From contig CAWEYG010000003.1 in the NCBI GenBank assembly GCA_963813155.1, positions 544,001 to 608,000 on the forward strand: a stretch of DNA of 64,000 bases. The letters run 5' to 3'. This document shows, piece by piece, positions 1-64,000 of the stretch. The position numbers and the translations under genes are program-made. The stretch comes from an uncultured Acidobacteriota bacterium (GTDB lineage: Bacteria; Acidobacteriota; Thermoanaerobaculia; UBA5066; DATFVB01). Position 1 is the first letter of the stretch. The number at the start of each line of letters is the position of its first letter. The notes under the pieces are model-generated. The model was not told the DNA's origin. It did not search any database and worked only from the letters and a program-made list of their open reading frames with translations.

Positions 1-350
1 CCCTTCGAGAATCCCTCGATGTCGACGTGGTCGTTTTCCTTGAAGGTGTCGGCCAGGACCTTGTCGCCCGCCTTGAGCTCGTCGCCGTTGTCCAGGGCGA
101 ATTCGGCGAGCTCACGCATCGGAGCCACCGACGCTTTCGCGAAGTGCCCCTGCAGCGGCTTGGGAACGTTGCGGGGCGCGCGATCTTCGACGAGGCCGAT
201 CTGAACCGCGCTGTAGCCGTCTTTCTCGACCGTCTTCATCTGGACGACGAGGCACGGGCCGGCTTTGACGACCGTCACGGGGACGACCGTGCCGTCCTCC
301 TTGAAGATCTGGGTCATTCCGACCTTTTTCCCGATCAAACCGTGAATCAT
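1..350 (-). CDS. rplC: 50S ribosomal protein L3 (5' part, runs off window)
   Basis: Manual translation [33 protein letters not shown]; follows rpsJ. Confidence 0.95.
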
Positions 351-354
351 GGCG

Positions 355-669
355 TCACTTTCCAAATGCCTTGATCTCGACGTCCACGCCGGCCGGCAAC
401 TCGAGCTTCATCAGCGCGTCCACCGTCTGCGAGGAAGGCTCGAGGATGTCGAGCAGGCGCTTGTGCGTCCGCATCTCGAATTGCTCCCGCGACTTCTTGT
501 CGACGTGCGGGGAGCGGTTCACCGTGTAGCGGGAAATCGTCGTCGGAAGCGGAATCGGGCCGGCGATCCGCGCTCCGGTCCGGCGCGCCGTGTCCACGAT
601 CTCGGTCGCCGACTGGTCGAGGACCCGGTAGTCGAACGCCTTGAGCCGAATGCGGATTTTGTCGTTCAT
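355..669 (-). CDS. rpsJ: 30S ribosomal protein S10
   Basis: [14 protein letters not shown]...[21 protein letters not shown] at the end of ORF 355..1890. Confidence 0.97.
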
Positions 670-695
670 CGTCTTCTCGATTCTTTCCTTCGAAC

Positions 696-1890
<1,195 letters not shown>

Positions 1891-1906
1891 CCTCGTCCCT
1901 CTCTAC

Positions 1907-3985
1907 TTACTTCGATCCGACTTTGGCGATGATCTCTTCCGAGACGTTCCGCGGGACCGGCTCGTACGATCCGAACTGCATGGTGTAGTTTCCGCGCCCC
2001 TGGGTCTTCGACCGGAGCGTCGTGGAGTAGCCGAACATCTCCGAGAGCGGCACGCGCGCCTTGATGACCTGCACTCCCGCCCGGGGCTCCTGGTGGAGGA
2101 TGTGGCCGCGACGCGAATTGATGTCGCCGATGACGTCGCCCATGTGGTCTTCGGGAACGACGACTTCGACGTCCATGATCGGCTCCTTGAGGATCGGCTT
2201 CGCCCTCTGGGCGGCGTCCTTCCAGGCGAGCGAGCCGGCGATCTTGAACGCGATTTCGGACGAGTCGACGTCGTGGTACGAGCCGTCGTACAGCTCGATG
2301 TGAACGCCCGTCGTCGGATATCCCGCGAGCACGCCCGTTTCCAGCGCTTCCTTGATCCCCTGCTCGATCGGCTTGATGAACTCCTTCGGGATCGCGCCGC
2401 CCTTGATGACGTTCTCGAAGACGAATTCCTTGCCGTCTTCCGCCGGCCGGACGCGGATCCGGCAGTCGCCGTACTGGCCGTGGCCGCCGGTCTGCCGCTT
2501 GAAGAGGCCCCGTCCGTCGGCTTCCTTCGTGATCGCCTCGCGGTACGCGACCTGGGGTTTTCCGACGTTCGCGCCGACGTTGAATTCGCGGACCATGCGG
2601 TCGACGATGATCTCCAGGTGGAGCTCGCCCATCCCCGAGATGATCGTCTGGTTCGTTTCCTTGTCGCTGAAGACCTTGAACGTCGGATCTTCCTGCATGA
2701 GCTTGGAGAGCGCGACGCCCATCTTTTCCTGGTCCGACTTCGTCTTCGGCTCGATCGCGACCGAGATGACGGGATCCGGGAAATTCATCGACTCGAGGAC
2801 GACGGGCGCGTTCTTGTCGCAGATCGTGTCGCCGGTGCGCACGTCCCGCAGGCCCACCGCGGCCGCGATGTCGCCGGCCCAGACTTCCTTGATCTCCTCG
2901 CGCTTGTTCGCGTGCATCTTGAGGATTCGCCCGACCCGCTCATTCGTGTCCTTCGTCGCGTTGAACACGGACGAACCCGCGTCGAGATGGCCGGAATAGA
3001 CGCGGAAGAACGCGAGCTGGCCGACGAACGGGTCGGTCATGATCTTGAAGATCAACGCCGCGAACGGGCCGTCATCCCTGGGCTCCCGGGTGACTTCGCT
3101 GTCGAGATCGTCGTGGCCCTTGATCGGGGGCACGTCGAGGGGAGAGGGAAGGTAGTCGACGACGGCGTCGAGCAGCTGCTGGACACCCTTGTTCTTGAAC
3201 GCGGACCCGCAGACGACCGGCTGGACCTTGCCCGCGACCGTCGCCTTGCGCAGCGCGGCCTTGATCTCCGCTCCGGTGACCTGTCCGCCCTCGAGGTATT
3301 TTTCCATCAGGTGGTCGTCGGTCTCCGCGATCGCTTCGACGAGGTGCTCGCGGTAGCGCTCCGCTTCCTCGCGAAACTCTTCGGGGATTTCGACGATGTC
3401 GAATTTCGCCCCGAGCGACTCTTCCTTGAACTCGATACCCTTCCATTCGACGAGGTCGATGACGCCGCGCAGCTGCGACTCGCTCCCCCACGGGATCTGG
3501 ATGGGCGCGGGCTTCGCGTTGAGTTTCGTCTTCATCATCTCGACGCAGCGCGGAAAATTCGCGCCGATCCGGTCCATCTTGTTGACGAACGCGATCCGGG
3601 GAACGCCGTAGCGGTCCGCCTGCCTCCAGACCGTCTCGGACTGGGGCTCCACGCCGGCGACCGCGTCGAAGCACGCGACCGCGCCGTCGAGAACGCGGAG
3701 CGAACGCTCCACTTCCGCCGTGAAGTCGACGTGTCCGGGCGTGTCGATGATGTTGATGCGGATGTCCTTCCAGAAACACGTCGTCGCGGCCGACGTGATC
3801 GTGATGCCGCGTTCCTGCTCCTGGACCATCCAGTCCATCGTCGCGGTGCCTTCGTGCACCTCGCCGATCTTGTAGTTCACGCCGGTGTAATAGAGGATGC
3901 GCTCCGTCGTGGTCGTCTTCCCCGCGTCGATGTGGGCCATGATGCCGATGTTGCGAGTGTCTTTGAGTGCGTGTGTGCGGGGCAT
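1907..3985 (-). CDS. fusA: Elongation factor G
   Basis: [33 protein letters not shown]; 692 aa. Confidence 0.98.
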
Positions 3986-3993
3986 GATTCAAC

Positions 3994-4464
3994 TCACCAA
4001 CGGTAGTGGGCAAAAGCCTTGTTGGCTTCCGCCATCTTCAGCGTGTCGTCTTTCTTCTTCATCGCGCCGCCCTTGAGGTTGGACGCATCGAGGAGCTCGC
4101 CCGCGAGCTTCTCGCGCATCGTGCGCTCTCCGCGCGCCAGGGCGTATTCGATCAGCCACCGGATCGCGAGCGAGGTCCGCCGGTTCGGCCGAACTTCGAC
4201 GGGCACCTGGTAGGTCGATCCGCCGACGCGCCGCGACTTGACCTCGAGCGCCGGCTTGACGTTCTCGACCGCCTTCTTGAAGACCTTCATCGGGTCGTCC
4301 TGGGTCTTCTCGGAAACGACTTCGAGCGCGCCGTACAGGATGCGCTCGGCCACGCTCTTCTTCCCCTGCTTCATGACCGAGTTCACGAACTTCGTCACGA
4401 GCTGGGAGTTGTAGACGGGGTCCGGCAGAATCTCGCGCTTGGGAACTTCTCTTCGTCTCGGCAT
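3994..4464 (-). CDS. rpsG: 30S ribosomal protein S7
   Basis: [10 protein letters not shown]...[11 protein letters not shown]...[13 protein letters not shown]. Confidence 0.97.
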
Positions 4465-4468
4465 CGTC

Positions 4469-4843
4469 TCAGCTCTTCGGGCGCTTCGCGCCGTATTTGG
4501 ACCGGCCCTGCTTCCGGTTCGCAACGCCGACCGCGTCGAGCGTGCCCCGGATGATGTGGTAGCGGACGCCGGGCAGATCCTTCACGCGGCCGCCGCGAAT
4601 CATCACGATGGAGTGCTCCTGGAGGTTGTGCCCGACTCCCGGGATGTAGGTCGTGACTTCCGTGCCGTTGGTCAGGCGGACGCGGGCGACTTTTCGAAGG
4701 GCCGAGTTCGGCTTCTTCGGAGTGGTGGTGTAAACGCGCGTGCAGACGCCCCGCTTCTGCGGGCTCGCGTTCAACGCGGGACTCGCCGTCTTGTACCGAA
4801 CGGCCTCCCGTCCGCTGCGAACCAACTGTGAAATCGTCGGCAT
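4469..4843 (-). CDS. rpsL: 30S ribosomal protein S12
   Basis: [30 protein letters not shown]. Confidence 0.98.
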
Positions 4844-5015
4844 TCCTCTAGTCCTCCGAATCCCTGCGTCCCCGGCCGCACAGAAAAATTTCTCCAGGCG
4901 GCCTCAATTCAATTCGTCTCCCCGGTCCCAGGTTCTTGCCGCTCCGTGGGGCCGAGATCGATCGTCTCCCTGTCTTCTGGATCAGTATCCGAGAAGTCCC
5001 GGGGAAAACCCGCTA

Positions 5016-5044
5016 ATACTATGAGCCTATGGCTGATCTGTCAA
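5016..5044 (-). promoter_or_regulatory. Sigma70-type promoter of the str operon
   Basis: Minus strand TTGACA-17 nt-TAGTAT upstream of rpsL. Confidence 0.8.
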
Positions 5045-5130
5045 GCAAAAGACGAGGGCGAGGCCCCGTTCTGGCGCCCGCTCCCCCGGACCGAACCTCC
5101 ACTCCTTCCCCGAATCCCTGAAACCCCCGG

Positions 5131-5163
5131 AAAACGAAAGGCCCCGGATTGCTCCGGGGCCTT
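5131..5163 (-). terminator. Rho-independent terminator after rpoC
   Basis: Minus strand AAGGCCCCGGA-GCAA-TCCGGGGCCTT followed by TCGTTTT. Confidence 0.75.
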
Positions 5164-5189
5164 CGAAATCCTTGAAAAAAGGCCGGATT

Positions 5190-9389
<4,200 letters not shown>

Positions 9390-9423
9390 TTGCCCACTCC
9401 TTTCGAACTCTCTTGCCACCCGG

Positions 9424-13668
<4,245 letters not shown>

Positions 13669-13712
13669 GCCGTTACGACTCCTTTTCCACGATTTCCACC
13701 GGGGAGGCAGAC

Positions 13713-13735
13713 GGGGACCGCCGGAGGCGGTCCCC
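13713..13735. promoter_or_regulatory. GC-rich hairpin between rplL and rpoB (possible attenuator or processing site)
   Basis: GGGGACCGCC-GGA-GGCGGTCCCC perfect 10-bp stem, no U tract. Confidence 0.35.
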
Positions 13736-13779
13736 CAAATCCTTCATCCGGACAAGAAAACACGTCTTCTCGTTTCCGA

Positions 13780-14157
13780 TTACTTGACTTCGACTTTCGC
13801 CCCAACTTCTTCGAACTTCTTCTTGATGTTGGCCGCGTCGTCCTTGGAAACGCCTTCCTTGAGCGTCTGCGGGGCGCCGTCGACCAGGTCCTTGGCTTCC
13901 TTGAGCCCGAGGCCCGTCACTTCGCGAACCACCTTGATGGTCTTGATCTTGTCGCCCGCGGCGGCGAGGACGACGGTGAATTCCGTCTTCTCTTCCTCCG
14001 CCGGAGCCGCCGCGGCCGCCGGGGCTGCCGCCGCCGGCATCGCCATCGCGGCCGCCGACACGCCGAACTTCTCCTCGAGCGACTTGACGAGGGTGTTGAG
14101 ATCGAGAACCGACATCTTCTCGATCTCCGAAACGAACTGCTCTACGTTCAATGCCAT
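13780..14157 (-). CDS. rplL: 50S ribosomal protein L7/L12
   Basis: [31 protein letters not shown]. Confidence 0.97.
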
Positions 14158-14175
14158 TGATTTCTCCTCAAATTC

Positions 14176-14727
14176 TCATTCACCCGACGCGGTTTGCTCC
14201 GCGGGGGCGGACTTCCCTTTTTGATCGCTGATCTGCGAAAGCACAACAGCGAGGTTCTGAATCGGACCATTCAACACCGTGACCAACCGCCGAACCGGTG
14301 ATTGTAGCATGAAAAGCAACCTTCCCACCAGCTGCTCGCGGGACGGGAGGTCGGCAATCATCTGAATCTGGGTTGCCGGGACCGCCTTCCCTTCGACGAC
14401 CGCCCCCTTGAAAGAGAGCGATGCATTCGTTTTCGCGAATGTCGTCAGGATTTTCGCGAGCCCGACCGGGGAATCGGCGTTGTACGCGACCGCCGTCGGC
14501 CCGGCAAAATGATCCTTGAGCGGCTCGAGGGCGCTCCCCTCGATCGCCCGGATCGCGAGCGTGTTCTTGACCACGAGGTACGAAGACTTCGAATCGCGAA
14601 TCTGCTTGCGCAGCTCGGTGACGTCGGGAACCCGAAGCCCGGAGAATCCGAGCACAAACGCGTTCCGCGCCGCGCCGACCGAGTCGCGAAGCTCTTCGAT
14701 GGCAGCGTTTTTCTCTTGTTTGTTCAC
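14176..14727 (-). CDS. rplJ: 50S ribosomal protein L10
   Basis: LRKQIRDSKSSYLVVKNTL, ADLPSREQL; GTG start behind GAGGGG. Confidence 0.95.
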   Translation of the reverse strand: MNKQEKNAAIEELRDSVGAARNAFVLGFSGLRVPDVTELRKQIRDSKSSYLVVKNTLAIRAIEGSALEPLKDHFAGPTAVAYNADSPVGLAKILTTFAKTNASLSFKGAVVEGKAVPATQIQMIADLPSREQLVGRLLFMLQSPVRRLVTVLNGPIQNLAVVLSQISDQKGKSAPAEQTASGE

Positions 14728-14738
14728 TCTCAATCCCC

Positions 14739-15434
14739 TCAGATCGCTTCCGCCGCGGTCGTGTCGATTTTGACGCTGGGGCCCATCGTGGAAGAAAGCG
14801 AAACGGAGCGGAAATATTTCCCCTTCGCGGCCGCGGGCTTCGCCCGATGAACCGCGTGGATCAACGCTTCCGCGTTCTCCTTCAACTTCTTCTCCTCAAA
14901 GGACATTTTTCCCAGCGGGGCGTGGATGATCGCCGTCTTGTCGACGCGGAACTCGAGCTTTCCGGCCTTGATCTCGGTGACGGCCCTGCCGACGTCGGCC
15001 GTAACCGTTCCCGCCTTCGGATTCGGCATGAGGCCCCGCGGGCCGAGGACCTTTCCGAGCCGGCCGACCGACCGCATCATGTCCGGAGTCGCCACGAGCG
15101 CGTCGAAGTCGAGGTAGCCTCCGGCGATCTTCTCCGCCAGATCTTCTCCCCCGACGATGTCGGCTCCCGCGGCCTCCGCTTCCTTGATTTTCTCGCCCGA
15201 CGTGATGACGGCCACGCGCTTGGATTTGCCGAGTCCGTGCGGGAGGATCACCGTTCCCCGGACCATCTGGTCCGCGTGCTTCGGGTCCACTCCGAGCAGG
15301 ATCGACACGTCCAGAGTCTCGTCGAACTTCGCGAACTTGATCTTTTTCGCGAGCGCGATCGCCTCTTCCAGCCCGTACGGACGGTCCTGGATCTGCGCCT
15401 TGGCCGCCTGAAACTTTTTGCCTCTTGAAGCCAT
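14739..15434 (-). CDS. rplA: 50S ribosomal protein L1
   Basis: [33 protein letters not shown]. Confidence 0.97.
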
Positions 15435-15445
15435 AAGATCCTTTC

Positions 15446-15480
15446 GTCGTGCAATCGATCCCGTCGCCGGGATCTCCGAC
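15446..15480 (-). promoter_or_regulatory. Candidate L1-binding mRNA autoregulatory site before rplA
   Basis: GTCG-GAG-ATCCC-GGCGAC-GGGAT-CGATTGCA-CGAC: two stems around an asymmetric loop, like known L1 operator sites. Confidence 0.5.
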
Positions 15481-15545
15481 TGTTGTTTCGGCCGCCTCCG
15501 TTCCCTGGGCGCTGACTCGCCCCGGAGGAGACCGTGGAAACCCCG

Positions 15546-15968
15546 TTAAACGATGTCGAGCCCCATGTTCCGGGCCGTGCCGGAAATCGTCCGGATCGCC
15601 GCGTCGAGCGAGCCGGCGTTCAGGTCGGGCATCTTCAGGCGGGCGATCTCCTCGACCTGCGCCTTCGTCACCTTGCCGACCTTGACCTTGTTGGGCGTTC
15701 CCGACCCCTTCGGAACTCCGGCCGCCTTCAGCAGGAGGACGGGCGCCGGGGGCGTCTTCGTGATGAACGTGTAAGACCGGTCCGCGTAGACTGTCAGGAC
15801 GACGGGGATGATGAGCCCCTTGTCCTTCGCGGTCCTCGCGTTGAAGTTCTTGACGAAGTCCATGATGTTGACGCCCGCCGGACCGAGCGCCGTTCCGACC
15901 GGCGGGGCCGGAGTGGCTTCGCCCGCGGGAATCTGAAGCTTGATGTAGCCGGTGATCTTCTTGGCCAT
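15546..15968 (-). CDS. rplK: 50S ribosomal protein L11
   Basis: [27 protein letters not shown]. Confidence 0.97.
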
Positions 15969-15995
15969 GCTCGCGTTTTCCTATCTTCTCTCGAA

Positions 15996-16541
15996 CTAAA
16001 TCTTCTGGACCTGGAGGAAATCCAACTCGACCGGAGTGGCCCGGCCGAAGATCGTGACCATGACTTTGAGCGTCGAGCGGTCGAGGTTGACGTCCTCCAC
16101 GACGCCCGTGAAGTTCGTGAACGGGCCGTCGGTGATCCGGACCGTCTCGCCGTGCTCGAACGTGTGCCGCGGCTTGGGTTTCTCCTTCGTCGAATGGACC
16201 TGGTGGAGGATCTGCTCGACCTCCTCTTCGGTCAGCGGCGTCGGCTCTTTCCCGGATCCGACGAATCCCGTCACCTTCGGCGTGTTCTTGACCAGGTGCC
16301 AGGCCTCGTCGGACATTTCCATCTCGACGAGGATGTAGCCGGGGAAGAACTTGCGGTGGATCTCGCGCTTCTTTCCGCCCTTCATCTCGACAAGGGTCTC
16401 GGTCGGGATGCGGACCTCGCCGAAGGCCGGGCTCATGCCCATCGCCTCGACGCGCTGCAGCAGGTTCTGCCGCACGCGATCCTCGAAACCCGAGTACGTG
16501 TGCACGATGTACCAGCGCTTTTCGCCGGTCGCCGCTTTCAT
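15996..16541 (-). CDS. nusG: Transcription termination/antitermination factor NusG
   Basis: [25 protein letters not shown] motif, [12 protein letters not shown]. Confidence 0.96.
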
Positions 16542-16753
16542 ACGCCGAGCGCCTTGTACACGGCCTCGAGCCCCTTCCCGAGGACGAGGTCGCAGGCGGA
16601 CAGGTAGAAACCGATGATCAGGGTCGCGACGATCACGACGATCGTCGTCCCGACGACGGTCTTCCGGTCCGGCCACGTGACTTTCTTGGCTTCCGCGATC
16701 ACTTCCCGGACGAAGGTTCGCGTGTTCGGCCACCACTGTGAAATCGCTGCCAT
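16538..16753 (-). CDS. secE: Preprotein translocase subunit SecE
   Basis: EAKKVTWP followed by a TM helix; lies between tRNA-Trp and nusG. Confidence 0.93.
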
Positions 16754-16803
16754 GGCTCCCTTATCCTCGCTCGCTCGAAACCCGCCCGCTCAAACTCGAA
16801 AGA

Positions 16804-16880
16804 TGGCAGGGGTGGAGGGATTCGAACCCCCAACATCCGGTTTTGGAGACCGGCGCTCTACCAATTCGAGCTACACCCCT
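16804..16880 (-). tRNA. tRNA-Trp(CCA)
   Basis: AGGGGTGTAGCTCG...CCGGT-CT-CCA-AA-ACCGG...GGTTCGAATCC...CCA end. Confidence 0.96.
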
Positions 16881-16885
16881 CAAGC

Positions 16886-17038
16886 TCAAACCTTGCCTTC
16901 CTTGTGCGCCGTGTGCTTCCGGCAGAATCGGCAGTACTTGCTCCGCTCCAGCTTCTCGGTGTTGGTCTTCTTGTTCTTCGTCGTCGTGTAGTTCCGCCGC
17001 TTGCAAGCGCTGCACGCGAGAGAGATGATTTCCTGCAT
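16886..17038 (-). CDS. rpmG: 50S ribosomal protein L33 (Zn-binding type)
   Basis: Manual translation [50 protein letters not shown]; below the ORF track size cutoff. Confidence 0.95.
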
Positions 17039-17050
17039 CGTCGTATCCCC

Positions 17051-18244
<1,194 letters not shown>

Positions 18245-18301
18245 CCTCGTCCCTCATCATTTTTCAAATCCCGCCGCGGGGAAATTTCCCGGATCGAGAA
18301 C

Positions 18302-18377
<76 letters not shown>

Positions 18378-18412
18378 AGGAGTACGATCAAAGACCCCCA
18401 GATTCCCAAGTT

Positions 18413-18487
18413 TGGAGCGGGAGACGGGATTCGAACCCGCGACCAACAGCTTGGAAGGCTGTGACTCTACCCCTGAGTTACTCCCGC
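18413..18487 (-). tRNA. tRNA-Gly(TCC)
   Basis: GCGGGAGTAACTCAG...ACAGC-CT-TCC-AA-GCTGT...GGTTCGAATCCC...CCA. Confidence 0.95.
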
Positions 18488-18525
18488 GCTTTCCCCGTAC
18501 TTTCCGCCGCCGCGCCGCCCGGAGA

Positions 18526-18612
18526 TGGTGGGCAGTGGAGGATTCGAACCTCCGTAGCGCGAAGCGCGGCAGATTTACAGTCTGCTGCCATTAACCACTC
18601 GGCCAACTGCCC
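18526..18612 (-). tRNA. tRNA-Tyr(GTA)
   Basis: GGGCAGTTGGCCGAGTGG...GCAGA-CT-GTA-AA-TCTGC, long variable arm, CCA end. Confidence 0.95.
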
Positions 18613-18647
18613 TCGGATTCTCGTCTTCTTCCCCCGCCGGACGCTCG

Positions 18648-18723
18648 TGGAGCCGACGAGAGGAATTGAACCTCCAACCTTCGGTTTACAAAACCGCTGC
18701 TCTGCCGATTGAGCTACGCCGGC
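18648..18723 (-). tRNA. tRNA-Thr(TGT)
   Basis: GCCGGCGTAGCTCAA...CGGT-TT-TGT-AA-ACCG...CCA. Confidence 0.95.
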
Positions 18724-18826
18724 GCGATCCCGCGAACGTTGCCCGCTCTTCAAAGAACACCCCGGGAAAGACTCCAGACACACCCACCGTGCACACGTAT
18801 TCTCGCAAACACGGCGCGAACTGTGG

Positions 18827-18855
18827 AGAATACCAGAACGTTTTTAGCGAGGCAA
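18827..18855 (-). promoter_or_regulatory. Sigma70-type promoter of the tRNA-tuf operon
   Basis: Minus strand TTGCCT-17 nt-TATTCT with TG extension. Confidence 0.65.
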
Positions 18856-18868
18856 GAACTTTTCTTCT

Positions 18869-19585
18869 CTAAAGGATAGCCCGCCTTTGGCGCACCGCCT
18901 CGAAGGCTGCCGCGGCGGCCGCGGTGGACACGTTCAGCGAGGCGATCTGCCCCGCCATGGGCAGGCGGGCGACCACGTCGCAGCCCTCCTTCACGAGGCG
19001 GCGGATTCCCTTGCCCTCCGCGCCGAGCACGAGAACGAGATCCCCCTTCAAATCGAGCGAATACAGGTCTTCGCCCCTCTCGTCCAGCCCCACGGCGAAG
19101 AATCCCTGATCCCTCGCGTCGTCGAGGAACCGGCGCAGATTTCCGGCTCGAAACAGAGGCACCCGCGCCATCGCGCCGGCGGAAACCCGGGCGACGGTCT
19201 CGGAAAGCGGCGCCGAGCCCCGGTCGTGCACGACGACCCTCGCCCCGGCCGCATCGGCGACCCTCAGGACCGCGCCGAGGTTGTGGGGGTCCTGGACGTC
19301 GTCGAGAAGGATCACGAACCGGCTACCGGGCTCTCCGGAAAGGACTTCTTCGCGGGTCGACAGGTCGGCGGCCGCCAGCCGGGCCACGATTCCCTGGTGA
19401 TTCTTCGCGAACCGGTCGAGAGACGCCCGGGCGCCGAAGCGCACCGCGACCCCGGCTTCCCGGCACAGGCTTTTGAGCTCGCCGCTGCGCCGGTCGCGCC
19501 GCGATTCGTCGAACAGCGCCCATTCCACGCGTTTCGGGCTCGATCGCACGGCTTCTTCGACGGCGTGGAACCCGGAGACGATCAT
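18869..19585 (-). CDS. rlmB: 23S rRNA Gm2251 methyltransferase (SPOUT family)
   Basis: VQDPHNLGAVLR, VLGAEGKGIR, SLNVSTAAA. Confidence 0.9.
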   Translation of the reverse strand: MIVSGFHAVEEAVRSSPKRVEWALFDESRRDRRSGELKSLCREAGVAVRFGARASLDRFAKNHQGIVARLAAADLSTREEVLSGEPGSRFVILLDDVQDPHNLGAVLRVADAAGARVVVHDRGSAPLSETVARVSAGAMARVPLFRAGNLRRFLDDARDQGFFAVGLDERGEDLYSLDLKGDLVLVLGAEGKGIRRLVKEGCDVVARLPMAGQIASLNVSTAAAAAAFEAVRQRRAIL

Positions 19586-20079
19586 CCGCCTTCGCCGAGG
19601 CTTCGGCGCGACTCCAAAAGCACCACTGCCATCGCCGCGAGGCCCTCGCCCCGCCCCGGGAAACCCATTCCGTTCGTGGAGGTTCCGCGCACCGAGACCC
19701 GGTCGGGAGGGACGTCCAGGAGCGAGGCGATTCCCCGCGCCATCTCTACGCGCCGCGGCGCTATCTTCGGCTCCTCGCCGATCACCGTCGCGTCGACGTT
19801 GCCGATCGACCATCCGGCAGAGCGGACCATTTCCGCGACGGCCGAGAGCATCTCGCCGCTTTCGCGGCCCCGCCCCTTCGGATCGCGGTCGGAGAAATGC
19901 TCGCCGAGGCTTCCCAGGCCGGCCGCCCCGAGCAGAGCGTCGCAGATCGCGTGCAACAGAACGTCGCCGTCGGAGTGTCCCGCGAGCCCGGCGCCCGCTT
20001 CCCAGACGAGCCCGCCCAACGCGAGGGGACGGCCCTTCTCGAAAGGATGGGCGTCGAAACCCAGGCCGACGCGGTTCAT
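19582..20079 (-). CDS. ispF: 2-C-methyl-D-erythritol 2,4-cyclodiphosphate synthase
   Basis: RVGLGFDAH, GHSDGDVLLHAICDALLGA. Confidence 0.95.
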   Translation of the reverse strand: MNRVGLGFDAHPFEKGRPLALGGLVWEAGAGLAGHSDGDVLLHAICDALLGAAGLGSLGEHFSDRDPKGRGRESGEMLSAVAEMVRSAGWSIGNVDATVIGEEPKIAPRRVEMARGIASLLDVPPDRVSVRGTSTNGMGFPGRGEGLAAMAVVLLESRRSLGEGG

Positions 20080-20750
20080 TCGGGCTCGCTTTTCCCCCCG
20101 AAATCCCTTGCGATCGCCTCCGCGAGGCGCAGGTCTTCCGGGAACGTGATCTTGAACGCCAGGCGCGACACGGGCACGGCCGCGACGCGGATTCCGATCG
20201 CTTCGCAGCGCGAGGCCTCGTCGGTGCCGGGCGGCGCTTCCGAGATCGCCCGCCGCAGGACATCGCCCCGGAAAACCTGCGGCGTCGCGGCCGCCGCGAC
20301 CTCTTCGCGGTCGAGCGTCCCGAGAATCCATTCGCCGTCCCAACGTTTCAGCGTGTCCGCGACCCGAATGACCGCGATCGCAGCGCCCGTTTCTTCGGCG
20401 GCGTCGATGACCGCCTGAACCTCTTCCGGCTCGACGAACGCCCGCGCCGCGTCGTGAATGACGACGAAGTCGCGCGGCCCCGGCGCGAGGTAGTCGACGC
20501 CGAGCGCGACGGATTCGGCTCGAGTGCTGCCGCCGGCGATGACCGGCCACCGGTGGCGCAGCGCCGCCCCGAACTGTTCTTCGAGTCCCGCCGGTGAGAG
20601 AACGATGCCCTTCTCGAACGGCATCGACGCGAACGTCTTCAGCGAGAACGAAAGGAGAGGACGCCCATGGACCGGAACGAGAGCCTTCGAGACGGATCCG
20701 CCGAGCCGATCGCCGCGGCCGGCCGCCGGGATCAGAAGGTGCAGGCTCAA
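20076..20750 (-). CDS. ispD: 2-C-methyl-D-erythritol 4-phosphate cytidylyltransferase
   Basis: IPAAGRGDRLG, VVIHDAARAF, TPQVFR, KITFPEDL; TTG start overlaps the frr stop. Confidence 0.92.
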   Translation of the reverse strand: MSLHLLIPAAGRGDRLGGSVSKALVPVHGRPLLSFSLKTFASMPFEKGIVLSPAGLEEQFGAALRHRWPVIAGGSTRAESVALGVDYLAPGPRDFVVIHDAARAFVEPEEVQAVIDAAEETGAAIAVIRVADTLKRWDGEWILGTLDREEVAAAATPQVFRGDVLRRAISEAPPGTDEASRCEAIGIRVAAVPVSRLAFKITFPEDLRLAEAIARDFGGKSEPE

Positions 20751-21301
20751 ACCTTCAGAATCTCTTCTTCCTTGGCCTTCAGGAGCGCGTCGATCTCCGA
20801 GATCTTCTTGTCGGTCAGTTTCTGGACTTCGTCGAGGCCGCGCTTCTCGTCGTCTTCGGAGATCGCCTTGTCTTTCTTCATCTTCTTCAGCGTGTCGTTG
20901 GCCTCGTGACGAAATCGCCGCACCTCGACGCGGACCTCCTCCGCCAGGTGGTGCCCCTTCTTCACGATCTCCTTTCGCCGCTCCTCCGTCGGCTGCGGGA
21001 CGGGAATCCGCACGACCTTTCCGTCCGACACGGGATTCAAGCCGAGGTCCGCCTTTCGGATCGCCTTGTCGATCTCCCCGCAAAGGGACGGGTCCCAGGG
21101 TTGAGCGACGAGGAGGCTCGACTCGGGAACGGTCAGGTTGCACACCTGCTTCAGGGGCGTCTCGACTCCGTACGAGGAAACCATCACCCCCTCGAGCAAC
21201 GCGGCGGACGCGCGCCCGGTGCGCAGCGTGCCCAGCTGGTGTTTCAGCGCGTCCAGGGCGGCGACCATCTTCTTTTCGACGTCTTGAATTTCGTTTCTCA
21301 T
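20747..21301 (-). CDS. frr: Ribosome recycling factor
   Basis: LRTGRAS, LGLNPVSDG, TEERRKE. Confidence 0.97.
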   Translation of the reverse strand: MRNEIQDVEKKMVAALDALKHQLGTLRTGRASAALLEGVMVSSYGVETPLKQVCNLTVPESSLLVAQPWDPSLCGEIDKAIRKADLGLNPVSDGKVVRIPVPQPTEERRKEIVKKGHHLAEEVRVEVRRFRHEANDTLKKMKKDKAISEDDEKRGLDEVQKLTDKKISEIDALLKAKEEEILKV

Positions 21302-21344
21302 GATTCTCTCTCGGCTCTCCCTCTTTCTCCGCTCTCGTCCGGTC

Positions 21345-22088
21345 TCAGAAGGTCTGACCCGCCCGGGCGACGACTTCGTCGACGACGAGCGACCCGATGT
21401 CCGACCCTTCGACGACCCGGCGGATGTTCCCGGCGGTCAGCAGATTGAAGACCTTGATCGGGATGCGGTTGTCGCGGCAGAGCGCGACGGCGGCCGCGTC
21501 CATGACCTTCAGGTCCTGTTCGAGCGCCTGGCGGTACGTCACGAACGGAAGCAGCTTCGCGTTGCGGTCGAGCCTGGGATCCGCCGTGTAGACGCCGTCG
21601 ACGCGCGTCGCCTTGAGGAGAACGTCCGCTCGAATTTCGTTCGCGCGCAGCGCGGCCGCCGTGTCGGTCGTGAAGAACGGGTTTCCCGTGCCGCCGACGA
21701 ATAGAACGACCCTCTTCTTTTCCAGGTGGCGCATGGCGCGGCGGCGGATGAACGGCTCGGCGATCTGGCGCATCTCGATTGCGGAGATGAGCCGGGTGCT
21801 GATGTCACGTTTTTCGAGGGCGTCCTGCATCGCGAGCCCGTTGATGATCGTCGCGAGCATGCCCATGTGGTCGCCCGAGACTCGGTCGATGCCGGACGCC
21901 GCGGCCGTGACGCCGCGGATGATGTTCCCGCCGCCGAGGACGAGCGCCGTCTCCGTGCCGAGGCCGTGGACCTCCGCGATCTCGTCCGCGATCCGCGAGA
22001 TCCGCTCGGGGTCGATCCCGAACGAGCGGTCGCCCATGAGGGCTTCGCCGGAGATCTTGAGGAGGATTCTTTTGTAGACCGCGCCCAC
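21345..22088 (-). CDS. pyrH: Uridylate kinase
   Basis: [37 protein letters not shown]. Confidence 0.96.
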
Positions 22089-22123
22089 GGGAGGGATTCT
22101 AAACGAATCCGCGGTCCGTGTAT

Positions 22124-23032
22124 CTACCGGCTTTGCGCCGCGACTTCCGCCGCGAAATCGTTCTCGCGCTTCGCGAGGCCTTCGCCGAGCTTGTAGCGGA
22201 GGAACCGCAGCCCCTGCGCCTTCTCTCCCCCGCGAGCCTTCAGCACCTGGCCCACCGTCTGCTTGTCGTCGCGGACGTACGCCTGCTCGAGAAGGACCGC
22301 ATCCTGGTAGAACTTCTCGACCTTGCCGTCGGCGATCTTCTCGATGACCGGGGCGGGCTTGCCGGAGGCCGCGGCCTGGGCCTTCGCGATTTCGCGCTCG
22401 GCGTCCAGAACGCTTTGCGGCACGTCTTCCTTGCGGCCGAACCGCGGCTCCGCCGCGGCGACGTGCATCGCGACGTCGCGGGCGAGGTCCGCCGGGCCTC
22501 CCGGAATGCCGATCAGCACGCCGATGCGGCCGTTGCCGTGAACGTAGGTCGAGAAGACCTCGCCGGGCGTCGCCGTCCATCTCGCGAACCGCCGAATCGA
22601 CATGTTCTCGCCGATCCGGCCGACAAGGTGCGCGAGCGCCTCGCCGATCGTCGCGCCTTCTTCCGTCGGGGACGAGAGCGACGCAAGCGCCGCCACCTCG
22701 CCGTCCGAGGTGTCGCCGAAAGCGGAGTGCACCGCGATCCGCTCGGAGAGCTTCTCGACGAGGACCTGGAATTCTTCCGTCTTCGCGACGAAATCGGTCT
22801 CGCAGTTGACTTCCAGCAGCACCGCCGCCTGCGGATGGACCTTCGCGGAAACGAGACCCTCCGTCGCGGCCCGGCCGGCCTTCTTCGCGGCGGCGGCGAG
22901 ACCCTTCTTGCGGAGGATCTTCGTCGCTTCCTCGGAATCGCCGTTGGCTTCCTTGAGCGCGGCCTTGCACTCCATCATCCCCGCGCCGGTGGCCTGGCGC
23001 AGGTCGTTGACCATCTTCGCGGTGATTTCCAT
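22124..23032 (-). CDS. tsf: Elongation factor Ts
   Basis: [27 protein letters not shown]. Confidence 0.97.
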
Positions 23033-23038
23033 GGCGTT

Positions 23039-23800
23039 CTACCCGGCCACGGCGCCGAAAGTCTCGGAGCTCTCCGCCGCCGGAGTCTCCGCGGGCTCAC
23101 CGCCGATCCGCTCGTCATGGGCGTGCAGACCTTCGAGAATGGAATCGGCAACCTTGCTCGTGAAAAGGCGAATCGCGCGGATCGCGTCGTCGTTTCCGGG
23201 GATCACGTAATCCACCAGCTCCGGGTCGCAGTTCGTGTCGACGACGGCGACGATCGGGATCTTCAGGGAGTGCGCCTCTTTGACGGCGATGTGCTCTTTC
23301 TTCGGATCGATGATGAAGAGAGCGTCGGGCAGCTCGTCCATTTCCTTGATCCCGGAGAGATTCTTCTCGAGCTTCTCTTTTTCCCGTTCGAGACGGATGC
23401 GCTCTTTCTTCGTCAGGTTCTCGTTGTCCGTGTCGGTCAGCGAGGCCTCGATCTCTTTCAACCGGTGAATCGACTTGCGAATCGTCGTGAAATTCGTCAG
23501 CGTGCCGCCGAGCCAGCGGGTGTTCACGAAGAACATTCCGCAGCGATTCGCCTCTTCGTAGACGGCGTCCTGCGCCTGTCTCTTGGTGCCCACGAAAAGG
23601 ATGTTCTTGCCGGCGACGGCAAGCGATGTCACGAATTCCGAGGCTTGTTTGAACTGCTTGAGCGTCTTTTGCAGGTCGATGATGTAGATCCCGTTGCGCT
23701 TTCCAAAAATGAACTTCTTCATTTTCGGGTTCCAGCGCTTCGTCTGATGACCGAAATGGACGCCAGCCTCGAGCAGTTCTTTCATCGAAATAGAAGCCAG
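23039..23800 (-). CDS. rpsB: 30S ribosomal protein S2
   Basis: [30 protein letters not shown]; SD position points to a CTG start at 23800 (next in-frame ATG is at 23785). Confidence 0.95.
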
Positions 23801-23857
23801 ATCACACCTCCTTCAAAACCGCGGAAAGGCCGGAATGGCTTTTCCGAAACAGCAAAA

Positions 23858-24253
23858 TCAACGTTTCGAGAACTGGAACCGGGCTCGCGCGCCCTTCTGC
23901 CCGTACTTCTTGCGCTCCTTGACCCGCGAGTCGCGGGTGAGGAGACCTTCCTTTTTCAGCTTCGGGCGCAATTCCGCGTTGTAAACGAGGAGCGCGCGGG
24001 AAATCCCGTGCCGGATCGCGCCGGCCTGGCCGGCGGGTCCCCCTCCCATGACGGTGACGCCGATGTCGAATTTGTCGGCCGTCTCGGTCAGAGCGAGGGG
24101 CTGCCGGATGATCATCTTGAGGACCTTGTTCGGAAAGTACTCGTCGAACGGATGGTCGTTGACCTTGATCTCGCCCGATCCGGGCCTGAGGTAGACGCGG
24201 GCCACCGCTTCCTTGCGTCGGCCCGTTCCGTAGTACTGAAGCGTCGATGCCAA
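23858..24253 (-). CDS. rpsI: 30S ribosomal protein S9
   Basis: [24 protein letters not shown]. Confidence 0.97.
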
Positions 24254-24266
24254 GTGGACCTCCTCC

Positions 24267-24707
24267 TTATGCCCGCGCCGCGATCGTCTTCGGGCGCTGC
24301 GCCTCGTGCGGGTGCGTGGACCCGGCGTAAACTTTCAGCTTCTTGAACTGCTTCCGGCCGAGGGAATTCTTCGGAAGCATTCCCTTGACGGCTTCCTCGA
24401 TCATTTTCTCGGGGTGCTTCGCCCGCATTTCCGCGGCGGGCGTCGAACGGAGGCCGCCCGGAAAACCCGTGTGGCGCCGGTAGACCTTCGCCTGCTCCTT
24501 CGCGCCCGTCAGGACCGCCTTTTCGGCGTTGATGACGACGACGAAGTCCCCGTTGTCCAGCGACGGCGAATACGCCGCCTTGTTCTTGCCCATCAGAATC
24601 TTCGCGGCGCGGGACGCGATCCGCCCGACCGCCGTCCCCTGCGCGTCGACCACGTACCAGTTGTGCCGAACCTGGTCCCTCTTGACCACCATCGTCTTCG
24701 AAGACAT
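24267..24707 (-). CDS. rplM: 50S ribosomal protein L13
   Basis: [32 protein letters not shown]. Confidence 0.96.
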
Positions 24708-24807
24708 CCACACTCCAATTGACTTGCGTCGGAACCTTAACTCCGGACGCCGTCGCGCGGCGCCACACCGACCCGGACGCAGTACTCCCTTCGGCAAGGG
24801 GACGAAC

Positions 24808-24836
24808 AAGATAACGGGAACCCGGCGCAGTGTCAA
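24808..24836 (-). promoter_or_regulatory. Sigma70-type promoter of the rplM operon
   Basis: Minus strand TTGACA-17 nt-TATCTT. Confidence 0.75.
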
Positions 24837-24878
24837 GCGCTTAGCAGGCCGCTGAATCCGGGTTAAGCTGCCCGCGAC

Positions 24879-25574
24879 ATGACGGATCTCGACAAATCCG
24901 GCGCCACGATCTCCGGGATGTTTTCGTCGATTGCCGGCCGGTACGACTTCCTCAACCACGTCCTTTCGGCAAATTGGGACCGCCGCTGGCGGCGAATCGC
25001 AGCCGGTTCCCTCAACGGGCGCCACCGGAGGGTGCTCGACCTGGCCACCGGAACCGGCGACCTCGCGATCGCGGTCGGGAGAGAGGGACGCACGGTCGCC
25101 GGAGCGGATTTCTGCCTCGACATGCTCGCCATCGCCCGGGTGAAGACCCGGAAATCCGGCTCGCGCCCCGTCGCGCTTTCCGCGGCCGACGCGCTCCGCC
25201 TGCCGTTCGGCGACGCGTCGTTCGACGCCGTCACGGTCGGTTTCGGCGTGCGGAATTTTGCCGATCTTTCGCGGGGGCTGTCGGAGATCCGGCGCGTCCT
25301 CCGGCCCGGCGGAAAGCTCCTGATCCTCGAGTTTTCGCAGCCGCGAGGCCTATGGGGCGCGCTGTATCGCTCGTATTCCGGCCGCGTTCTTCCGCGAATC
25401 GGGAAGCTGCTGTCCGGCTCACGCCCGGCGTACGAGTACCTGAGCCGTTCGGCGAGGGAGTGGCCGGCGAAGGAGGAGTTTTCCTCGGCGCTCGAGCGGT
25501 CCGGGTTCTCGAACGTCTCTGCGCGAACGCTCGCGCTCGGCGTCGTGGCCCTTCACGAGGCCGTCAAGCCATGA
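24879..25574 (+). CDS. ubiE: UbiE/MenG-family (demethylmenaquinone) methyltransferase
   Basis: [40 protein letters not shown]. Confidence 0.88.
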
Positions 25575-26419
25575 GCGCGCGAGTCCTCGAGGGCACCGGC
25601 CTCGCGGAAATTCTGCGTTCCGAAGCGGCCCGGGAAGCAAGATCGTTCGCGGAAACGGCCGGGCGGCCCCCGGGTCTCCGCGTTATCCTCGTCGGCGACG
25701 ATCCGGGGTCCGCGGTCTACGTCCGGTCCAAGGAGAAAGCGGCTCTGGCGGCGGGGCTGCTGGCCGAGACCGTCCGGCTCCCCTCCTCCGCTTCGGAGGC
25801 CGAGCTCCTCGACCAGGTCGCCGACGCGAATCGCTCGACCCGGATCGACGGCCTCCTCGTCCAGATGCCTCTCCCGGCGGCGATCCGCCCCCGGAAGGTC
25901 CTCGACGCGATCGATCCCTCGAAAGACGTCGACGGCTTTCATCCCGTCAACGTCGGCCTGCTCCAGCAGGGGCGTCCCCGCTTCGTCCCCTGCACGCCCG
26001 CGGGAATCCTCGAGCTGCTTCGCCGCGAGAATCTTCCGATCGAGGGCCGGCACGCGGTCATCGTCGGCCGCAGCGAAATCGTCGGAAAACCGATGGCCGC
26101 GCTGCTCCTCGGCGCGAATGCGACGGTCACGATCGCCCACTCGAAGACGCGAGATCTTCCGGCCGTCTGCCGGACGGCGGACATCCTCGTCGTCGCGATG
26201 GGCAAGGCCCGCTTCGTCACCCGCGATTTCATCCGCCCCGGAGCGGTCGTGATCGACGTCGGGATCAACCGCCTCGACACGGGCCTCTGCGGCGACGTCG
26301 ACTTCGAGGCGGCGCGCGAAGTCGCCTCCGCGATCACGCCGGTTCCGAAGGGCGTCGGCCCGCTCACCGTTGCGATGCTCCTGAAGAACACGGTGAAGGC
26401 GGCCGTGGAGAGGGGCTGA
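25571..26419 (+). CDS. folD: Methylenetetrahydrofolate dehydrogenase/cyclohydrolase
   Basis: YVRSK, KDVDGFHPVN, PCTPAG, GRSEIVGKP, ITPVPKGVGPLT. Confidence 0.95.
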   Translation: MSARVLEGTGLAEILRSEAAREARSFAETAGRPPGLRVILVGDDPGSAVYVRSKEKAALAAGLLAETVRLPSSASEAELLDQVADANRSTRIDGLLVQMPLPAAIRPRKVLDAIDPSKDVDGFHPVNVGLLQQGRPRFVPCTPAGILELLRRENLPIEGRHAVIVGRSEIVGKPMAALLLGANATVTIAHSKTRDLPAVCRTADILVVAMGKARFVTRDFIRPGAVVIDVGINRLDTGLCGDVDFEAAREVASAITPVPKGVGPLTVAMLLKNTVKAAVERG

Positions 26420-26423
26420 GGTC

Positions 26424-27026
26424 GTGCTCCGAGTCGGGTTGACCGGCGGCGTCGCGTCGGGGAAAACGACGGCTGGCGAATTCTTCGCGAAGCTCGGCGC
26501 GGCGGTTTTCGACGCGGACCGGATCGTCGCGGAGTCGTACGAGCCGGGACAGCCCGGAACGCGAGCCGTCTCGGAGCTCTTCGGCAAGGAGTTCGTTCGC
26601 CCCGGGGGCGCCGTGGACAAGGCGAGAGTCGCCGCCCGCGTCTTCCAGGACGACGCGGCGCGCCGCCAGCTGGAAGCGGCGATTCATCCGCTCGTCGTTT
26701 CGGAGCTTCGAAAGCGTTTCGCCGCGGCCGAAAAAGAGGGCCGCAACGTCGCTGTTGCCGAAGCCTCGCAGATCTTCGAGGCGGGATACGAGAACGAGTT
26801 TGACCGCGTGGTTCTCGTCGTCTCGCCTGAAATCGCCCGGATGAAGCGATGGCGGGAGAAGGGCCTCGAACCCGAAGAGCTCTCCCGGCGCATGGCCGCC
26901 CAGGTCGTGGAGAACGAGGCGCGAAAGAAGGCCGACGACGTGATCGTGAACACCGGGACCCCGGAAGAGCTCCGCGAAAAAGTCGAAGCCCTCTTCGCCG
27001 GATGGAATCGGGGGCCGGGGACCTAG
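26424..27026 (+). CDS. coaE: Dephospho-CoA kinase
   Basis: VGLTGGVASGKT, DADRI, LEAAIHP. Confidence 0.92.
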   Translation: MLRVGLTGGVASGKTTAGEFFAKLGAAVFDADRIVAESYEPGQPGTRAVSELFGKEFVRPGGAVDKARVAARVFQDDAARRQLEAAIHPLVVSELRKRFAAAEKEGRNVAVAEASQIFEAGYENEFDRVVLVVSPEIARMKRWREKGLEPEELSRRMAAQVVENEARKKADDVIVNTGTPEELREKVEALFAGWNRGPGT

Positions 27027-27571
27027 ATCTTCTCCCTCTGGAGCCTCGCCCGGAGCTCCTCCCACGCCTTTCGGCGATGGGAAATCGCGTTTTTTTCTTC
27101 CGCCGTCATTTCCGCGAACGTCCGGTCGGATCCGAGGGGAATGAAGATCGAATCCCAGCCGAAACCGCGATCCCCCCGGGGCTTCGGCGCAATCGACCCT
27201 TCGAGGCGGCCGACGGCCGTCACCTGGGCGGTCTCCGACCGGTACGCGAGGACGCAGAGCGCCGTCGCGGCGCGGTCGGCGAATCCGTCGAGGGACCGGC
27301 AGAGAGCCTCGAGACCCGCGGACTGTTCGAACCACTTGATGAACGGCCCGGGCAGGCCCCCCCAGGCCGAGAAACCCAGAGCCGAGTCTTCGACGACGCA
27401 CGCGCGCTCGAGCCGGCGAAAGGCCTCCCGCGACTTTTCGCGCGCGACCTCTTCGACGGTCGCCGCCTGGATCTCCGGCAGGTCGATCTCCACCTGCTCG
27501 AGATTTCGCCCGAAAATCTCGCGTGCCTCGCGCGCCTTCCCCTCCGAGCCGGTCACCAGAACGAGGTCCAT
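27023..27571 (-). CDS. rdgB: Non-canonical purine NTP pyrophosphatase (Ham1/ITPase)
   Basis: EDSALGF, GLPGPFIKWF, FGWDSIF, EKNAISHR. Confidence 0.9.
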   Translation of the reverse strand: MDLVLVTGSEGKAREAREIFGRNLEQVEIDLPEIQAATVEEVAREKSREAFRRLERACVVEDSALGFSAWGGLPGPFIKWFEQSAGLEALCRSLDGFADRAATALCVLAYRSETAQVTAVGRLEGSIAPKPRGDRGFGWDSIFIPLGSDRTFAEMTAEEKNAISHRRKAWEELRARLQREKI

Positions 27572-27690
27572 GTCCCGATTATGCGCCATCCCTCCCGCCT
27601 TCGCCGCGAGTCAACCTTCCCCGGTCTTCGCTCGTCCAGATATCTATAATGATTGCGGCCTGTGAGAGTGTCTTGACTGAATCCGGACGC

Positions 27691-29376
27691 ATGTGCGACC
27701 AGTGCGGGGCCCCGAACGCGGCGCCCTCCCGGTATTGCTCCGCCTGCGGCTCCGAGATTGTGATGTTCAAGCCCGGCGAAATCGTCGACGGCAAGTACGA
27801 GATCCTCGGCAAAGTGGCCGAAGGCGGTATGGGCGAGGTTTATCGCGCCCGGCATCTCCATCTCGACGACGTTCGGATCATCAAGGTGATGAAGACGCTC
27901 GGCGGCGACGACGCGACCTCGCAGCGCCGATTCTCCGAGGAAGCGCGGCTCGCGACCCAGGTCCGGCATCCGAACGTCGCCGCCCTGTACGATTTCTCGA
28001 AGCTTCCGTCCGGCAGTTACTACATGGTCTGGGAGTTCATTGACGGCGAAACCCTGCTCCACCGTCTCCGCCGGGTGGGCCGGCTGTCGCCGGAAGAAGC
28101 GATCGACATCGGAATCCAGGTTCTCTCCGGTCTCGGCGAAATTCACCGGACCCGCGTCGTCCACCGCGACGTCTCTCCGGACAACATCATGATCGTCGTC
28201 CGGGACGGGCGGCGCGTCGCGAAAATCATCGATCTCGGCATCGCGAAGAGGATCGCGCAGGACCGGCTCGGCATGACGGCCACCGGGATGTTCCTCGGAA
28301 AGCTCAAATACTGCTCTCCCGAGCAGGCCGGGGCGGCAGGCGGCGAAACGCTCGACGGCCGGAGCGACCTGTATTCGTTCGGCGCCGTCCTCTACGAAAT
28401 GCTCTCCGGAAAGCCGCTGTTCGAGTCGCCGACGCCGGAGGGCTACATCGTCAAGCACCTTCAGGAAGCGCCGCCCGTTCTTCTCCGCGACGACCTTCCC
28501 CGGGAGACCGGTTTCCGGCTGTCGGAAATCGTCGACCGGGCGTTGCGAAAGGACCGGGACCGGCGCTTTCAGACCGCGGCGGAGTTCTCGGCCGCGCTCG
28601 CAGCTCTTCTTCCGGTCACGGCGACGATGCCGACCGTTCGATCGGCCGCAGGCGACCACGATCCGACGCTGCCGCTCGAGACTCCGCCCGCCGGCACGAC
28701 GGTCGTCCGGCCCCGGCGCGACGGGGCGCGTTCCCGCGCCCTCGGCGCGGCAGCCGCGTTTTTTCTCTTCGGGGCGCTCGTCATCGGATACGCCTGGAGA
28801 TCCGCCCGCCGGGAAGCGCTCCCGCCGGCGGTATCCGCCCCGGCCGTCCCGCCACCGCCGAGCGCGAAGCCGTCGACGCCTCCGGCGCCCGCGATCGAGA
28901 TCGCGGCTCCACCCCGGATCGTCGAAGCGCCCGGGCCTGCCGCTCCGGTCCCGAAAGCCCGGCGGGCGCCCGCGACGCCGCCCGAAAGCGCGCCGGTCCC
29001 GGCTCCGCCGAAACCGCCCGCTCCGCCCGACGAATCCGCGGCGATTGCGAGATTCGAACAACTCCGCGAAACCGCTGAGAAAGGGTCGCTCCGCGACGTC
29101 GACGCGTTCGTCGATTTCGTCGCGACCTATTTATCCGCCAACCCCGGGACCGCGTTCACCGGCTCGCTCCGTTCCCTCCCCGAGAGGCTCAGGGCCCGAG
29201 GCGACAAGGCGTACGCCAGCGGCCATCCCTGGAGGGCGCTTCGGATCTACCAGATCTGCAGCCGCCTGCCGTCCGCGCCCAACGACCCCGAGTTCGCCGA
29301 ACGGCTTACCGAGCTCCGGGCGCGGCTGCAGGGCCGCCGGCAAATGCTCCGCCGCGAATCCCCGCCGCCGGGATAG
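27691..29376 (+). CDS. Hanks-type Ser/Thr protein kinase with N-terminal Zn ribbon, TM helix and Pro-rich linker
   Basis: EGGMGEVY, HRDVSPDN, DLGIAK, YCSPEQ, SDLYSFG; CDQC...CSAC; start uncertain. Confidence 0.88.
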   Translation: MCDQCGAPNAAPSRYCSACGSEIVMFKPGEIVDGKYEILGKVAEGGMGEVYRARHLHLDDVRIIKVMKTLGGDDATSQRRFSEEARLATQVRHPNVAALYDFSKLPSGSYYMVWEFIDGETLLHRLRRVGRLSPEEAIDIGIQVLSGLGEIHRTRVVHRDVSPDNIMIVVRDGRRVAKIIDLGIAKRIAQDRLGMTATGMFLGKLKYCSPEQAGAAGGETLDGRSDLYSFGAVLYEMLSGKPLFESPTPEGYIVKHLQEAPPVLLRDDLPRETGFRLSEIVDRALRKDRDRRFQTAAEFSAALAALLPVTATMPTVRSAAGDHDPTLPLETPPAGTTVVRPRRDGARSRALGAAAAFFLFGALVIGYAWRSARREALPPAVSAPAVPPPPSAKPSTPPAPAIEIAAPPRIVEAPGPAAPVPKARRAPATPPESAPVPAPPKPPAPPDESAAIARFEQLRETAEKGSLRDVDAFVDFVATYLSANPGTAFTGSLRSLPERLRARGDKAYASGHPWRALRIYQICSRLPSAPNDPEFAERLTELRARLQGRRQMLRRESPPPG

Positions 29377-29385
29377 CATCGCCGG

Positions 29386-30486
29386 ATGATCTCCGGACGG
29401 GCCACGCCCGCACAGACGCTGGAATTCGCGTCCGCCGCGAAGTGCGCGGATCGCCATTTTCGCCAGGCGTTCGAAGGAATCCACTGCTCGTCGATCGGGC
29501 TCGGCACCTACCTCGGCGAAGAGGACGATGCGACCGACCGCGGATTCGAAGAGTCGATCGCCGTCGCTCTCGCCGGCGGCGTCAATGTCTTCGATTCCGC
29601 GCTCAACTACCGCGGGCAAAGAAGCGAGCGAGCCATCGGCCGGGCGCTCGCGCGCGCCGTCGCCGGAGGCCTCCCGCGGGAGGCGTTCTTCGTCTCGACG
29701 AAGGGGGGCTTTCTTCCCCACGACAGCGGCGACCCCCGCCCCCCCGAGGAGTACGTCCGGGAGGAGTATTTCGAGACAAAGATTCTCGCGCCGGAGGACA
29801 TCGCCGCCGGCTGCCACGCCCTTTCCCCCCGGTTTCTCGCGAAGGCCCTCGAGCAGAGCCGGCGAAACCTGGGCCTTTCGACGATCGATCTCTACTATCT
29901 CCACAATCCCGAGACGCAGCTCCAATCGGTCCCGCGCGACGAGTTCCGGCGGCGCCTTCGGCTCGCGTTCGAATTCCTCGAAGGCGAGGTCGCGAAGGGG
30001 ACGATCGCGCGGTGGGGGCTCGCGACGTGGGATTGCCTCCGGGTGCCGCCCCGCCATCCCGCGCATGTTTCTCTCGAAGAGTGTCTCGCCCTCGCCCGCG
30101 AGGTCGCGGGGGACGGCCACCACCTGGAGGCCGTTCAGGCCCCGGTGAACCTCGCCATGCCCCAGGCGATCGCGTTCCCCTCGCAATCGGCCGGCGGACG
30201 GATGATCCCCCTTCTCGACGCCGCGAGCGAGATGGAACTCGCGGTCTTCTCCTCCGCGTCGATCCTCCAGGGGCGTCTCGCGGAAGCGGACCTCCCGCCG
30301 GAAATCGACGATCTCTTCTCGAACGTTCCCGCCGGGGCCCGGCGCGCCCTCCAGCTCCCGAGGTCTTCTGCCGGCGTCACCGCCGCCCTCGTCGGCGTGT
30401 CGAATCCGGAGCACGCGCGCGAGACATTCGCGCTGTCGAAAATCCCTCCCGCCTCGACGGAGGGGATTCGGGCGCTCTTCGCCTGA
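29386..30486 (+). CDS. Aldo/keto reductase family protein
   Basis: SIGLGTY, FDSALNY, SERAIG, VSTKGG, IDLYYLHNP. Confidence 0.88.
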   Translation: MISGRATPAQTLEFASAAKCADRHFRQAFEGIHCSSIGLGTYLGEEDDATDRGFEESIAVALAGGVNVFDSALNYRGQRSERAIGRALARAVAGGLPREAFFVSTKGGFLPHDSGDPRPPEEYVREEYFETKILAPEDIAAGCHALSPRFLAKALEQSRRNLGLSTIDLYYLHNPETQLQSVPRDEFRRRLRLAFEFLEGEVAKGTIARWGLATWDCLRVPPRHPAHVSLEECLALAREVAGDGHHLEAVQAPVNLAMPQAIAFPSQSAGGRMIPLLDAASEMELAVFSSASILQGRLAEADLPPEIDDLFSNVPAGARRALQLPRSSAGVTAALVGVSNPEHARETFALSKIPPASTEGIRALFA

Positions 30487-30529
30487 TGCCGGCCGAAACG
30501 CATCGCGGATTCCGCCCGAGGATGCTCGC

Positions 30530-31591
30530 ATGACGGCCGGTTTTCGGACGACGTTCCCGCCCGGACCCGACGACTATCTCGCCGCCCTGTCGCGCGGCCG
30601 CTGGAATCGCGAATTCGAGGAGCCCTGCCGCGGCCTCGAAGGAGTGCTGGAAGTCTCCGATCTGCTGTGCCTCCCGGTCCCGGGTTCCGGTCTCTCCCTC
30701 GCGGCCGCCGCACAGTCCCACCCGGACGCCGACATCTTCGCGATGGACTCCTCGGCGAGCGAGCCGGAGCTGCGATGGAAGCCGCCGGCCGCGTCGACGC
30801 TCCGCGAGCTCGAGGCGGGCGCCGGAGCTCCGGGCGGGGACACCTTCGTCCTGTCGGCGGAGCCGCGAAACGCGCCGGTGCGATTCCGTCGCGCCGCGGG
30901 CGAGCCCGGGCGCCTCGTCGCGGCATCCGGATTTCGGGTGCTTCGAGTTCCCGTGACCTTCGGCGTCCGCGAGGAGATCCTCGCGAGAATTCCCGAAACG
31001 GCGCGGCGGCTCCTCGACGTCGGGTGCGGCGCCGGAGAGACCGCGGCCGAGGCCCGGCGCCGCATTCCCGGCCTCCGGGCGGCCGGGATCGACCGACACC
31101 CCGGGCTCGCGGAAGCGGCGTCTCGGAATCTCGACGAGTTCTTCTCCGGCGAAGCCGCGGAAGGATTTGCCGAGCTCGAGCGGCGCGGCGCTCGTTTCGA
31201 CACGATCGTCTTCGCCGACTTTCTCGAGCACACGGAGGATCCGTATGTCGTGCTGAAGACGGCGCTTCGGCTCGCGGAGCCCGGCGCGACCCTGATCGTC
31301 AGCGTGCCGAATGCGGCCAGCCTCCCCGTGGTCGAGGACCTCCTCCTCGGACGGTTCGACCCCGTCGCCGCCGGGCCCGCGGACGCGGGGCACCTTCGGT
31401 GGTTCACCCGCCGGCTCCTCGGGGAGCTCCTCGAGAGCGTCGGGCTTCGGGAGATTCGCCTCTCGCCGGTCCCGGTGCCGTCGGACGGGACGGAATTCCT
31501 GGCCCGTCTTCGGGCTTCCCGCGTTGCGCACCTCCCCGAAGAGCTGTGCGCGATTCAGTGGCTCGCGACGGCGACCGTGCCGAAAGAATAG
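30530..31591 (+). CDS. Class I SAM-dependent methyltransferase domain protein
   Basis: LLDVGCGAG, FDTIVFADFLEH, VSVPN, HLRWFTR. Confidence 0.75.
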   Translation: MTAGFRTTFPPGPDDYLAALSRGRWNREFEEPCRGLEGVLEVSDLLCLPVPGSGLSLAAAAQSHPDADIFAMDSSASEPELRWKPPAASTLRELEAGAGAPGGDTFVLSAEPRNAPVRFRRAAGEPGRLVAASGFRVLRVPVTFGVREEILARIPETARRLLDVGCGAGETAAEARRRIPGLRAAGIDRHPGLAEAASRNLDEFFSGEAAEGFAELERRGARFDTIVFADFLEHTEDPYVVLKTALRLAEPGATLIVSVPNAASLPVVEDLLLGRFDPVAAGPADAGHLRWFTRRLLGELLESVGLREIRLSPVPVPSDGTEFLARLRASRVAHLPEELCAIQWLATATVPKE

Positions 31592-31603
31592 CGAGCCCTC
31601 CGG

Positions 31604-33031
31604 TCAGGTCCGGTTCTTCCTCCGGCCGCCCGAATAACGCTGTTGCAGAAACGTGATGGTGGCCGCGATGCCGAAACCGGTCGCCCCCGCGGGGTAGCCG
31701 GCGCGAGCCTTCTCGAAATGGGCGGTTCCGGCGATGTCGCAATGAGCCCACGGCACGCCTTCGGGAACGAACTCCTTCAGGAAAGCTGCGGCCGAGACCG
31801 TCCCGCCCCATCTTCCGCCGGAATTCTTCATGTCCGCGTAGTCCGAGCGGAGCAGGTCCCGGTACTCGTCCCAGAGCGGCAGCCTCCAGAAGCGGTCGCC
31901 GGTTTTCTCGCCTGCCGCGATCAGGTCGTCCGCGAGGGAATCGTCGTTGCTCATCAATCCGGCGCACTCGTTTCCGAGCGCGACGACGACGGCGCCCGTC
32001 AGCGTCGCATAGTCGATCAGGACGTCGGGGTCGAGCTTTTCGGAATAGGACAGCGCGTCGGCGAGGATGAGACGTCCTTCCGCGTCGGTGTTGTCGACCT
32101 CCACGGTCTTGCCGTTGCGCATCCGGAGGATGTCGCCCGGGCGGTACGAAGTGCCGGACGGAATGTTTTCCGCGAGGGGCGTGAGAGCCGTGATCGTCAC
32201 CGGGAGCCTCATCCGGTGCGCGGCCCGGACGATCGCGAGCGCGGTCGCCGCGCCCATCATGTCGAACTTCATTTCGCCCATCGAAGCCGCGGGCTTGATC
32301 GAGATGCCGCCGGAATCGAACGTGATGCCCTTGCCGACGAGCACGACCCGAGCCCGGGAGCTCTTCGGGCGGTGGGAGAGGACGAGGAAACCGGGCGGGC
32401 GCGAGCTGCCGGAGGAGACCCCCAGCACGCCGCCCATCTTTTCGCGGACGATCTCCGCCTTGGACAGGGACCGAAAAGCCAGCCCTTCGCGCCGGGCGAC
32501 CGCCCCCACGATCGCGGAGAGCTGGCGCGATCCGAGATCGTTGGCGGGCGTGTTCCCCAGGTCGCGCGCCCACGCCGCGACTTCCGCGACGACCGAGGCC
32601 GTTCGGACCTCCTCGGCGGAAAGCCGAGCTCCCGGAAAGTCGATCGCCAGCGTCAGGCGCGGCGGACGTTCCTTGCGCCGGTACCTCTCGAACGCGTAGT
32701 CGCAGAGCGCGAGGTGCGGAAGGAGAGCGCGCGCGACACCGGCCGCTTCTTTCGAAAAGACGAACCGGGCCCGCGTCACGCCCCGCTTCTTCATCGCCTC
32801 CGCCGCCGACCGGGTGGAGGCCCGCAGAGCGGCGAGCAGTCTGGCTTTCGGCTTGTACAAATGAACGCAGCACGCGCCGCGCGACTCGACCCAGTAGGTC
32901 TCGCCTTCCGACCGGGGGATCCTCTTCCGGAGAGATTCGGGCACCGGGAGCGTCCCCGCGGCATACCCGGCGGGGAAGAAGAAATGCGTCTCGGGCTGTC
33001 TCTCGCTGTTGTCGATCTTCAGAGTCGCCAT
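31604..33031 (-). CDS. pepA: Leucyl aminopeptidase (M17)
   Basis: VGKGITFDSGG, MKFDMMGAA, NTDAEGRLILADAL. Confidence 0.93.
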   Translation of the reverse strand: MATLKIDNSERQPETHFFFPAGYAAGTLPVPESLRKRIPRSEGETYWVESRGACCVHLYKPKARLLAALRASTRSAAEAMKKRGVTRARFVFSKEAAGVARALLPHLALCDYAFERYRRKERPPRLTLAIDFPGARLSAEEVRTASVVAEVAAWARDLGNTPANDLGSRQLSAIVGAVARREGLAFRSLSKAEIVREKMGGVLGVSSGSSRPPGFLVLSHRPKSSRARVVLVGKGITFDSGGISIKPAASMGEMKFDMMGAATALAIVRAAHRMRLPVTITALTPLAENIPSGTSYRPGDILRMRNGKTVEVDNTDAEGRLILADALSYSEKLDPDVLIDYATLTGAVVVALGNECAGLMSNDDSLADDLIAAGEKTGDRFWRLPLWDEYRDLLRSDYADMKNSGGRWGGTVSAAAFLKEFVPEGVPWAHCDIAGTAHFEKARAGYPAGATGFGIAATITFLQQRYSGGRRKNRT

Positions 33032-33037
33032 TTCACC

Positions 33038-33739
33038 TCACAGAATTGCCGAGCTTCGAAAACGGTCGGCGAGCGTTTTTCCCCCGCGCGAAAAGTCGGG
33101 GATCGTCTTGTAGGCCTCGATGCGTCGCTGAAGATCGGCGACATCGCGGGCCGAAACCGCTCTTTCCCTCAGGCTCTCGAGGACGTGAAGGTAGCCCGAA
33201 ACGTCGTAGCCCGCCAGCGAGGCGAGCCGCGCGCCGCACGCGTCGAGAGTGGAGTCGACCGCCGGCTCCGTCTCTCCCGCGGCCTCCCGCAGGCCGCCCG
33301 GCTGCTGCTCGCGGCAGATCTCCCGCGACAGCGTCACCGCCAGATCCGCTTCCGAGGACATCACGAACAGCATTCCGCGCGACAGCACGACGAATCTCCC
33401 CGGCAACGACAGGGAATAAGGCACGTCGGACTGGGTGACCGCGAACCGGTACCGAACGGAGCCGGACACCCCGCCGGCCGCCGTCCGCCCCACGAGATTC
33501 ACGTAGCGCAGAAGGCGCCCGTCGGGCGTCAGGGGGTCGCGGGCGAACAGGCTCGCCGCCATCTCCCGGCCGGCTTTTTCGACGGCGGGGTCGCCGGCGG
33601 AAGGAGTCACGGCCGGGGCGGACGAAGCCGCCGGGGCCGGCGCGATCGCTCGGCGCACGGGCTGCGGGCTCGGAGAGGCGCAGGAACCCGCCGCCGCCAG
33701 AAGGATCGCCGCCGCGAGCAATGAGAGGAGACTCCTCAC
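33038..33739 (-). CDS. M48 peptidase-like lipoprotein lacking HExxH
   Basis: Lipobox-like AAAGSC; [41 protein letters not shown]. Confidence 0.6.
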
Positions 33740-34368
33740 CGAGGACCCGGTTGAAATCGTCCGACCGCCCCCGCCCGCTCGAATTCGGACTGCTCGGCCG
33801 GCGCGATGACGACGGAAAAGAGCCGGTCGACGGCGGCGAAATCTGGAGTCCGGACCGGGCCAGCCTTCCGATTGCCGGGCGACTCCGGCTCGATTTGCTT
33901 CGGCGGCTCGAAGTCCGCCGGGCCGAACGTCGCCGGGGAGGCTTCCGAGCGGCGGAACTGATAGCCGGATCCGTCCGAAAGCACGAAATTCACGGCCGCC
34001 AGGCCGGTGGAATCGTAGCGATATTCGATGCGCGCCTTCCTCTTTCCCACGGGAACGTCCACCATCAGGACCGGCCGGCCGAGGTTGTCGGTCCGGACGT
34101 TTCCCTGCGGGCTGAGCGGCGCCATGAACGCGACGGCGCCGGCCGCCTCCTCGGGCAGATCGCCGTCGGAGTACCACTGCTTTCCGTCGAACACGAGGGT
34201 CTCGCGAAACGCCTCGAGACGCAGCTTGCCGCCGAGCGACTTCACGACCACGCTCTCCCGCGGCTTTCCCGCGAAATCGCGCGACCGAAACACGAGAACC
34301 GTCGGCGAGGCGGGGTAAATACCAAAGGTCGTAAGGAACAGTGCGCCGAGGAGAGAGAGGAACCCCAT
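33736..34368 (-). CDS. Hypothetical exported protein
   Basis: Hydrophobic N-terminus; stop overlaps the next start; -10 box upstream. Confidence 0.6.
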
Positions 34369-34404
34369 TCGCCACAGAATAGCAAAGGCCGTCTGCTAAA
34401 CTCA

Positions 34405-35302
34405 ATGCTCTTGAGAAAAGCTCTCGAATCGACCCTCCTGGCCGGGCTCGCTCCCGCGCGGCGCGGCAAAGTGCGCGACGTCTACGATCTCGGCGACACG
34501 CTGCTCATCGTGTCGACCGACCGCGTCTCGGCCTTCGACGTCGTGCTCTCGCCGGGAATTCCCGACAAGGGGAAAATCCTGAATCAACTTTCGAACTTCT
34601 GGTTCGACGCGTTTCCCGACGTCGAAAATCACCTCATCGAAACGGACGCGGGGGAATTCCCGTCCGCGCTCGCCGCTCACCGCGAGGTGCTCGCGGGCCG
34701 GGCGGTCGTCGTGAAAAAATGCGCGGTCGTCCCCTTCGAGTGCGTCGCGCGCGGCTATCTCGCGGGCTCGGGCTACAAGGACTACGTTCGCACGGGATCG
34801 GTGTGCGGAATCCCGCTTCCCCCGGGCCTTCGGCGAAGCCGATCGCCTCCCGGAGCCGATCTTCACGCCGGCCACGAAAGCGGAAACGGGACACGACGAG
34901 AACGTGTCGTTCGAAGTCCTGGCGAATGCGCTGGGCCGGGAGCGGGCCGCCGAGCTTCGGGACAGGACCCTCTCGCTGTATGCGAGAGTCCGCGCCGCCT
35001 GTGAGGCGAAGGGAATTCTCCTTGCCGATTCGAAGATCGAGTTCGGGGAGATCGACGGGCGGCTCGTCTGGATCGACGAGGCCTTCACGCCGGATTCCTC
35101 GCGGTTCTGGCCGGCGGAGTCGTACCGGCCGGGCAGCTCCCCCGCCTCTCTCGACAAGCAGTTCATCCGGGACTGGCTCGAGGCGAGCGGGTGGAACAAG
35201 ACGCCGCCGGCGCCGACCCTCCCGCGGACGTCGTCGAAGGAACGCGAGAGCAGGTATTTCGCGGCCTTTCGGAAGATTACGGGACGCGAGCCGGAGATCT
35301 GA
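34405..35302 (+). CDS. purC: SAICAR synthetase with a +1 frameshift near 34836 (probable sequence error)
   Basis: [27 protein letters not shown] in one frame; [27 protein letters not shown] in another. Confidence 0.9.
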
Positions 35303-35327
35303 AGCCTCGGCCGTCCGTCCCCCTCCG

Positions 35328-35894
35328 TTATCGCTTCACCTCGTAACGAAGCTCGACCATGCCGCTTCCGTAGGCCTTGACCTCCGCCAGATGGAGGGCG
35401 ACGTCTCGATCGAGTTTCTCGAAGAATCGGATCCCGTCGCCGATCAGAATCGGCAGGATCGAGTAACGCAGTTCGTCGGCCAGCCCGAGACGAAGGCATT
35501 CGGCGGAGAGCATTCCGCCCCCAACGAACCAGATGGAGCGAAACCGGGGCCGCAGGCGCTCGTTCACGAACTGCGCGAGGTCGCCCGAGGAGAGCTCGAC
35601 GCTCTCGCGGGTTCGCGGCAGCTCGCGATGGGTGAGGACGAAAGTCGGCTTGTCGCCGTACGACCACCCGAAACCTTTCGCCTCGAAATTCAATGCGGTC
35701 TCGTAGGTTCGCGATCCCATCACGTAACAGTCGATCGTCTTCAGGAACGCCTCGACGAAGCCGGGCTCCAGCTTCTCCCCGCCCTCGAACTTGTCCGAGG
35801 TCTCGAGCCAGTCGACGCTTCCGTCCTTTCGGGCGATGAAGCCGTCGAGGCTCGCCGCCATGTGGATGGTGACGCGAGAATCAGGGTTTGTCAT
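35328..35894 (-). CDS. Dihydrofolate reductase-like (RibD C-terminal) family protein
   Basis: AASLDGFIA, VMGSRTYE, WFVGGG, PILIGDGIRFF. Confidence 0.88.
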   Translation of the reverse strand: MTNPDSRVTIHMAASLDGFIARKDGSVDWLETSDKFEGGEKLEPGFVEAFLKTIDCYVMGSRTYETALNFEAKGFGWSYGDKPTFVLTHRELPRTRESVELSSGDLAQFVNERLRPRFRSIWFVGGGMLSAECLRLGLADELRYSILPILIGDGIRFFEKLDRDVALHLAEVKAYGSGMVELRYEVKR

Positions 35895-35906
35895 GCGGGA
35901 GCCTGC

Positions 35907-36293
35907 TCATTGGCCGGGAGGCGGCTGCCAGAGCTCGACCTTGTTACCCTCGGGATCCATGACCCAGCCAAACTTCCCAAAATCGGATTCGTCGATCTTG
36001 TCGAGCACGCTGCAGCCTTCTTCCTTCAAGGCCTTGAGCAAGGCGTGGAGGTCTTCCACCCGGTAGTTGACCATGAAGGAAGCCGAGCTCGGGGCGAAGT
36101 GATTGCTCTCCTGCGGATCGATCAACCAGGCGGTCGTGCCGCCAACCGGCTTGCCCTCGGCGTCGACCCAATCGAAGGCAGCGCCTCCCCAGCTCTGAAC
36201 GTCGATTCCCAGGTGCCGCTTGTACCAGGCCTGCAATGCCGGAGCCTCTTTGGCCTTGAAGAAGATGCCGCCGATGCCCGTGACTCGTCTCAT
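35907..36293 (-). CDS. VOC/glyoxalase family protein
   Basis: RVTGIGGIFFK, MVNYRVEDL, GKFGWVMDPEGNKVELWQP. Confidence 0.9.
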   Translation of the reverse strand: MRRVTGIGGIFFKAKEAPALQAWYKRHLGIDVQSWGGAAFDWVDAEGKPVGGTTAWLIDPQESNHFAPSSASFMVNYRVEDLHALLKALKEEGCSVLDKIDESDFGKFGWVMDPEGNKVELWQPPPGQ

Positions 36294-36462
36294 GTCGCCT
36301 CCTGTTCGTCGCGTGGGTGGGAGAAATGCTACCTCGAATTACTCCCGCTACAGCAACCCCATCGAGATCGACATGAATCTCGCGACGAGACTTTGAGGCT
36401 GGGAATCGTGAGAGCTCGTCAACGTCAGCCTTCCCGGCCGCTAGGGAAACGAGCGCCGCGTG

Positions 36463-38530
36463 TCACATCGCCAGCCCCACGTCGCCTTCGAGCACCGATG
36501 TCTTCAGCCGCGGACGCTCTCCGCCCTTCCAGAGTGCAGCCGTGTGTAAAACCCGATACCGGAGGGGCCCCCCGTCCGGTCTTTCACTGCGCGCGATGGG
36601 CCGCGGGATGCAGACAAACTCGGTGCGCATCTCATCGGCCGACAATTGCACCTTCGCGTAACCGTGTCCTCCCAGATCGACGAACTCGAGGTGCGGAGCC
36701 AGATCCGGGTTGGACAGCGACCGTGCGCGCTTGAGATCGAAGCTCCTGGCATATTCCAGGCTCGAGCGGACGCCGTGCTTGAGCAGCATGTTGTACGTCC
36801 AGTCGGGCTTCGCGCCGTCCGGCCGATCGGCGAGAAACAGCGGGCGCAGCGGATCGGTCTTGGACAAATTGTGCTCGGTGGCTTCCATGGTTCCTGCGCT
36901 CGAGAGCGAGGCGCCGACGAAGCTCAAGCCGACGGGATCGAATTTGCCGGGCGGCAATTGAGAAGTCGCGTAACCGGCCCAGAAGCTGTGGCGGTCTCCC
37001 GAGACGATGGCGAAGCCGGTGATCTTCGCATCCCGGATGAGGTCGTAGATCTCGGCGCGCTCGGTATAGGCCATTGCGTAATCGGGAGGGCTCATGGATG
37101 CATAAGTGTCCTTAGGCCAGGTTTCCTTGGTCAATCCAGGGGGCAGGTTCTGCGGATCGCTTCGCCCATCGAGCGCGCCTTCCGAATTGCCCCAGATCTT
37201 CCACGTGGCGGTCGACTTGCGCAGCTGATCCTTGAACCACGCTTTTTGCGTTGCGCCGAGAATGGTCTGCGGAGGCCTATCCTTCTGCGGGTTTGGGACA
37301 TGCGCATCGCCAAAGCCGACTTCGGCCGGCGGATTGCCGCCGTTGAACGCGCGACCGCCGTCGAGCACCTGCATCAAGGTTTCCGGCGACATGTCGGTGA
37401 ACTCTTCGCCGCCGAGCCTGTTGAGCGAGGGATCGCTAAACGGGTCGGCGCTGCGGTAGCTGTGCTGGTCGGTAATGATCAGATCGAGATGCTTGCCGTA
37501 GCGGAATGTGCGGTAGCCGATCAGGCTGTTGATCGCTGCGAGATTGTTCGGCTCGTCGCCAAGGCCGTTCTCGTCCCACTTCTCGATTGCGACATTCGTC
37601 ACCTGCGGGCGGATCGAAGCTTTCGAACGAGGGTCCGCTGACTTTCTTGCAGCGCGAGGGGAGGTATTCCCACCATGCCTGGTTGGCGGCGACTTTGATG
37701 TTTTGACCCGGTCGAGAGATGCCGCCAGCTTGCTGGATGCTTTGCCAGCCCTGCCACGAGAATTCGTGGTTGTCCCACATGGCGACGAACGGCCAGCGCG
37801 CGCGGGCGTCCTGGAGGTCGGGATCGGCGAGATAGCCTTTGTAAACGGCCCGATAGCCGTCGACCGTCAGCGGGAAATGAAAATGGCCAACCTGGCCCCC
37901 GTCCGGGATGCGCGCGACCTCGTAGATCGTGCGGTCGTAGCGCGTCTTCGTCTCGTCGGGATACTCGACCACCTCGTAGATGAAATCACCCAGGTGCAGA
38001 ACGAAGCCGAGCTGTTGGGCGGCGGGAGCGCGTTCATCTTCGTAAATCATCCGGCGATAGGCGTTGAGCTTGCCCTCGTTGACATCCTGACAGCTCACGA
38101 ATGTGAAGTTCACCGTTCGTGGATCGCCTGGCAGCGGCGCGGTGATCGTGCGGCCGACCCGGCTGCCGTTTCCGTCGGCGTCGGTGAACCGATACCAGTA
38201 AGCGCGCGCCGGCTTGAGTCCGCCAATCAGAACGCGCGCGGTCCAGTCCGCGGCGCTGGAGACCGGCGCCTGCGCGTGCGCAACGACTCGGCGGAAGGCC
38301 TCATCCTCGGCTACCTCGACGGTCAGGAGCTGGCGTGTGTCCTGGGCGAACGGATGCCTCGTCCACAGGATGACGCTGTGCGCATCGGGATCGCCCGAGG
38401 CGACCCCCTGGGGATAGAGATCACGCCGCTCATTCCAGTGGGCACGCGAACCTCGAGCCGGCCCGGCCCATGCGAGCGAAGCACCCATTGCGGCTGCAGA
38501 TTTGAGAAAGGATCGGCGGCTAATCTTCAT
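36463..38530 (-). CDS. phoD: Alkaline phosphatase D family protein (Tat signal) with a +1 frameshift near 37607
   Basis: SRRSFLK twin-Arg motif, GVASGDP, LHLGDFIYE, WDNHE in 37436..38554; VSGDRH in 36463..37602. Confidence 0.85.
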
Positions 38531-38698
38531 CGTCTCACTCCGTCCGGGCGGCAAGTTGCGTCACTCAGGATTCGGACGCAAGCGCCCGCCAAGACAAGTA
38601 CGTACTCTACGCTCGTAAGTTGGGGCGTTGCTGTCAGAATCCTGCGATGATAGATGGTAAGAACGCTACTACCCTAACCCCGTTTCAGACACTCGTGC

Positions 38699-39040
38699 TC
38701 AGGACTGCGGGTCGAACCCGAAGACGCGCAGCTCTTGGTCGCAGCGACAGGCCTTCGCGATGCGCGCGGCCCACGCGACGGCCTCCTCGCGCGAGGGCAG
38801 TTCGAGCACGGTGAAGCCGCCGTCAAGCGGGGGCGCCCATGGGTAGCCGCCCTCGGCGACTGCTCCGTCTGCTGCGACGAGAACGGGCGGCACGCCTTCG
38901 TCGATGCCGCCGCCGAAGACGTAGACGCCGGCGGCTTTCGCCTCGTCGATCACGGCGTGCGCGTCGCGGCCCACCGCCTCCCACTCGCCTTCGGGCACGA
39001 CCATCGCCGCGCTTGGAAAGGAGATCAGGTACTTGGCCAT
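38699..39040 (-). CDS. YciI-family protein; most distal cassette-like gene
   Basis: AGVYVFGGG, GGFTVLELPSREEAVAWA; SD GGAGGAG; begins 46 nt after the GTTAGGC core of attC 39086. Confidence 0.8.
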   Translation of the reverse strand: MAKYLISFPSAAMVVPEGEWEAVGRDAHAVIDEAKAAGVYVFGGGIDEGVPPVLVAADGAVAEGGYPWAPPLDGGFTVLELPSREEAVAWAARIAKACRCDQELRVFGFDPQS

Positions 39041-39085
39041 GGTGCTCCTCCTGGGAATTGATGGCGGTCGTGAAGCCTGTGTGCG

Positions 39086-39145
39086 GCCTAACGACGCGCT
39101 TCAGCGGTGAGCGAACCGACATCACGCTGTATGCCGGTGTTGCCG
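39086..39145 (-). repeat. attC site 1
   Basis: Plus strand GCCTAAC-GACGCG-CTTCAGCG...CGCTGTATG-CCGGT-GTTGCCG. Confidence 0.7.
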
Positions 39146-39603
39146 CGGGATTTCTCGGTCCCGTGTGAGGCCCGACCAGTACGGACGATCTCGTCGCGCT
39201 GGTGCGCCGATCGCACGAAGCCACCCCGACGCGGGCGGAATCGTTGGGGCGTGGGACGAACTCCGAAGCGCCGGGGTGCGACGGATTCGCGAGGAAGGCC
39301 GAACCCTCACGGGCGAGATCCGAACCGGCTTCGCAACTCGCTGAAGAGGCGACGGATGCCCGCGTCTGGTGCGGGATTTCGAAGTTCTCGTGGGCGAGCC
39401 GACGTTGACATCGGCGCGGGCAGTTCGGCCGAGCACTGCCAGCAGCGTTCTGGCGGCGGCATGCATCAGACGATCGGCGAAGGTGTCGTCCCGCGGCGCT
39501 CCGATTCGAGGCCTCGGCCGCGAACAGCCAATCGGCGGCCGATCCTGCTCCTTTCGGGCAAACCTTCGAGCACTGAGATAGCCTTTTCGAGCTTCGTGGT
39601 CAT
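39146..39603 (-). pseudogene. Decayed type II toxin-antitoxin cassette (antitoxin plus RelE/ParE-like toxin)
   Basis: Frame-shifted fragments MTTKLEKAISVLEGLPE, ADWL, ESERRxDDTFA, then KSRT, IRRLFSEL, FLANPSHPG, SARVG, RAIG, DEIV, YWxGPH. Confidence 0.6.
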
Positions 39604-39639
39604 CGGACCTTGATTTTACCACCAGGCCAACCCTTCCGC

Positions 39640-39703
39640 GGCCAACGCCTTGCGCCTCAGCGGCGGAACGAAGCGACGTCCGCTGCACGCCGGCGTTTTA
39701 TGC
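39640..39703 (-). repeat. attC site 2
   Basis: GGCCAAC...CTCAGCGGCGGAACGAAGCGACGTCCGCTGCACGCCGGC-GTT(TT)ATGC. Confidence 0.7.
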
Positions 39704-40092
39704 GTGCGCGTATCCCCTCCGAAGAAGCACGATCACCGCCTGGCACTTCGCGCCGTGTCGCCGAGGCCGCGGGCTAACGCATGTTCGCGCGCTTTCTCAA
39801 CGCCTGCAATCAGATTTGGAACCGGAAAATCGACGTCTCGCGCCGTCTTCGTGAGGTCATAGGCGCGGTCAATCGCGAAGGTGAGGTGTTGTTCGACAGC
39901 TGCTGAGAGAGAGCCGGGCGGCCGTTAAAGGCTGCAAGCGCGGCCTGGCAAGAACCAGCGGCGAGCGCATTCGCGATAAGCCTGCGCGAGTCCTGCAAGG
40001 CCGCCTCACGGCGCTTGCCAAAAGTCATTCCAGCCGCGAAGCCAACCGCGAGAATGGTTGCCGCGAGCACGAAACGGGTAGGTCCGGTTCAA
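39698..40092 (-). pseudogene. Frameshifted cassette gene with an N-terminal membrane anchor
   Basis: ORF 39810..40070 (LAATILAVGFAAGM) continues in another frame (FAIDRAYDLTKTARDVDFPVPNLIAGVEK) toward attC 2. Confidence 0.45.
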
Positions 40093-40097
40093 CGCAC

Positions 40098-40158
40098 TCC
40101 CCACGATTCGGCGTCAGCGGTGGGGCGCAGCGACATCCGCTGCACGCGCATGTTATGC
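40098..40158 (-). repeat. attC site 3
   Basis: TCCCCAC-GATTCGG-CGTCAGCGG...CCGCTGCACG-CGCAT-GTTATGC. Confidence 0.75.
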
Positions 40159-40520
40159 CCCCGCACTCTCACCATTCTCGATTCCCTTCAGGAGTTCCTG
40201 AGCAACGGCTCGGTCGTCGGTTGTCACCTGAATCTCGACCGGGCCGACGAATAGGGTTATAACTCAAGCCCGATTCGCCCCCACGCGAAGAAATCCTGAA
40301 GACCCTCATATTTGGCGAGGAACTGAATTCCGGCGTCGCGAAACACGGACTCGATGACCGGGAGAAGCGCAGCGTTTCCGGTCGTGTACACCGTGACCAG
40401 GTCGGGATGATGACCTTGCTCCTCCTCGGCCTCCGGCGCCCCCGTCACGAGAGGAACATGACACTCCGCGCACTCGGTAAAGCCCGGCCGGTATTCGTCG
40501 CCGCAATTCGGACAAATCAT
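40153..40520 (-). pseudogene. Zn-ribbon plus DUF2007-like cassette gene, frameshifted near 40255-40270
   Basis: MICPNCGDEYRPGFTECAEC...DAGIQF; shifted C-terminus VGPVEIQVTTDDRAVAQELL ends with TAA inside GCATAAC of attC 3. Confidence 0.65.
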
Positions 40521-40565
40521 CTAGCCACGCGTCTTCAGGGACGCCGCTCCGCCGCCGACGAACCG

Positions 40566-40790
40566 ACAGGCTGAATCCCGCAGCGTAAATGAGGAGCTTC
40601 GCCAGCGCTATGAACCGCGCGCCGCCGGGCGCGGAATTCCAGATCCAGGACCTCGTGTCTCCGAGCGCCAGCCACAGTCCCACCGGCGACGACAACCAGA
40701 CGGTGGAACACTGAATATGATTCCGCTAGGGCGACGGTTAGGAAGATAGACAGACACCGAGGGCGTGCAGACGCGAGGACCAGAACACAT
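40566..40790 (-). pseudogene. Small membrane protein cassette remnant
   Basis: Fragment GLWLALGDTRSWIWNSAPGGARFIALAKLLIYAAGFSL; boundaries approximate. Confidence 0.35.
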
Positions 40791-40795
40791 CACCT

Positions 40796-40857
40796 GCCTA
40801 GCACCGGCTTCAGCGGCAAGGCCGCAGGGCGACGTCCGCTGCAAGCCGATGTTCGGG
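40796..40857 (-). repeat. attC site 4
   Basis: GCCTAGC-ACCGG-CTTCAGCGGC...GTCCGCTGCAAG-CCGAT-GTTCGGG. Confidence 0.7.
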
Positions 40858-41789
40858 CCTGCGGATTCTACAGTATTCCTCGATGGGCCGGCTCTCATGC
40901 CAGCCCTTTGCCTCTCCGAGCGCTCTGACGATGGGTCGAACAGCATACGAACGCTGTCCATGGGCGAGATAGACGCGAACGTCGAACCGAAGCGTTCGCA
41001 GGCCAGCGACAAGATCGTGGTACGTCGTGTCGTCGGTCGCGAAGTCGGCGTAGGCAAGCAGATTGAGGTTCATGGACGCCTCGCCGATACGTTCGAGCCT
41101 TCGATTCCACTGCGCCGGCGATCCACCCAGGGCCTTCGATTTTGCCTCTGCGCGCATCCGCGAGCGGTTTCCAGGGCGGCTTCGATTCCGGGCGCTTGCA
41201 CTACGAGGCCCCTCCGTCGCCCAGGCTCCTGGACCTCGGTAAGCTGGAACTCGAACACCTGGTCCGCTGCCTTCAGCCGGAAATCGACGTCTGTGTCGAG
41301 CGCATCGTTGACCACCGGCAAGGCCGCTCGGCGCCGAAGCCCGTGGGCGAAGAAGCAGGCCGGCAGCTTGCCACGCCATAGCTCGCCGAGCGAGCGACGG
41401 CAGCCGGTGCGCCGATGTTCGACGGCCTCGATTCATTCTCGATCCGGGGCGCCAGCTGCGCCGGCGACGAAGACGGCTCCGACGACCTATGGCCCTGCTA
41501 GCCTGGGCGAAAAGAAACGCAGGTCCAACGGCTGCGAGGGCGATCAGCGCAGAATTCAGACGTGACATATCGAGTACCGGTTGAGCATCGAGGGGAAGAG
41601 GCGACCTACGGCAGCCTTTGAAACCAGCGAGGTCGGGACCGCGAGAATCGATGCGACCCCGTAGGACTGCGCAACCTTTCCGCGAAGTATGCCCAAGCGA
41701 CGGGAGTCACGACTCTCTGTCGGACCACAGCATATGCCCCAACCACGATGAGAAAGATCATGCCGCACCCTGGAACGTGGACGGGCCGC
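40858..41789 (-). pseudogene. One or two decayed cassette genes (a membrane protein remnant and a hypothetical protein)
   Basis: Protein-like fragments in several frames: MIFLIVVGAYAVV, NSALIALAAVGPAFLF, DVDFRLKAADQVFEFQLTEVQEPGRRRG, LNLLAYADF. Confidence 0.4.
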
Positions 41790-41848
41790 CAGCAACGATT
41801 CGGCGTCCGCGTTGGTGCGCACGACATCGCTGCAAGGCGATGTTATGC
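41790..41848 (-). repeat. attC site 5
   Basis: CAGCAAC-GATTCGG-CGTCCGCG...CGCTGCAAG-GCGAT-GTTATGC. Confidence 0.7.
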
Positions 41849-42193
41849 CCGCGCGGTCGATGCATGCGATAGCTCCTTGCGGATGCTTTCCGCCAGACCT
41901 GGGAGGTTCTCAGCCAGGTGTTCGCGGCTGAACATGTTCCCCGCGAAGCCGGGGTGATTTGTGGCGCCGAAAATTTCCCGGCCATCGTGGGTGACCACGA
42001 ATTCCATGTCGGAATATTGAATCTCAAGCGATGAACCGCCGGATCGAAATGAGAGAGCGAAGCCGCCCTTGAACGACTCAGGCGCCACTATCTTGCGACC
42101 CGCCATCTTGAACCCGGAAGGGGCCAAAAACGCAAAGGCGCTGACCGTCTGCTCAGCAAGCTGTTCAACAGCGTTCATGATTCTCGCGGTCAT
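41843..42193 (-). CDS. Cassette-encoded hypothetical protein
   Basis: 116 aa ORF filling the space between attC 5 and 6; TAA inside GCATAAC; alternative start at 42178. Confidence 0.7.
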   Translation of the reverse strand: MTARIMNAVEQLAEQTVSAFAFLAPSGFKMAGRKIVAPESFKGGFALSFRSGGSSLEIQYSDMEFVVTHDGREIFGATNHPGFAGNMFSREHLAENLPGLAESIRKELSHASTARA

Positions 42194-42244
42194 AACGATT
42201 CGGCGTTAGCGGTGGTCGACATCCACTGCCCGCGCTTGTTGGGC
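42190..42244 (-). repeat. attC site 6
   Basis: TCATAAC-GATTCGG-CGTTAGCGGTGG...CCACTGCCCG-CGCTT-GTTGGGC. Confidence 0.7.
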
Positions 42245-42260
42245 GATGGTTGACCAACGA

Positions 42261-42482
42261 TCACCATCGACGACCACCGTACCAAAACACTTTCATCTCC
42301 CTCCGGCAATTTGGGCACTCATGGGTTTCTACTAGCCTCGCGTATGGATCGAACGCGAGGCCGGGCTTGGTTGCCTTTGAGGATTCAGGTGGCGAGTCAA
42401 GGTCCGGAAATGGCAACTGGATATTCTCATTGCACCAAGGACACACCACCGACCGCGCATCTTGCGTCTGCGCGGCCATCAT
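42261..42482 (-). CDS. Cassette-encoded small Zn-finger protein
   Basis: 73 aa; CPWC...CPNC; starts 5 nt after the GTTGGGC core. Confidence 0.65.
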   Translation of the reverse strand: MMAAQTQDARSVVCPWCNENIQLPFPDLDSPPESSKATKPGLAFDPYARLVETHECPNCRREMKVFWYGGRRW

Positions 42483-42487
42483 CTGTC

Positions 42488-42549
42488 GCCCAACGATTCG
42501 GCGTCAGCGGTGGAGCAAAGCGACACCGCGCTGCACGCGCGTGTTGGGT
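42488..42549 (-). repeat. attC site 7 (best conserved)
   Basis: Minus strand ACCCAAC-ACGCG-CGT[G]CAGC...GCTGACG-CCGAATC-GTTGGGC: perfect RYYYAAC and GTTRRRY, L'' extra base at position 4. Confidence 0.88.
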
Positions 42550-42577
42550 CGTAGGGCTCGGTCGGTCCTTTGCTTCG

Positions 42578-43078
42578 TCACTGCCACTTTGAGGATTTCG
42601 GTGCGCTCAACAGTTCGTCAAGTAGAGATGCGACCGCACCCTCGATCTGCCCTTCCAGGTTGTCGGCCGGCGCGATTTCAATGATCGTGTGAGCCCAGGA
42701 AACGTCGCCGTGATCAAACTTCGCGGGGTGATGAAAGCTAGCCGCGACTTCGACAACGTATTGCGGTTTGCATACTGGATCCGGAACCTGCCTCCCCCAG
42801 AACTCGAGGAGTAGGGCGTGCCCAGCCCCCTTCCTGGCAATTATGCCGGCCGATCTGAGGCGTTTCGATACTCGGTCCTCGAGTGCGACCTTGAATCGCG
42901 CGGCCCCGGCCAAGTCGAACAAACCCGCACCAGGTGTTGGCACCATCTCGCCCGACCCACCGATAAAGACCTCAACGCTGACTTCGTCGACGTGGTAGAT
43001 CGGGTTTGATGGCCTTGCCGAGGTCGCCACTGCGGGCGTCGTCGCCAAAAGGCCAAAGAGCAGTGAAAGAGTCGTCAC
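42578..43078 (-). CDS. Cassette-encoded hypothetical secreted protein
   Basis: GTG start, signal-peptide-like TTLSLLFGLLATTPAVA; fills the space between attC 7 and 8. Confidence 0.65.
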   Translation of the reverse strand: MTTLSLLFGLLATTPAVATSARPSNPIYHVDEVSVEVFIGGSGEMVPTPGAGLFDLAGAARFKVALEDRVSKRLRSAGIIARKGAGHALLLEFWGRQVPDPVCKPQYVVEVAASFHHPAKFDHGDVSWAHTIIEIAPADNLEGQIEGAVASLLDELLSAPKSSKWQ

Positions 43079-43090
43079 GATGCAGGCACG

Positions 43091-43220
43091 GCCCAACGAC
43101 CCGGCTTCCCGCCTCCGCGTGAAGCTTCGGCGCGGGTGACCAGCGGCAAGGCCGCAGGCCGAAGCCCCGGCCGAGCCGTAGCCTTGGCGAAGGCTGGTCC
43201 GCTGCAAGCCGATGTTCGGT
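43091..43220 (-). repeat. attC site 8, interrupted by two REP-like insertions
   Basis: GCCCAAC-GACCCGG-CTT[33 nt]CAGCGGCAAGGCCGCAGGCCGA[about 33 nt]GGTCCGCTGCAAG-CCGAT-GTTCGGT; nearly identical to attC 4 once the inserts are removed. Confidence 0.8.
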
Positions 43221-43233
43221 GGCGACGCTTTCC

Positions 43234-43473
43234 TCATCTCGCTCGACCTATGATCAAGCCACGTATTCGAAATGCCAGCAACATTGCGAGCATCGGGCCG
43301 ACGAGTAGCAGCCCGGTCATTCCCCAGATCGCAGTATCAGACCCGTAAGGTCCGCAGATTCCGAGCAAGCCAGAGTTTGTTCCTCGACCTACGGCGATCA
43401 CAGCCCACACGTCTGCAACCATCACCAAAAGGAAGACCACGACCGCGATGCTGAGGGCCGCTGCTCTACGCAT
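43234..43473 (-). CDS. Cassette-encoded small membrane protein (2 TM)
   Basis: 79 aa with two hydrophobic stretches, between attC 8 and 9. Confidence 0.65.
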   Translation of the reverse strand: MRRAAALSIAVVVFLLVMVADVWAVIAVGRGTNSGLLGICGPYGSDTAIWGMTGLLLVGPMLAMLLAFRIRGLIIGRAR

Positions 43474-43489
43474 AGACGCTGCTCACGCC

Positions 43490-43565
43490 CCGGAACGACC
43501 CGGCTTCAGCGGCGGCGTGAGCCGCGGAGCGGCGAATCGACGTCCGCTGGAAGCCGATGTTAGCC
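43490..43565 (-). repeat. attC site 9
   Basis: CCGGAAC-GACCCGG-CTTCAGCGGC...GTCCGCTGGAAG-CCGAT-GTTAGCC. Confidence 0.82.
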
Positions 43566-43835
43566 GGCATGTGCCGACACCTTCCGTCTAACCCATCCAG
43601 CCAATCGGAACATCGCCCACTCGACCCCGATCGCCGCCGCGAGGAGGAGCGTGAGTGGTGCGAGGTATTGGACTACGAAGTTGAGAGCCTGGAAGCCGGA
43701 ACCGCGGGTGTAGAGCTCCGGTGAATCAGCCGCAATCTTGACCAGATGCCGCCACAAGCCGAAACAGAGGAACGCCCAAGCGACCACGGTAACCGTGACG
43801 ACAGACGCTAAGGCGAGCCGCGTCCGACGCATCAT
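43560..43835 (-). CDS. Cassette-encoded small membrane protein (2 TM)
   Basis: MMRRTRLALASVVTVTVVAWAF...; TAA inside GGCTAAC of attC 9; starts 7 nt after the attC 10 core. Confidence 0.7.
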   Translation of the reverse strand: MMRRTRLALASVVTVTVVAWAFLCFGLWRHLVKIAADSPELYTRGSGFQALNFVVQYLAPLTLLLAAAIGVEWAMFRLAGWVRRKVSAHAG

Positions 43836-43842
43836 TTCAGCC

Positions 43843-43910
43843 GCCCAACGACCGGAGTTCAGCGGCGGCGAGCCAGCGGCTCGACATCCCACTGCAACGA
43901 GAAGTCAAGT
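43843..43910 (-). repeat. attC site 10
   Basis: GCCCAAC-GACCGGA-GTTCAGCGG...CCACTGCAAC-GAGAA-GTCAAGT (other core degenerate). Confidence 0.7.
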
Positions 43911-43918
43911 GCGTGGCG

Positions 43919-44370
43919 CTAGGCGATCGTAGCCAACTCATCAAGACCCCTCTGCGCACACGAGCGAACGAATTCGTTCGGATGATCAACGAGTTCCTGC
44001 AGCCTGAGCTCGATTTCGCGAGCGCCTAAATGATCCGCCCGTCTCTTTACAGCCGCATTCCCTAAAGACGCCGCGATTAGAGCTAGACAAGGGTCGGCGG
44101 GGATCCCTTCCCTCCGGGAAATCTCGAGAAGAATCTGAGGCTGCAGCTCGCGCGGAGAGCTGGAGGACCAAGGCAAGAGCCTCAAGGACGTCGCGCGCAT
44201 CAGCTTCGGACTCGCCGCGGCGAAATATCATGGTGTCCAAAACGGCTTCCGCACCTGCCGAGCCGGCATCGGCAATGACCCGGCGCCGAGTCTTGATCGG
44301 CCAGTGCAGACGGTCGTGGGTACGCCGCAATTGCCCCTGGATCAGCAGGGCCACGTGGCGAGTTCATCAT
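43919..44370 (-). pseudogene. First cassette gene, alpha-helical/HEAT-like, frameshifted
   Basis: Overlapping ORFs 43986..44354 and 43919..44200 (LQELVDHPNEFVRSCAQRGL); stop lies 8 nt before attC 10. Confidence 0.45.
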
Positions 44371-44572
44371 GCTTCTCGATTCTACGCCGTCCTTACGCCT
44401 GCGAATATTCCCCCCTTTGCCCCTTCCTATCGCGGGGACCGGGAAACGGGGACACCGGCAGTTTCTCGAATTGTGATTTTTCGAATGCTCGATTTCGGAC
44501 CCGACTACCCCTCCTTGCAACGCGGGCAGGGGTGGGGTCGGGCCCGGAGGCCCCTCGTCTTATACTCGCCCT

Positions 44573-45466
44573 GTGAGCAGTCTCCCCGTCCTCCCCGCGC
44601 GCCCGACGCGGCTCGAGCGCCCCGAGTGGCTGAAGGTCCGGCTCTCGGCGAGCGGAGAGTTCGACGAGGTCAACTCCATGATGCGGCGGCTGAATCTCGT
44701 CACGGTCTGCGAGGAAGCCCGCTGCCCGAACATCCACGAGTGCTGGGCGCGGGAGCGCACCGCCACGTTCATGCTGCTCGGCGACGTCTGCACGCGCCAC
44801 TGCGGCTTCTGCGCCGTCGGCAAGGGAACGCCCGGCTCCGTCGACCCCGACGAGCCGCGCCGCGTCGGCGAGGCGGTCGCGGAGCTCGGCCTGAAGCACG
44901 CGGTCGTGACCTCCGTGAACCGCGACGACCTGCCCGACGGCGGAGCCGAGCAGTTCGCCGCGACGATCCGCGAGATCCGGCGGCAGAGCCCCGGGTGCGC
45001 CGTCGAGGTGCTGATCCCCGATTTCTGCGGCAACTGGGACGCCCTTCAGGTCGTGCTCGACGAGCAGCCGGAAGTCCTGAATCACAACACGGAGACGGTC
45101 CCCCGCCTCTATCGCCGCGTTCGTCCCGATGCCATTTACGAGCGCTCGCTCGAGCTGATCGCGCGGGCGGACGAATTCCGGCGGTCGGGAGCGAAGCTCC
45201 GGACGAAGTCCGGGCTCATGGCGGGCCTTGGCGAGACTTCCGAGGAGATTCTCTCGACGCTCGCGGACCTGCGGTCGCACGGGTGCGACATCGCGACCGT
45301 CGGACAGTACCTGCAGCCTTACGAGAAGCGGCTGCCGGTCGAGAAGTACTACACGCCCGGGGAATTCGCGGAGATCAAGGCCCGCGCGCAATCGCTCGGC
45401 TTTTCTCATGTCGAGTCCGGGCCGCTCGTTCGGTCGTCCTATCATGCCCGACACGCCGCTCTCTGA
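44573..45466 (+). CDS. lipA: Lipoyl synthase
   Basis: [27 protein letters not shown]. Confidence 0.97.
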
Positions 45467-45485
45467 ATTTCGAAACGGAGGACGT

Positions 45486-46220
45486 TTGAAGCTCGCACAC
45501 CTTCTCTGGATTCCCCTCTCCCTCGCCCTTCCCGTCGCCGCCGCCGTGCGGACTCCGACGAAGCCGAAACCCTTGCCCGGTCTCCCCTATCCCCCGGAGG
45601 CGAGGAAGAAGAACGTCGAAGGCAACGTCGTCCTGACCGGCGAGATCACGCCGGAAGGCAAAGTCGCCGGCCTGAAAGTGCTCGCCTCCTCCTCGCCCCT
45701 CCTGGAAAAAGCCGCGCTGACCTACGTCTCGCGGTTTACCTACTCCGGAGGAGCGACCGAGAATGGAAAGCCGATCTCGATTTGCCTCAATACCGTCGTG
45801 CACTTCGTGAAAGACCGGACCCGGCCGAAGGATCCCGTTTCGTTCCCGTCGCCCATCGTGGGAAATCTCGCTCTCTATCCCGTGCCGAAAAAGGGCAATC
45901 CCAACCCGGAAGACGAAGGCTTTCCGGTCGAGCCTGAGGACAAGGGTCTCCAGGGCGTCCTCGACCTCGACGTCCCGGGTACCTTTACCCCGAGAATCTA
46001 CTCGGTGAACGTCGTCGACGTCGGGCCCGCGGGCAAGATAACCCTGCTGCTCCAGAAGGCCGTCAAGAGCGACAAGCAGAACAAGACGGCGTCGGCCCCG
46101 TTCTTCCGCGCCATCGCCGCCTCCGACAAATCGGAAAAGGGGCTGCACACCGTCCGGGTGACGGTCGACGAGGTCATTGCGGGCGGTGGCCAGTACCGGG
46201 TCGGGTCGACGAAGAGTTGA
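45486..46220 (+). CDS. Exported TonB C-terminal domain protein
   Basis: TTG start after GGAGGA; signal peptide; YPPEARKKNVEGNVVLTGEITPEGKV. Confidence 0.7.
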   Translation: MKLAHLLWIPLSLALPVAAAVRTPTKPKPLPGLPYPPEARKKNVEGNVVLTGEITPEGKVAGLKVLASSSPLLEKAALTYVSRFTYSGGATENGKPISICLNTVVHFVKDRTRPKDPVSFPSPIVGNLALYPVPKKGNPNPEDEGFPVEPEDKGLQGVLDLDVPGTFTPRIYSVNVVDVGPAGKITLLLQKAVKSDKQNKTASAPFFRAIAASDKSEKGLHTVRVTVDEVIAGGGQYRVGSTKS

Positions 46221-46831
46221 TCCCGTTTCGGCCCGCGCCCGGCCGGGCGGTTCTGTTCGACATGGACGGCGTGCTCGTTTTCTCGACCTCGGCCTGGTTC
46301 GGCGTGTACAACGACACGCTCGCGCATTTCGGCCATCCGCGGATCTCGCGCGAGGAATTCCTCGAGATCTTCGGAAACGGCACCGAGGCTGACCGCGCGA
46401 AGTACATGCCGGAGCGCTCCGTCGCGGAAATCGACGCGGCCTACCGCCGCTTCTTCGAGGGGCGCCTCGCCGACATCACGGTCAACCCCGCCGCCGATTC
46501 GACGCTGCGCGCGCTCTCGCGCGCCGGCGCAAAGACCGCGCTCGCCACGAACACGAACCGGAAGCTCGCCGAGGCGATCCTCGGGCGGCTCGGCCTCTCG
46601 AAGCTCCTCGACGAAATGGCGTGCGCCGACGAAGCGGGAGCGGGGAAACCCGACCCCGCCGTCGTGCGGCTCGCGGCGAAGCGTCTCGGGGTGACGCTCG
46701 ACCGTTGCGTTTTCGTGGGAGATTCGATCTACGACGCGGAAGCGGCCCGCGAGGCGCCCGTGGACTTCATCGGTTTCCGGTTCGGAGAGCGTCCCCGCCG
46801 GATCGAGGAGCTTTCCGAAATCTGCGGTTGA
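46217..46831 (+). CDS. HAD-family phosphatase
   Basis: FDMDGVL, ATN, KPDP, VGDSIYD. Confidence 0.9.
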   Translation: MIPFRPAPGRAVLFDMDGVLVFSTSAWFGVYNDTLAHFGHPRISREEFLEIFGNGTEADRAKYMPERSVAEIDAAYRRFFEGRLADITVNPAADSTLRALSRAGAKTALATNTNRKLAEAILGRLGLSKLLDEMACADEAGAGKPDPAVVRLAAKRLGVTLDRCVFVGDSIYDAEAAREAPVDFIGFRFGERPRRIEELSEICG

Positions 46832-47768
46832 ACTGGCGCTCGAGCCCGTATTCCTTGACCTTGTTGTAAATCGTCTTCAACGAGAGCTCCAGCATCTCGG
46901 CGGCCTTCTTCTTGTTTCCCTTGGCGAATTCGAGCGTGCGCTGAAGCACCCGCCGCTCGACGTCCGCCATCGAATCGCCCACGCGGACGGGAACGATCTC
47001 CTGGCCGGGCGCCGCCTCCGTCGCTCCGTCCGGCCGCGCCGACGACCCGCCGAGAACGGACTGGATCGCCGTCAACCCGATCCAGGATCCCGTCGTCAGG
47101 GAGTGGGCCCGGCGAACGACGTTGCGAAGCTCCCGAACGTTTCCGGGCCATTCGTGCGCGTACATCGCTTCGAGCGCCTTCGGATCGATCGCGACGACGC
47201 CCGACCGCTCCTGCGACTCGACTTCTTCGAGGAAGAAAGCCGAGAGGGGTTCGATGTCGTCCGCGCGGGTTCTCAGCGCGGGAACGATCAGCTCTCGGGA
47301 ATTCTCCCGAAGCTCGGAAAGCAGCTTCCCGTCCCGGACGGCGGCCTCCGCCTCGCGGGTCGACGTGCACACGAGCCGCGTCCCGGATTTCTTCGCGAAA
47401 CGGAAAGCCTGCTCCTGGGATTCGAGCGGAAACCGATGGACGGCTTCCAGGATCAGCGTCCCTCCCGAAATCCCCTCGAGATCGAGACGCTCGTCCGCGC
47501 GGCGAGAGGTCGCGGGAAGGCCGCGCCGCCGGGCGAGAACGTGCAGCGCGGACGCCGCAGCCCTCTTTCCGACGCCGGGCTCTCCGACGACCAGAACGGG
47601 AAAAGCGTCGTCGGCCCAATCGAGGAGAGTCGCGAAGAGGTCCTGCATGGCGGACGATTTTCCGACGAGCCCCGCGAGGGGGCCCCCGGCCCGCGCGAGC
47701 GCCAGCCGAAGCTCTCCGAGCTCCGCTTCGAGCGCTGCGAGCCGGCCCTCCGCCGGGGACTTCTCCAC
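46767..47768 (-). CDS. Degenerate sigma54-interaction (AAA+) protein with Fis-type HTH
   Basis: LVGKSSAM, GEPGVGK, WPGNVRELRN, GNKKKAAEMLELSLKTIYNK; no GAFTGA. Confidence 0.8.
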   Translation of the reverse strand: MEKSPAEGRLAALEAELGELRLALARAGGPLAGLVGKSSAMQDLFATLLDWADDAFPVLVVGEPGVGKRAAASALHVLARRRGLPATSRRADERLDLEGISGGTLILEAVHRFPLESQEQAFRFAKKSGTRLVCTSTREAEAAVRDGKLLSELRENSRELIVPALRTRADDIEPLSAFFLEEVESQERSGVVAIDPKALEAMYAHEWPGNVRELRNVVRRAHSLTTGSWIGLTAIQSVLGGSSARPDGATEAAPGQEIVPVRVGDSMADVERRVLQRTLEFAKGNKKKAAEMLELSLKTIYNKVKEYGLERQFNRRFRKAPRSGGDALRTGNR

Positions 47769-47817
47769 GTCGTTTATTGTAGCGCGATTCGGCGGGAACG
47801 AGCCCCCGCCGCGAAAT

Positions 47818-48678
47818 TCATTTCGTCGCCGGCGGAACGGCTTCTTCGGTGCTCACCGAGAACTGTCGGATGTTGGAGTAGTCGAATCGAACGCGTGTGG
47901 AAGGGTTGAAGCCCATCTTCGTGACGCGGTCGCTGTCGATCTCATAGGAACGCGGCAGGGAGACCTGCCCGGGGCCGGAGGGGGGAGAGAACTCCAGGCT
48001 CATTCGGACTCGATTCGAATCCGTGCGGAATTCCATGTCCAGTCGCTCCGGAGAGGCCCCGTCCGGATAAATCGTCAGCGCGCCGGACGGGTAGTGGCGC
48101 GGCGACTTGGGGTTGAAAAGGTCCTCCGGGATGCCGAGACCGCGCACCTGGCGGAAGAGAAACTGATTTCCCTTCCGGGTCCAGTCGAAATTCTCGACGG
48201 GACCGTCGCCGAAGGCGAGCAGGACCAGCGTGAGGTTGTGCCAGTAGCATCCCGGGAGCGACTGCCCCACCGCGAGATCCACGATGCTGCGGCGCTCCGC
48301 CGCGGCCGAGAGGTGTCGCAGCCGGAAGAAATCCTCGATCTTCCGGTCCACGTCGGGCAGATTCTGCCCGTCCACCGATCGGACGAAGCGAAACTCCCAG
48401 AGCGCGGCCGGATTCTCCCCCAGGTGCGCGATCTGGTAGTCGGAGACGAGAACCCGCCGCCGCTGCACCGTTGCGTTTCCGGTCGTGTCGTTCAGGAGGG
48501 TCTGCGTGATCGTCTCGGTCGCGATGACGTTCTCGAGTTTCGAGAAATATTCGGGGATGTGCCGCGAGAAGTTCCGGATCTCGTCCGGCACGGGCGGAGG
48601 GGCGCCGACCTGAGCCGCGAGCGAGGTCGCGGCGGCGACGGACAGCAGCACCGAAAACCACCGGGACGAGGATCGCAT
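47818..48678 (-). CDS. Hypothetical exported protein
   Basis: Signal peptide MRSSSRWFSVLLSVAAATSLAA; 3' part of ORF 47818..49929. Confidence 0.7.
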   Translation of the reverse strand: MRSSSRWFSVLLSVAAATSLAAQVGAPPPVPDEIRNFSRHIPEYFSKLENVIATETITQTLLNDTTGNATVQRRRVLVSDYQIAHLGENPAALWEFRFVRSVDGQNLPDVDRKIEDFFRLRHLSAAAERRSIVDLAVGQSLPGCYWHNLTLVLLAFGDGPVENFDWTRKGNQFLFRQVRGLGIPEDLFNPKSPRHYPSGALTIYPDGASPERLDMEFRTDSNRVRMSLEFSPPSGPGQVSLPRSYEIDSDRVTKMGFNPSTRVRFDYSNIRQFSVSTEEAVPPATK

Positions 48679-48704
48679 GGGGAGATTGTACGCCTCCGGG
48701 CCTC

Positions 48705-50171
48705 TCATTCGCCTCCCCGCGGGCCGGGCCACCCCAGCTTCGGCCAGAGGAGGTCGATTTTCCTTCGGGTCTCGGGGTCCATGACGATCTCGTCGGGCCA
48801 CCGCCGGGCGAACCCTTCGCCGGGGAGCTTGCGCGTCGCGTCGATTCCCACGTGGGAGCCGTAGCACGGCTGCCTCGACGCATGATCGAGCTCGTCGATC
48901 GGGCCCATCGCGAATTCGAAGTCGCGCTCCGGATCGATGTGGTTCAGCACTTTCCACGCGACTTCGGCGACGTTGCGAACGTCGGTATCCGCGTCGACGA
49001 CGACGATCACCTTCGTGAACATCATCTGGCCCGTGCCCCAGACCGCGTGCATCACCTTTCGCGCGTGGCCCGGGTAGCGCTTGTCGATCGACACGATCAT
49101 GAGGTTGTGAAAGACGCCCTCCACGGGCAGGTACATGTCGACGATCTCGGGAATCGTCTTCTTCACGACCGGCAGAAAGAGCCTCTCGACCGCTTCGCCC
49201 ATGAAACCGTCTTCCATGGGCGGCTTTCCGACGATCGTCGTCAGATAGACCGGGTTCTTCCGGCGAGTGACCGCCGTCACGTGGAAGACCGGGAAATCGT
49301 CGTCGAGCGAGTAGAAGCCGGTGTGGTCCCCGAACGGCCCTTCGCGGCGCCGCTCCCCCGGATCGACGTAGCCTTCCAGGACGAATTCCGCCTCCGCGGG
49401 AACGAGCAGGTCGACGGTCTTCGCCTGCACGAGAGGGACGCCCTCCTCCCGCAGAAAGCCGGCAAGGAGAAATTCGGAAATCCCGGGAGGCAGCGGGGCG
49501 ATCCCCGAAAAAACGGTCGCCGGATCGGCTCCGATGGCCGCCGCCACTTCCATTCGCCGGCCGTCGCGCTCGTAGCCGCGCGCCTGGCCGGCGCCGTCCT
49601 TGTGCTTCTGCCAGTGCATGCCGGTCGAGTTGCGGTCGTAGATCTGCATGCGGTACATGCCGACGTTCGTGCGGCCGGAGGCCGGATCGCGAGTGATCAC
49701 GAGCGGCATCGTGATGAACCGCCCGCCGTCCTGCGGCCAGCACTGGAGCGCGGGGAGGCGGGCCAGGTCGACGGCATCCCCTTCCTCGACGACCTCCTGG
49801 CAGGGCGCGTTGCGCACGGTCTTCGGAAAAATCGACGCGAGGTCGGCGAGCTTCGGCAGGGCCTTGAGCTTTCCGAGCCATCCCTCCGGCGGAGCCGGAT
49901 CGAGGAGAGCCTCGACCCGTGCGTCCCACCCGGCGAAGGATTCGATTCCGAGAGCGCGCTGCATCCTCGCGCGCGACGCGAAGAGGTTGATCGCGACCGG
50001 AAAGGAAGAACCCTCCACGTTCTCGAAGAGCAGGGCTGGCCCTCCCGATTTCACCATGCGATCGGCGATCTCCGGGATCTCGAGGATCGGAGACACGCGC
50101 TCGCCGACGGTGAGGAGATCGCCGCTCTTCCGGAGGTCCTCCAGGAAATCGGTGAGGTTTCGGAAGCTCAT
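48705..50171 (-). CDS. ubiD: UbiD-family decarboxylase (menaquinone biosynthesis type)
   Basis: GPALLFEN, NVGMYRMQ, GMHWQKHK, EGPFGDHTGFY, GKPPMED. Confidence 0.9.
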   Translation of the reverse strand: MSFRNLTDFLEDLRKSGDLLTVGERVSPILEIPEIADRMVKSGGPALLFENVEGSSFPVAINLFASRARMQRALGIESFAGWDARVEALLDPAPPEGWLGKLKALPKLADLASIFPKTVRNAPCQEVVEEGDAVDLARLPALQCWPQDGGRFITMPLVITRDPASGRTNVGMYRMQIYDRNSTGMHWQKHKDGAGQARGYERDGRRMEVAAAIGADPATVFSGIAPLPPGISEFLLAGFLREEGVPLVQAKTVDLLVPAEAEFVLEGYVDPGERRREGPFGDHTGFYSLDDDFPVFHVTAVTRRKNPVYLTTIVGKPPMEDGFMGEAVERLFLPVVKKTIPEIVDMYLPVEGVFHNLMIVSIDKRYPGHARKVMHAVWGTGQMMFTKVIVVVDADTDVRNVAEVAWKVLNHIDPERDFEFAMGPIDELDHASRQPCYGSHVGIDATRKLPGEGFARRWPDEIVMDPETRRKIDLLWPKLGWPGPRGGE

Positions 50172-51190
50172 CGGACGGTCTCGACCGGGACCCCGGCGAC
50201 CACTTCCCCGACGGAAGTCCCGCGGGCGTTTTTAATGCGGGGCCGAACGTATTCGCCGAGCGCGGGCGGCGCTCCCCCGCCGAATTTCTCGACGAGGTGC
50301 ATCGCGACGGCGTAGCGAGCGCGACCGCCGCCGTCGTCGATCTTGAAAGCGATCCCGCGGGCGGGCGATTCCACGCCGATCGCGTAGACGCCCTCGGCGC
50401 CTTCCTTGCCGATCCACCGCCCCGCCCCCGCCTCGAGGAACCGGGTCGTGAACTGTCCGGTTCCCGAAATGAAGAACGGGCAACCGGTCATGGCGGCGAC
50501 CGCCGCGCGGCGGGCCGAGAAGGCCCCCGCGGACTCCAAGGAGAGCGGGTCCGGGCCGAGCAGCCGCGCGTACGCCGTCGCGAGGCGAGAGATCGGCAGC
50601 CGGAAAACGGGGAGCGAACAGCCGTCGACCCCGATTTCGATCTCCTCCTCGGGAAACATCGAGTAGAAGGCGATGCGCGCCCGAATCTCCCGCTGGAGCG
50701 GATGGTCCGGCGCGTCGTACGTCTTCGGGTCGAAACCGAACAACCGGCATGCCAGAAGCATCGCCGCGTGCTTGCCGGAACAGTTGTTGTGGAGCTGCGT
50801 GACGGGCTGGCCTGCCCGGACCAGCGCGGCGGCCGAAGCGTCGGAGTAGGGAGCGTGCACGCCGCATCGCAGGTCGGCTTCCGTGAAACCGCCCTTCTCC
50901 AGCATGGTTCGCGCGGTCTCCGCGTGGAGCGGCTCCCCGTCGTGCGACGCGCAGGCGAGCGCGATTTCGCTTTGCGACAGGGAGAAGGCCGCCGCCCCGC
51001 CGCCTTCGAGAAACGGCATCACCTGGAACGGCTTCGCCGCCGAGCGCCAGTAGACTGGAGTTTCGGCGTCTCCGAACTGCGCCACGACGTTTCCCTCGCG
51101 ATCCGCGACGGCGCCGAAACCTCGATGGATCGACTCGATGCGACCCGCCCGCGTCACGGTCGCGACGACCGGGTTCGCGGCGTCAGGCAC
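50168..51190 (-). CDS. Rhizobium etli-type L-asparaginase (Asparaginase_II family)
   Basis: RSAAKPFQ, ACASH, HNNCSGKHAAML, VDGCSLP, KEGAEGV. Confidence 0.88.
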   Translation of the reverse strand: MPDAANPVVATVTRAGRIESIHRGFGAVADREGNVVAQFGDAETPVYWRSAAKPFQVMPFLEGGGAAAFSLSQSEIALACASHDGEPLHAETARTMLEKGGFTEADLRCGVHAPYSDASAAALVRAGQPVTQLHNNCSGKHAAMLLACRLFGFDPKTYDAPDHPLQREIRARIAFYSMFPEEEIEIGVDGCSLPVFRLPISRLATAYARLLGPDPLSLESAGAFSARRAAVAAMTGCPFFISGTGQFTTRFLEAGAGRWIGKEGAEGVYAIGVESPARGIAFKIDDGGGRARYAVAMHLVEKFGGGAPPALGEYVRPRIKNARGTSVGEVVAGVPVETVR

Positions 51191-52050
51191 CGGCGTCCCC
51201 GAGAAGACGGATCTCCCGCTGGGGAAACGGCATCGGAACGCCGGCCGCGTCGAGAGCGCCCTTGACTCTCTCCAGATACTCGGCGCGCAGGGCGGCGCGC
51301 GCGGAGGGATCCCGGGCCCAGAGGTGAAGCTCCAGGTTGACGGCGGAGTCCGCCAGCTCGGAGACGATGACCGTCGGAGCCGGGCGCTCGAGCAGGCGGT
51401 CGTCTCCCCTTCGTCGTCTGGAGCAGCGCGAACCGCGCCTTGCGCAGGTCCGACGCGTAGGCCACGCCGACGGGAACGCGGACCCGCATCTTCGGCGTCC
51501 GGCTGTAATTCGTGATCCTCTTGTTGACGACGTCGCTGTTCGGAAGGATCACGTCGTTGCCGTCGGGCGTCTCGAGTTTCGTCGAGCGAAGCTCGATGTG
51601 CCGCACGAACCCGGGGGTGTCTCCGATCTCGACGTCGTCGCCCAGCTCGAAGGGACGGTCCCAGAGGATGATCAACCCGGAGATGAAGTTCGCCATCGTC
51701 TCTTTGGCCGCGAGGCCGACCGCGAGACCGGCGACGCCGAGGCCCGCCAGCATCGACACCACGTTGAAGCCGAGCTGGGCCGCCGCCATGAGGAGTCCGA
51801 GACCGAGAACGACGTACTTGACGAGCTTGAAGAGGATGTCGGCCGCGAGGAGATTCGCCCGCGCCTTCAGCGACCGGCTCAGAATCCCCCGGGCCGCGCG
51901 GTGAAGGCCCCAGAAGACGAGGAGGATCAGGACGGCGGCGACGAGCCTCGGCAGAAAGTCGGCAAGCTTGACGGCGAACGCCCGGATGAAAGCGTCGACC
52001 TTGTCGTCCCACTGCGAGACGGGCGCGAGAATTCCCCGGTCAACCTTCAA
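51183..52050 (-). CDS. mscS: MscS-family mechanosensitive channel with a +1 frameshift in a G run near 51407
   Basis: AGLGVAGLAVGLA, ANFISG, RPFELGD, LPNS; shifted C-terminus LADSAVNLEL...PFPQRE. Confidence 0.85.
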
Positions 52051-52147
52051 GGGACGCGATTATACGGGAGCAATATCTTTCACGGATGGAAAGAAATAAA
52101 CTGAAATCCGGGCTTGTTGGAGAAACCGAGTTGAGGAGAGGTGTGAT

Positions 52148-52645
52148 GTGGGAAGGAAACTGAGGGTCGTTCTCGGCGCTCTCGCGCTGTCCCTTGCCGC
52201 CGGCGCTTTCGCCGCGGAGACCTTCCCCGACCTGGACCTCCAGGGCAAGGACGGCGAGGGCATCCGGCTCTCGCAGCTGCGCGGCAACGTCGTCTTCCTG
52301 AACTTCTGGGCGACCTGGTGCGGGCCGTGCCGCATGGAGCTTCCCCTCCTGCAGGACCTCTACAACAGGTACAGCGACCGCAATTTCACCGTTCTCGCGA
52401 TCGACGTGGACAGCGACCGAAGCCGGGTGGATCCCTTCCTCAAGAAGAACAACCTCTCTCTTCCAATCTACTTCGCGAGCCCCCTCGACGCGTCGACGAT
52501 GACGGCCAACGGGATTCCGACGAGCATCATCCTCAAGCCGTCGGGTGAAGTGGAGAAGGCGTTCATCGGGTTCGATCCCGAGATCGAAAAGCAATGGATC
52601 GAGCACATCGAAAAATATCTGAAGAAAAAGAGGACGGGAAAATGA
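52148..52645 (+). CDS. TlpA/ResA-like thiol-disulfide oxidoreductase
   Basis: Signal peptide; LNFWATWCGPCRMELP; GIPTS. Confidence 0.9.
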   Translation: MGRKLRVVLGALALSLAAGAFAAETFPDLDLQGKDGEGIRLSQLRGNVVFLNFWATWCGPCRMELPLLQDLYNRYSDRNFTVLAIDVDSDRSRVDPFLKKNNLSLPIYFASPLDASTMTANGIPTSIILKPSGEVEKAFIGFDPEIEKQWIEHIEKYLKKKRTGK

Positions 52646-53295
52646 GCATGAGAACGAAACTCCTGACACTCGCCCTCCTCGCCCTCGCGCCGATTTTCAC
52701 GGCGGGCCGGGCGGAGGCGCAAATCCGGACGAACACCGTGGAGATCAACCCCTTCTTCGGCCGATTCTTCGGCGGCGAATTCGCGCGGGGCTCGAACTCC
52801 CTGTTCAACGAGAAAGTCGACGTCGACGACGCGAACACCTGGGGCCTGCGGGTCGGGTACAACGCGACCGAGATGTTCGAGTTCGAAATCCAGGGTTCGC
52901 GCACCGATACCCACTTTATTTCGCACGAATCCGGCGACGTCTTCGGTTCCGGCGGCGAGCGCCTCGGCGACCTGAGGGTCGACTACCTGCTCGGGTACGG
53001 GACCTTCAACTTCGGGCACCGCCGCGTGCTGCCCTACGTCACGATCGGCGCGGGAGTCGGCAGGCTCCAACCGTCCGACACGGCGCTCCCGGCCCACGAC
53101 AGCACGCGTTTCACGGGCAGCCTCGGCGCCGGCCTCAAGTTCTTCGCGACCCCCCACTTCGGATTCCGGATCGACGGCCGCGGATACAGCACCTACCTCA
53201 ATCGCGACGACACGTGCCGGCACGACGACCGCTGCGACGACCGCCACTACCTGACCAATGGAGAGGTCTCCGGAGGCCTGATTCTTTCGTTCTGA
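52642..53295 (+). CDS. Outer membrane beta-barrel protein (OmpA-like membrane domain)
   Basis: Signal peptide, alternating beta strands, PYVTIGAG, C-terminal Phe. Confidence 0.8.
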   Translation: MSMRTKLLTLALLALAPIFTAGRAEAQIRTNTVEINPFFGRFFGGEFARGSNSLFNEKVDVDDANTWGLRVGYNATEMFEFEIQGSRTDTHFISHESGDVFGSGGERLGDLRVDYLLGYGTFNFGHRRVLPYVTIGAGVGRLQPSDTALPAHDSTRFTGSLGAGLKFFATPHFGFRIDGRGYSTYLNRDDTCRHDDRCDDRHYLTNGEVSGGLILSF

Positions 53296-53330
53296 TCCGG
53301 CGGAACGGATAGAATGCCGGCGGAGAGCAA

Positions 53331-55018
53331 TTGAAAAACGCAAAGATTTTCTTCGGGCTTCTCCTCCTGTCGGCCTCCGCACGGGCCCAGAAAAACCCGC
53401 GACGAAGCCGGGAGAGCTCGCGCCCCTGTCGGAGAACGTGACGGTCGCGGTCACGAACCTCGAAGTCGTCGTCACCGATTCGAAGGGAAACCGCGCGCCC
53501 GGCCTGAAGAAAGAGGACTTCCAGCTGTTCGAGGACAGCGTCCCGCAGCCGCTCACGAACTTCTACGCGGTCTCCGGCGGCCGGACGATCCTGTCCGACG
53601 GCAGCGAGGTCTCCCTTTCCCAGGAGTCCACCAAACCGTCCGAGGAAATCCCCTCGAACCTGAAGACGAAATACATCATCTACGTCGACAACCTCAACAT
53701 CCACCCCCTCCACCGGACCCGGATCTTCAAGACCGTCCTGTCCTTCGTGGACAAGGCGATCGGGCCGAACGCCGAGGGAATGGTCGTGACCTTCAACCGA
53801 TCGCTCAAGGTGCGCCAGAAATTCACTTCCGACAAGGGAATCGTGACGGGCGCGCTCGAGTCGATCATGGGGGACTCCGGCGGAGGCACGACGCTCGTGT
53901 CGGATCGCATGGACGCGCTTCAGAAGATCCAGGACGCGAAGTCTCCGGGCGAGGCGATCGAGATGGCGAAGATGTCGGCCCGCTCCATGGACGACGACCT
54001 GCGCTACACGATCGACGGCCTCAAGAACACGCTGAGTTTGCTCGCGGGGGTCGAAGGACGAAAGGTCCTCATCTACATCTCCGACGGCCTGCCGCAGACC
54101 GTCGGAGAGGAGCTGTTCGACACGATTCAGACGAGGTTCCAGACGTCCGCCGCGGCGATGGAGAGCTTCACCTTCGACCGCACGGCCTCCTATGCCACGA
54201 TCGTGCGCGAAGCCAACGCCCAGGGGGTGACGCTCTACATGATCGACGCCTCGGGGCTGAAGATCGAGGAAGGCGTCAGCGCGGAATACGGCACGGCGCA
54301 GGCCCGTCCCTCGGGGTTCGTGCTCCAGCAGAACTACCAGGCCCCGCTCCAGATGCTCGCCCGGGAGACCGGCGGCATCGCGGCGGTCAACACGAACAAC
54401 GCGGAACACGAATTCGACGAGATCGCGCGCGATTTCTCCGACTTCTACTCGCTCGGCTACCGGTCGACCCGGGGCGCGGTCGACCGCCCCCATTCTCTCG
54501 AAGTGAAGATCCTGAATCACCCCGGCCTCAAGGCGCGCTACCGCTCGGGATACCTCGAGAAGACGGTCGAGACCCGGACCGCGGAATCCGTCACCGCCGC
54601 GCTTTACTACCCGCGAACCGACAACCCGCTGCAGTTCGCGGTTTCCGTGGGCGACCCGAAGCCGTACTCCACCGAGAACTACCTGGTTCCGGTGCGGATG
54701 TCGATTCCGCTGCAGAACGTCACCCTGATTCCCGAGGGCGAGTCCTACCGCGGCCGCCTGTACGTCTATTTCGTCGTGCTCGATTCCCAGGGCCAGCAGT
54801 CGGATCTTCAGATCCGGCCGCTCGAAATCAAGGTCGAAGGCAAGAAGTACGAATCGGCGCGAAAGAAAGACTACGGCTACGACGTGCAGCTGATCATGAT
54901 CCCGGGCGCGCAAAAGCTCTCCGTCGCCGTCCGCGACGGCGTTTCGAATTCCGTCTCTTACTCCCAGAAGGGAGTCTTCGTCTCCGTTCTCCCCGTCGAG
55001 AAGAAAAAGAGCTCGTGA
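53331..55018 (+). CDS. VWA-domain protein (acidobacterial VWFA-like); signal peptide out of frame because of a 1-nt deletion near 53392
   Basis: VVVTDSKGNRAPGLKKEDF, GRKVLIYISDG, LARETGG, YSLGY; upstream TTG gives MKNAKIFFGLLLLSASARAQ. Confidence 0.8.
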
Positions 55019-55031
55019 GCCGGATCCCGAG

Positions 55032-55736
55032 TTGAAGCCGACCGCGCTCGTTCTTTTCGGCAAGGTCCCGTTGCCGGGGAGAGTCAAGACGCGGCTCGCC
55101 GGCTCGATCGGCCCCGAAAACGCGGCGCTCCTCTCCGAATCGTTCCTCCGCGACGCCTCCCGCGGCTGCGCTTCTCTCGCGGCGGGCCGCTCCCCGGGAG
55201 AGTTCGCGCCCGTCCTCGCCGCGGAACCCCCGCGTCACCCTTTCTGGGCCGGCGCGTTCCCCGCTCCCTGGCGCATCGAGCCGCAGGGAGAAGGCGATCT
55301 CGGGCGGCGTCTCGCGAGAGCGTTCGAACGCGAATTCGAGAGGTACGAGAGGGTCGCCGTTCTCGGCTCCGACCACCCGGCCCTGCCGCTGGCCGAGCTC
55401 GGCCGTTTTCTCGATTCCCCGAGCGCGATCTGGCCGACGCGCGACGGCGGGTACGCCGCCCTGATCCTGGAGAGAAGCCCGGGCGTCGCCGGCCTCTTCG
55501 AGAACGTGGAATGGTCGACACCGTCCGTGCTCGAGCAGACGCTCGAGCGGGCGCGGCGGAATTCGATCGAGCTGGAGATTTTTCCCGAGACCTACGACAT
55601 CGATCGCGAAGCCGACCTCGAAACGCTGGCCCGGGACCTCGAGGAGCGCGATCCGGCAGAGCCCGGATTCCCGCGGGCGACGTGGGAGGCGCTCGGCGCG
55701 CTTCGGCCGCGAAGAGCCGGCGCTCGCGCGACGTGA
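55032..55736 (+). CDS. DUF2064 (TIGR04282-like) glycosyltransferase
   Basis: PGRVKTRLA, QGEGDLGRRL, GSDHP, DGGY, WSTPSVL, YDID. Confidence 0.85.
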   Translation: MKPTALVLFGKVPLPGRVKTRLAGSIGPENAALLSESFLRDASRGCASLAAGRSPGEFAPVLAAEPPRHPFWAGAFPAPWRIEPQGEGDLGRRLARAFEREFERYERVAVLGSDHPALPLAELGRFLDSPSAIWPTRDGGYAALILERSPGVAGLFENVEWSTPSVLEQTLERARRNSIELEIFPETYDIDREADLETLARDLEERDPAEPGFPRATWEALGALRPRRAGARAT

Positions 55737-57269
55737 GAATCCTCACTTCGGCCGAAATGTCCGCCGTCGACCGGGCGGCCCAGAAGAGGGAGAAGATTCC
55801 CTCGCTGCTCCTCATGGAGCGGGCCGCCGAGGGAGTGGCGGATCTGGTTCGGGCCCGCTTTCCCGGCTCGAAACGAATTGCCGTCGTGTGCGGGCCCGGG
55901 AACAACGGAGGGGACGGCCTTGCCGTCGCCCGCCTGCTCGCGGGGTCCCGGGTCTCCCCGAGAATCTTTCTCCTCGGGGCCGCCGGACGCCTTCGGGGCG
56001 ACCCGGCACGGAACCTCTCCCGGGCGGAAGCGGCGGGCCTCGTTCCGGTGGACCTGACGTCGAAGCCGGGCTGGAACGATTTTCGCTCTGCGGTGTCTTC
56101 CATGGACGTGATCGTGGACGCTCTCTTCGGAACCGGGCTCTCCCGCCCCCTGACCGGCGTCGCGCGGAGGACCGTCGAGGCGATCAACGCCTCCGCGCGG
56201 CCCGTCGTCGCGGTCGACGTCCCGTCGGGGCTCTCCGGGGATTCCGGGAATCCTCCCGGGCCGGCGGTCCGGGCCGACTGGACGGCGGCGATCGCGGCCC
56301 TGAAGCGCTGCCACGTGCTCTTCCCCGCGCGGAGCCGCTGCGGCGAAATCGCGATCGTCGACATCGGCATCCCGGACGAGCTGATCGAGACGAAAGGGCA
56401 CCGCTTTGCGGTCGTTTCGGAGGAGGCCATCGCCCCGCTCTTCGCGAAGCGAGCCGAAGACGCGAACAAGGGGAATTTCGGGCACGTCGCCGTCGTCGCG
56501 GGAAGCCGGGGAAAGTCCGGAGCGGCGCTCCTCTGCGCCCTCGGGGCGCTGCGCGCCGGAGCGGGCCTCGTGACGATCGCGTGCCCCGAGTCGGTCGAGC
56601 CGCGGTTCGCCTCCGCCCTGCCCGAGGCGATGACGCTGCCGCTTCCCGAGGAGTCGGGCGCCCTCTCGGCCCGCGCCGAGGCGCCGCTCCTCGCCTTCCT
56701 GGAGAAGTGCGACGCGGCGGCCGTCGGGCCGGGGCTCGGGACGGCGGCCGGGACGGTCCGCCTCCTCTCGTCCGTGGTGACTCGAGCCCGGATTCCGATT
56801 CTGTTCGACGCCGACGCCCTGAACGCCTTTTCGGGACGGCCCGAGGTCTTTCGCCGCCGAAAGGCCGCGACGATCCTGACTCCGCATCCCGGAGAGGCCG
56901 CCCGCCTCCTTTCGAAATCGACCTCGGAGATTCAGCGATCCCGTCCGGAGAGCGCCGCCGAGCTGGCCCGGCGGTCGGGCTCGGTCGCCGTTCTCAAGGG
57001 CGCGGGCTCTCTCACGGCCGACCGCGTCCGGGAGAGTCTGGTGGAACCCCACGGGCACGCCGGCGCTCGCCGCCGGGGGCTCGGGCGACGTCCTGTCCGG
57101 CATCGGGGCTTCGCTGCTCGCCCAGGGCTTCGAAGCCGACGATGCGGCCGTGGCCGCGGTCTTCGTGCACGGCCTCGCGGGCGAGCGCGCGGCGGCCGGC
57201 GCGGACCGGGGAATCCTTGCATCCGAAGTCGCGGCGGCAATTCCCCGCGTCCTGGAATCGTTCGGATAG
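55733..57269 (+). CDS. nnr: Bifunctional NAD(P)H-hydrate epimerase/dehydratase with a +1 frameshift near 57025
   Basis: LMERAA, GPGNNGGDG, DALFGTG, GPGLG, DADAL, TPHPGE; shifted NPTGTPALAAGGSGDVL. Confidence 0.9.
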
Positions 57270-57284
57270 ACTGCCGGAAAATCG

Positions 57285-57728
57285 ATGGAATTCCCGCTTG
57301 AAGTCGAATCGACCCGCGAGGATCAGACCCGGAGCATCGGAAGGCTCCTGGCGTCCGAGCTGCGCGAAAACGACGTCGTGGCCCTCTCGGGCGAGCTCGG
57401 AGCGGGCAAAACGGTCTTCGTTCGAGGGCTCGCCGAGGGGCTCGGGGCCGATCCCGTGGATGTCGCCTCGCCGACGTTCGCCCTGTTGCACGAATACGAG
57501 TGCCGCGCCGGAACTCCCTCGCTCGTCCACCTCGACCTCTACCGCCTTCCGGATCGCGAGGAAGAGCTTCGCGAGATCGGCCTGCCCGAGGTCGTTTCGG
57601 GAAAGATCACGGCAGTGGAGTGGCCGAATTCCTCGAGCGAAGCGATCCTCCGCGTCCGATACCGCGTTCGACTCGAATCGGGGCCGGGCGACTCGAGGCG
57701 GATCCGCCTCGAACGGGGACCGCAATAA
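57285..57728 (+). CDS. tsaE: t6A biosynthesis ATPase TsaE
   Basis: GELGAGKT, SPTFALLHEY, HLDLYRL, VEWP. Confidence 0.94.
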   Translation: MEFPLEVESTREDQTRSIGRLLASELRENDVVALSGELGAGKTVFVRGLAEGLGADPVDVASPTFALLHEYECRAGTPSLVHLDLYRLPDREEELREIGLPEVVSGKITAVEWPNSSSEAILRVRYRVRLESGPGDSRRIRLERGPQ

Positions 57729-57730
57729 TT

Positions 57731-58312
57731 ATGGCAGGCCTGCGGCGATCGTTTCTGGCCGGAATCCTGACTCTGGTCCCGCTGATCGTCACGTTCTGGG
57801 TGTTTCGCTTTCTGTTCAACTTCTTCGATGGATTGCTCGCCCCCCTGGCCGACCGGACTTTCGAGCGGCACGTGCCGGGGCTGGGGCTGGTCTTCTCCCT
57901 GTTGCTGGTCCTGTCGGTCGGAGCGATCGCTTCGAACATGGTTGGCAAAAAAATTCTTGCTTACGTCTCGAAAATTCTGGAGAATACGCCGCTGGTCAAG
58001 ACTGTTTATTCCGCGGCGAAGCAGATGGTTTCGGCGCTCTCCCCGGCCGGCGGGGGGTTGAAAAGGGTGGTCCTGATTGAGTATCCCCGAAAGGGGATCT
58101 ACTCAATAGGATTCTTGACTTCCCGGGCCGGGTGGCACATTCCTGCCGGCCAGGGACGAAAGTGGGTGTCGGTCCTCATTCCGGCCGCGCTCAACCCCAC
58201 CAGCGGAATGGTGGTGGTCGTACCGGAGGAGGAATTGCTGGACCCTGGCTTCTCGGTCGAAGAAGGCGTTAAACTAGTGGTTTCCGGGGGCTTCGTCGCC
58301 CCGGAGCCGTAG
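57731..58312 (+). CDS. DUF502 membrane protein
   Basis: FLAGILTLVPLIVT, PLVKTVY, VVLIEYPRKG, NPTSG, VVSGG. Confidence 0.88.
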   Translation: MAGLRRSFLAGILTLVPLIVTFWVFRFLFNFFDGLLAPLADRTFERHVPGLGLVFSLLLVLSVGAIASNMVGKKILAYVSKILENTPLVKTVYSAAKQMVSALSPAGGGLKRVVLIEYPRKGIYSIGFLTSRAGWHIPAGQGRKWVSVLIPAALNPTSGMVVVVPEEELLDPGFSVEEGVKLVVSGGFVAPEP

Positions 58313-58331
58313 CAGCAGGAGCGAGTCGCGA

Positions 58332-59201
58332 ATGAAATTCAACTCAGCGAAGAGTCGGTGGGCCGGAAAGTCGCTTCTCTCGTCGGTTCTCCTCGCCTCC
58401 CTCCTGGCCTCGGCCGGATGCAACAAGTTCCAGTCGCGCGCGGAAATCCGCCAGGGCAACGAGTTCTTCCGGGTCGGCCGGTACGACACGGCTCTCGCGA
58501 AGTACAACACGGCCCTTCAGCTCGATCCGGGCGAAAAGAAGCTCTACAAGAACATCGGCCTCGCCTACATGGGTCTGTACCAGCCGGGCTCGAAGCACCC
58601 GAAGGACCTGGAATACTCGCAGCGGGCGATCGACTTCCTGAAGAAGTACGTCGACGCGTTCCCGAAGGACAAGAAGGCTCCGGAATTCCTCGTCACCATG
58701 TACCTCAATTCGGGCCGGCTCGACGACGCGCTCGGTTTCTTCCAGGACTACAGCCAGAAGCATCCCCAGGACACGAAGGCGATGGAGACGATGGCGAACC
58801 TGTACTTCCAGAAAGCCGATTTTCCCCACGGCGTCGAGATGATGGAAAACGCCATGAAGATCACCGGGCCGAAGAAGGAAACCTACGAGACGATCGGCGC
58901 GCAGGCGTGGGACAAGGCTCACAACTATCCGGATCTGACCGACGAGCAGCGGCAGGCGGTCGTGACGCAGGGGATCGAGGCGATGAACAAATCGCTCGCG
59001 ATGGACCCGAACTACACGGAAGCCCTCGCGTTCATCAACCTCCTGTACCGGGAACAGGCGAAGATCGACCAGAAGACCGATCCGAAGAAGGCCGAGGAAG
59101 ACCTTGCGAAGGCGGACGAGTACCGCAACAAGGCGATTGAGCTCCAGAAGCAGAAGCAATCTCAGGCCACAGCGGAAAAACAGGCGGGCGTGGGGAAATA
59201 G
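58332..59201 (+). CDS. TPR-repeat lipoprotein
   Basis: Lipobox SAGC; TPR-like helices (GNEFFRVGRYDTALAKY, LAMDPNYTEAL). Confidence 0.8.
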   Translation: MKFNSAKSRWAGKSLLSSVLLASLLASAGCNKFQSRAEIRQGNEFFRVGRYDTALAKYNTALQLDPGEKKLYKNIGLAYMGLYQPGSKHPKDLEYSQRAIDFLKKYVDAFPKDKKAPEFLVTMYLNSGRLDDALGFFQDYSQKHPQDTKAMETMANLYFQKADFPHGVEMMENAMKITGPKKETYETIGAQAWDKAHNYPDLTDEQRQAVVTQGIEAMNKSLAMDPNYTEALAFINLLYREQAKIDQKTDPKKAEEDLAKADEYRNKAIELQKQKQSQATAEKQAGVGK

Positions 59202-59203
59202 CG

Positions 59204-59932
59204 ATGTTTGAAAAGCAGCTGATCGAATCCGTCCATCGAAAGGGCACCGGCAAGAAGCCCCTGACCTTCGTGATTTCCCTGATCGTGCACGGCCTCGTCA
59301 TCGGATCGCTGGTTGCCGCATCGCTCTGGTTCGTCGAGGAAGTCCCGGAACCGCCGATTCCGATTCAGTTCTATGCGGCGGCTCCCCCGCCTCCTCCTCC
59401 CCCGCCGCCGGCCGCGAAGGCCGCCCCTCAGAAGACTCCGCCGAAAGTGACCCCCGTGAAACCGACCCAGGTCACGGCGCCGACGGTCATCCCCGACATC
59501 ATTCCGCTGCCCCTGCCGAAACCCGAGCCGGAGGCTCCGCCGTCGGAAGGCGTGGAGGGCGGCGTGGAGGGCGGCGTGCCGGGCGGAGTCGTCGGCGGCG
59601 TCATTGGCGGCGTCAAAGGGGGAACGGGGAGCGATCTCGGCGCGCCGCTCCGGATCGGCGGCGACGTGAAAGCCCCCATCCTGAAGGAGCGCATCGAGCC
59701 GGTCTATCCGGAAGCCGCCCGGAAAGCTCGCATGCAGGGCGTCGTCATCCTGGAGGCGATCATCACGGCGGACGGAAACGTCGCGGACGTGAAGGTCCTG
59801 AAATCGATCAACCCGCTCCTGGATTCCGCCGCCGAACGGGCGGTTTCCCGATGGCTGTACAGGCCGGCGACCTTGAACGGCCGGGCGGTCTCGGTTTATC
59901 TCACCGTGACGGTCAACTTCCAACTGCATTGA
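59204..59932 (+). CDS. tonB: Energy transducer TonB
   Basis: TM with SLIVH motif, Pro-rich linker, YPEAARKARMQGVVILEAII. Confidence 0.9.
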   Translation: MFEKQLIESVHRKGTGKKPLTFVISLIVHGLVIGSLVAASLWFVEEVPEPPIPIQFYAAAPPPPPPPPPAAKAAPQKTPPKVTPVKPTQVTAPTVIPDIIPLPLPKPEPEAPPSEGVEGGVEGGVPGGVVGGVIGGVKGGTGSDLGAPLRIGGDVKAPILKERIEPVYPEAARKARMQGVVILEAIITADGNVADVKVLKSINPLLDSAAERAVSRWLYRPATLNGRAVSVYLTVTVNFQLH

Positions 59933-59978
59933 CCTTTGCGCGTTTGAACTTAATAAGGATGAGGAGGAATTAGCAATC

Positions 59979-60656
59979 ATGTTGGAAATTTGGAACTCAA
60001 TGAGCTGGATTGCCCGGTCCGTGGTCATCATTCTCGCCCTGCTTTCCGTCTACTCCATCACCGTCATGATCGAGCGGCTGGTCACCTTTGCGAAGGCGAA
60101 AAAACAGTCCCTCCTCTTCGCCCGCCAGGTCACGGCGTTCCTGAAGCAGGACAACATCGCCGGCGCGATCGCGGAATCCAAGAAATACAAGGACAGCCAC
60201 CTCGCGCGCGTCGTCTCGGCGGGACTCTACGAGTTCCAGTACGAGGTTCAGTCCGGAGCGCTGGACGCCCCCGGCCACGACATGGTCGAAGCGGCCAAGC
60301 GGGCCGTCGAGCGGGAAGCTCTCATGGTCACGGCGGACTTCAAGCGCGGAATCGGCGGCCTCGCGACGATCGCGACGACCGCGCCTTTCATCGGACTGTT
60401 CGGAACGGTCATCGGCATCATTCACTCCTTCGAGGGCATCTCGAAGGGCGGCGGCGGCAACCTCGCGAGCGTCTCCGGAGGTATCGCCGAAGCGCTCTGG
60501 ACGACCGCGGCGGGTCTGTTCGTGGCCATCCCGGCCGTCTGGATGTTCAACTTCTTCATGAACAAGATCGAGCGTTTCCAGGTGGAAATGTCGAACTCGG
60601 CTTCTGAATTGCTCGATTACTTCGTCAAGCGGAAGGGCGCCGCCCGGGCGTCCTGA
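59979..60656 (+). CDS. exbB: MotA/TolQ/ExbB proton channel protein
   Basis: APFIGLFGTVIGII, GIAEALWTTAAGLFVAIPA. Confidence 0.9.
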   Translation: MLEIWNSMSWIARSVVIILALLSVYSITVMIERLVTFAKAKKQSLLFARQVTAFLKQDNIAGAIAESKKYKDSHLARVVSAGLYEFQYEVQSGALDAPGHDMVEAAKRAVEREALMVTADFKRGIGGLATIATTAPFIGLFGTVIGIIHSFEGISKGGGGNLASVSGGIAEALWTTAAGLFVAIPAVWMFNFFMNKIERFQVEMSNSASELLDYFVKRKGAARAS

Positions 60657-60679
60657 TCGCGAGTCCAAGGGAGGTCGAA

Positions 60680-61102
60680 ATGGACTTAGGCGCAGACAAG
60701 GGGAACATCCGAAGCGAGATCAACGTCACGCCGCTCGTGGACGTCTGCCTCGTGCTCCTCATCATCTTCATGGTCGTTACCCCCATGCTCGGCACGGGCG
60801 ACATCAGCCTTCCCCGAACGAGCCAGCCGTCCAAGAAACCGGAAGACCAGAAGCAGCTGGTCCTGACCATCAAGTACGCCAATCCTCCGATGTACGGCGT
60901 CGCCGAGAATCAATATTCCCGCGCCGACTTCGAGAAGGCCGTCGACGAGGCCTACCAGCGAAACTCGACGCGACCCGTCGTGATCAAGGCCGACTCCCGG
61001 CTCACATGGAAAGACGTGCGAGACGCGATGCGGGTCGCGAAAGATGCCGGCTTCGACAACGTCGGCCTCATCACGGACAAAAAGCAAAAGGGCGCCTCGT
61101 AG
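60680..61102 (+). CDS. exbD: ExbD/TolR family protein
   Basis: SEINVTPLVDVCLVLLIIFMV, IKAD. Confidence 0.9.
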   Translation: MDLGADKGNIRSEINVTPLVDVCLVLLIIFMVVTPMLGTGDISLPRTSQPSKKPEDQKQLVLTIKYANPPMYGVAENQYSRADFEKAVDEAYQRNSTRPVVIKADSRLTWKDVRDAMRVAKDAGFDNVGLITDKKQKGAS

Positions 61103-61132
61103 GCGCACGCTCACTCGGAGGGAGAACCGCAT

Positions 61133-61573
61133 ATGGAAATGGGAAAAGTCGGCGCCGTTCGCAGCGAGATCAACGTCACTCCGCTCGTGGACGTTTGTCT
61201 CGTGCTTCTCATCATCTTCATCGTCATCCAGCCGATGACGCAGATGGGCTACGACACCAACATTCCCCCGAAAGCCCCTCCGACGGAGACTCCCCAGCAG
61301 CCGCCCCCGGACCAGCTCGTGGTGTCTTACACGGCGGACAGAAAGATTTTCCTGAACAAGCAGGAAATGAGCCAGCAGGCGCTCGTCACCCAGCTGGGCC
61401 AGATCCTGGAGAACCGCCACGACAAGGTCGTGTTCTTCTCGGTCGACGACCACGCCAATTACGGCGAAACGATGAACGTCATGGACGCCGTCCGCAACGC
61501 CGGGGGCTACAAAGAAAGCGCGTCGGAGGGCGTCAAGATCGGGATCGTGATGGAGCCGGTGCCCGTTCGCTGA
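61133..61573 (+). CDS. exbD: ExbD/TolR family protein (second copy)
   Basis: SEINVTPLVDVCLVLLIIFIV. Confidence 0.9.
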   Translation: MEMGKVGAVRSEINVTPLVDVCLVLLIIFIVIQPMTQMGYDTNIPPKAPPTETPQQPPPDQLVVSYTADRKIFLNKQEMSQQALVTQLGQILENRHDKVVFFSVDDHANYGETMNVMDAVRNAGGYKESASEGVKIGIVMEPVPVR

Positions 61574-61600
61574 GAACCGCGACGGAATCCCGCGAGGTAA

Positions 61601-61627
61601 GGGCCCGCTCCAGCGGGCCTTCATTTT
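61601..61627 (+). terminator. Probable terminator hairpin after exbD
   Basis: GGGCCCGCT-CC-AGCGGGCCT followed by TCATTTT. Confidence 0.55.
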
Positions 61628-61645
61628 GAGAAGGATGGAAACAGC

Positions 61646-63880
61646 ATGACCTGGGAACTACCGATCATCTTCATCTGCTCCGCCGGAGCTCTCGTCTTCG
61701 CCTGGGGCCTGGCCCGGTGGGTGCTCCGAAGGGACACGGGCACTCCCGCGATGAAAGCCATCTCCGACGCGATCAAGGAAGGCGCCGAGGCCTTCATGCG
61801 GCGGCAGAACCGGACGATCCTTTTTCTGGCGGCTCTGTTCGCCGCGATTCTCTTCATCGGCTACGGCTTCGTGCGGAGTCACCACGACTTCGACCCGGTC
61901 GCGAGCTCGATGACCCTCGCGAGCTGGATCACGCTGTCCTTCGTCTTCGGCGCGCTCTGCTCGGTCTTCGCCGGCTACATCGGAATGTGGGTCTCGATCC
62001 GCGCGAACATCCGGACCGCCTCGGCCGCGCGCACGTCCCTGAACGACGCTCTCCGAATCGCGCTTCGGGGCGGGGCGGTTTCCGGGCTCCTGGTCGTCGC
62101 GATGAGTCTGCTCGGCGTCGCCGGCCTCTACGCCCTCGTGAACGCCGTCAGCCACGTCGAGGTGACGAAGATTCCCCTGCTGATCGTCGGCTACGGGTTC
62201 GGGGCCTCCTTCGTCGCGCTTTTCGCGCAGGTCGGAGGGGGAATTTACACGAAAGCCGCGGACGTCGGAGCCGACCTCGTCGGAAAAGTCGAGGCGGGAA
62301 TTCCGGAGGACGATCCGCGGAATCCGGCTGTCATCGCCGACCTCGTCGGCGACAACGTCGGCGACTGCGCAGGCCGCGGCGCGGACCTGTTCGAGTCGAC
62401 GGCCGCGGAAAACATCGGCGCCATGATCCTCGGGGCCTCGCTCGCCTCTTATGCGGACAGGGCGGGAATGGGATTTTCGGCTGGCATCGTCGGCGTGATG
62501 CTGTTTCCGCTCGTCGCGCGCGCGTTCGGCATCATTGCTTCGATCATCGGCATCATGTCCGTGAGGATGGATCGCGAAGAGAAGATGGATCCGATGCAGG
62601 CCCTGAACCGCGGGTACTACATCGCCGTCGTGCTCGCGATGGCCGCGTTTGGCGGCACGAGCTACTGGCTGCTCAACAGCCCGGCGGCCCCGCAGGCCTG
62701 GTGGCACTTCTTTCTCTGCGGCGTCCTCGGCGTCCTGACTTCCGTCGCCTTCGTCTACATCACGCAGTACTACACCGAGTACAAGTACCGCCCGGTCCAG
62801 TCGATCGCGGAGGCCTCCAAGACGGGTCCGGCCACGAACATCATCGCCGGCATCGGCGTCGGTCTCGAGTGCACGTGGATGCCCGCGCTCGTGATGGGCG
62901 CGGCCCTGCTCGGTTCGTACTACCTCGGCCGCGCGAGCGGCCTGCCGCACGCCGGCCTCTTCGGCACGGCCGTCGCGACCATGGGGATGCTCGCGACGGC
63001 GGCCTACATCCTCGCGATGGACACCTTCGGCCCGATCACCGACAACGCGGGCGGAATCGTCGAAATGTCACAACAGCCCGAAGACATCCGACGCAAGACC
63101 GACCGGCTCGATTCTGTCGGCAATACGACGAAGGCGCTCACGAAAGGCTACGCGATCGGCTCGGCCGGCCTCGCGGCCTTCCTTCTCTTCCAGGCGTACA
63201 TGGACGAGGTCGTCCAGTACGCCGGCCTCGGCGAAGGGTTCACCTTCCGCGTGGACCTGAGCAAGCCCGTCGTCTTCGTCGGCGCGCTCCTCGGAGCGAT
63301 GCTGGTCTTCCTTTTCTCGGCGATGTGCATCCGGGCCGTCGGTTCCGCGGCGCAGGCGATCATTCAGGAAGTTCGCCGTCAATACGCGAAATTGACCCGC
63401 GTGAACGACATCATCCAGTTTCCCGCCGACTTCAAGCCGGACTACGGCTCCTGCGTCGACATCGTCACGAAGTCCGCTCTGCAGAAAATGGTCGCGCCCG
63501 GCCTGCTCGTGGTGCTGAGCCCGATCGCGGTCGGTCTGACGTTCAAGGTCTTCATCAACCCCGGCGACAAGCTCATTGCCGCCGAGGCCGTCGCCGGAAT
63601 GCTGATGGTCGGCACGATCGTCGGCATCCTGATGGCGCTGTTCCTCAACAACAGCGGCGGAGCCTGGGACAACGCCAAGAAGTACATCGAGACGGGCGCG
63701 CACGGCGGGAAGTATCTGACCGGACCGGATGGGAAGAAGACCAAGAACCCGACTCACGGCGCCGCCGTGGTGGGCGACACGGTCGGAGATCCCTTCAAAG
63801 ATACGGCGGGGCCGTCTCTCCACGTGCTCATCAAGCTGCTCTCGACAATCACGCTGGTGCTCGCCCCGCTCTTCCTCTGA
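61646..63880 (+). CDS. hppA: Membrane-bound H+-translocating pyrophosphatase, K+-independent type
   Basis: DVGADLVGKVE, DNVGD, DNAGG, GNTTKA (Lys form), GDTVGDPFKD. Confidence 0.95.
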   Translation: MTWELPIIFICSAGALVFAWGLARWVLRRDTGTPAMKAISDAIKEGAEAFMRRQNRTILFLAALFAAILFIGYGFVRSHHDFDPVASSMTLASWITLSFVFGALCSVFAGYIGMWVSIRANIRTASAARTSLNDALRIALRGGAVSGLLVVAMSLLGVAGLYALVNAVSHVEVTKIPLLIVGYGFGASFVALFAQVGGGIYTKAADVGADLVGKVEAGIPEDDPRNPAVIADLVGDNVGDCAGRGADLFESTAAENIGAMILGASLASYADRAGMGFSAGIVGVMLFPLVARAFGIIASIIGIMSVRMDREEKMDPMQALNRGYYIAVVLAMAAFGGTSYWLLNSPAAPQAWWHFFLCGVLGVLTSVAFVYITQYYTEYKYRPVQSIAEASKTGPATNIIAGIGVGLECTWMPALVMGAALLGSYYLGRASGLPHAGLFGTAVATMGMLATAAYILAMDTFGPITDNAGGIVEMSQQPEDIRRKTDRLDSVGNTTKALTKGYAIGSAGLAAFLLFQAYMDEVVQYAGLGEGFTFRVDLSKPVVFVGALLGAMLVFLFSAMCIRAVGSAAQAIIQEVRRQYAKLTRVNDIIQFPADFKPDYGSCVDIVTKSALQKMVAPGLLVVLSPIAVGLTFKVFINPGDKLIAAEAVAGMLMVGTIVGILMALFLNNSGGAWDNAKKYIETGAHGGKYLTGPDGKKTKNPTHGAAVVGDTVGDPFKDTAGPSLHVLIKLLSTITLVLAPLFL

Positions 63881-63905
63881 GTCGGTACCCTAGCGTCGAT
63901 TTCCG

Positions 63906-63933
63906 GCCCCGCCGCGAGGCGGGGCTTTTTCTT
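63906..63933 (+). terminator. Rho-independent terminator after hppA
   Basis: GCCCCGCC-GCGA-GGCGGGGC-TTTTTCTT. Confidence 0.85.
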
Positions 63934-64000
63934 GTTCGGAAGGTTTCCGGTGAATGTCGGCGCTGACGAAATGAACGTCGGAGGGCGGCCGGAAAATCCC

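Follow-up and report, generated by a model that had tools for sequence, protein, structure and literature searches.

An integrase-less attC cassette array within a multi-array chromosomal integron system of an uncultured Acidobacteriota bacterium

A 64,000-nucleotide stretch of DNA from an uncultured Acidobacteriota bacterium (the window, C3:544001-608000 of the assembly) contains a run of short minus-strand genes separated by related palindromic sites, which raises the question of what kind of element this is and how it came to lie beside lipA. A sequence-only reading had taken it for an integron cassette array without an integrase, or CALIN. Our analysis supports this assignment with a probability of roughly 0.85. 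Specifically, positions 39086-43910 appear to be a genuine CALIN within a multi-array chromosomal integron system, with ten attC sites and nine or ten small promoter-less cassettes on the minus strand.

All ten of the palindromic sites are present with AAC/GTT-type boxes. Each opens on the plus strand, which is the recombinogenic attC bottom strand, with a RYYYAAC-like box and closes with a GTTRRRY-like box, with box-to-box lengths of 55-130 nt and a start-to-start spacing of 298-994 nt. In cassette order, which follows the minus strand, the first site is s10 (43843..43910; GCCCAAC ... GTCAAGT; 54.8 bits) and the last is s1 (39086..39145; GCCTAAC ... GTTGCCG; 59.2 bits). Between them lie s2 (39640..39701; GGCCAAC ... 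GTTTTAT; 66.2 bits), s3 (40098..40158; TCCCCAC ... GTTATGC; 73.9 bits), s4 (40796..40857; GCCTAGC ... GTTCGGG; 55.1 bits), s5 (41790..41848; CAGCAAC ... GTTATGC; 55.6 bits), s6 (42190..42244; TCATAAC ... GTTGGGC; 56 bits), s7 (42488..42549; GCCCAAC ... GTTGGGT; 76.4 bits), which is the best preserved and gives a complete hairpin fold, s8 (43091..43220; 46.6 bits), a long form of 130 nt with additional internal sequence, and s9 (43490..43565; CCGGAAC ... GTTAGCC; 68.5 bits).

These scores come from a covariance model that was built from the ten window sites alone. Scanning the 64-kb window with the full model and filters off returned the ten sites at 46.6-76.4 bits and a next best match of 15.6 bits, a result that is circular given that the ten sites were the training set. 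The non-circular test is the same model run against the 3.8-Mb genome, where it gave 40 matches at E<=1. Thirty of these lie beyond the training sites, and 16 of the thirty are located directly downstream of an integron integrase gene (intI), reaching 81.2 bits, which is above every training site. In total 38 of the 40 matches fall into five clusters, these being C3:296703-303964 that abuts intI (16 sites), the window array (10 sites), C3:183928-187355 (7 sites), C3:142078-145252 (3 sites) and C2:497429-498195 (2 sites), with the remaining two being weak singles. The arrays at C3:184-187k and C3:142-145k score lower still than the window array. A genome-wide scatter of the repeat, which the sequence-only reading had named as evidence against an array, is therefore not what the genome holds. 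An Rfam scan of the window at gathering cut-offs found five tRNAs only and no attC family.

The window sites have the inverse cores, paired L'/L'' boxes, extrahelical bases and length by which attC sites are structurally defined. Their alignment gives the consensus RYYYAAC-5 nt-GGCKT-CAGCGG-variable-GACRT-CCGCTG-C-AMGCC-3 nt-GTTRRRY, in which 79.2% of pair cells are paired versus 25-48% when partners are slid. A set of 45 independent main-array sites from this genome (G000) and two relatives (G001, its sister, and G006) is 87.3% paired versus 30-44% slid, in an alignment fitted to the model, and includes two covarying pairs (GC 25/UA 16 and CG 25/UA 19). On the arm opposite AAC these 45 sites carry two unpaired bases exactly 6 bp apart, a T in 43/45 and a C in 39/45 (G in 6/45), that bracket the 6-bp CCGCTG stem on the 3' arm. 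This agrees with the attC bottom strand as defined in PMC5027507, where the arm facing AAC carries extrahelical bases set apart by a 6-bp stem, the distal one being a T. Relative to the canonical attCaadA7 and VCR sites as described by Nivina et al. 2016 (PMC5027507), the sites share R'/R'' boxes with AAC/GTT, paired L boxes, the extrahelical bases opposite AAC with their 6-bp stem and conserved distal T, and a length set by a variable terminal structure. They differ in that the L''-proximal extra base is C (G in 6/45) where it is usually G, and in that the two arms have central spacers of 5 nt and 3 nt, versus 5-6 on each. All window sites fall within the quoted attC length range of 57-141 bp except s6, which at 55 nt is 2 nt short.

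The window array is, however, partly decayed, and its signature of cassette circles is weak. The AAC triplet is present in 8/10 sites, with s3 changed to CAC and s4 to AGC, and GTT in 9/10, with s10 changed to GTC. Sites s5 to s9 have both core triplets intact. In the 45 main-array sites AAC is found in 45/45 and GTT in 43-45/45 per column. Complementarity between the R boxes of neighbouring sites is a trace of the circular cassette intermediate, and in the main array the RYYY of a site and the RRRY of the site before it are complementary at 3.67 of 4 positions, versus 2.36 for other pairs (0/20000 permutations as high). The same measure in the window array is 2.33 versus 2.02 (permutation p = 0.11), with values of 2,0,3,1,3,4,4,2,2 along the array, so that at least 3 of 4 positions agree at 4/9 junctions. 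Predicted single-strand DNA folds gave z-scores of +0.05 to -1.7 for 9/10 sites relative to shuffles, the exception being s9 at -3.24. Because most of these z-scores are unremarkable, fold energy by itself does not single out the sites.

Nine cassettes (39147..43842, minus strand) occupy the intervals between neighbouring sites. The earlier claim of short minus-strand genes in every interval holds for 8/9 intervals, which contain an ORF of at least 73 aa within the cassette limits, but the s1-s2 interval has only 45-51 aa. The ORFs, all on the minus strand, are of 45 aa (39466-39603), 86 aa (39810-40070), 87 aa (40257-40520), 116 aa (41843-42193), 73 aa (42261-42482), 172 aa (42578-43096), 79 aa (43234-43473) and 91 aa (43560-43835), and the s4-s5 interval (994 nt) contains no convincing ORF. 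TAA stops had been placed inside the core box at three sites. Those at 41843 in the GTTATGC box of s5 and at 43560 in the GTTAGCC box of s9 do end the 116-aa and 91-aa ORFs, but the TAA at 40153 ends no ORF of at least 30 aa. Starts are indeed close to the core, as five ORFs begin 0-17 nt from an AAC box (42193, 42482, 43096, 43473, 43835), with the ATG of the 116-aa ORF within the TCATAAC box of s6. The cassette ORFs run opposite to the attC model strand, in the window and in the main array alike. Pfam and NCBIfam scans and protein-atlas look-ups of the cassette ORFs gave no family at curated cut-offs, leaving just weak zinc-ribbon matches (the 87-aa and 73-aa ORFs), a YCII hint and clusters of 'hypothetical proteins'. 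Promoter and terminator counts across 38600-44700 are the same as in shuffles. Finally, in regards to the array head, the segment at 43914..44400 (minus strand) beside the lipA upstream region contains two overlapping ORFs in different frames (93 aa, 56 aa), and neither a search allowing up to 3 mismatches nor BLAST with seven attI heads turned up an attI-like motif, at the head or elsewhere in the window.

The sequence-only reading was also correct that the window lacks a tyrosine recombinase gene. Genome searches with PF00589 and TIGR02249 located only three such genes, at C6:93.8k, C2:645.7k and C3:295.2-296.1k, and none in C3:544001-608000. The attC structure, the clustering and the absence of intI within 64 kb together fit the definition of a CALIN. 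The sole integron integrase gene of the assembly, C3:295169-296117, is on the same contig 287 kb upstream of the window array. It is represented by two TIGR02249 matches, C3:295169-295744 (237.7 bits) and C3:295725-296117 (209.8 bits), each below the 265-bit cut-off but together above it, that align to residues 8-192 and 196-320 of VchIntIA (PDB 2A3V). A single extra base, within a GGGGGG run at ~C3:295738, breaks the frame, which is intact in all close relatives; the extra base may be an assembly error. The closest relatives of this IntI are from Thermoanaerobaculia/Acidobacteriota MAGs, and it is these that support the sequence-only reading's guess of an acidobacterium. The suggestion that the integrase either acts in trans or has been lost is thereby narrowed, since an intI 287 kb away makes action in trans the live option; but the gene is frameshifted in the assembly, and if that frameshift is real then no integrase is available in the genome.

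The complete integron, comprising intI, attI and an adjoining array, is at C3:295169-303964 and not in the window. Here intI is transcribed toward attI (junction C3:296310), followed by the 16-site array of the same attC family whose first site is 586 nt past the intI gene. The same co-directional arrangement of intI, attI and cassettes is found in G000, G001, G004 (both integrons) and G006, with the attI junction ~115-290 nt past the intI stop codon in these genomes. In gene order and direction the main integron resembles the Treponema denticola type, in which intI is transcribed toward attI and the cassettes (PMC3607928). This likeness concerns the main integron only, as the window array has neither intI nor attI.

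The sequence-only reading had credited the system with its own attC family. The site family is physically tied to intI and is not confined to the window array: it is common to all arrays of the genome, and attC model matches occur in 35/41 genomes of the order (33/39 without the unpublished G002 and G008). IntI scores above its cut-off in 33/41 (31/39 without those two). A review already lists integrons for Acidobacteriota (PMC8618304). A literature search found no dedicated description of integrons in soil Thermoanaerobaculia-like Acidobacteriota, though cases from Acidobacteria may be among those in the supplementary taxon tables of PMC4889954 and the IntegronFinder 2 paper. As in the sedentary chromosomal integrons of Vibrio and Xanthomonas, the system is chromosomal, with homogeneous lineage-specific attC sites, mostly ORFan cassettes and near-universal integrons within the clade. 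It differs from them in having smaller arrays in this genome (16 + 10 + 7 + 3 + 2) spread over five loci, and in that two species of the same genus have the whole integron at different places in the chromosome.

The flanks of the array provide evidence on its origin. The right flank is the conserved lipoyl synthase gene lipA (44573..45466, plus strand). On the left, just past s1, is a YCII-like gene coding for 113 aa (38699..39040, minus strand), followed by a PhoD-like phosphatase gene (36466..38554, minus strand) that is split by a 1-nt insertion at ~37602. In relatives the YCII-like gene is an attC-flanked cassette (G003, G005) or lies beside PhoD in the main array (G006, 96% identity), and in both G001 and G006 the main integron array has the PhoD orthologue at its distal end. 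Specifically, PhoD is 92% identical to G001 C10:33271-35400, which follows the last attC of the sister's main array, and the last window cassette (39101-39697) shares 75% identity with the final cassette in that array (C10:32140-32754). YCII and PhoD are 96% and 84% identical, respectively, to G006 C2:56182-58921, inside the G006 array. Because this distal end matches the distal end of relatives' main arrays, the window array is most likely a fragment of a dismembered integron rather than the product of single off-target insertions. The scenario comes from a comparison with two or three relatives and requires several rearrangements whose order is not assignable. A simple inversion between the main and window arrays is ruled out by both flanks of the window array being collinear with contig C20 of the sister genome. 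At the same lipA position the sister has 2 attC sites, entirely different cassettes and, at the head, an attI-type junction, ACGCCTAATTACATG|TTGGGCG, with complementarity to the R'' box of the first attC there.

It is unlikely that the array was instead built in place, by an IntI acting in trans that repeatedly inserted cassettes at an attG-type secondary site upstream of lipA. Such a route has precedent, since experiments have shown cassettes inserting at positions other than att sites and small CALINs have been proposed to arise in this way (bioRxiv 10.1101/2022.09.11.507474), and it would suit the wholly different cassettes of the sister's array. However, what heads the sister's array is a genuine attI-type junction rather than a random genomic site, and growth in place leaves unexplained why the far end of the window array has the PhoD/YCII/last-cassette block with which the main arrays of G001 and G006 end. 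We give very little credence to the idea that the sites are palindromic intergenic repeats of some other kind (REP/BIME- or MITE-like), or that the array is an assembly artefact. The mostly unremarkable fold energies would allow it, but the matches are clustered, the largest cluster abuts intI, and features particular to integron cassettes are present (EHB geometry, AAC/GTT cores and complementarity between neighbouring sites). An artefact is further opposed by the collinear flanks and by metagenome contigs that keep the same order.

A stronger contender, though still doubtful, is a dead relic, meaning a former integron array in which recombination has ended, with the sole intI a real pseudogene and the sites left to drift. 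This would account for the frameshifted intI, the loss of a core triplet in 3/10 sites, the non-significant cross-site complementarity, the several cassettes without a convincing ORF, the frameshifted PhoD gene beside the array and the lower scores of two other arrays. Against it, the intI frameshift falls in a 6-G homopolymer, and other genes are split too (both PhoD copies and probably purC). Frame switches between G000 and its sister are frequent both ways (28 and 34 per ~120 kb), making assembly error equally plausible, and the symmetry of these counts gives no indication of which genome is at fault. In addition, the main array has a near-perfect cassette signature, which points to recent activity of IntI, both cores survive in s5 to s9, and one contig that leaves the window at s5 adds a weak hint.

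Beyond a fragment origin, we tentatively entertain, with somewhat less confidence than the relic deserves, a distributed integron, with several integrase-less platforms all served by a single integrase. On this reading the window array would once have been the tail of a second integron and would since have become detached; that integron's attI head would now be 440 kb away (C3:141.6k), its own intI would be gone, and the IntI of another integron lineage would keep the window array in recombinational contact. The integrase-less arrays at C3:141653 and C2:498635 both start with true attI x attC junctions, as do three sister-genome loci including the array at the lipA position. These heads give the attI consensus CGCC(T/G)AAT(T)ACATG|TT, with the base past the junction complementary to the first attC R'' box. 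Loose regular-expression and fuzzy genome-wide searches for attI proved too permissive, and only C2:498635 was kept from them, via junction complementarity. The intI itself has 68% nucleotide identity to that of the sister species versus 85-92% for the backbone. If true, cassettes would pass from one integron to another among the scattered arrays, within an order that has near-universal integrons.

For the CALIN as we interpret it, IntI acting in trans would fold the plus strand of two attC sites into hairpins, cut at AA|C and excise cassettes as circles, which could re-enter at the attI of the main integron. The window array would thus be a silent cassette store, and one that, lacking an attI, is unable to take up cassettes at its head. 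It is an ordinary, well-documented example of a known element type and leaves the integron and CALIN concepts unchanged. According to a 2016 survey (PMC4889954), half of CALINs are in replicons encoding IntI, they average ~5-6 sites, and rearrangement, intI loss and secondary-site insertion are their listed origins. The window array resembles those CALINs in its cassettes of unknown function and in having a complete integron on the same replicon. It differs in being larger, with ten sites versus the average ~5-6, and in a distal flank that is matched to the main-array distal ends of relatives, pointing in this case to fragmentation. Its value is that of a well-resolved integrase-less cassette array with an origin traceable by synteny in the soil Thermoanaerobaculia-like Acidobacteriota, yielding a usable attC model, an attI consensus and loci for the study of chromosomal integron fragmentation and movement. 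The same loci serve the question of whether scattered arrays remain a common cassette pool.

Among the sequencing runs listed, no RNA run contained the array. In one soil-metagenome DNA run 0.34 of the sampled words were present, against next to none in two further runs from that study. Within the covered parts of the array, the contigs of that one metagenome run (depth 6-9) show no clean attC x attC excision joint. A joint at 40147->41794 was rejected as a repeat artefact since its 45-nt side falls on the attC repeat. One contig (depth 6.2) diverges from the window at most 2 nt from the predicted cassette boundary at s5, which as a single contig is a weak hint. The metagenome contigs otherwise cover parts of the window array in the same order.

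The ten-site array at 39086-43910 (s1 to s10; cassettes read on the minus strand, s10 first and s1 last) is a CALIN of known kind, i.e. an attC cluster without integron integrase, that is partly decayed and lies on a contig with an integron integrase gene at another position. This supports the sequence-only reading, which had proposed such an integrase-less array. All ten palindromic sites that it listed are present (starting at 39086, 39640, 40098, 40796, 41790, 42190, 42488, 43091, 43490 and 43843), each with a RYYYAAC-like box at its plus-strand start and a GTTRRRY-like box at its end, a box-to-box length of 55-130 nt and a measured spacing of 298-994 nt. They have the interior AAC-GAYYC-GGCKT-CAGCGG-(variable)-GACRT-CCGCTG-C-AMGCC-GAT-GTT in common. 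When a structure of 20 pairs was placed on the ten-site alignment, 79.2% of cells paired, versus 25-48% when the 3' partners were slid by 1-3 columns.

We built a covariance model, R1, from these ten sites. Scanning the window with filters off scored them at 46.6-76.4 bits and the next match at 15.6 bits, a circular comparison as the training sites are the same sites, so that the real test is the remaining genome. In the source assembly (3.81 Mb, 23 contigs, 90.8% complete, 3.76% contamination; contigs are given as C-numbers, with the window at C3:544001-608000) R1 gave 40 matches at E ≤ 1, of which 38 fall within five arrays: 16 matches at C3:296703-303964, the 10 training sites in the window, seven at C3:183928-187355, three at C3:142078-145252 and two at C2:497429-498195. 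The other two are weak single matches (23.3 and 20.5 bits). Non-training sites reach 81.2 bits, above every training site, and this search did not find a dispersed repeat.

The identity of these sites as attC was examined by aligning to R1 45 main-array sites, taken from the source genome, its sister genome (G001) and G006, a genome of another genus. In this alignment, which is fitted to the model, 87.3% of cells pair, versus 30-44% when slid. Two pairs covary (GC in 25 sites and UA in 16; CG in 25 and UA in 19), and the existence of only two site sub-families may account for the two states; across all arrays two sub-types, GGCGT...GGTGG..AGCGACATCC...CACGC and GGCTT...GGCAAGGCCGCAGGCCGAAGTCC...CAAGCC, underlie both pairs. 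The AAC triplet is present in 45/45 sites and GTT in 43-45 per column, and the spacer is 5 nt in the AAC arm and 3 nt in the other. The arm opposite AAC has two unpaired bases, T (43/45) and C (39/45; G in six), with exactly a 6-bp stem, CCGCTG, between them. As described by Nivina et al. 2016 (PMC5027507), the recombined bottom strand of attC has AAC in R' and extrahelical bases opposite the AAC arm, with a 6-bp stem between the first and last extra base, a conserved distal T and a proximal base that is usually G, and sites are 57-141 bp long. Our sites agree with that bottom-strand definition with two departures, the proximal C and the asymmetric spacer. The model strand is therefore the bottom strand. 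In the window this corresponds to the plus strand, so the cassettes read on the minus strand; ORF strand agrees, being minus in the window and plus in the main array. Rfam contains no family matching the window sites. The long sites s8 (43091-43220) and C2:498078-498195 have in common an extra internal segment (GAAGCTTCGGCGCGGG..ACCAGCGGCAA), which suggests a long-form sub-family or a nested partial site.

The absence of a recombinase from the 64 kb was correctly noted from sequence, as a PF00589 search of the assembly returned just three tyrosine recombinase genes, all outside the window, but the contig does have an IntI gene 287 kb upstream. It is in two plus-strand pieces in different frames, a 5' piece at C3:295169-295744 (TIGR02249, 237.7 bits) and a 3' piece at C3:295725-296117 (209.8 bits), which align with residues 8-192 and 196-320 of the Vibrio cholerae integron integrase structure 2A3V and contain Phage_int_SAM_4 and Phage_integrase domains. 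A GGGGGG run in this intI is one base longer than in the sister genome. An assembly error is a plausible cause, because the two PhoD copies are split as well, as probably is purC, because frame switches relative to the sister occur often in either direction (28 and 34 per ~120 kb, a count that cannot tell which assembly is faulty), and because most differences between the window and the metagenome contigs are single-base indels (39297-39550).

The intI match ends 586 nt before the first site of the 16-site array. Specifically, the intI stop is followed by a ~190-nt spacer and then by GAATACATG|TTCGCCC, a junction whose G is at C3:296310 and whose following bases are the exact complement of the first attC's R'' box. 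In G001, G004 and G006 intI is likewise transcribed toward attI and the cassettes, and their attI junctions have the consensus CGCC(T/G)AAT(T)ACATG|TT, with CCGCCTAA-like repeats ahead of it. The same atypical orientation is described for Treponema integrons (PMC3607928). This main integron (C3:295169-303964) looks complete. Most of its cassettes have one ORF of 88-188 aa, and several encode predicted membrane proteins or a TonB_C domain.

Short minus-strand genes had been reported for every interval of the window array; ORFs of at least 73 aa are found in eight of the nine, and the ninth has none of that length. Starts do lie close to the core, with five ORFs (116, 73, 172, 79 and 91 aa) beginning 0-17 nt from a cassette boundary. 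The proposed TAA stops within the core hold at 41843 and 43560, which end ORFs inside the box, but the TAA at 40153 ends no ORF of at least 30 aa. No cassette protein reached a curated family cut-off and atlas matches were to 'hypothetical protein' clusters; the 87- and 73-aa proteins have weak zinc-ribbon matches. Such proteins without family assignment are typical of chromosomal cassettes. A promoter scan of the array region showed no enrichment.

On cassette circularisation the RYYY of the restored R' box derives from the neighbouring site, so that within an array the expected complement of a site's RYYY is the RRRY of the site before it, not the RRRY of that same site. For the main array, complementarity to the preceding RRRY is 3.67 of 4, versus 2.56 within the same site and 2.36 for other pairs, and none of 20000 permutations was as high. 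In the window array it is 2.33, with other pairs at 2.02 (p = 0.11); individual junctions score 2, 0, 3, 1, 3, 4, 4, 2 and 2. In addition, AAC is replaced in s3 (CAC) and s4 (AGC), and GTT in s10 (GTC). This weak junction complementarity together with the mutated cores indicates that the window array is partly decayed; s5 to s9 look recombination-competent from their sequence.

One soil-metagenome run, which may be the source sample and hence not independent, contained a fraction of 0.34 of sampled window words. Its contigs (depth 6-9) span 39270-40030, 41794-42283 and 43273-44276 in the order of the window. A further contig of 942 nt agrees with the window to the right of 41794 only, its first 444 nt being unlike the window, and the departure is 2 nt from the predicted s5 cassette boundary (41795|41796). 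A strain with another cassette next to s5 would produce such a departure, but the contig is a single one of low depth, aligned at 90% likeness.

The flanks of the window array are collinear with the sister genome on both sides (sister C20:103871-219817 matches C3:564108-688662). Between them the sister has ~2.2 kb with two attC sites and an array head whose junction, ACGCCTAATTACATG|TTGGGCG, is complementary to its first attC. The source genome has ~8.5 kb at the same place, comprising in this order a 128-aa ORF, PhoD (36466-38554, minus), a YCII-like gene (38699-39040, minus), the ten attC sites and finally a head segment of 490 nt, and it has no attI-like sequence there. The array could alternatively have grown in place by off-target insertion, a source of such arrays given in bioRxiv 10.1101/2022.09.11.507474. 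The most economical reading of the comparisons is that it would be the tail fragment of an integron dismembered in the source lineage, corresponding to the rearrangement or intI-loss route among the CALIN origins given by Cury et al. 2016 (PMC4889954). By sequence, the end next to PhoD corresponds to the distal end of the main integrons in related genomes. Specifically, the window PhoD is 92% identical to sister C10:33271-35400, which follows the last attC of the sister main array (array C10:20817-32198, intI C10:19272-20219), and the s1-s2 cassette is 75% identical to the last cassette of that array. The main array of G006 contains both the YCII-like gene (96% identity) and PhoD (84%), and attC sites flank the YCII-like gene in G003 and G005. 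The 96% compares with 72-84% for core genes, which suggests recent cassette exchange or strong conservation.

PhoD adjoins attC arrays in all genomes examined except G004. The source genome has a second PhoD at C3:317671-319883, 84.5% identical to the window copy and, like it, split into several frames, which occupies the position of a small sister attC array (C10:140546-141162). The stretch from the main array's end to this copy (C3:304345-317668) is duplicated at 92-95% identity by C9:371-12715; contig C9 (15554 nt), which beyond 12708 has a ~200-nt repeat also on C2, C7, C8 and C13, probably comes from a second strain within the bin.

Two other integrase-less arrays of the source genome have attI-type heads with complementary junctions (C3:141653-141668 and C2:498635-498649), the former head having 83% identity over 135 nt with the stretch between intI stop and attI in the sister main integron. 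Integrase-less arrays or empty sites with an attI-type start and junctions complementary to the first attC also occur in the sister (C20:~121872, C20:6896-7095 and C10:288702-288757). Source and sister, two species of one genus, carry their integrons at different places in the backbone: C3:294801-304347 corresponds to an 'empty' site at sister C10:155041-156857, and sister C10:18812-36557 to one at C3:433614-434671. Their intI genes have 68.5% nucleotide identity, versus 85-92% for the backbone.

Across the order, IntI scores above cut-off in 33/41 genomes (31/39 without the unpublished G002 and G008) and R1 matches occur in 35/41 (33/39), with a maximum of 88 sites per genome. Judged by record titles, the closest IntI relatives belong to Acidobacteriota MAGs, Thermoanaerobaculia among them, with 58-73% identity across 190 aa. 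The review PMC8618304 places Acidobacteriota among integron-bearing phyla; our literature search, supplements not covered, found no dedicated description of integrons in Thermoanaerobaculia or Acidobacteriota. The value of the array lies in its traceable origin and a lineage-wide integron system rather than in a new mechanism.

Elsewhere in the window, a 427-aa ORF at 33721-35001 matches SAICAR synthetase at residues 247-359 only (profile 3-101 of 233) and is probably another frameshifted or mis-framed gene. Five minus-strand tRNA genes cluster at 16807-18723 (Rfam RF00005, 62-68 bits).

Follow-up and report, generated by a model that had tools for sequence, protein, structure and literature searches.

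Two units of a dispersed repeat have probably inserted, in opposite orientation, into a single attC site of an integrase-less array, and the first of them is predicted to be disruptive. The site (a8; 43091..43220, + strand) is the eighth of ten in the window, the term used here for the whole 64-kb stretch of DNA analysed. The two units, ins1 and ins2, could have arrived in two separate events or as the convergent pair that is typical of the family. Of the two, ins2 would leave the attC fold intact and ins1, lying between extrahelical bases, would compete with the canonical pairing; the two cassettes separated by a8 would then behave as one block.

An attC array and its interrupted site

Ten imperfect palindromes, the attC-like sites a1-a10, occupy 39086..43912 (+ strand) and belong to repeat families D5, D8, D10, and D14. 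They are spaced 300-1000 nt apart, with short cassette ORFs between them on the - strand. Site length is about 56-77 nt, with a8 (130 nt) the exception. The array is flanked by phoD (36466-38560, -) and lipA (44573-45466, +), and its neighbourhood, which includes rpoBC and genes for ribosomal proteins, belongs to the core chromosome. The consensus fold of the nine sister sites contains 16 pairs, three with compensatory changes, in the following order: the AAC/GTT box pair; an unpaired spacer; an L helix of 4-5 bp; an extra base; a stem of 5-6 bp; and a second extra base. Both extra bases lie on the 3' arm of the + strand, and none on the other arm. Neighbouring boxes are complementary across cassettes (for example, GTTGGGC of a6 with GCCCAAC of a7), and the cassette ORF at 41843-42193 (-) spans exactly from box to box, its ATG lying within the a6 box and its TAA within the a5 box. 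(Another cassette protein, encoded at 42581-43078 on the - strand, matches only unnamed clusters in the Atlas.)

A covariance model, R1, was built from nine array sites, with a8 left out. Run on the 64-kb window, it recovers the nine training sites together with a8 (20.1 bits, E 0.002, full length), and it gives no further match on the + strand at E<0.01, nor below E 0.1. No Phage_integrase domain is present in the 261 six-frame stretches of at least 110 aa from the window, and the smaller array-region ORFs have none either. The array is an attC cluster without an integrase, at least within the 64-kb window. Its lipA-side end, site a10 (43844-43912), has a good RYYYAAC end, and its opposite end has no GTT box; a10 may be a decayed array edge. 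Neither attI nor an integrase follows beyond it.

The available text of Nivina et al. 2016 (PMC5027507) identifies the recombinogenic bottom strand by its 5'-terminal RYYYAAC together with extra bases located on the L'' side. Here RYYYAAC lies at the 5' end and the extra bases lie on the 3' arm, so the + strand is the bottom (recombinogenic) strand, and the orientation of the cassette ORFs agrees. Across the window (1-64000), GC skew of the + strand is negative and highly expressed genes lie on the - strand; this would place the attC bottom strands (+) on the leading-strand template. Sedentary chromosomal integrons are reported to have this same orientation, with the bottom strand on the leading-strand template.

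The elements of an attC site can be read along a8: R' GCCCAAC (43091-43097); L' GGCTT (43103-43107); 5' stem CAGCGG (43141-43146); the native terminal loop (43147-43165); 3' stem CCGCTG (43199-43204); extra base C (43205); L'' AAGCC (43206-43210); and R'' GTTCGGT (43214-43220). The inverse core boxes are present, with GTTCGGT departing once from GTTRRRY. The site resembles its sisters in these boxes, in the extrahelical bases on one arm (matched end to end by R1), and in its position within the array; its arm is interrupted by ins1.

Comparison with a near-twin, site a4 (40796..40859, + strand), which serves as the "empty" reference, defines the additional DNA. Common to both sites are GGCTT, then 18 identical bases (CAGCGG plus CAAGGCCGCAGG), then 23 bases at the 3' end. 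Between GGCTT and CAGCGG, a8 carries 33 additional bases (43108-43140). In the loop, 39 bases of a8 (43159-43197) stand against 6 in a4, which makes a8 longer by a further 33. The two inserts of about 33 nt that a sequence-only reading had described within 43091-43220, relative to the attC at 40796, are correct in both position and sequence when compared with a4 and a9. The inserts are 32-33 nt long and contain no ORF. The first difference represents an insertion in a8 rather than a loss in a4, because a9 (43490..43565, + strand) has an uninterrupted GGCTT-CAGCGG arm and six other sites likewise have an uninterrupted 5' arm.

Repeat unit ins1 (43109..43140, + strand) consists of CC, a 24-nt core, and a 6-nt tail. 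Its place is on the 5' arm, where it separates the L' box from the stem and faces the extra base C at 43205. The sequence-only reading had put the split at this point (CTT|CAGC), taking it to fall within the L' box; the arm is indeed split, and folding predicts disruption. Repeat unit ins2 (43166..43196, - strand) consists of CA, a 23-nt core, and a 6-nt tail when read on the - strand. It occupies the terminal loop, immediately 5' of the 3' stem arm, and its GTAG lies at 43178-43181 (+). The two units are in opposite orientation, 25 nt apart. Two simpler derivations were considered and rejected. Copying of one insert across the palindrome is ruled out, since ins1 and ins2 show 12 differences over about 32 positions and sit 8 nt away from where mirror symmetry would place them. 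A single REPIN-like insertion with its own spacer is also ruled out, since the 18 nt between the units are native a4 stem and loop. The a4/a8 comparison reveals neither terminal inverted repeats nor a target-site duplication, with at most one ambiguous C at the junction.

Folding with DNA parameters addressed the consequences, with the probabilities of the canonical L and stem helices drawn from the fold ensemble. Both helices are strongly predicted in a4 (L 0.98, stem 0.95) and a9 (L 0.99, stem 0.90). For a8 as found the values are 0.085 and 0.019, and the canonical fold lies 3.1 kcal/mol above the minimum, in predictions that ignore the integrase, which could capture a minority fold. Computational removal of ins1 gives 0.93 and 0.92; removal of ins2 gives 0.67 and 0.03; and removal of both gives 0.98 and 0.92. 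Folding of the bottom strand, which had been put forward as a check, thus separates a8 clearly from its form without ins1. The first insert brings the sequence GAAGCT, which is able to pair with the L' box and competes with canonical pairing. In these models, ins1 is predicted to abolish the canonical recombinogenic fold, and ins2, in the terminal loop, is harmless to it. Given its place between two extrahelical bases and the pairing of its GAAGCT with the L' box, ins1 is expected to reduce recombination or to prevent it. On this modelling a8 is probably a poor or dead recombination substrate, and we infer that its recombination would be impaired in fact. The potential locking of cassette excision put forward in the sequence-only reading is a folding prediction.

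A sharply bounded repeat family

Judged from the window alone, the likeness of the two inserts is at chance level. Among 20000 random pairs of window segments, 9.85% align as well as the inverted inserts do. The best other window match of each insert falls at the same place (19586-19611), with scores that random window segments also reach, 25 times in 120 for 33-mers and 14 times in 120 for 42-mers. Exact and 3-mismatch motif searches of the window returned the inserts themselves only.

Public genomes give a different result. A degenerate pattern, made to fit three window sites (ins1, ins2, and 19586-19616), was scanned on these genomes and identified at least 123 loci with at least 125 distinct copies; the matches listed come from genomes other than the source genome. 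The variant spectrum is skewed: the commonest two exact cores account for 19 and 16 copies among the matches listed. Three features emerge at positions that the pattern left free. CC stands just upstream of the core in 106 of the 125 copies listed, where about 9% is expected from composition (binomial p about 3e-90); C stands at +2 in 113 of 125; and the free pattern position K is G in 120 of 125. Information content is at background beyond -2 and +6 (124 external copies among the matches listed), which delimits a unit of 31-32 nt with sharp ends. Its consensus reads CC, then GCCTYCGC, 1-2 nt, RARGCTWCGGCKCG, then rCArGC. The size and edges of this unit match both additional segments of a8.

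A profile of the external copies finds three sites only in the window: 19586-19616 (E 5.8e-9); ins2 (E 2.5e-8); and ins1 (E 2.5e-6), the next match having E 0.11. The profile score is circular for the 23 core positions, as the external copies were chosen with a window-derived pattern; the flanks and the unit length are independent. The core of ins2 is exactly that of the copy at locus L072 and lies one base from the commonest external variant among the matches listed. The core at 19586-19616 is identical to 6 external copies among them. The first insert is diverged: its nearest external unit among the matches listed is 5 edits away and the median 9, compared with an external-to-external median of 6, and its tail fits the family poorly. 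By sequence comparison, the inserts are units of a real dispersed repeat family; the external conservation of unit and flanks makes their membership real despite the chance-level result from the window. The claim that they are diverged inverted copies of one motif is upheld by the external family and gains nothing from the window by itself. The motif does recur, both at the third window site and in public genomes, as that claim had entailed.

Among the matches listed, with taxon labels assigned by hand, 45 loci belong to Verrucomicrobiota, 33 to Acidobacteriota, 22 to Alphaproteobacteria (8 of them Bradyrhizobium), and 5 to Desulfobacterota, with a few others, and many genomes of soil bacteria carry the repeat. 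Roughly eight matches in other groups, without the CC prefix, may be chance. The unit sequence is near-identical across the four named groups. At least 10 assemblies have 2-3 separate loci, and the density in the window is 3 copies in 64 kb. Copies occur as head-to-tail tandems of about 32 nt (L046, 1966-2055; L034, 1930-2024) and as inverted pairs (L013, L025, L063/L064, L022, L008, L090, and L117); among inverted pairs at the listed loci, the convergent orientation, which a8 also shows, is the most frequent. Applied to the 311,873 nt of the listed loci, the profile yields 22 further copies, 18 of them less than 200 nt from another copy. Copies adjoin tRNA and 5S rRNA genes and sit between genes. 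They are depleted in long frames: a frame of at least 150 aa spans 56% of 75 copies, versus 85% of 1600 random positions.

Some copies are nonetheless read through as coding sequence. The third window unit (19586..19616), given as + and read on the - strand, contributes roughly the final nine codons of ispF (-) and its stop codon, which shares an ATGA overlap with the start codon of the gene that follows, for a SpoU-type rRNA methylase; the two frames match Pfam YgbB and SpoU. The repeat unit has here become the C-terminal tail of a housekeeping protein. At L110:301-331, a unit lies in frame within a DUF1501 gene, between the signal region and the mature domain.

Other observations concern the surroundings of the unit. 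At nine loci (L005, L037, L043, L044, L049, L060, L061, L083, and L106), from Bradyrhizobium and a related alphaproteobacterial MAG, the unit lies within a composite palindrome of about 100 nt that has outer arms ATCGCCCGGCT... / ...ACCGGGCGA and a second, diverged inverted unit. The 5' arm of the a4-type attC (GGCTTCAGCGGCAAGG; 40806-40823) resembles the 3' half of the unit (GGCTTCGGCGCGGCAAG/GCAGG). This resemblance was set aside as chance: the unit profile has no match there, and R1 has none on units except a marginal one at L110. Rfam has no match to the unit (12 loci and the array). A literature search with the unit core string found no relevant paper and one unrelated primer match. Blastn of a8 against a plasmid collection returned 10 short matches (17-30% coverage) in coding regions, none of them a unit or an attC.

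Two explanations compete with insertion into a8. In one, the long form is ancestral, and a4 has lost both units by precise deletion of hairpin DNA. Such a deletion would yield the identical a4/a8 alignment, yet the uninterrupted arm is shared by a9, which has a different loop, and by six other sites, and both segments match the length and boundaries of a unit in unrelated genomes; an ancestral long form is very improbable. In the other, which is hardly credible, the segments reflect chance similarity or an assembly artefact: either the normal length variation of attC loops, or misjoined sequence. The chance-level window statistics agree with it, as does the natural range of attC sites: according to the available text of PMC5027507, they measure 57-141 bp, which includes the 130 nt of a8, and chromosomal ones, as in sedentary integrons, often have long branched loops; an extra hairpin in the terminal loop, such as ins2, is the usual form of variation in them. 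In contrast, ins1 lies outside the loop, in the paired arm between two extrahelical bases, and the external conservation of unit and flanks, above all the CC prefix, is not what chance would give.

Genes split by frameshifts in the window likewise point to assembly errors. One of two tuf copies, purC, phoD, and an NAD(P)HX dehydratase domain are each split between two frames (regions 358-1902, 33439-35299, 36466-38560, and 55019-57298), and because several conserved genes are split in this way, assembly quality is imperfect. The two tuf copies are 100% identical in the compared blocks, with block spacing 16355 versus 16354; the difference of one base indicates single-base indels, arising from faulty assembly or from recent frameshifting. 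The 33-nt insertions, with their match to a known unit, are of another kind than these single-base errors elsewhere in the window.

Mode of spread and target

The preferred explanation, insertion of two repeat units, leaves two matters to weigh: how such units spread, and whether attC sites attract them. By sequence and arrangement, the family resembles REPs: its units are short and dispersed, and many form tandems or inverted pairs. The unit falls within 20-40 nt with sharp boundaries, and inverted pairs and clusters are both present. The available text of Di Nocera 2013 (PMC3733652) describes GTAG/CGTC-tagged REPs in families common to distant taxa, with dimers 20-100 bp apart, and (section 7) REPs nested in other palindromes. 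Several likenesses to REP, REPIN, and BIME elements as described there can be listed: a GC-rich unit of small size (20-40 nt), dispersed and apparently for the most part not in long frames; occurrence singly, in head-to-tail tandem, or as inverted pairs separated by 2-130 nt; one family in distant taxa, including Bradyrhizobium, Verrucomicrobia, and Desulfobacterales-type genomes; and nesting in palindromes. The unit might belong to a numbered REP family of that 2013 catalogue, with which it was compared by description.

The differences from REP and REPIN elements are also considerable. Predicted unit hairpins are weak, with alternatives of 4-6 bp only. Variable unit positions show no covariation (for example, C at position 5 occurs mostly with A at its would-be partner in the copies listed), so that no palindrome is maintained by complementary changes. 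The tetranucleotide is GTAG in 71 and GAAG in 54 of the 125 copies listed, the search pattern having allowed both, and it is internal to the conserved unit rather than terminal, with 12 conserved bases 5' of it. The GTAG of ins2 runs into a predicted 6-bp hairpin, in keeping with the tetranucleotide at the foot of a hairpin that the sequence-only reading had placed in both inserts; the predicted hairpin of ins1 is a different one. REP identity is accordingly upheld for pairing and sharp bounds, and fails for the hairpin and the covariation.

Proteins that might move the unit were sought in the window and at the listed loci. The Pfam domain Y1_Tnp is absent from the 261 six-frame stretches of at least 110 aa in the window. 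It is absent, too, from 73 frames with an HUH-like motif, out of 2217 frames of at least 70 aa at the listed loci; the prefilter that selected these 73 required H-hydrophobic-H-hydrophobic and would have passed over any RAYT whose motif deviates from it. The E. coli RayT protein, used as a tblastn query on the listed loci, gave nothing (best E 3.5). The flanks sampled comprise 2 kb at 80 loci and 300 nt at 43 loci, which does not exclude a RAYT elsewhere in these genomes. RAYT genes number one or a few per genome. The RAYT gene flanked by the motif that had been anticipated did not appear, either in the window or in the sampled flanks.

It is conceivable, and we infer it only tentatively, that a RAYT-like HUH enzyme supplied in trans disperses the units, in the manner of REP-type elements, by way of single-stranded DNA. 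A mode of spread independent of RAYT is likewise a possible account that we would put forward with reserve: the agent might be another recombinase, copying between dispersed copies, or selection of the unit as a functional RNA or protein-binding element. Such a mode would explain why sequence is near-identical across phyla, with the same core in Verrucomicrobiota, Acidobacteriota, Alphaproteobacteria, and Desulfobacterota among the matches listed, and it suits a unit that is conserved without covariation, sampled flanks that hold no RAYT, and copies that are read as coding (the ispF tail; the DUF1501 linker at L110). Against it, no Rfam family matches the unit, the flanks sampled are small relative to a gene present once or a few times per genome, and GTAG-type REP families are themselves common to distant taxa, as the available text of PMC3733652 describes.

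A bolder interpretation, that a REP/RAYT system preferentially inserts into folded attC sites, makes the double insertion a hot spot and a sign of regular crosstalk that retunes cassette excision. Two of the three window units do lie within one 130-nt attC, and each occupies an interruption of the helix: ins1 faces the first extra base, and ins2 adjoins the second. There is also a weak excess of units enclosed in stems of at least 7 bp (5 of 124 units versus 12 of 1240 controls; p 0.015 before correction for the four thresholds tried), seen at thresholds of at least 7 bp only. The other loci speak against such targeting. R1 found no convincing attC site at the 123 other loci listed. Its best match (L046:2216-2278) lies 160 nt from the units in a coding-looking stretch, and its match at L110:306-364 is marginal (13.5 bits) and falls within the DUF1501 ORF. 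This absence is a weak negative for targeting, because R1 was fitted to the sites of this array and genomes contain little attC DNA. Flank complementarity is the same as in controls: the median duplex energy is -7.25 kcal/mol for 124 external copies and -7.0 kcal/mol for 1066 controls (p 0.23). The broader notion that the family generally sits in hairpins was dropped, given these flank energies and a stem excess confined to thresholds of 7 bp and above. Moreover, two copies in one site need no attC-specific targeting, because the family often forms pairs (18 of the 22 extra copies), and it commonly does so in ordinary intergenic DNA.

Preferential insertion into attC is therefore unlikely. Less likely again is its most general form: that the repeat moves on single-stranded DNA and prefers the discontinuities of extruded hairpins, with attC sites as natural hot spots and the unit as a heritable lock. 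The proposal that a REP/RAYT system acts on attC finds neither a RAYT, in the window or the sampled loci, nor attC sites at the other loci; enrichment inside attC, on the same weak negative, is not apparent; and crosstalk between REP/RAYT systems and integrons is unproven. Insertion of two family units into a8, with ins1 disruptive, is the explanation we prefer, in the face of a diverged ins1, a chance-level likeness in the window, sampled sequence that holds no RAYT, and a unit that shows no covariation.

Known systems and significance

Mobile DNA is familiar within attC sites. Group IIC-attC introns sit there, and carry their own reverse transcriptase. MITEs resemble the a8 inserts as small, non-coding, repeated DNA, and the a8 inserts differ from them in having neither terminal inverted repeats nor a target-site duplication in the a4/a8 comparison. 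IS1111-attC elements (ISKpn4, ISPst6) also sit within attC, and the same IS family has relatives that target REPs, according to the available text of PMC11187229. The likeness of these elements to the a8 inserts is in their location. They are of kilobase size, encode their own transposase, and have a fixed insertion point, whereas the a8 inserts are 32-33 nt, have no ORF, and occupy two points; the inserts fall far short of the 1 kb or more, with a DEDD transposase or reverse transcriptase, that characterizes IS1111-attC elements and group IIC introns. Sampled copies of the unit also differ from REP/RAYT systems in having no RAYT nearby.

No account of a REP lying within an attC came up in the literature search; the sequence-only reading likewise knew of no description of such crosstalk. 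The sole REP paper found to mention attC uses attC as an analogy (PMC8266576). As a single instance with no sign of targeting, a8 is a curiosity, not evidence of a new system.

The consequences would be wider if such insertions recur. If REP-type repeats enter attC sites more than occasionally, they would be an unlisted cause of cassette immobilisation beside IS1111-attC elements, and also a source of long branched attC sites in chromosomal integrons. If insertion at hairpin discontinuities is real, a unit placed between the extrahelical bases would fuse neighbouring cassettes and help to turn mobile arrays into fixed chromosomal genes, providing one route for the decay or domestication of integrase-less attC clusters. 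The more general by-product is the repeat itself: a sharply bounded unit of 31-32 nt, near-identical across the four groups listed.
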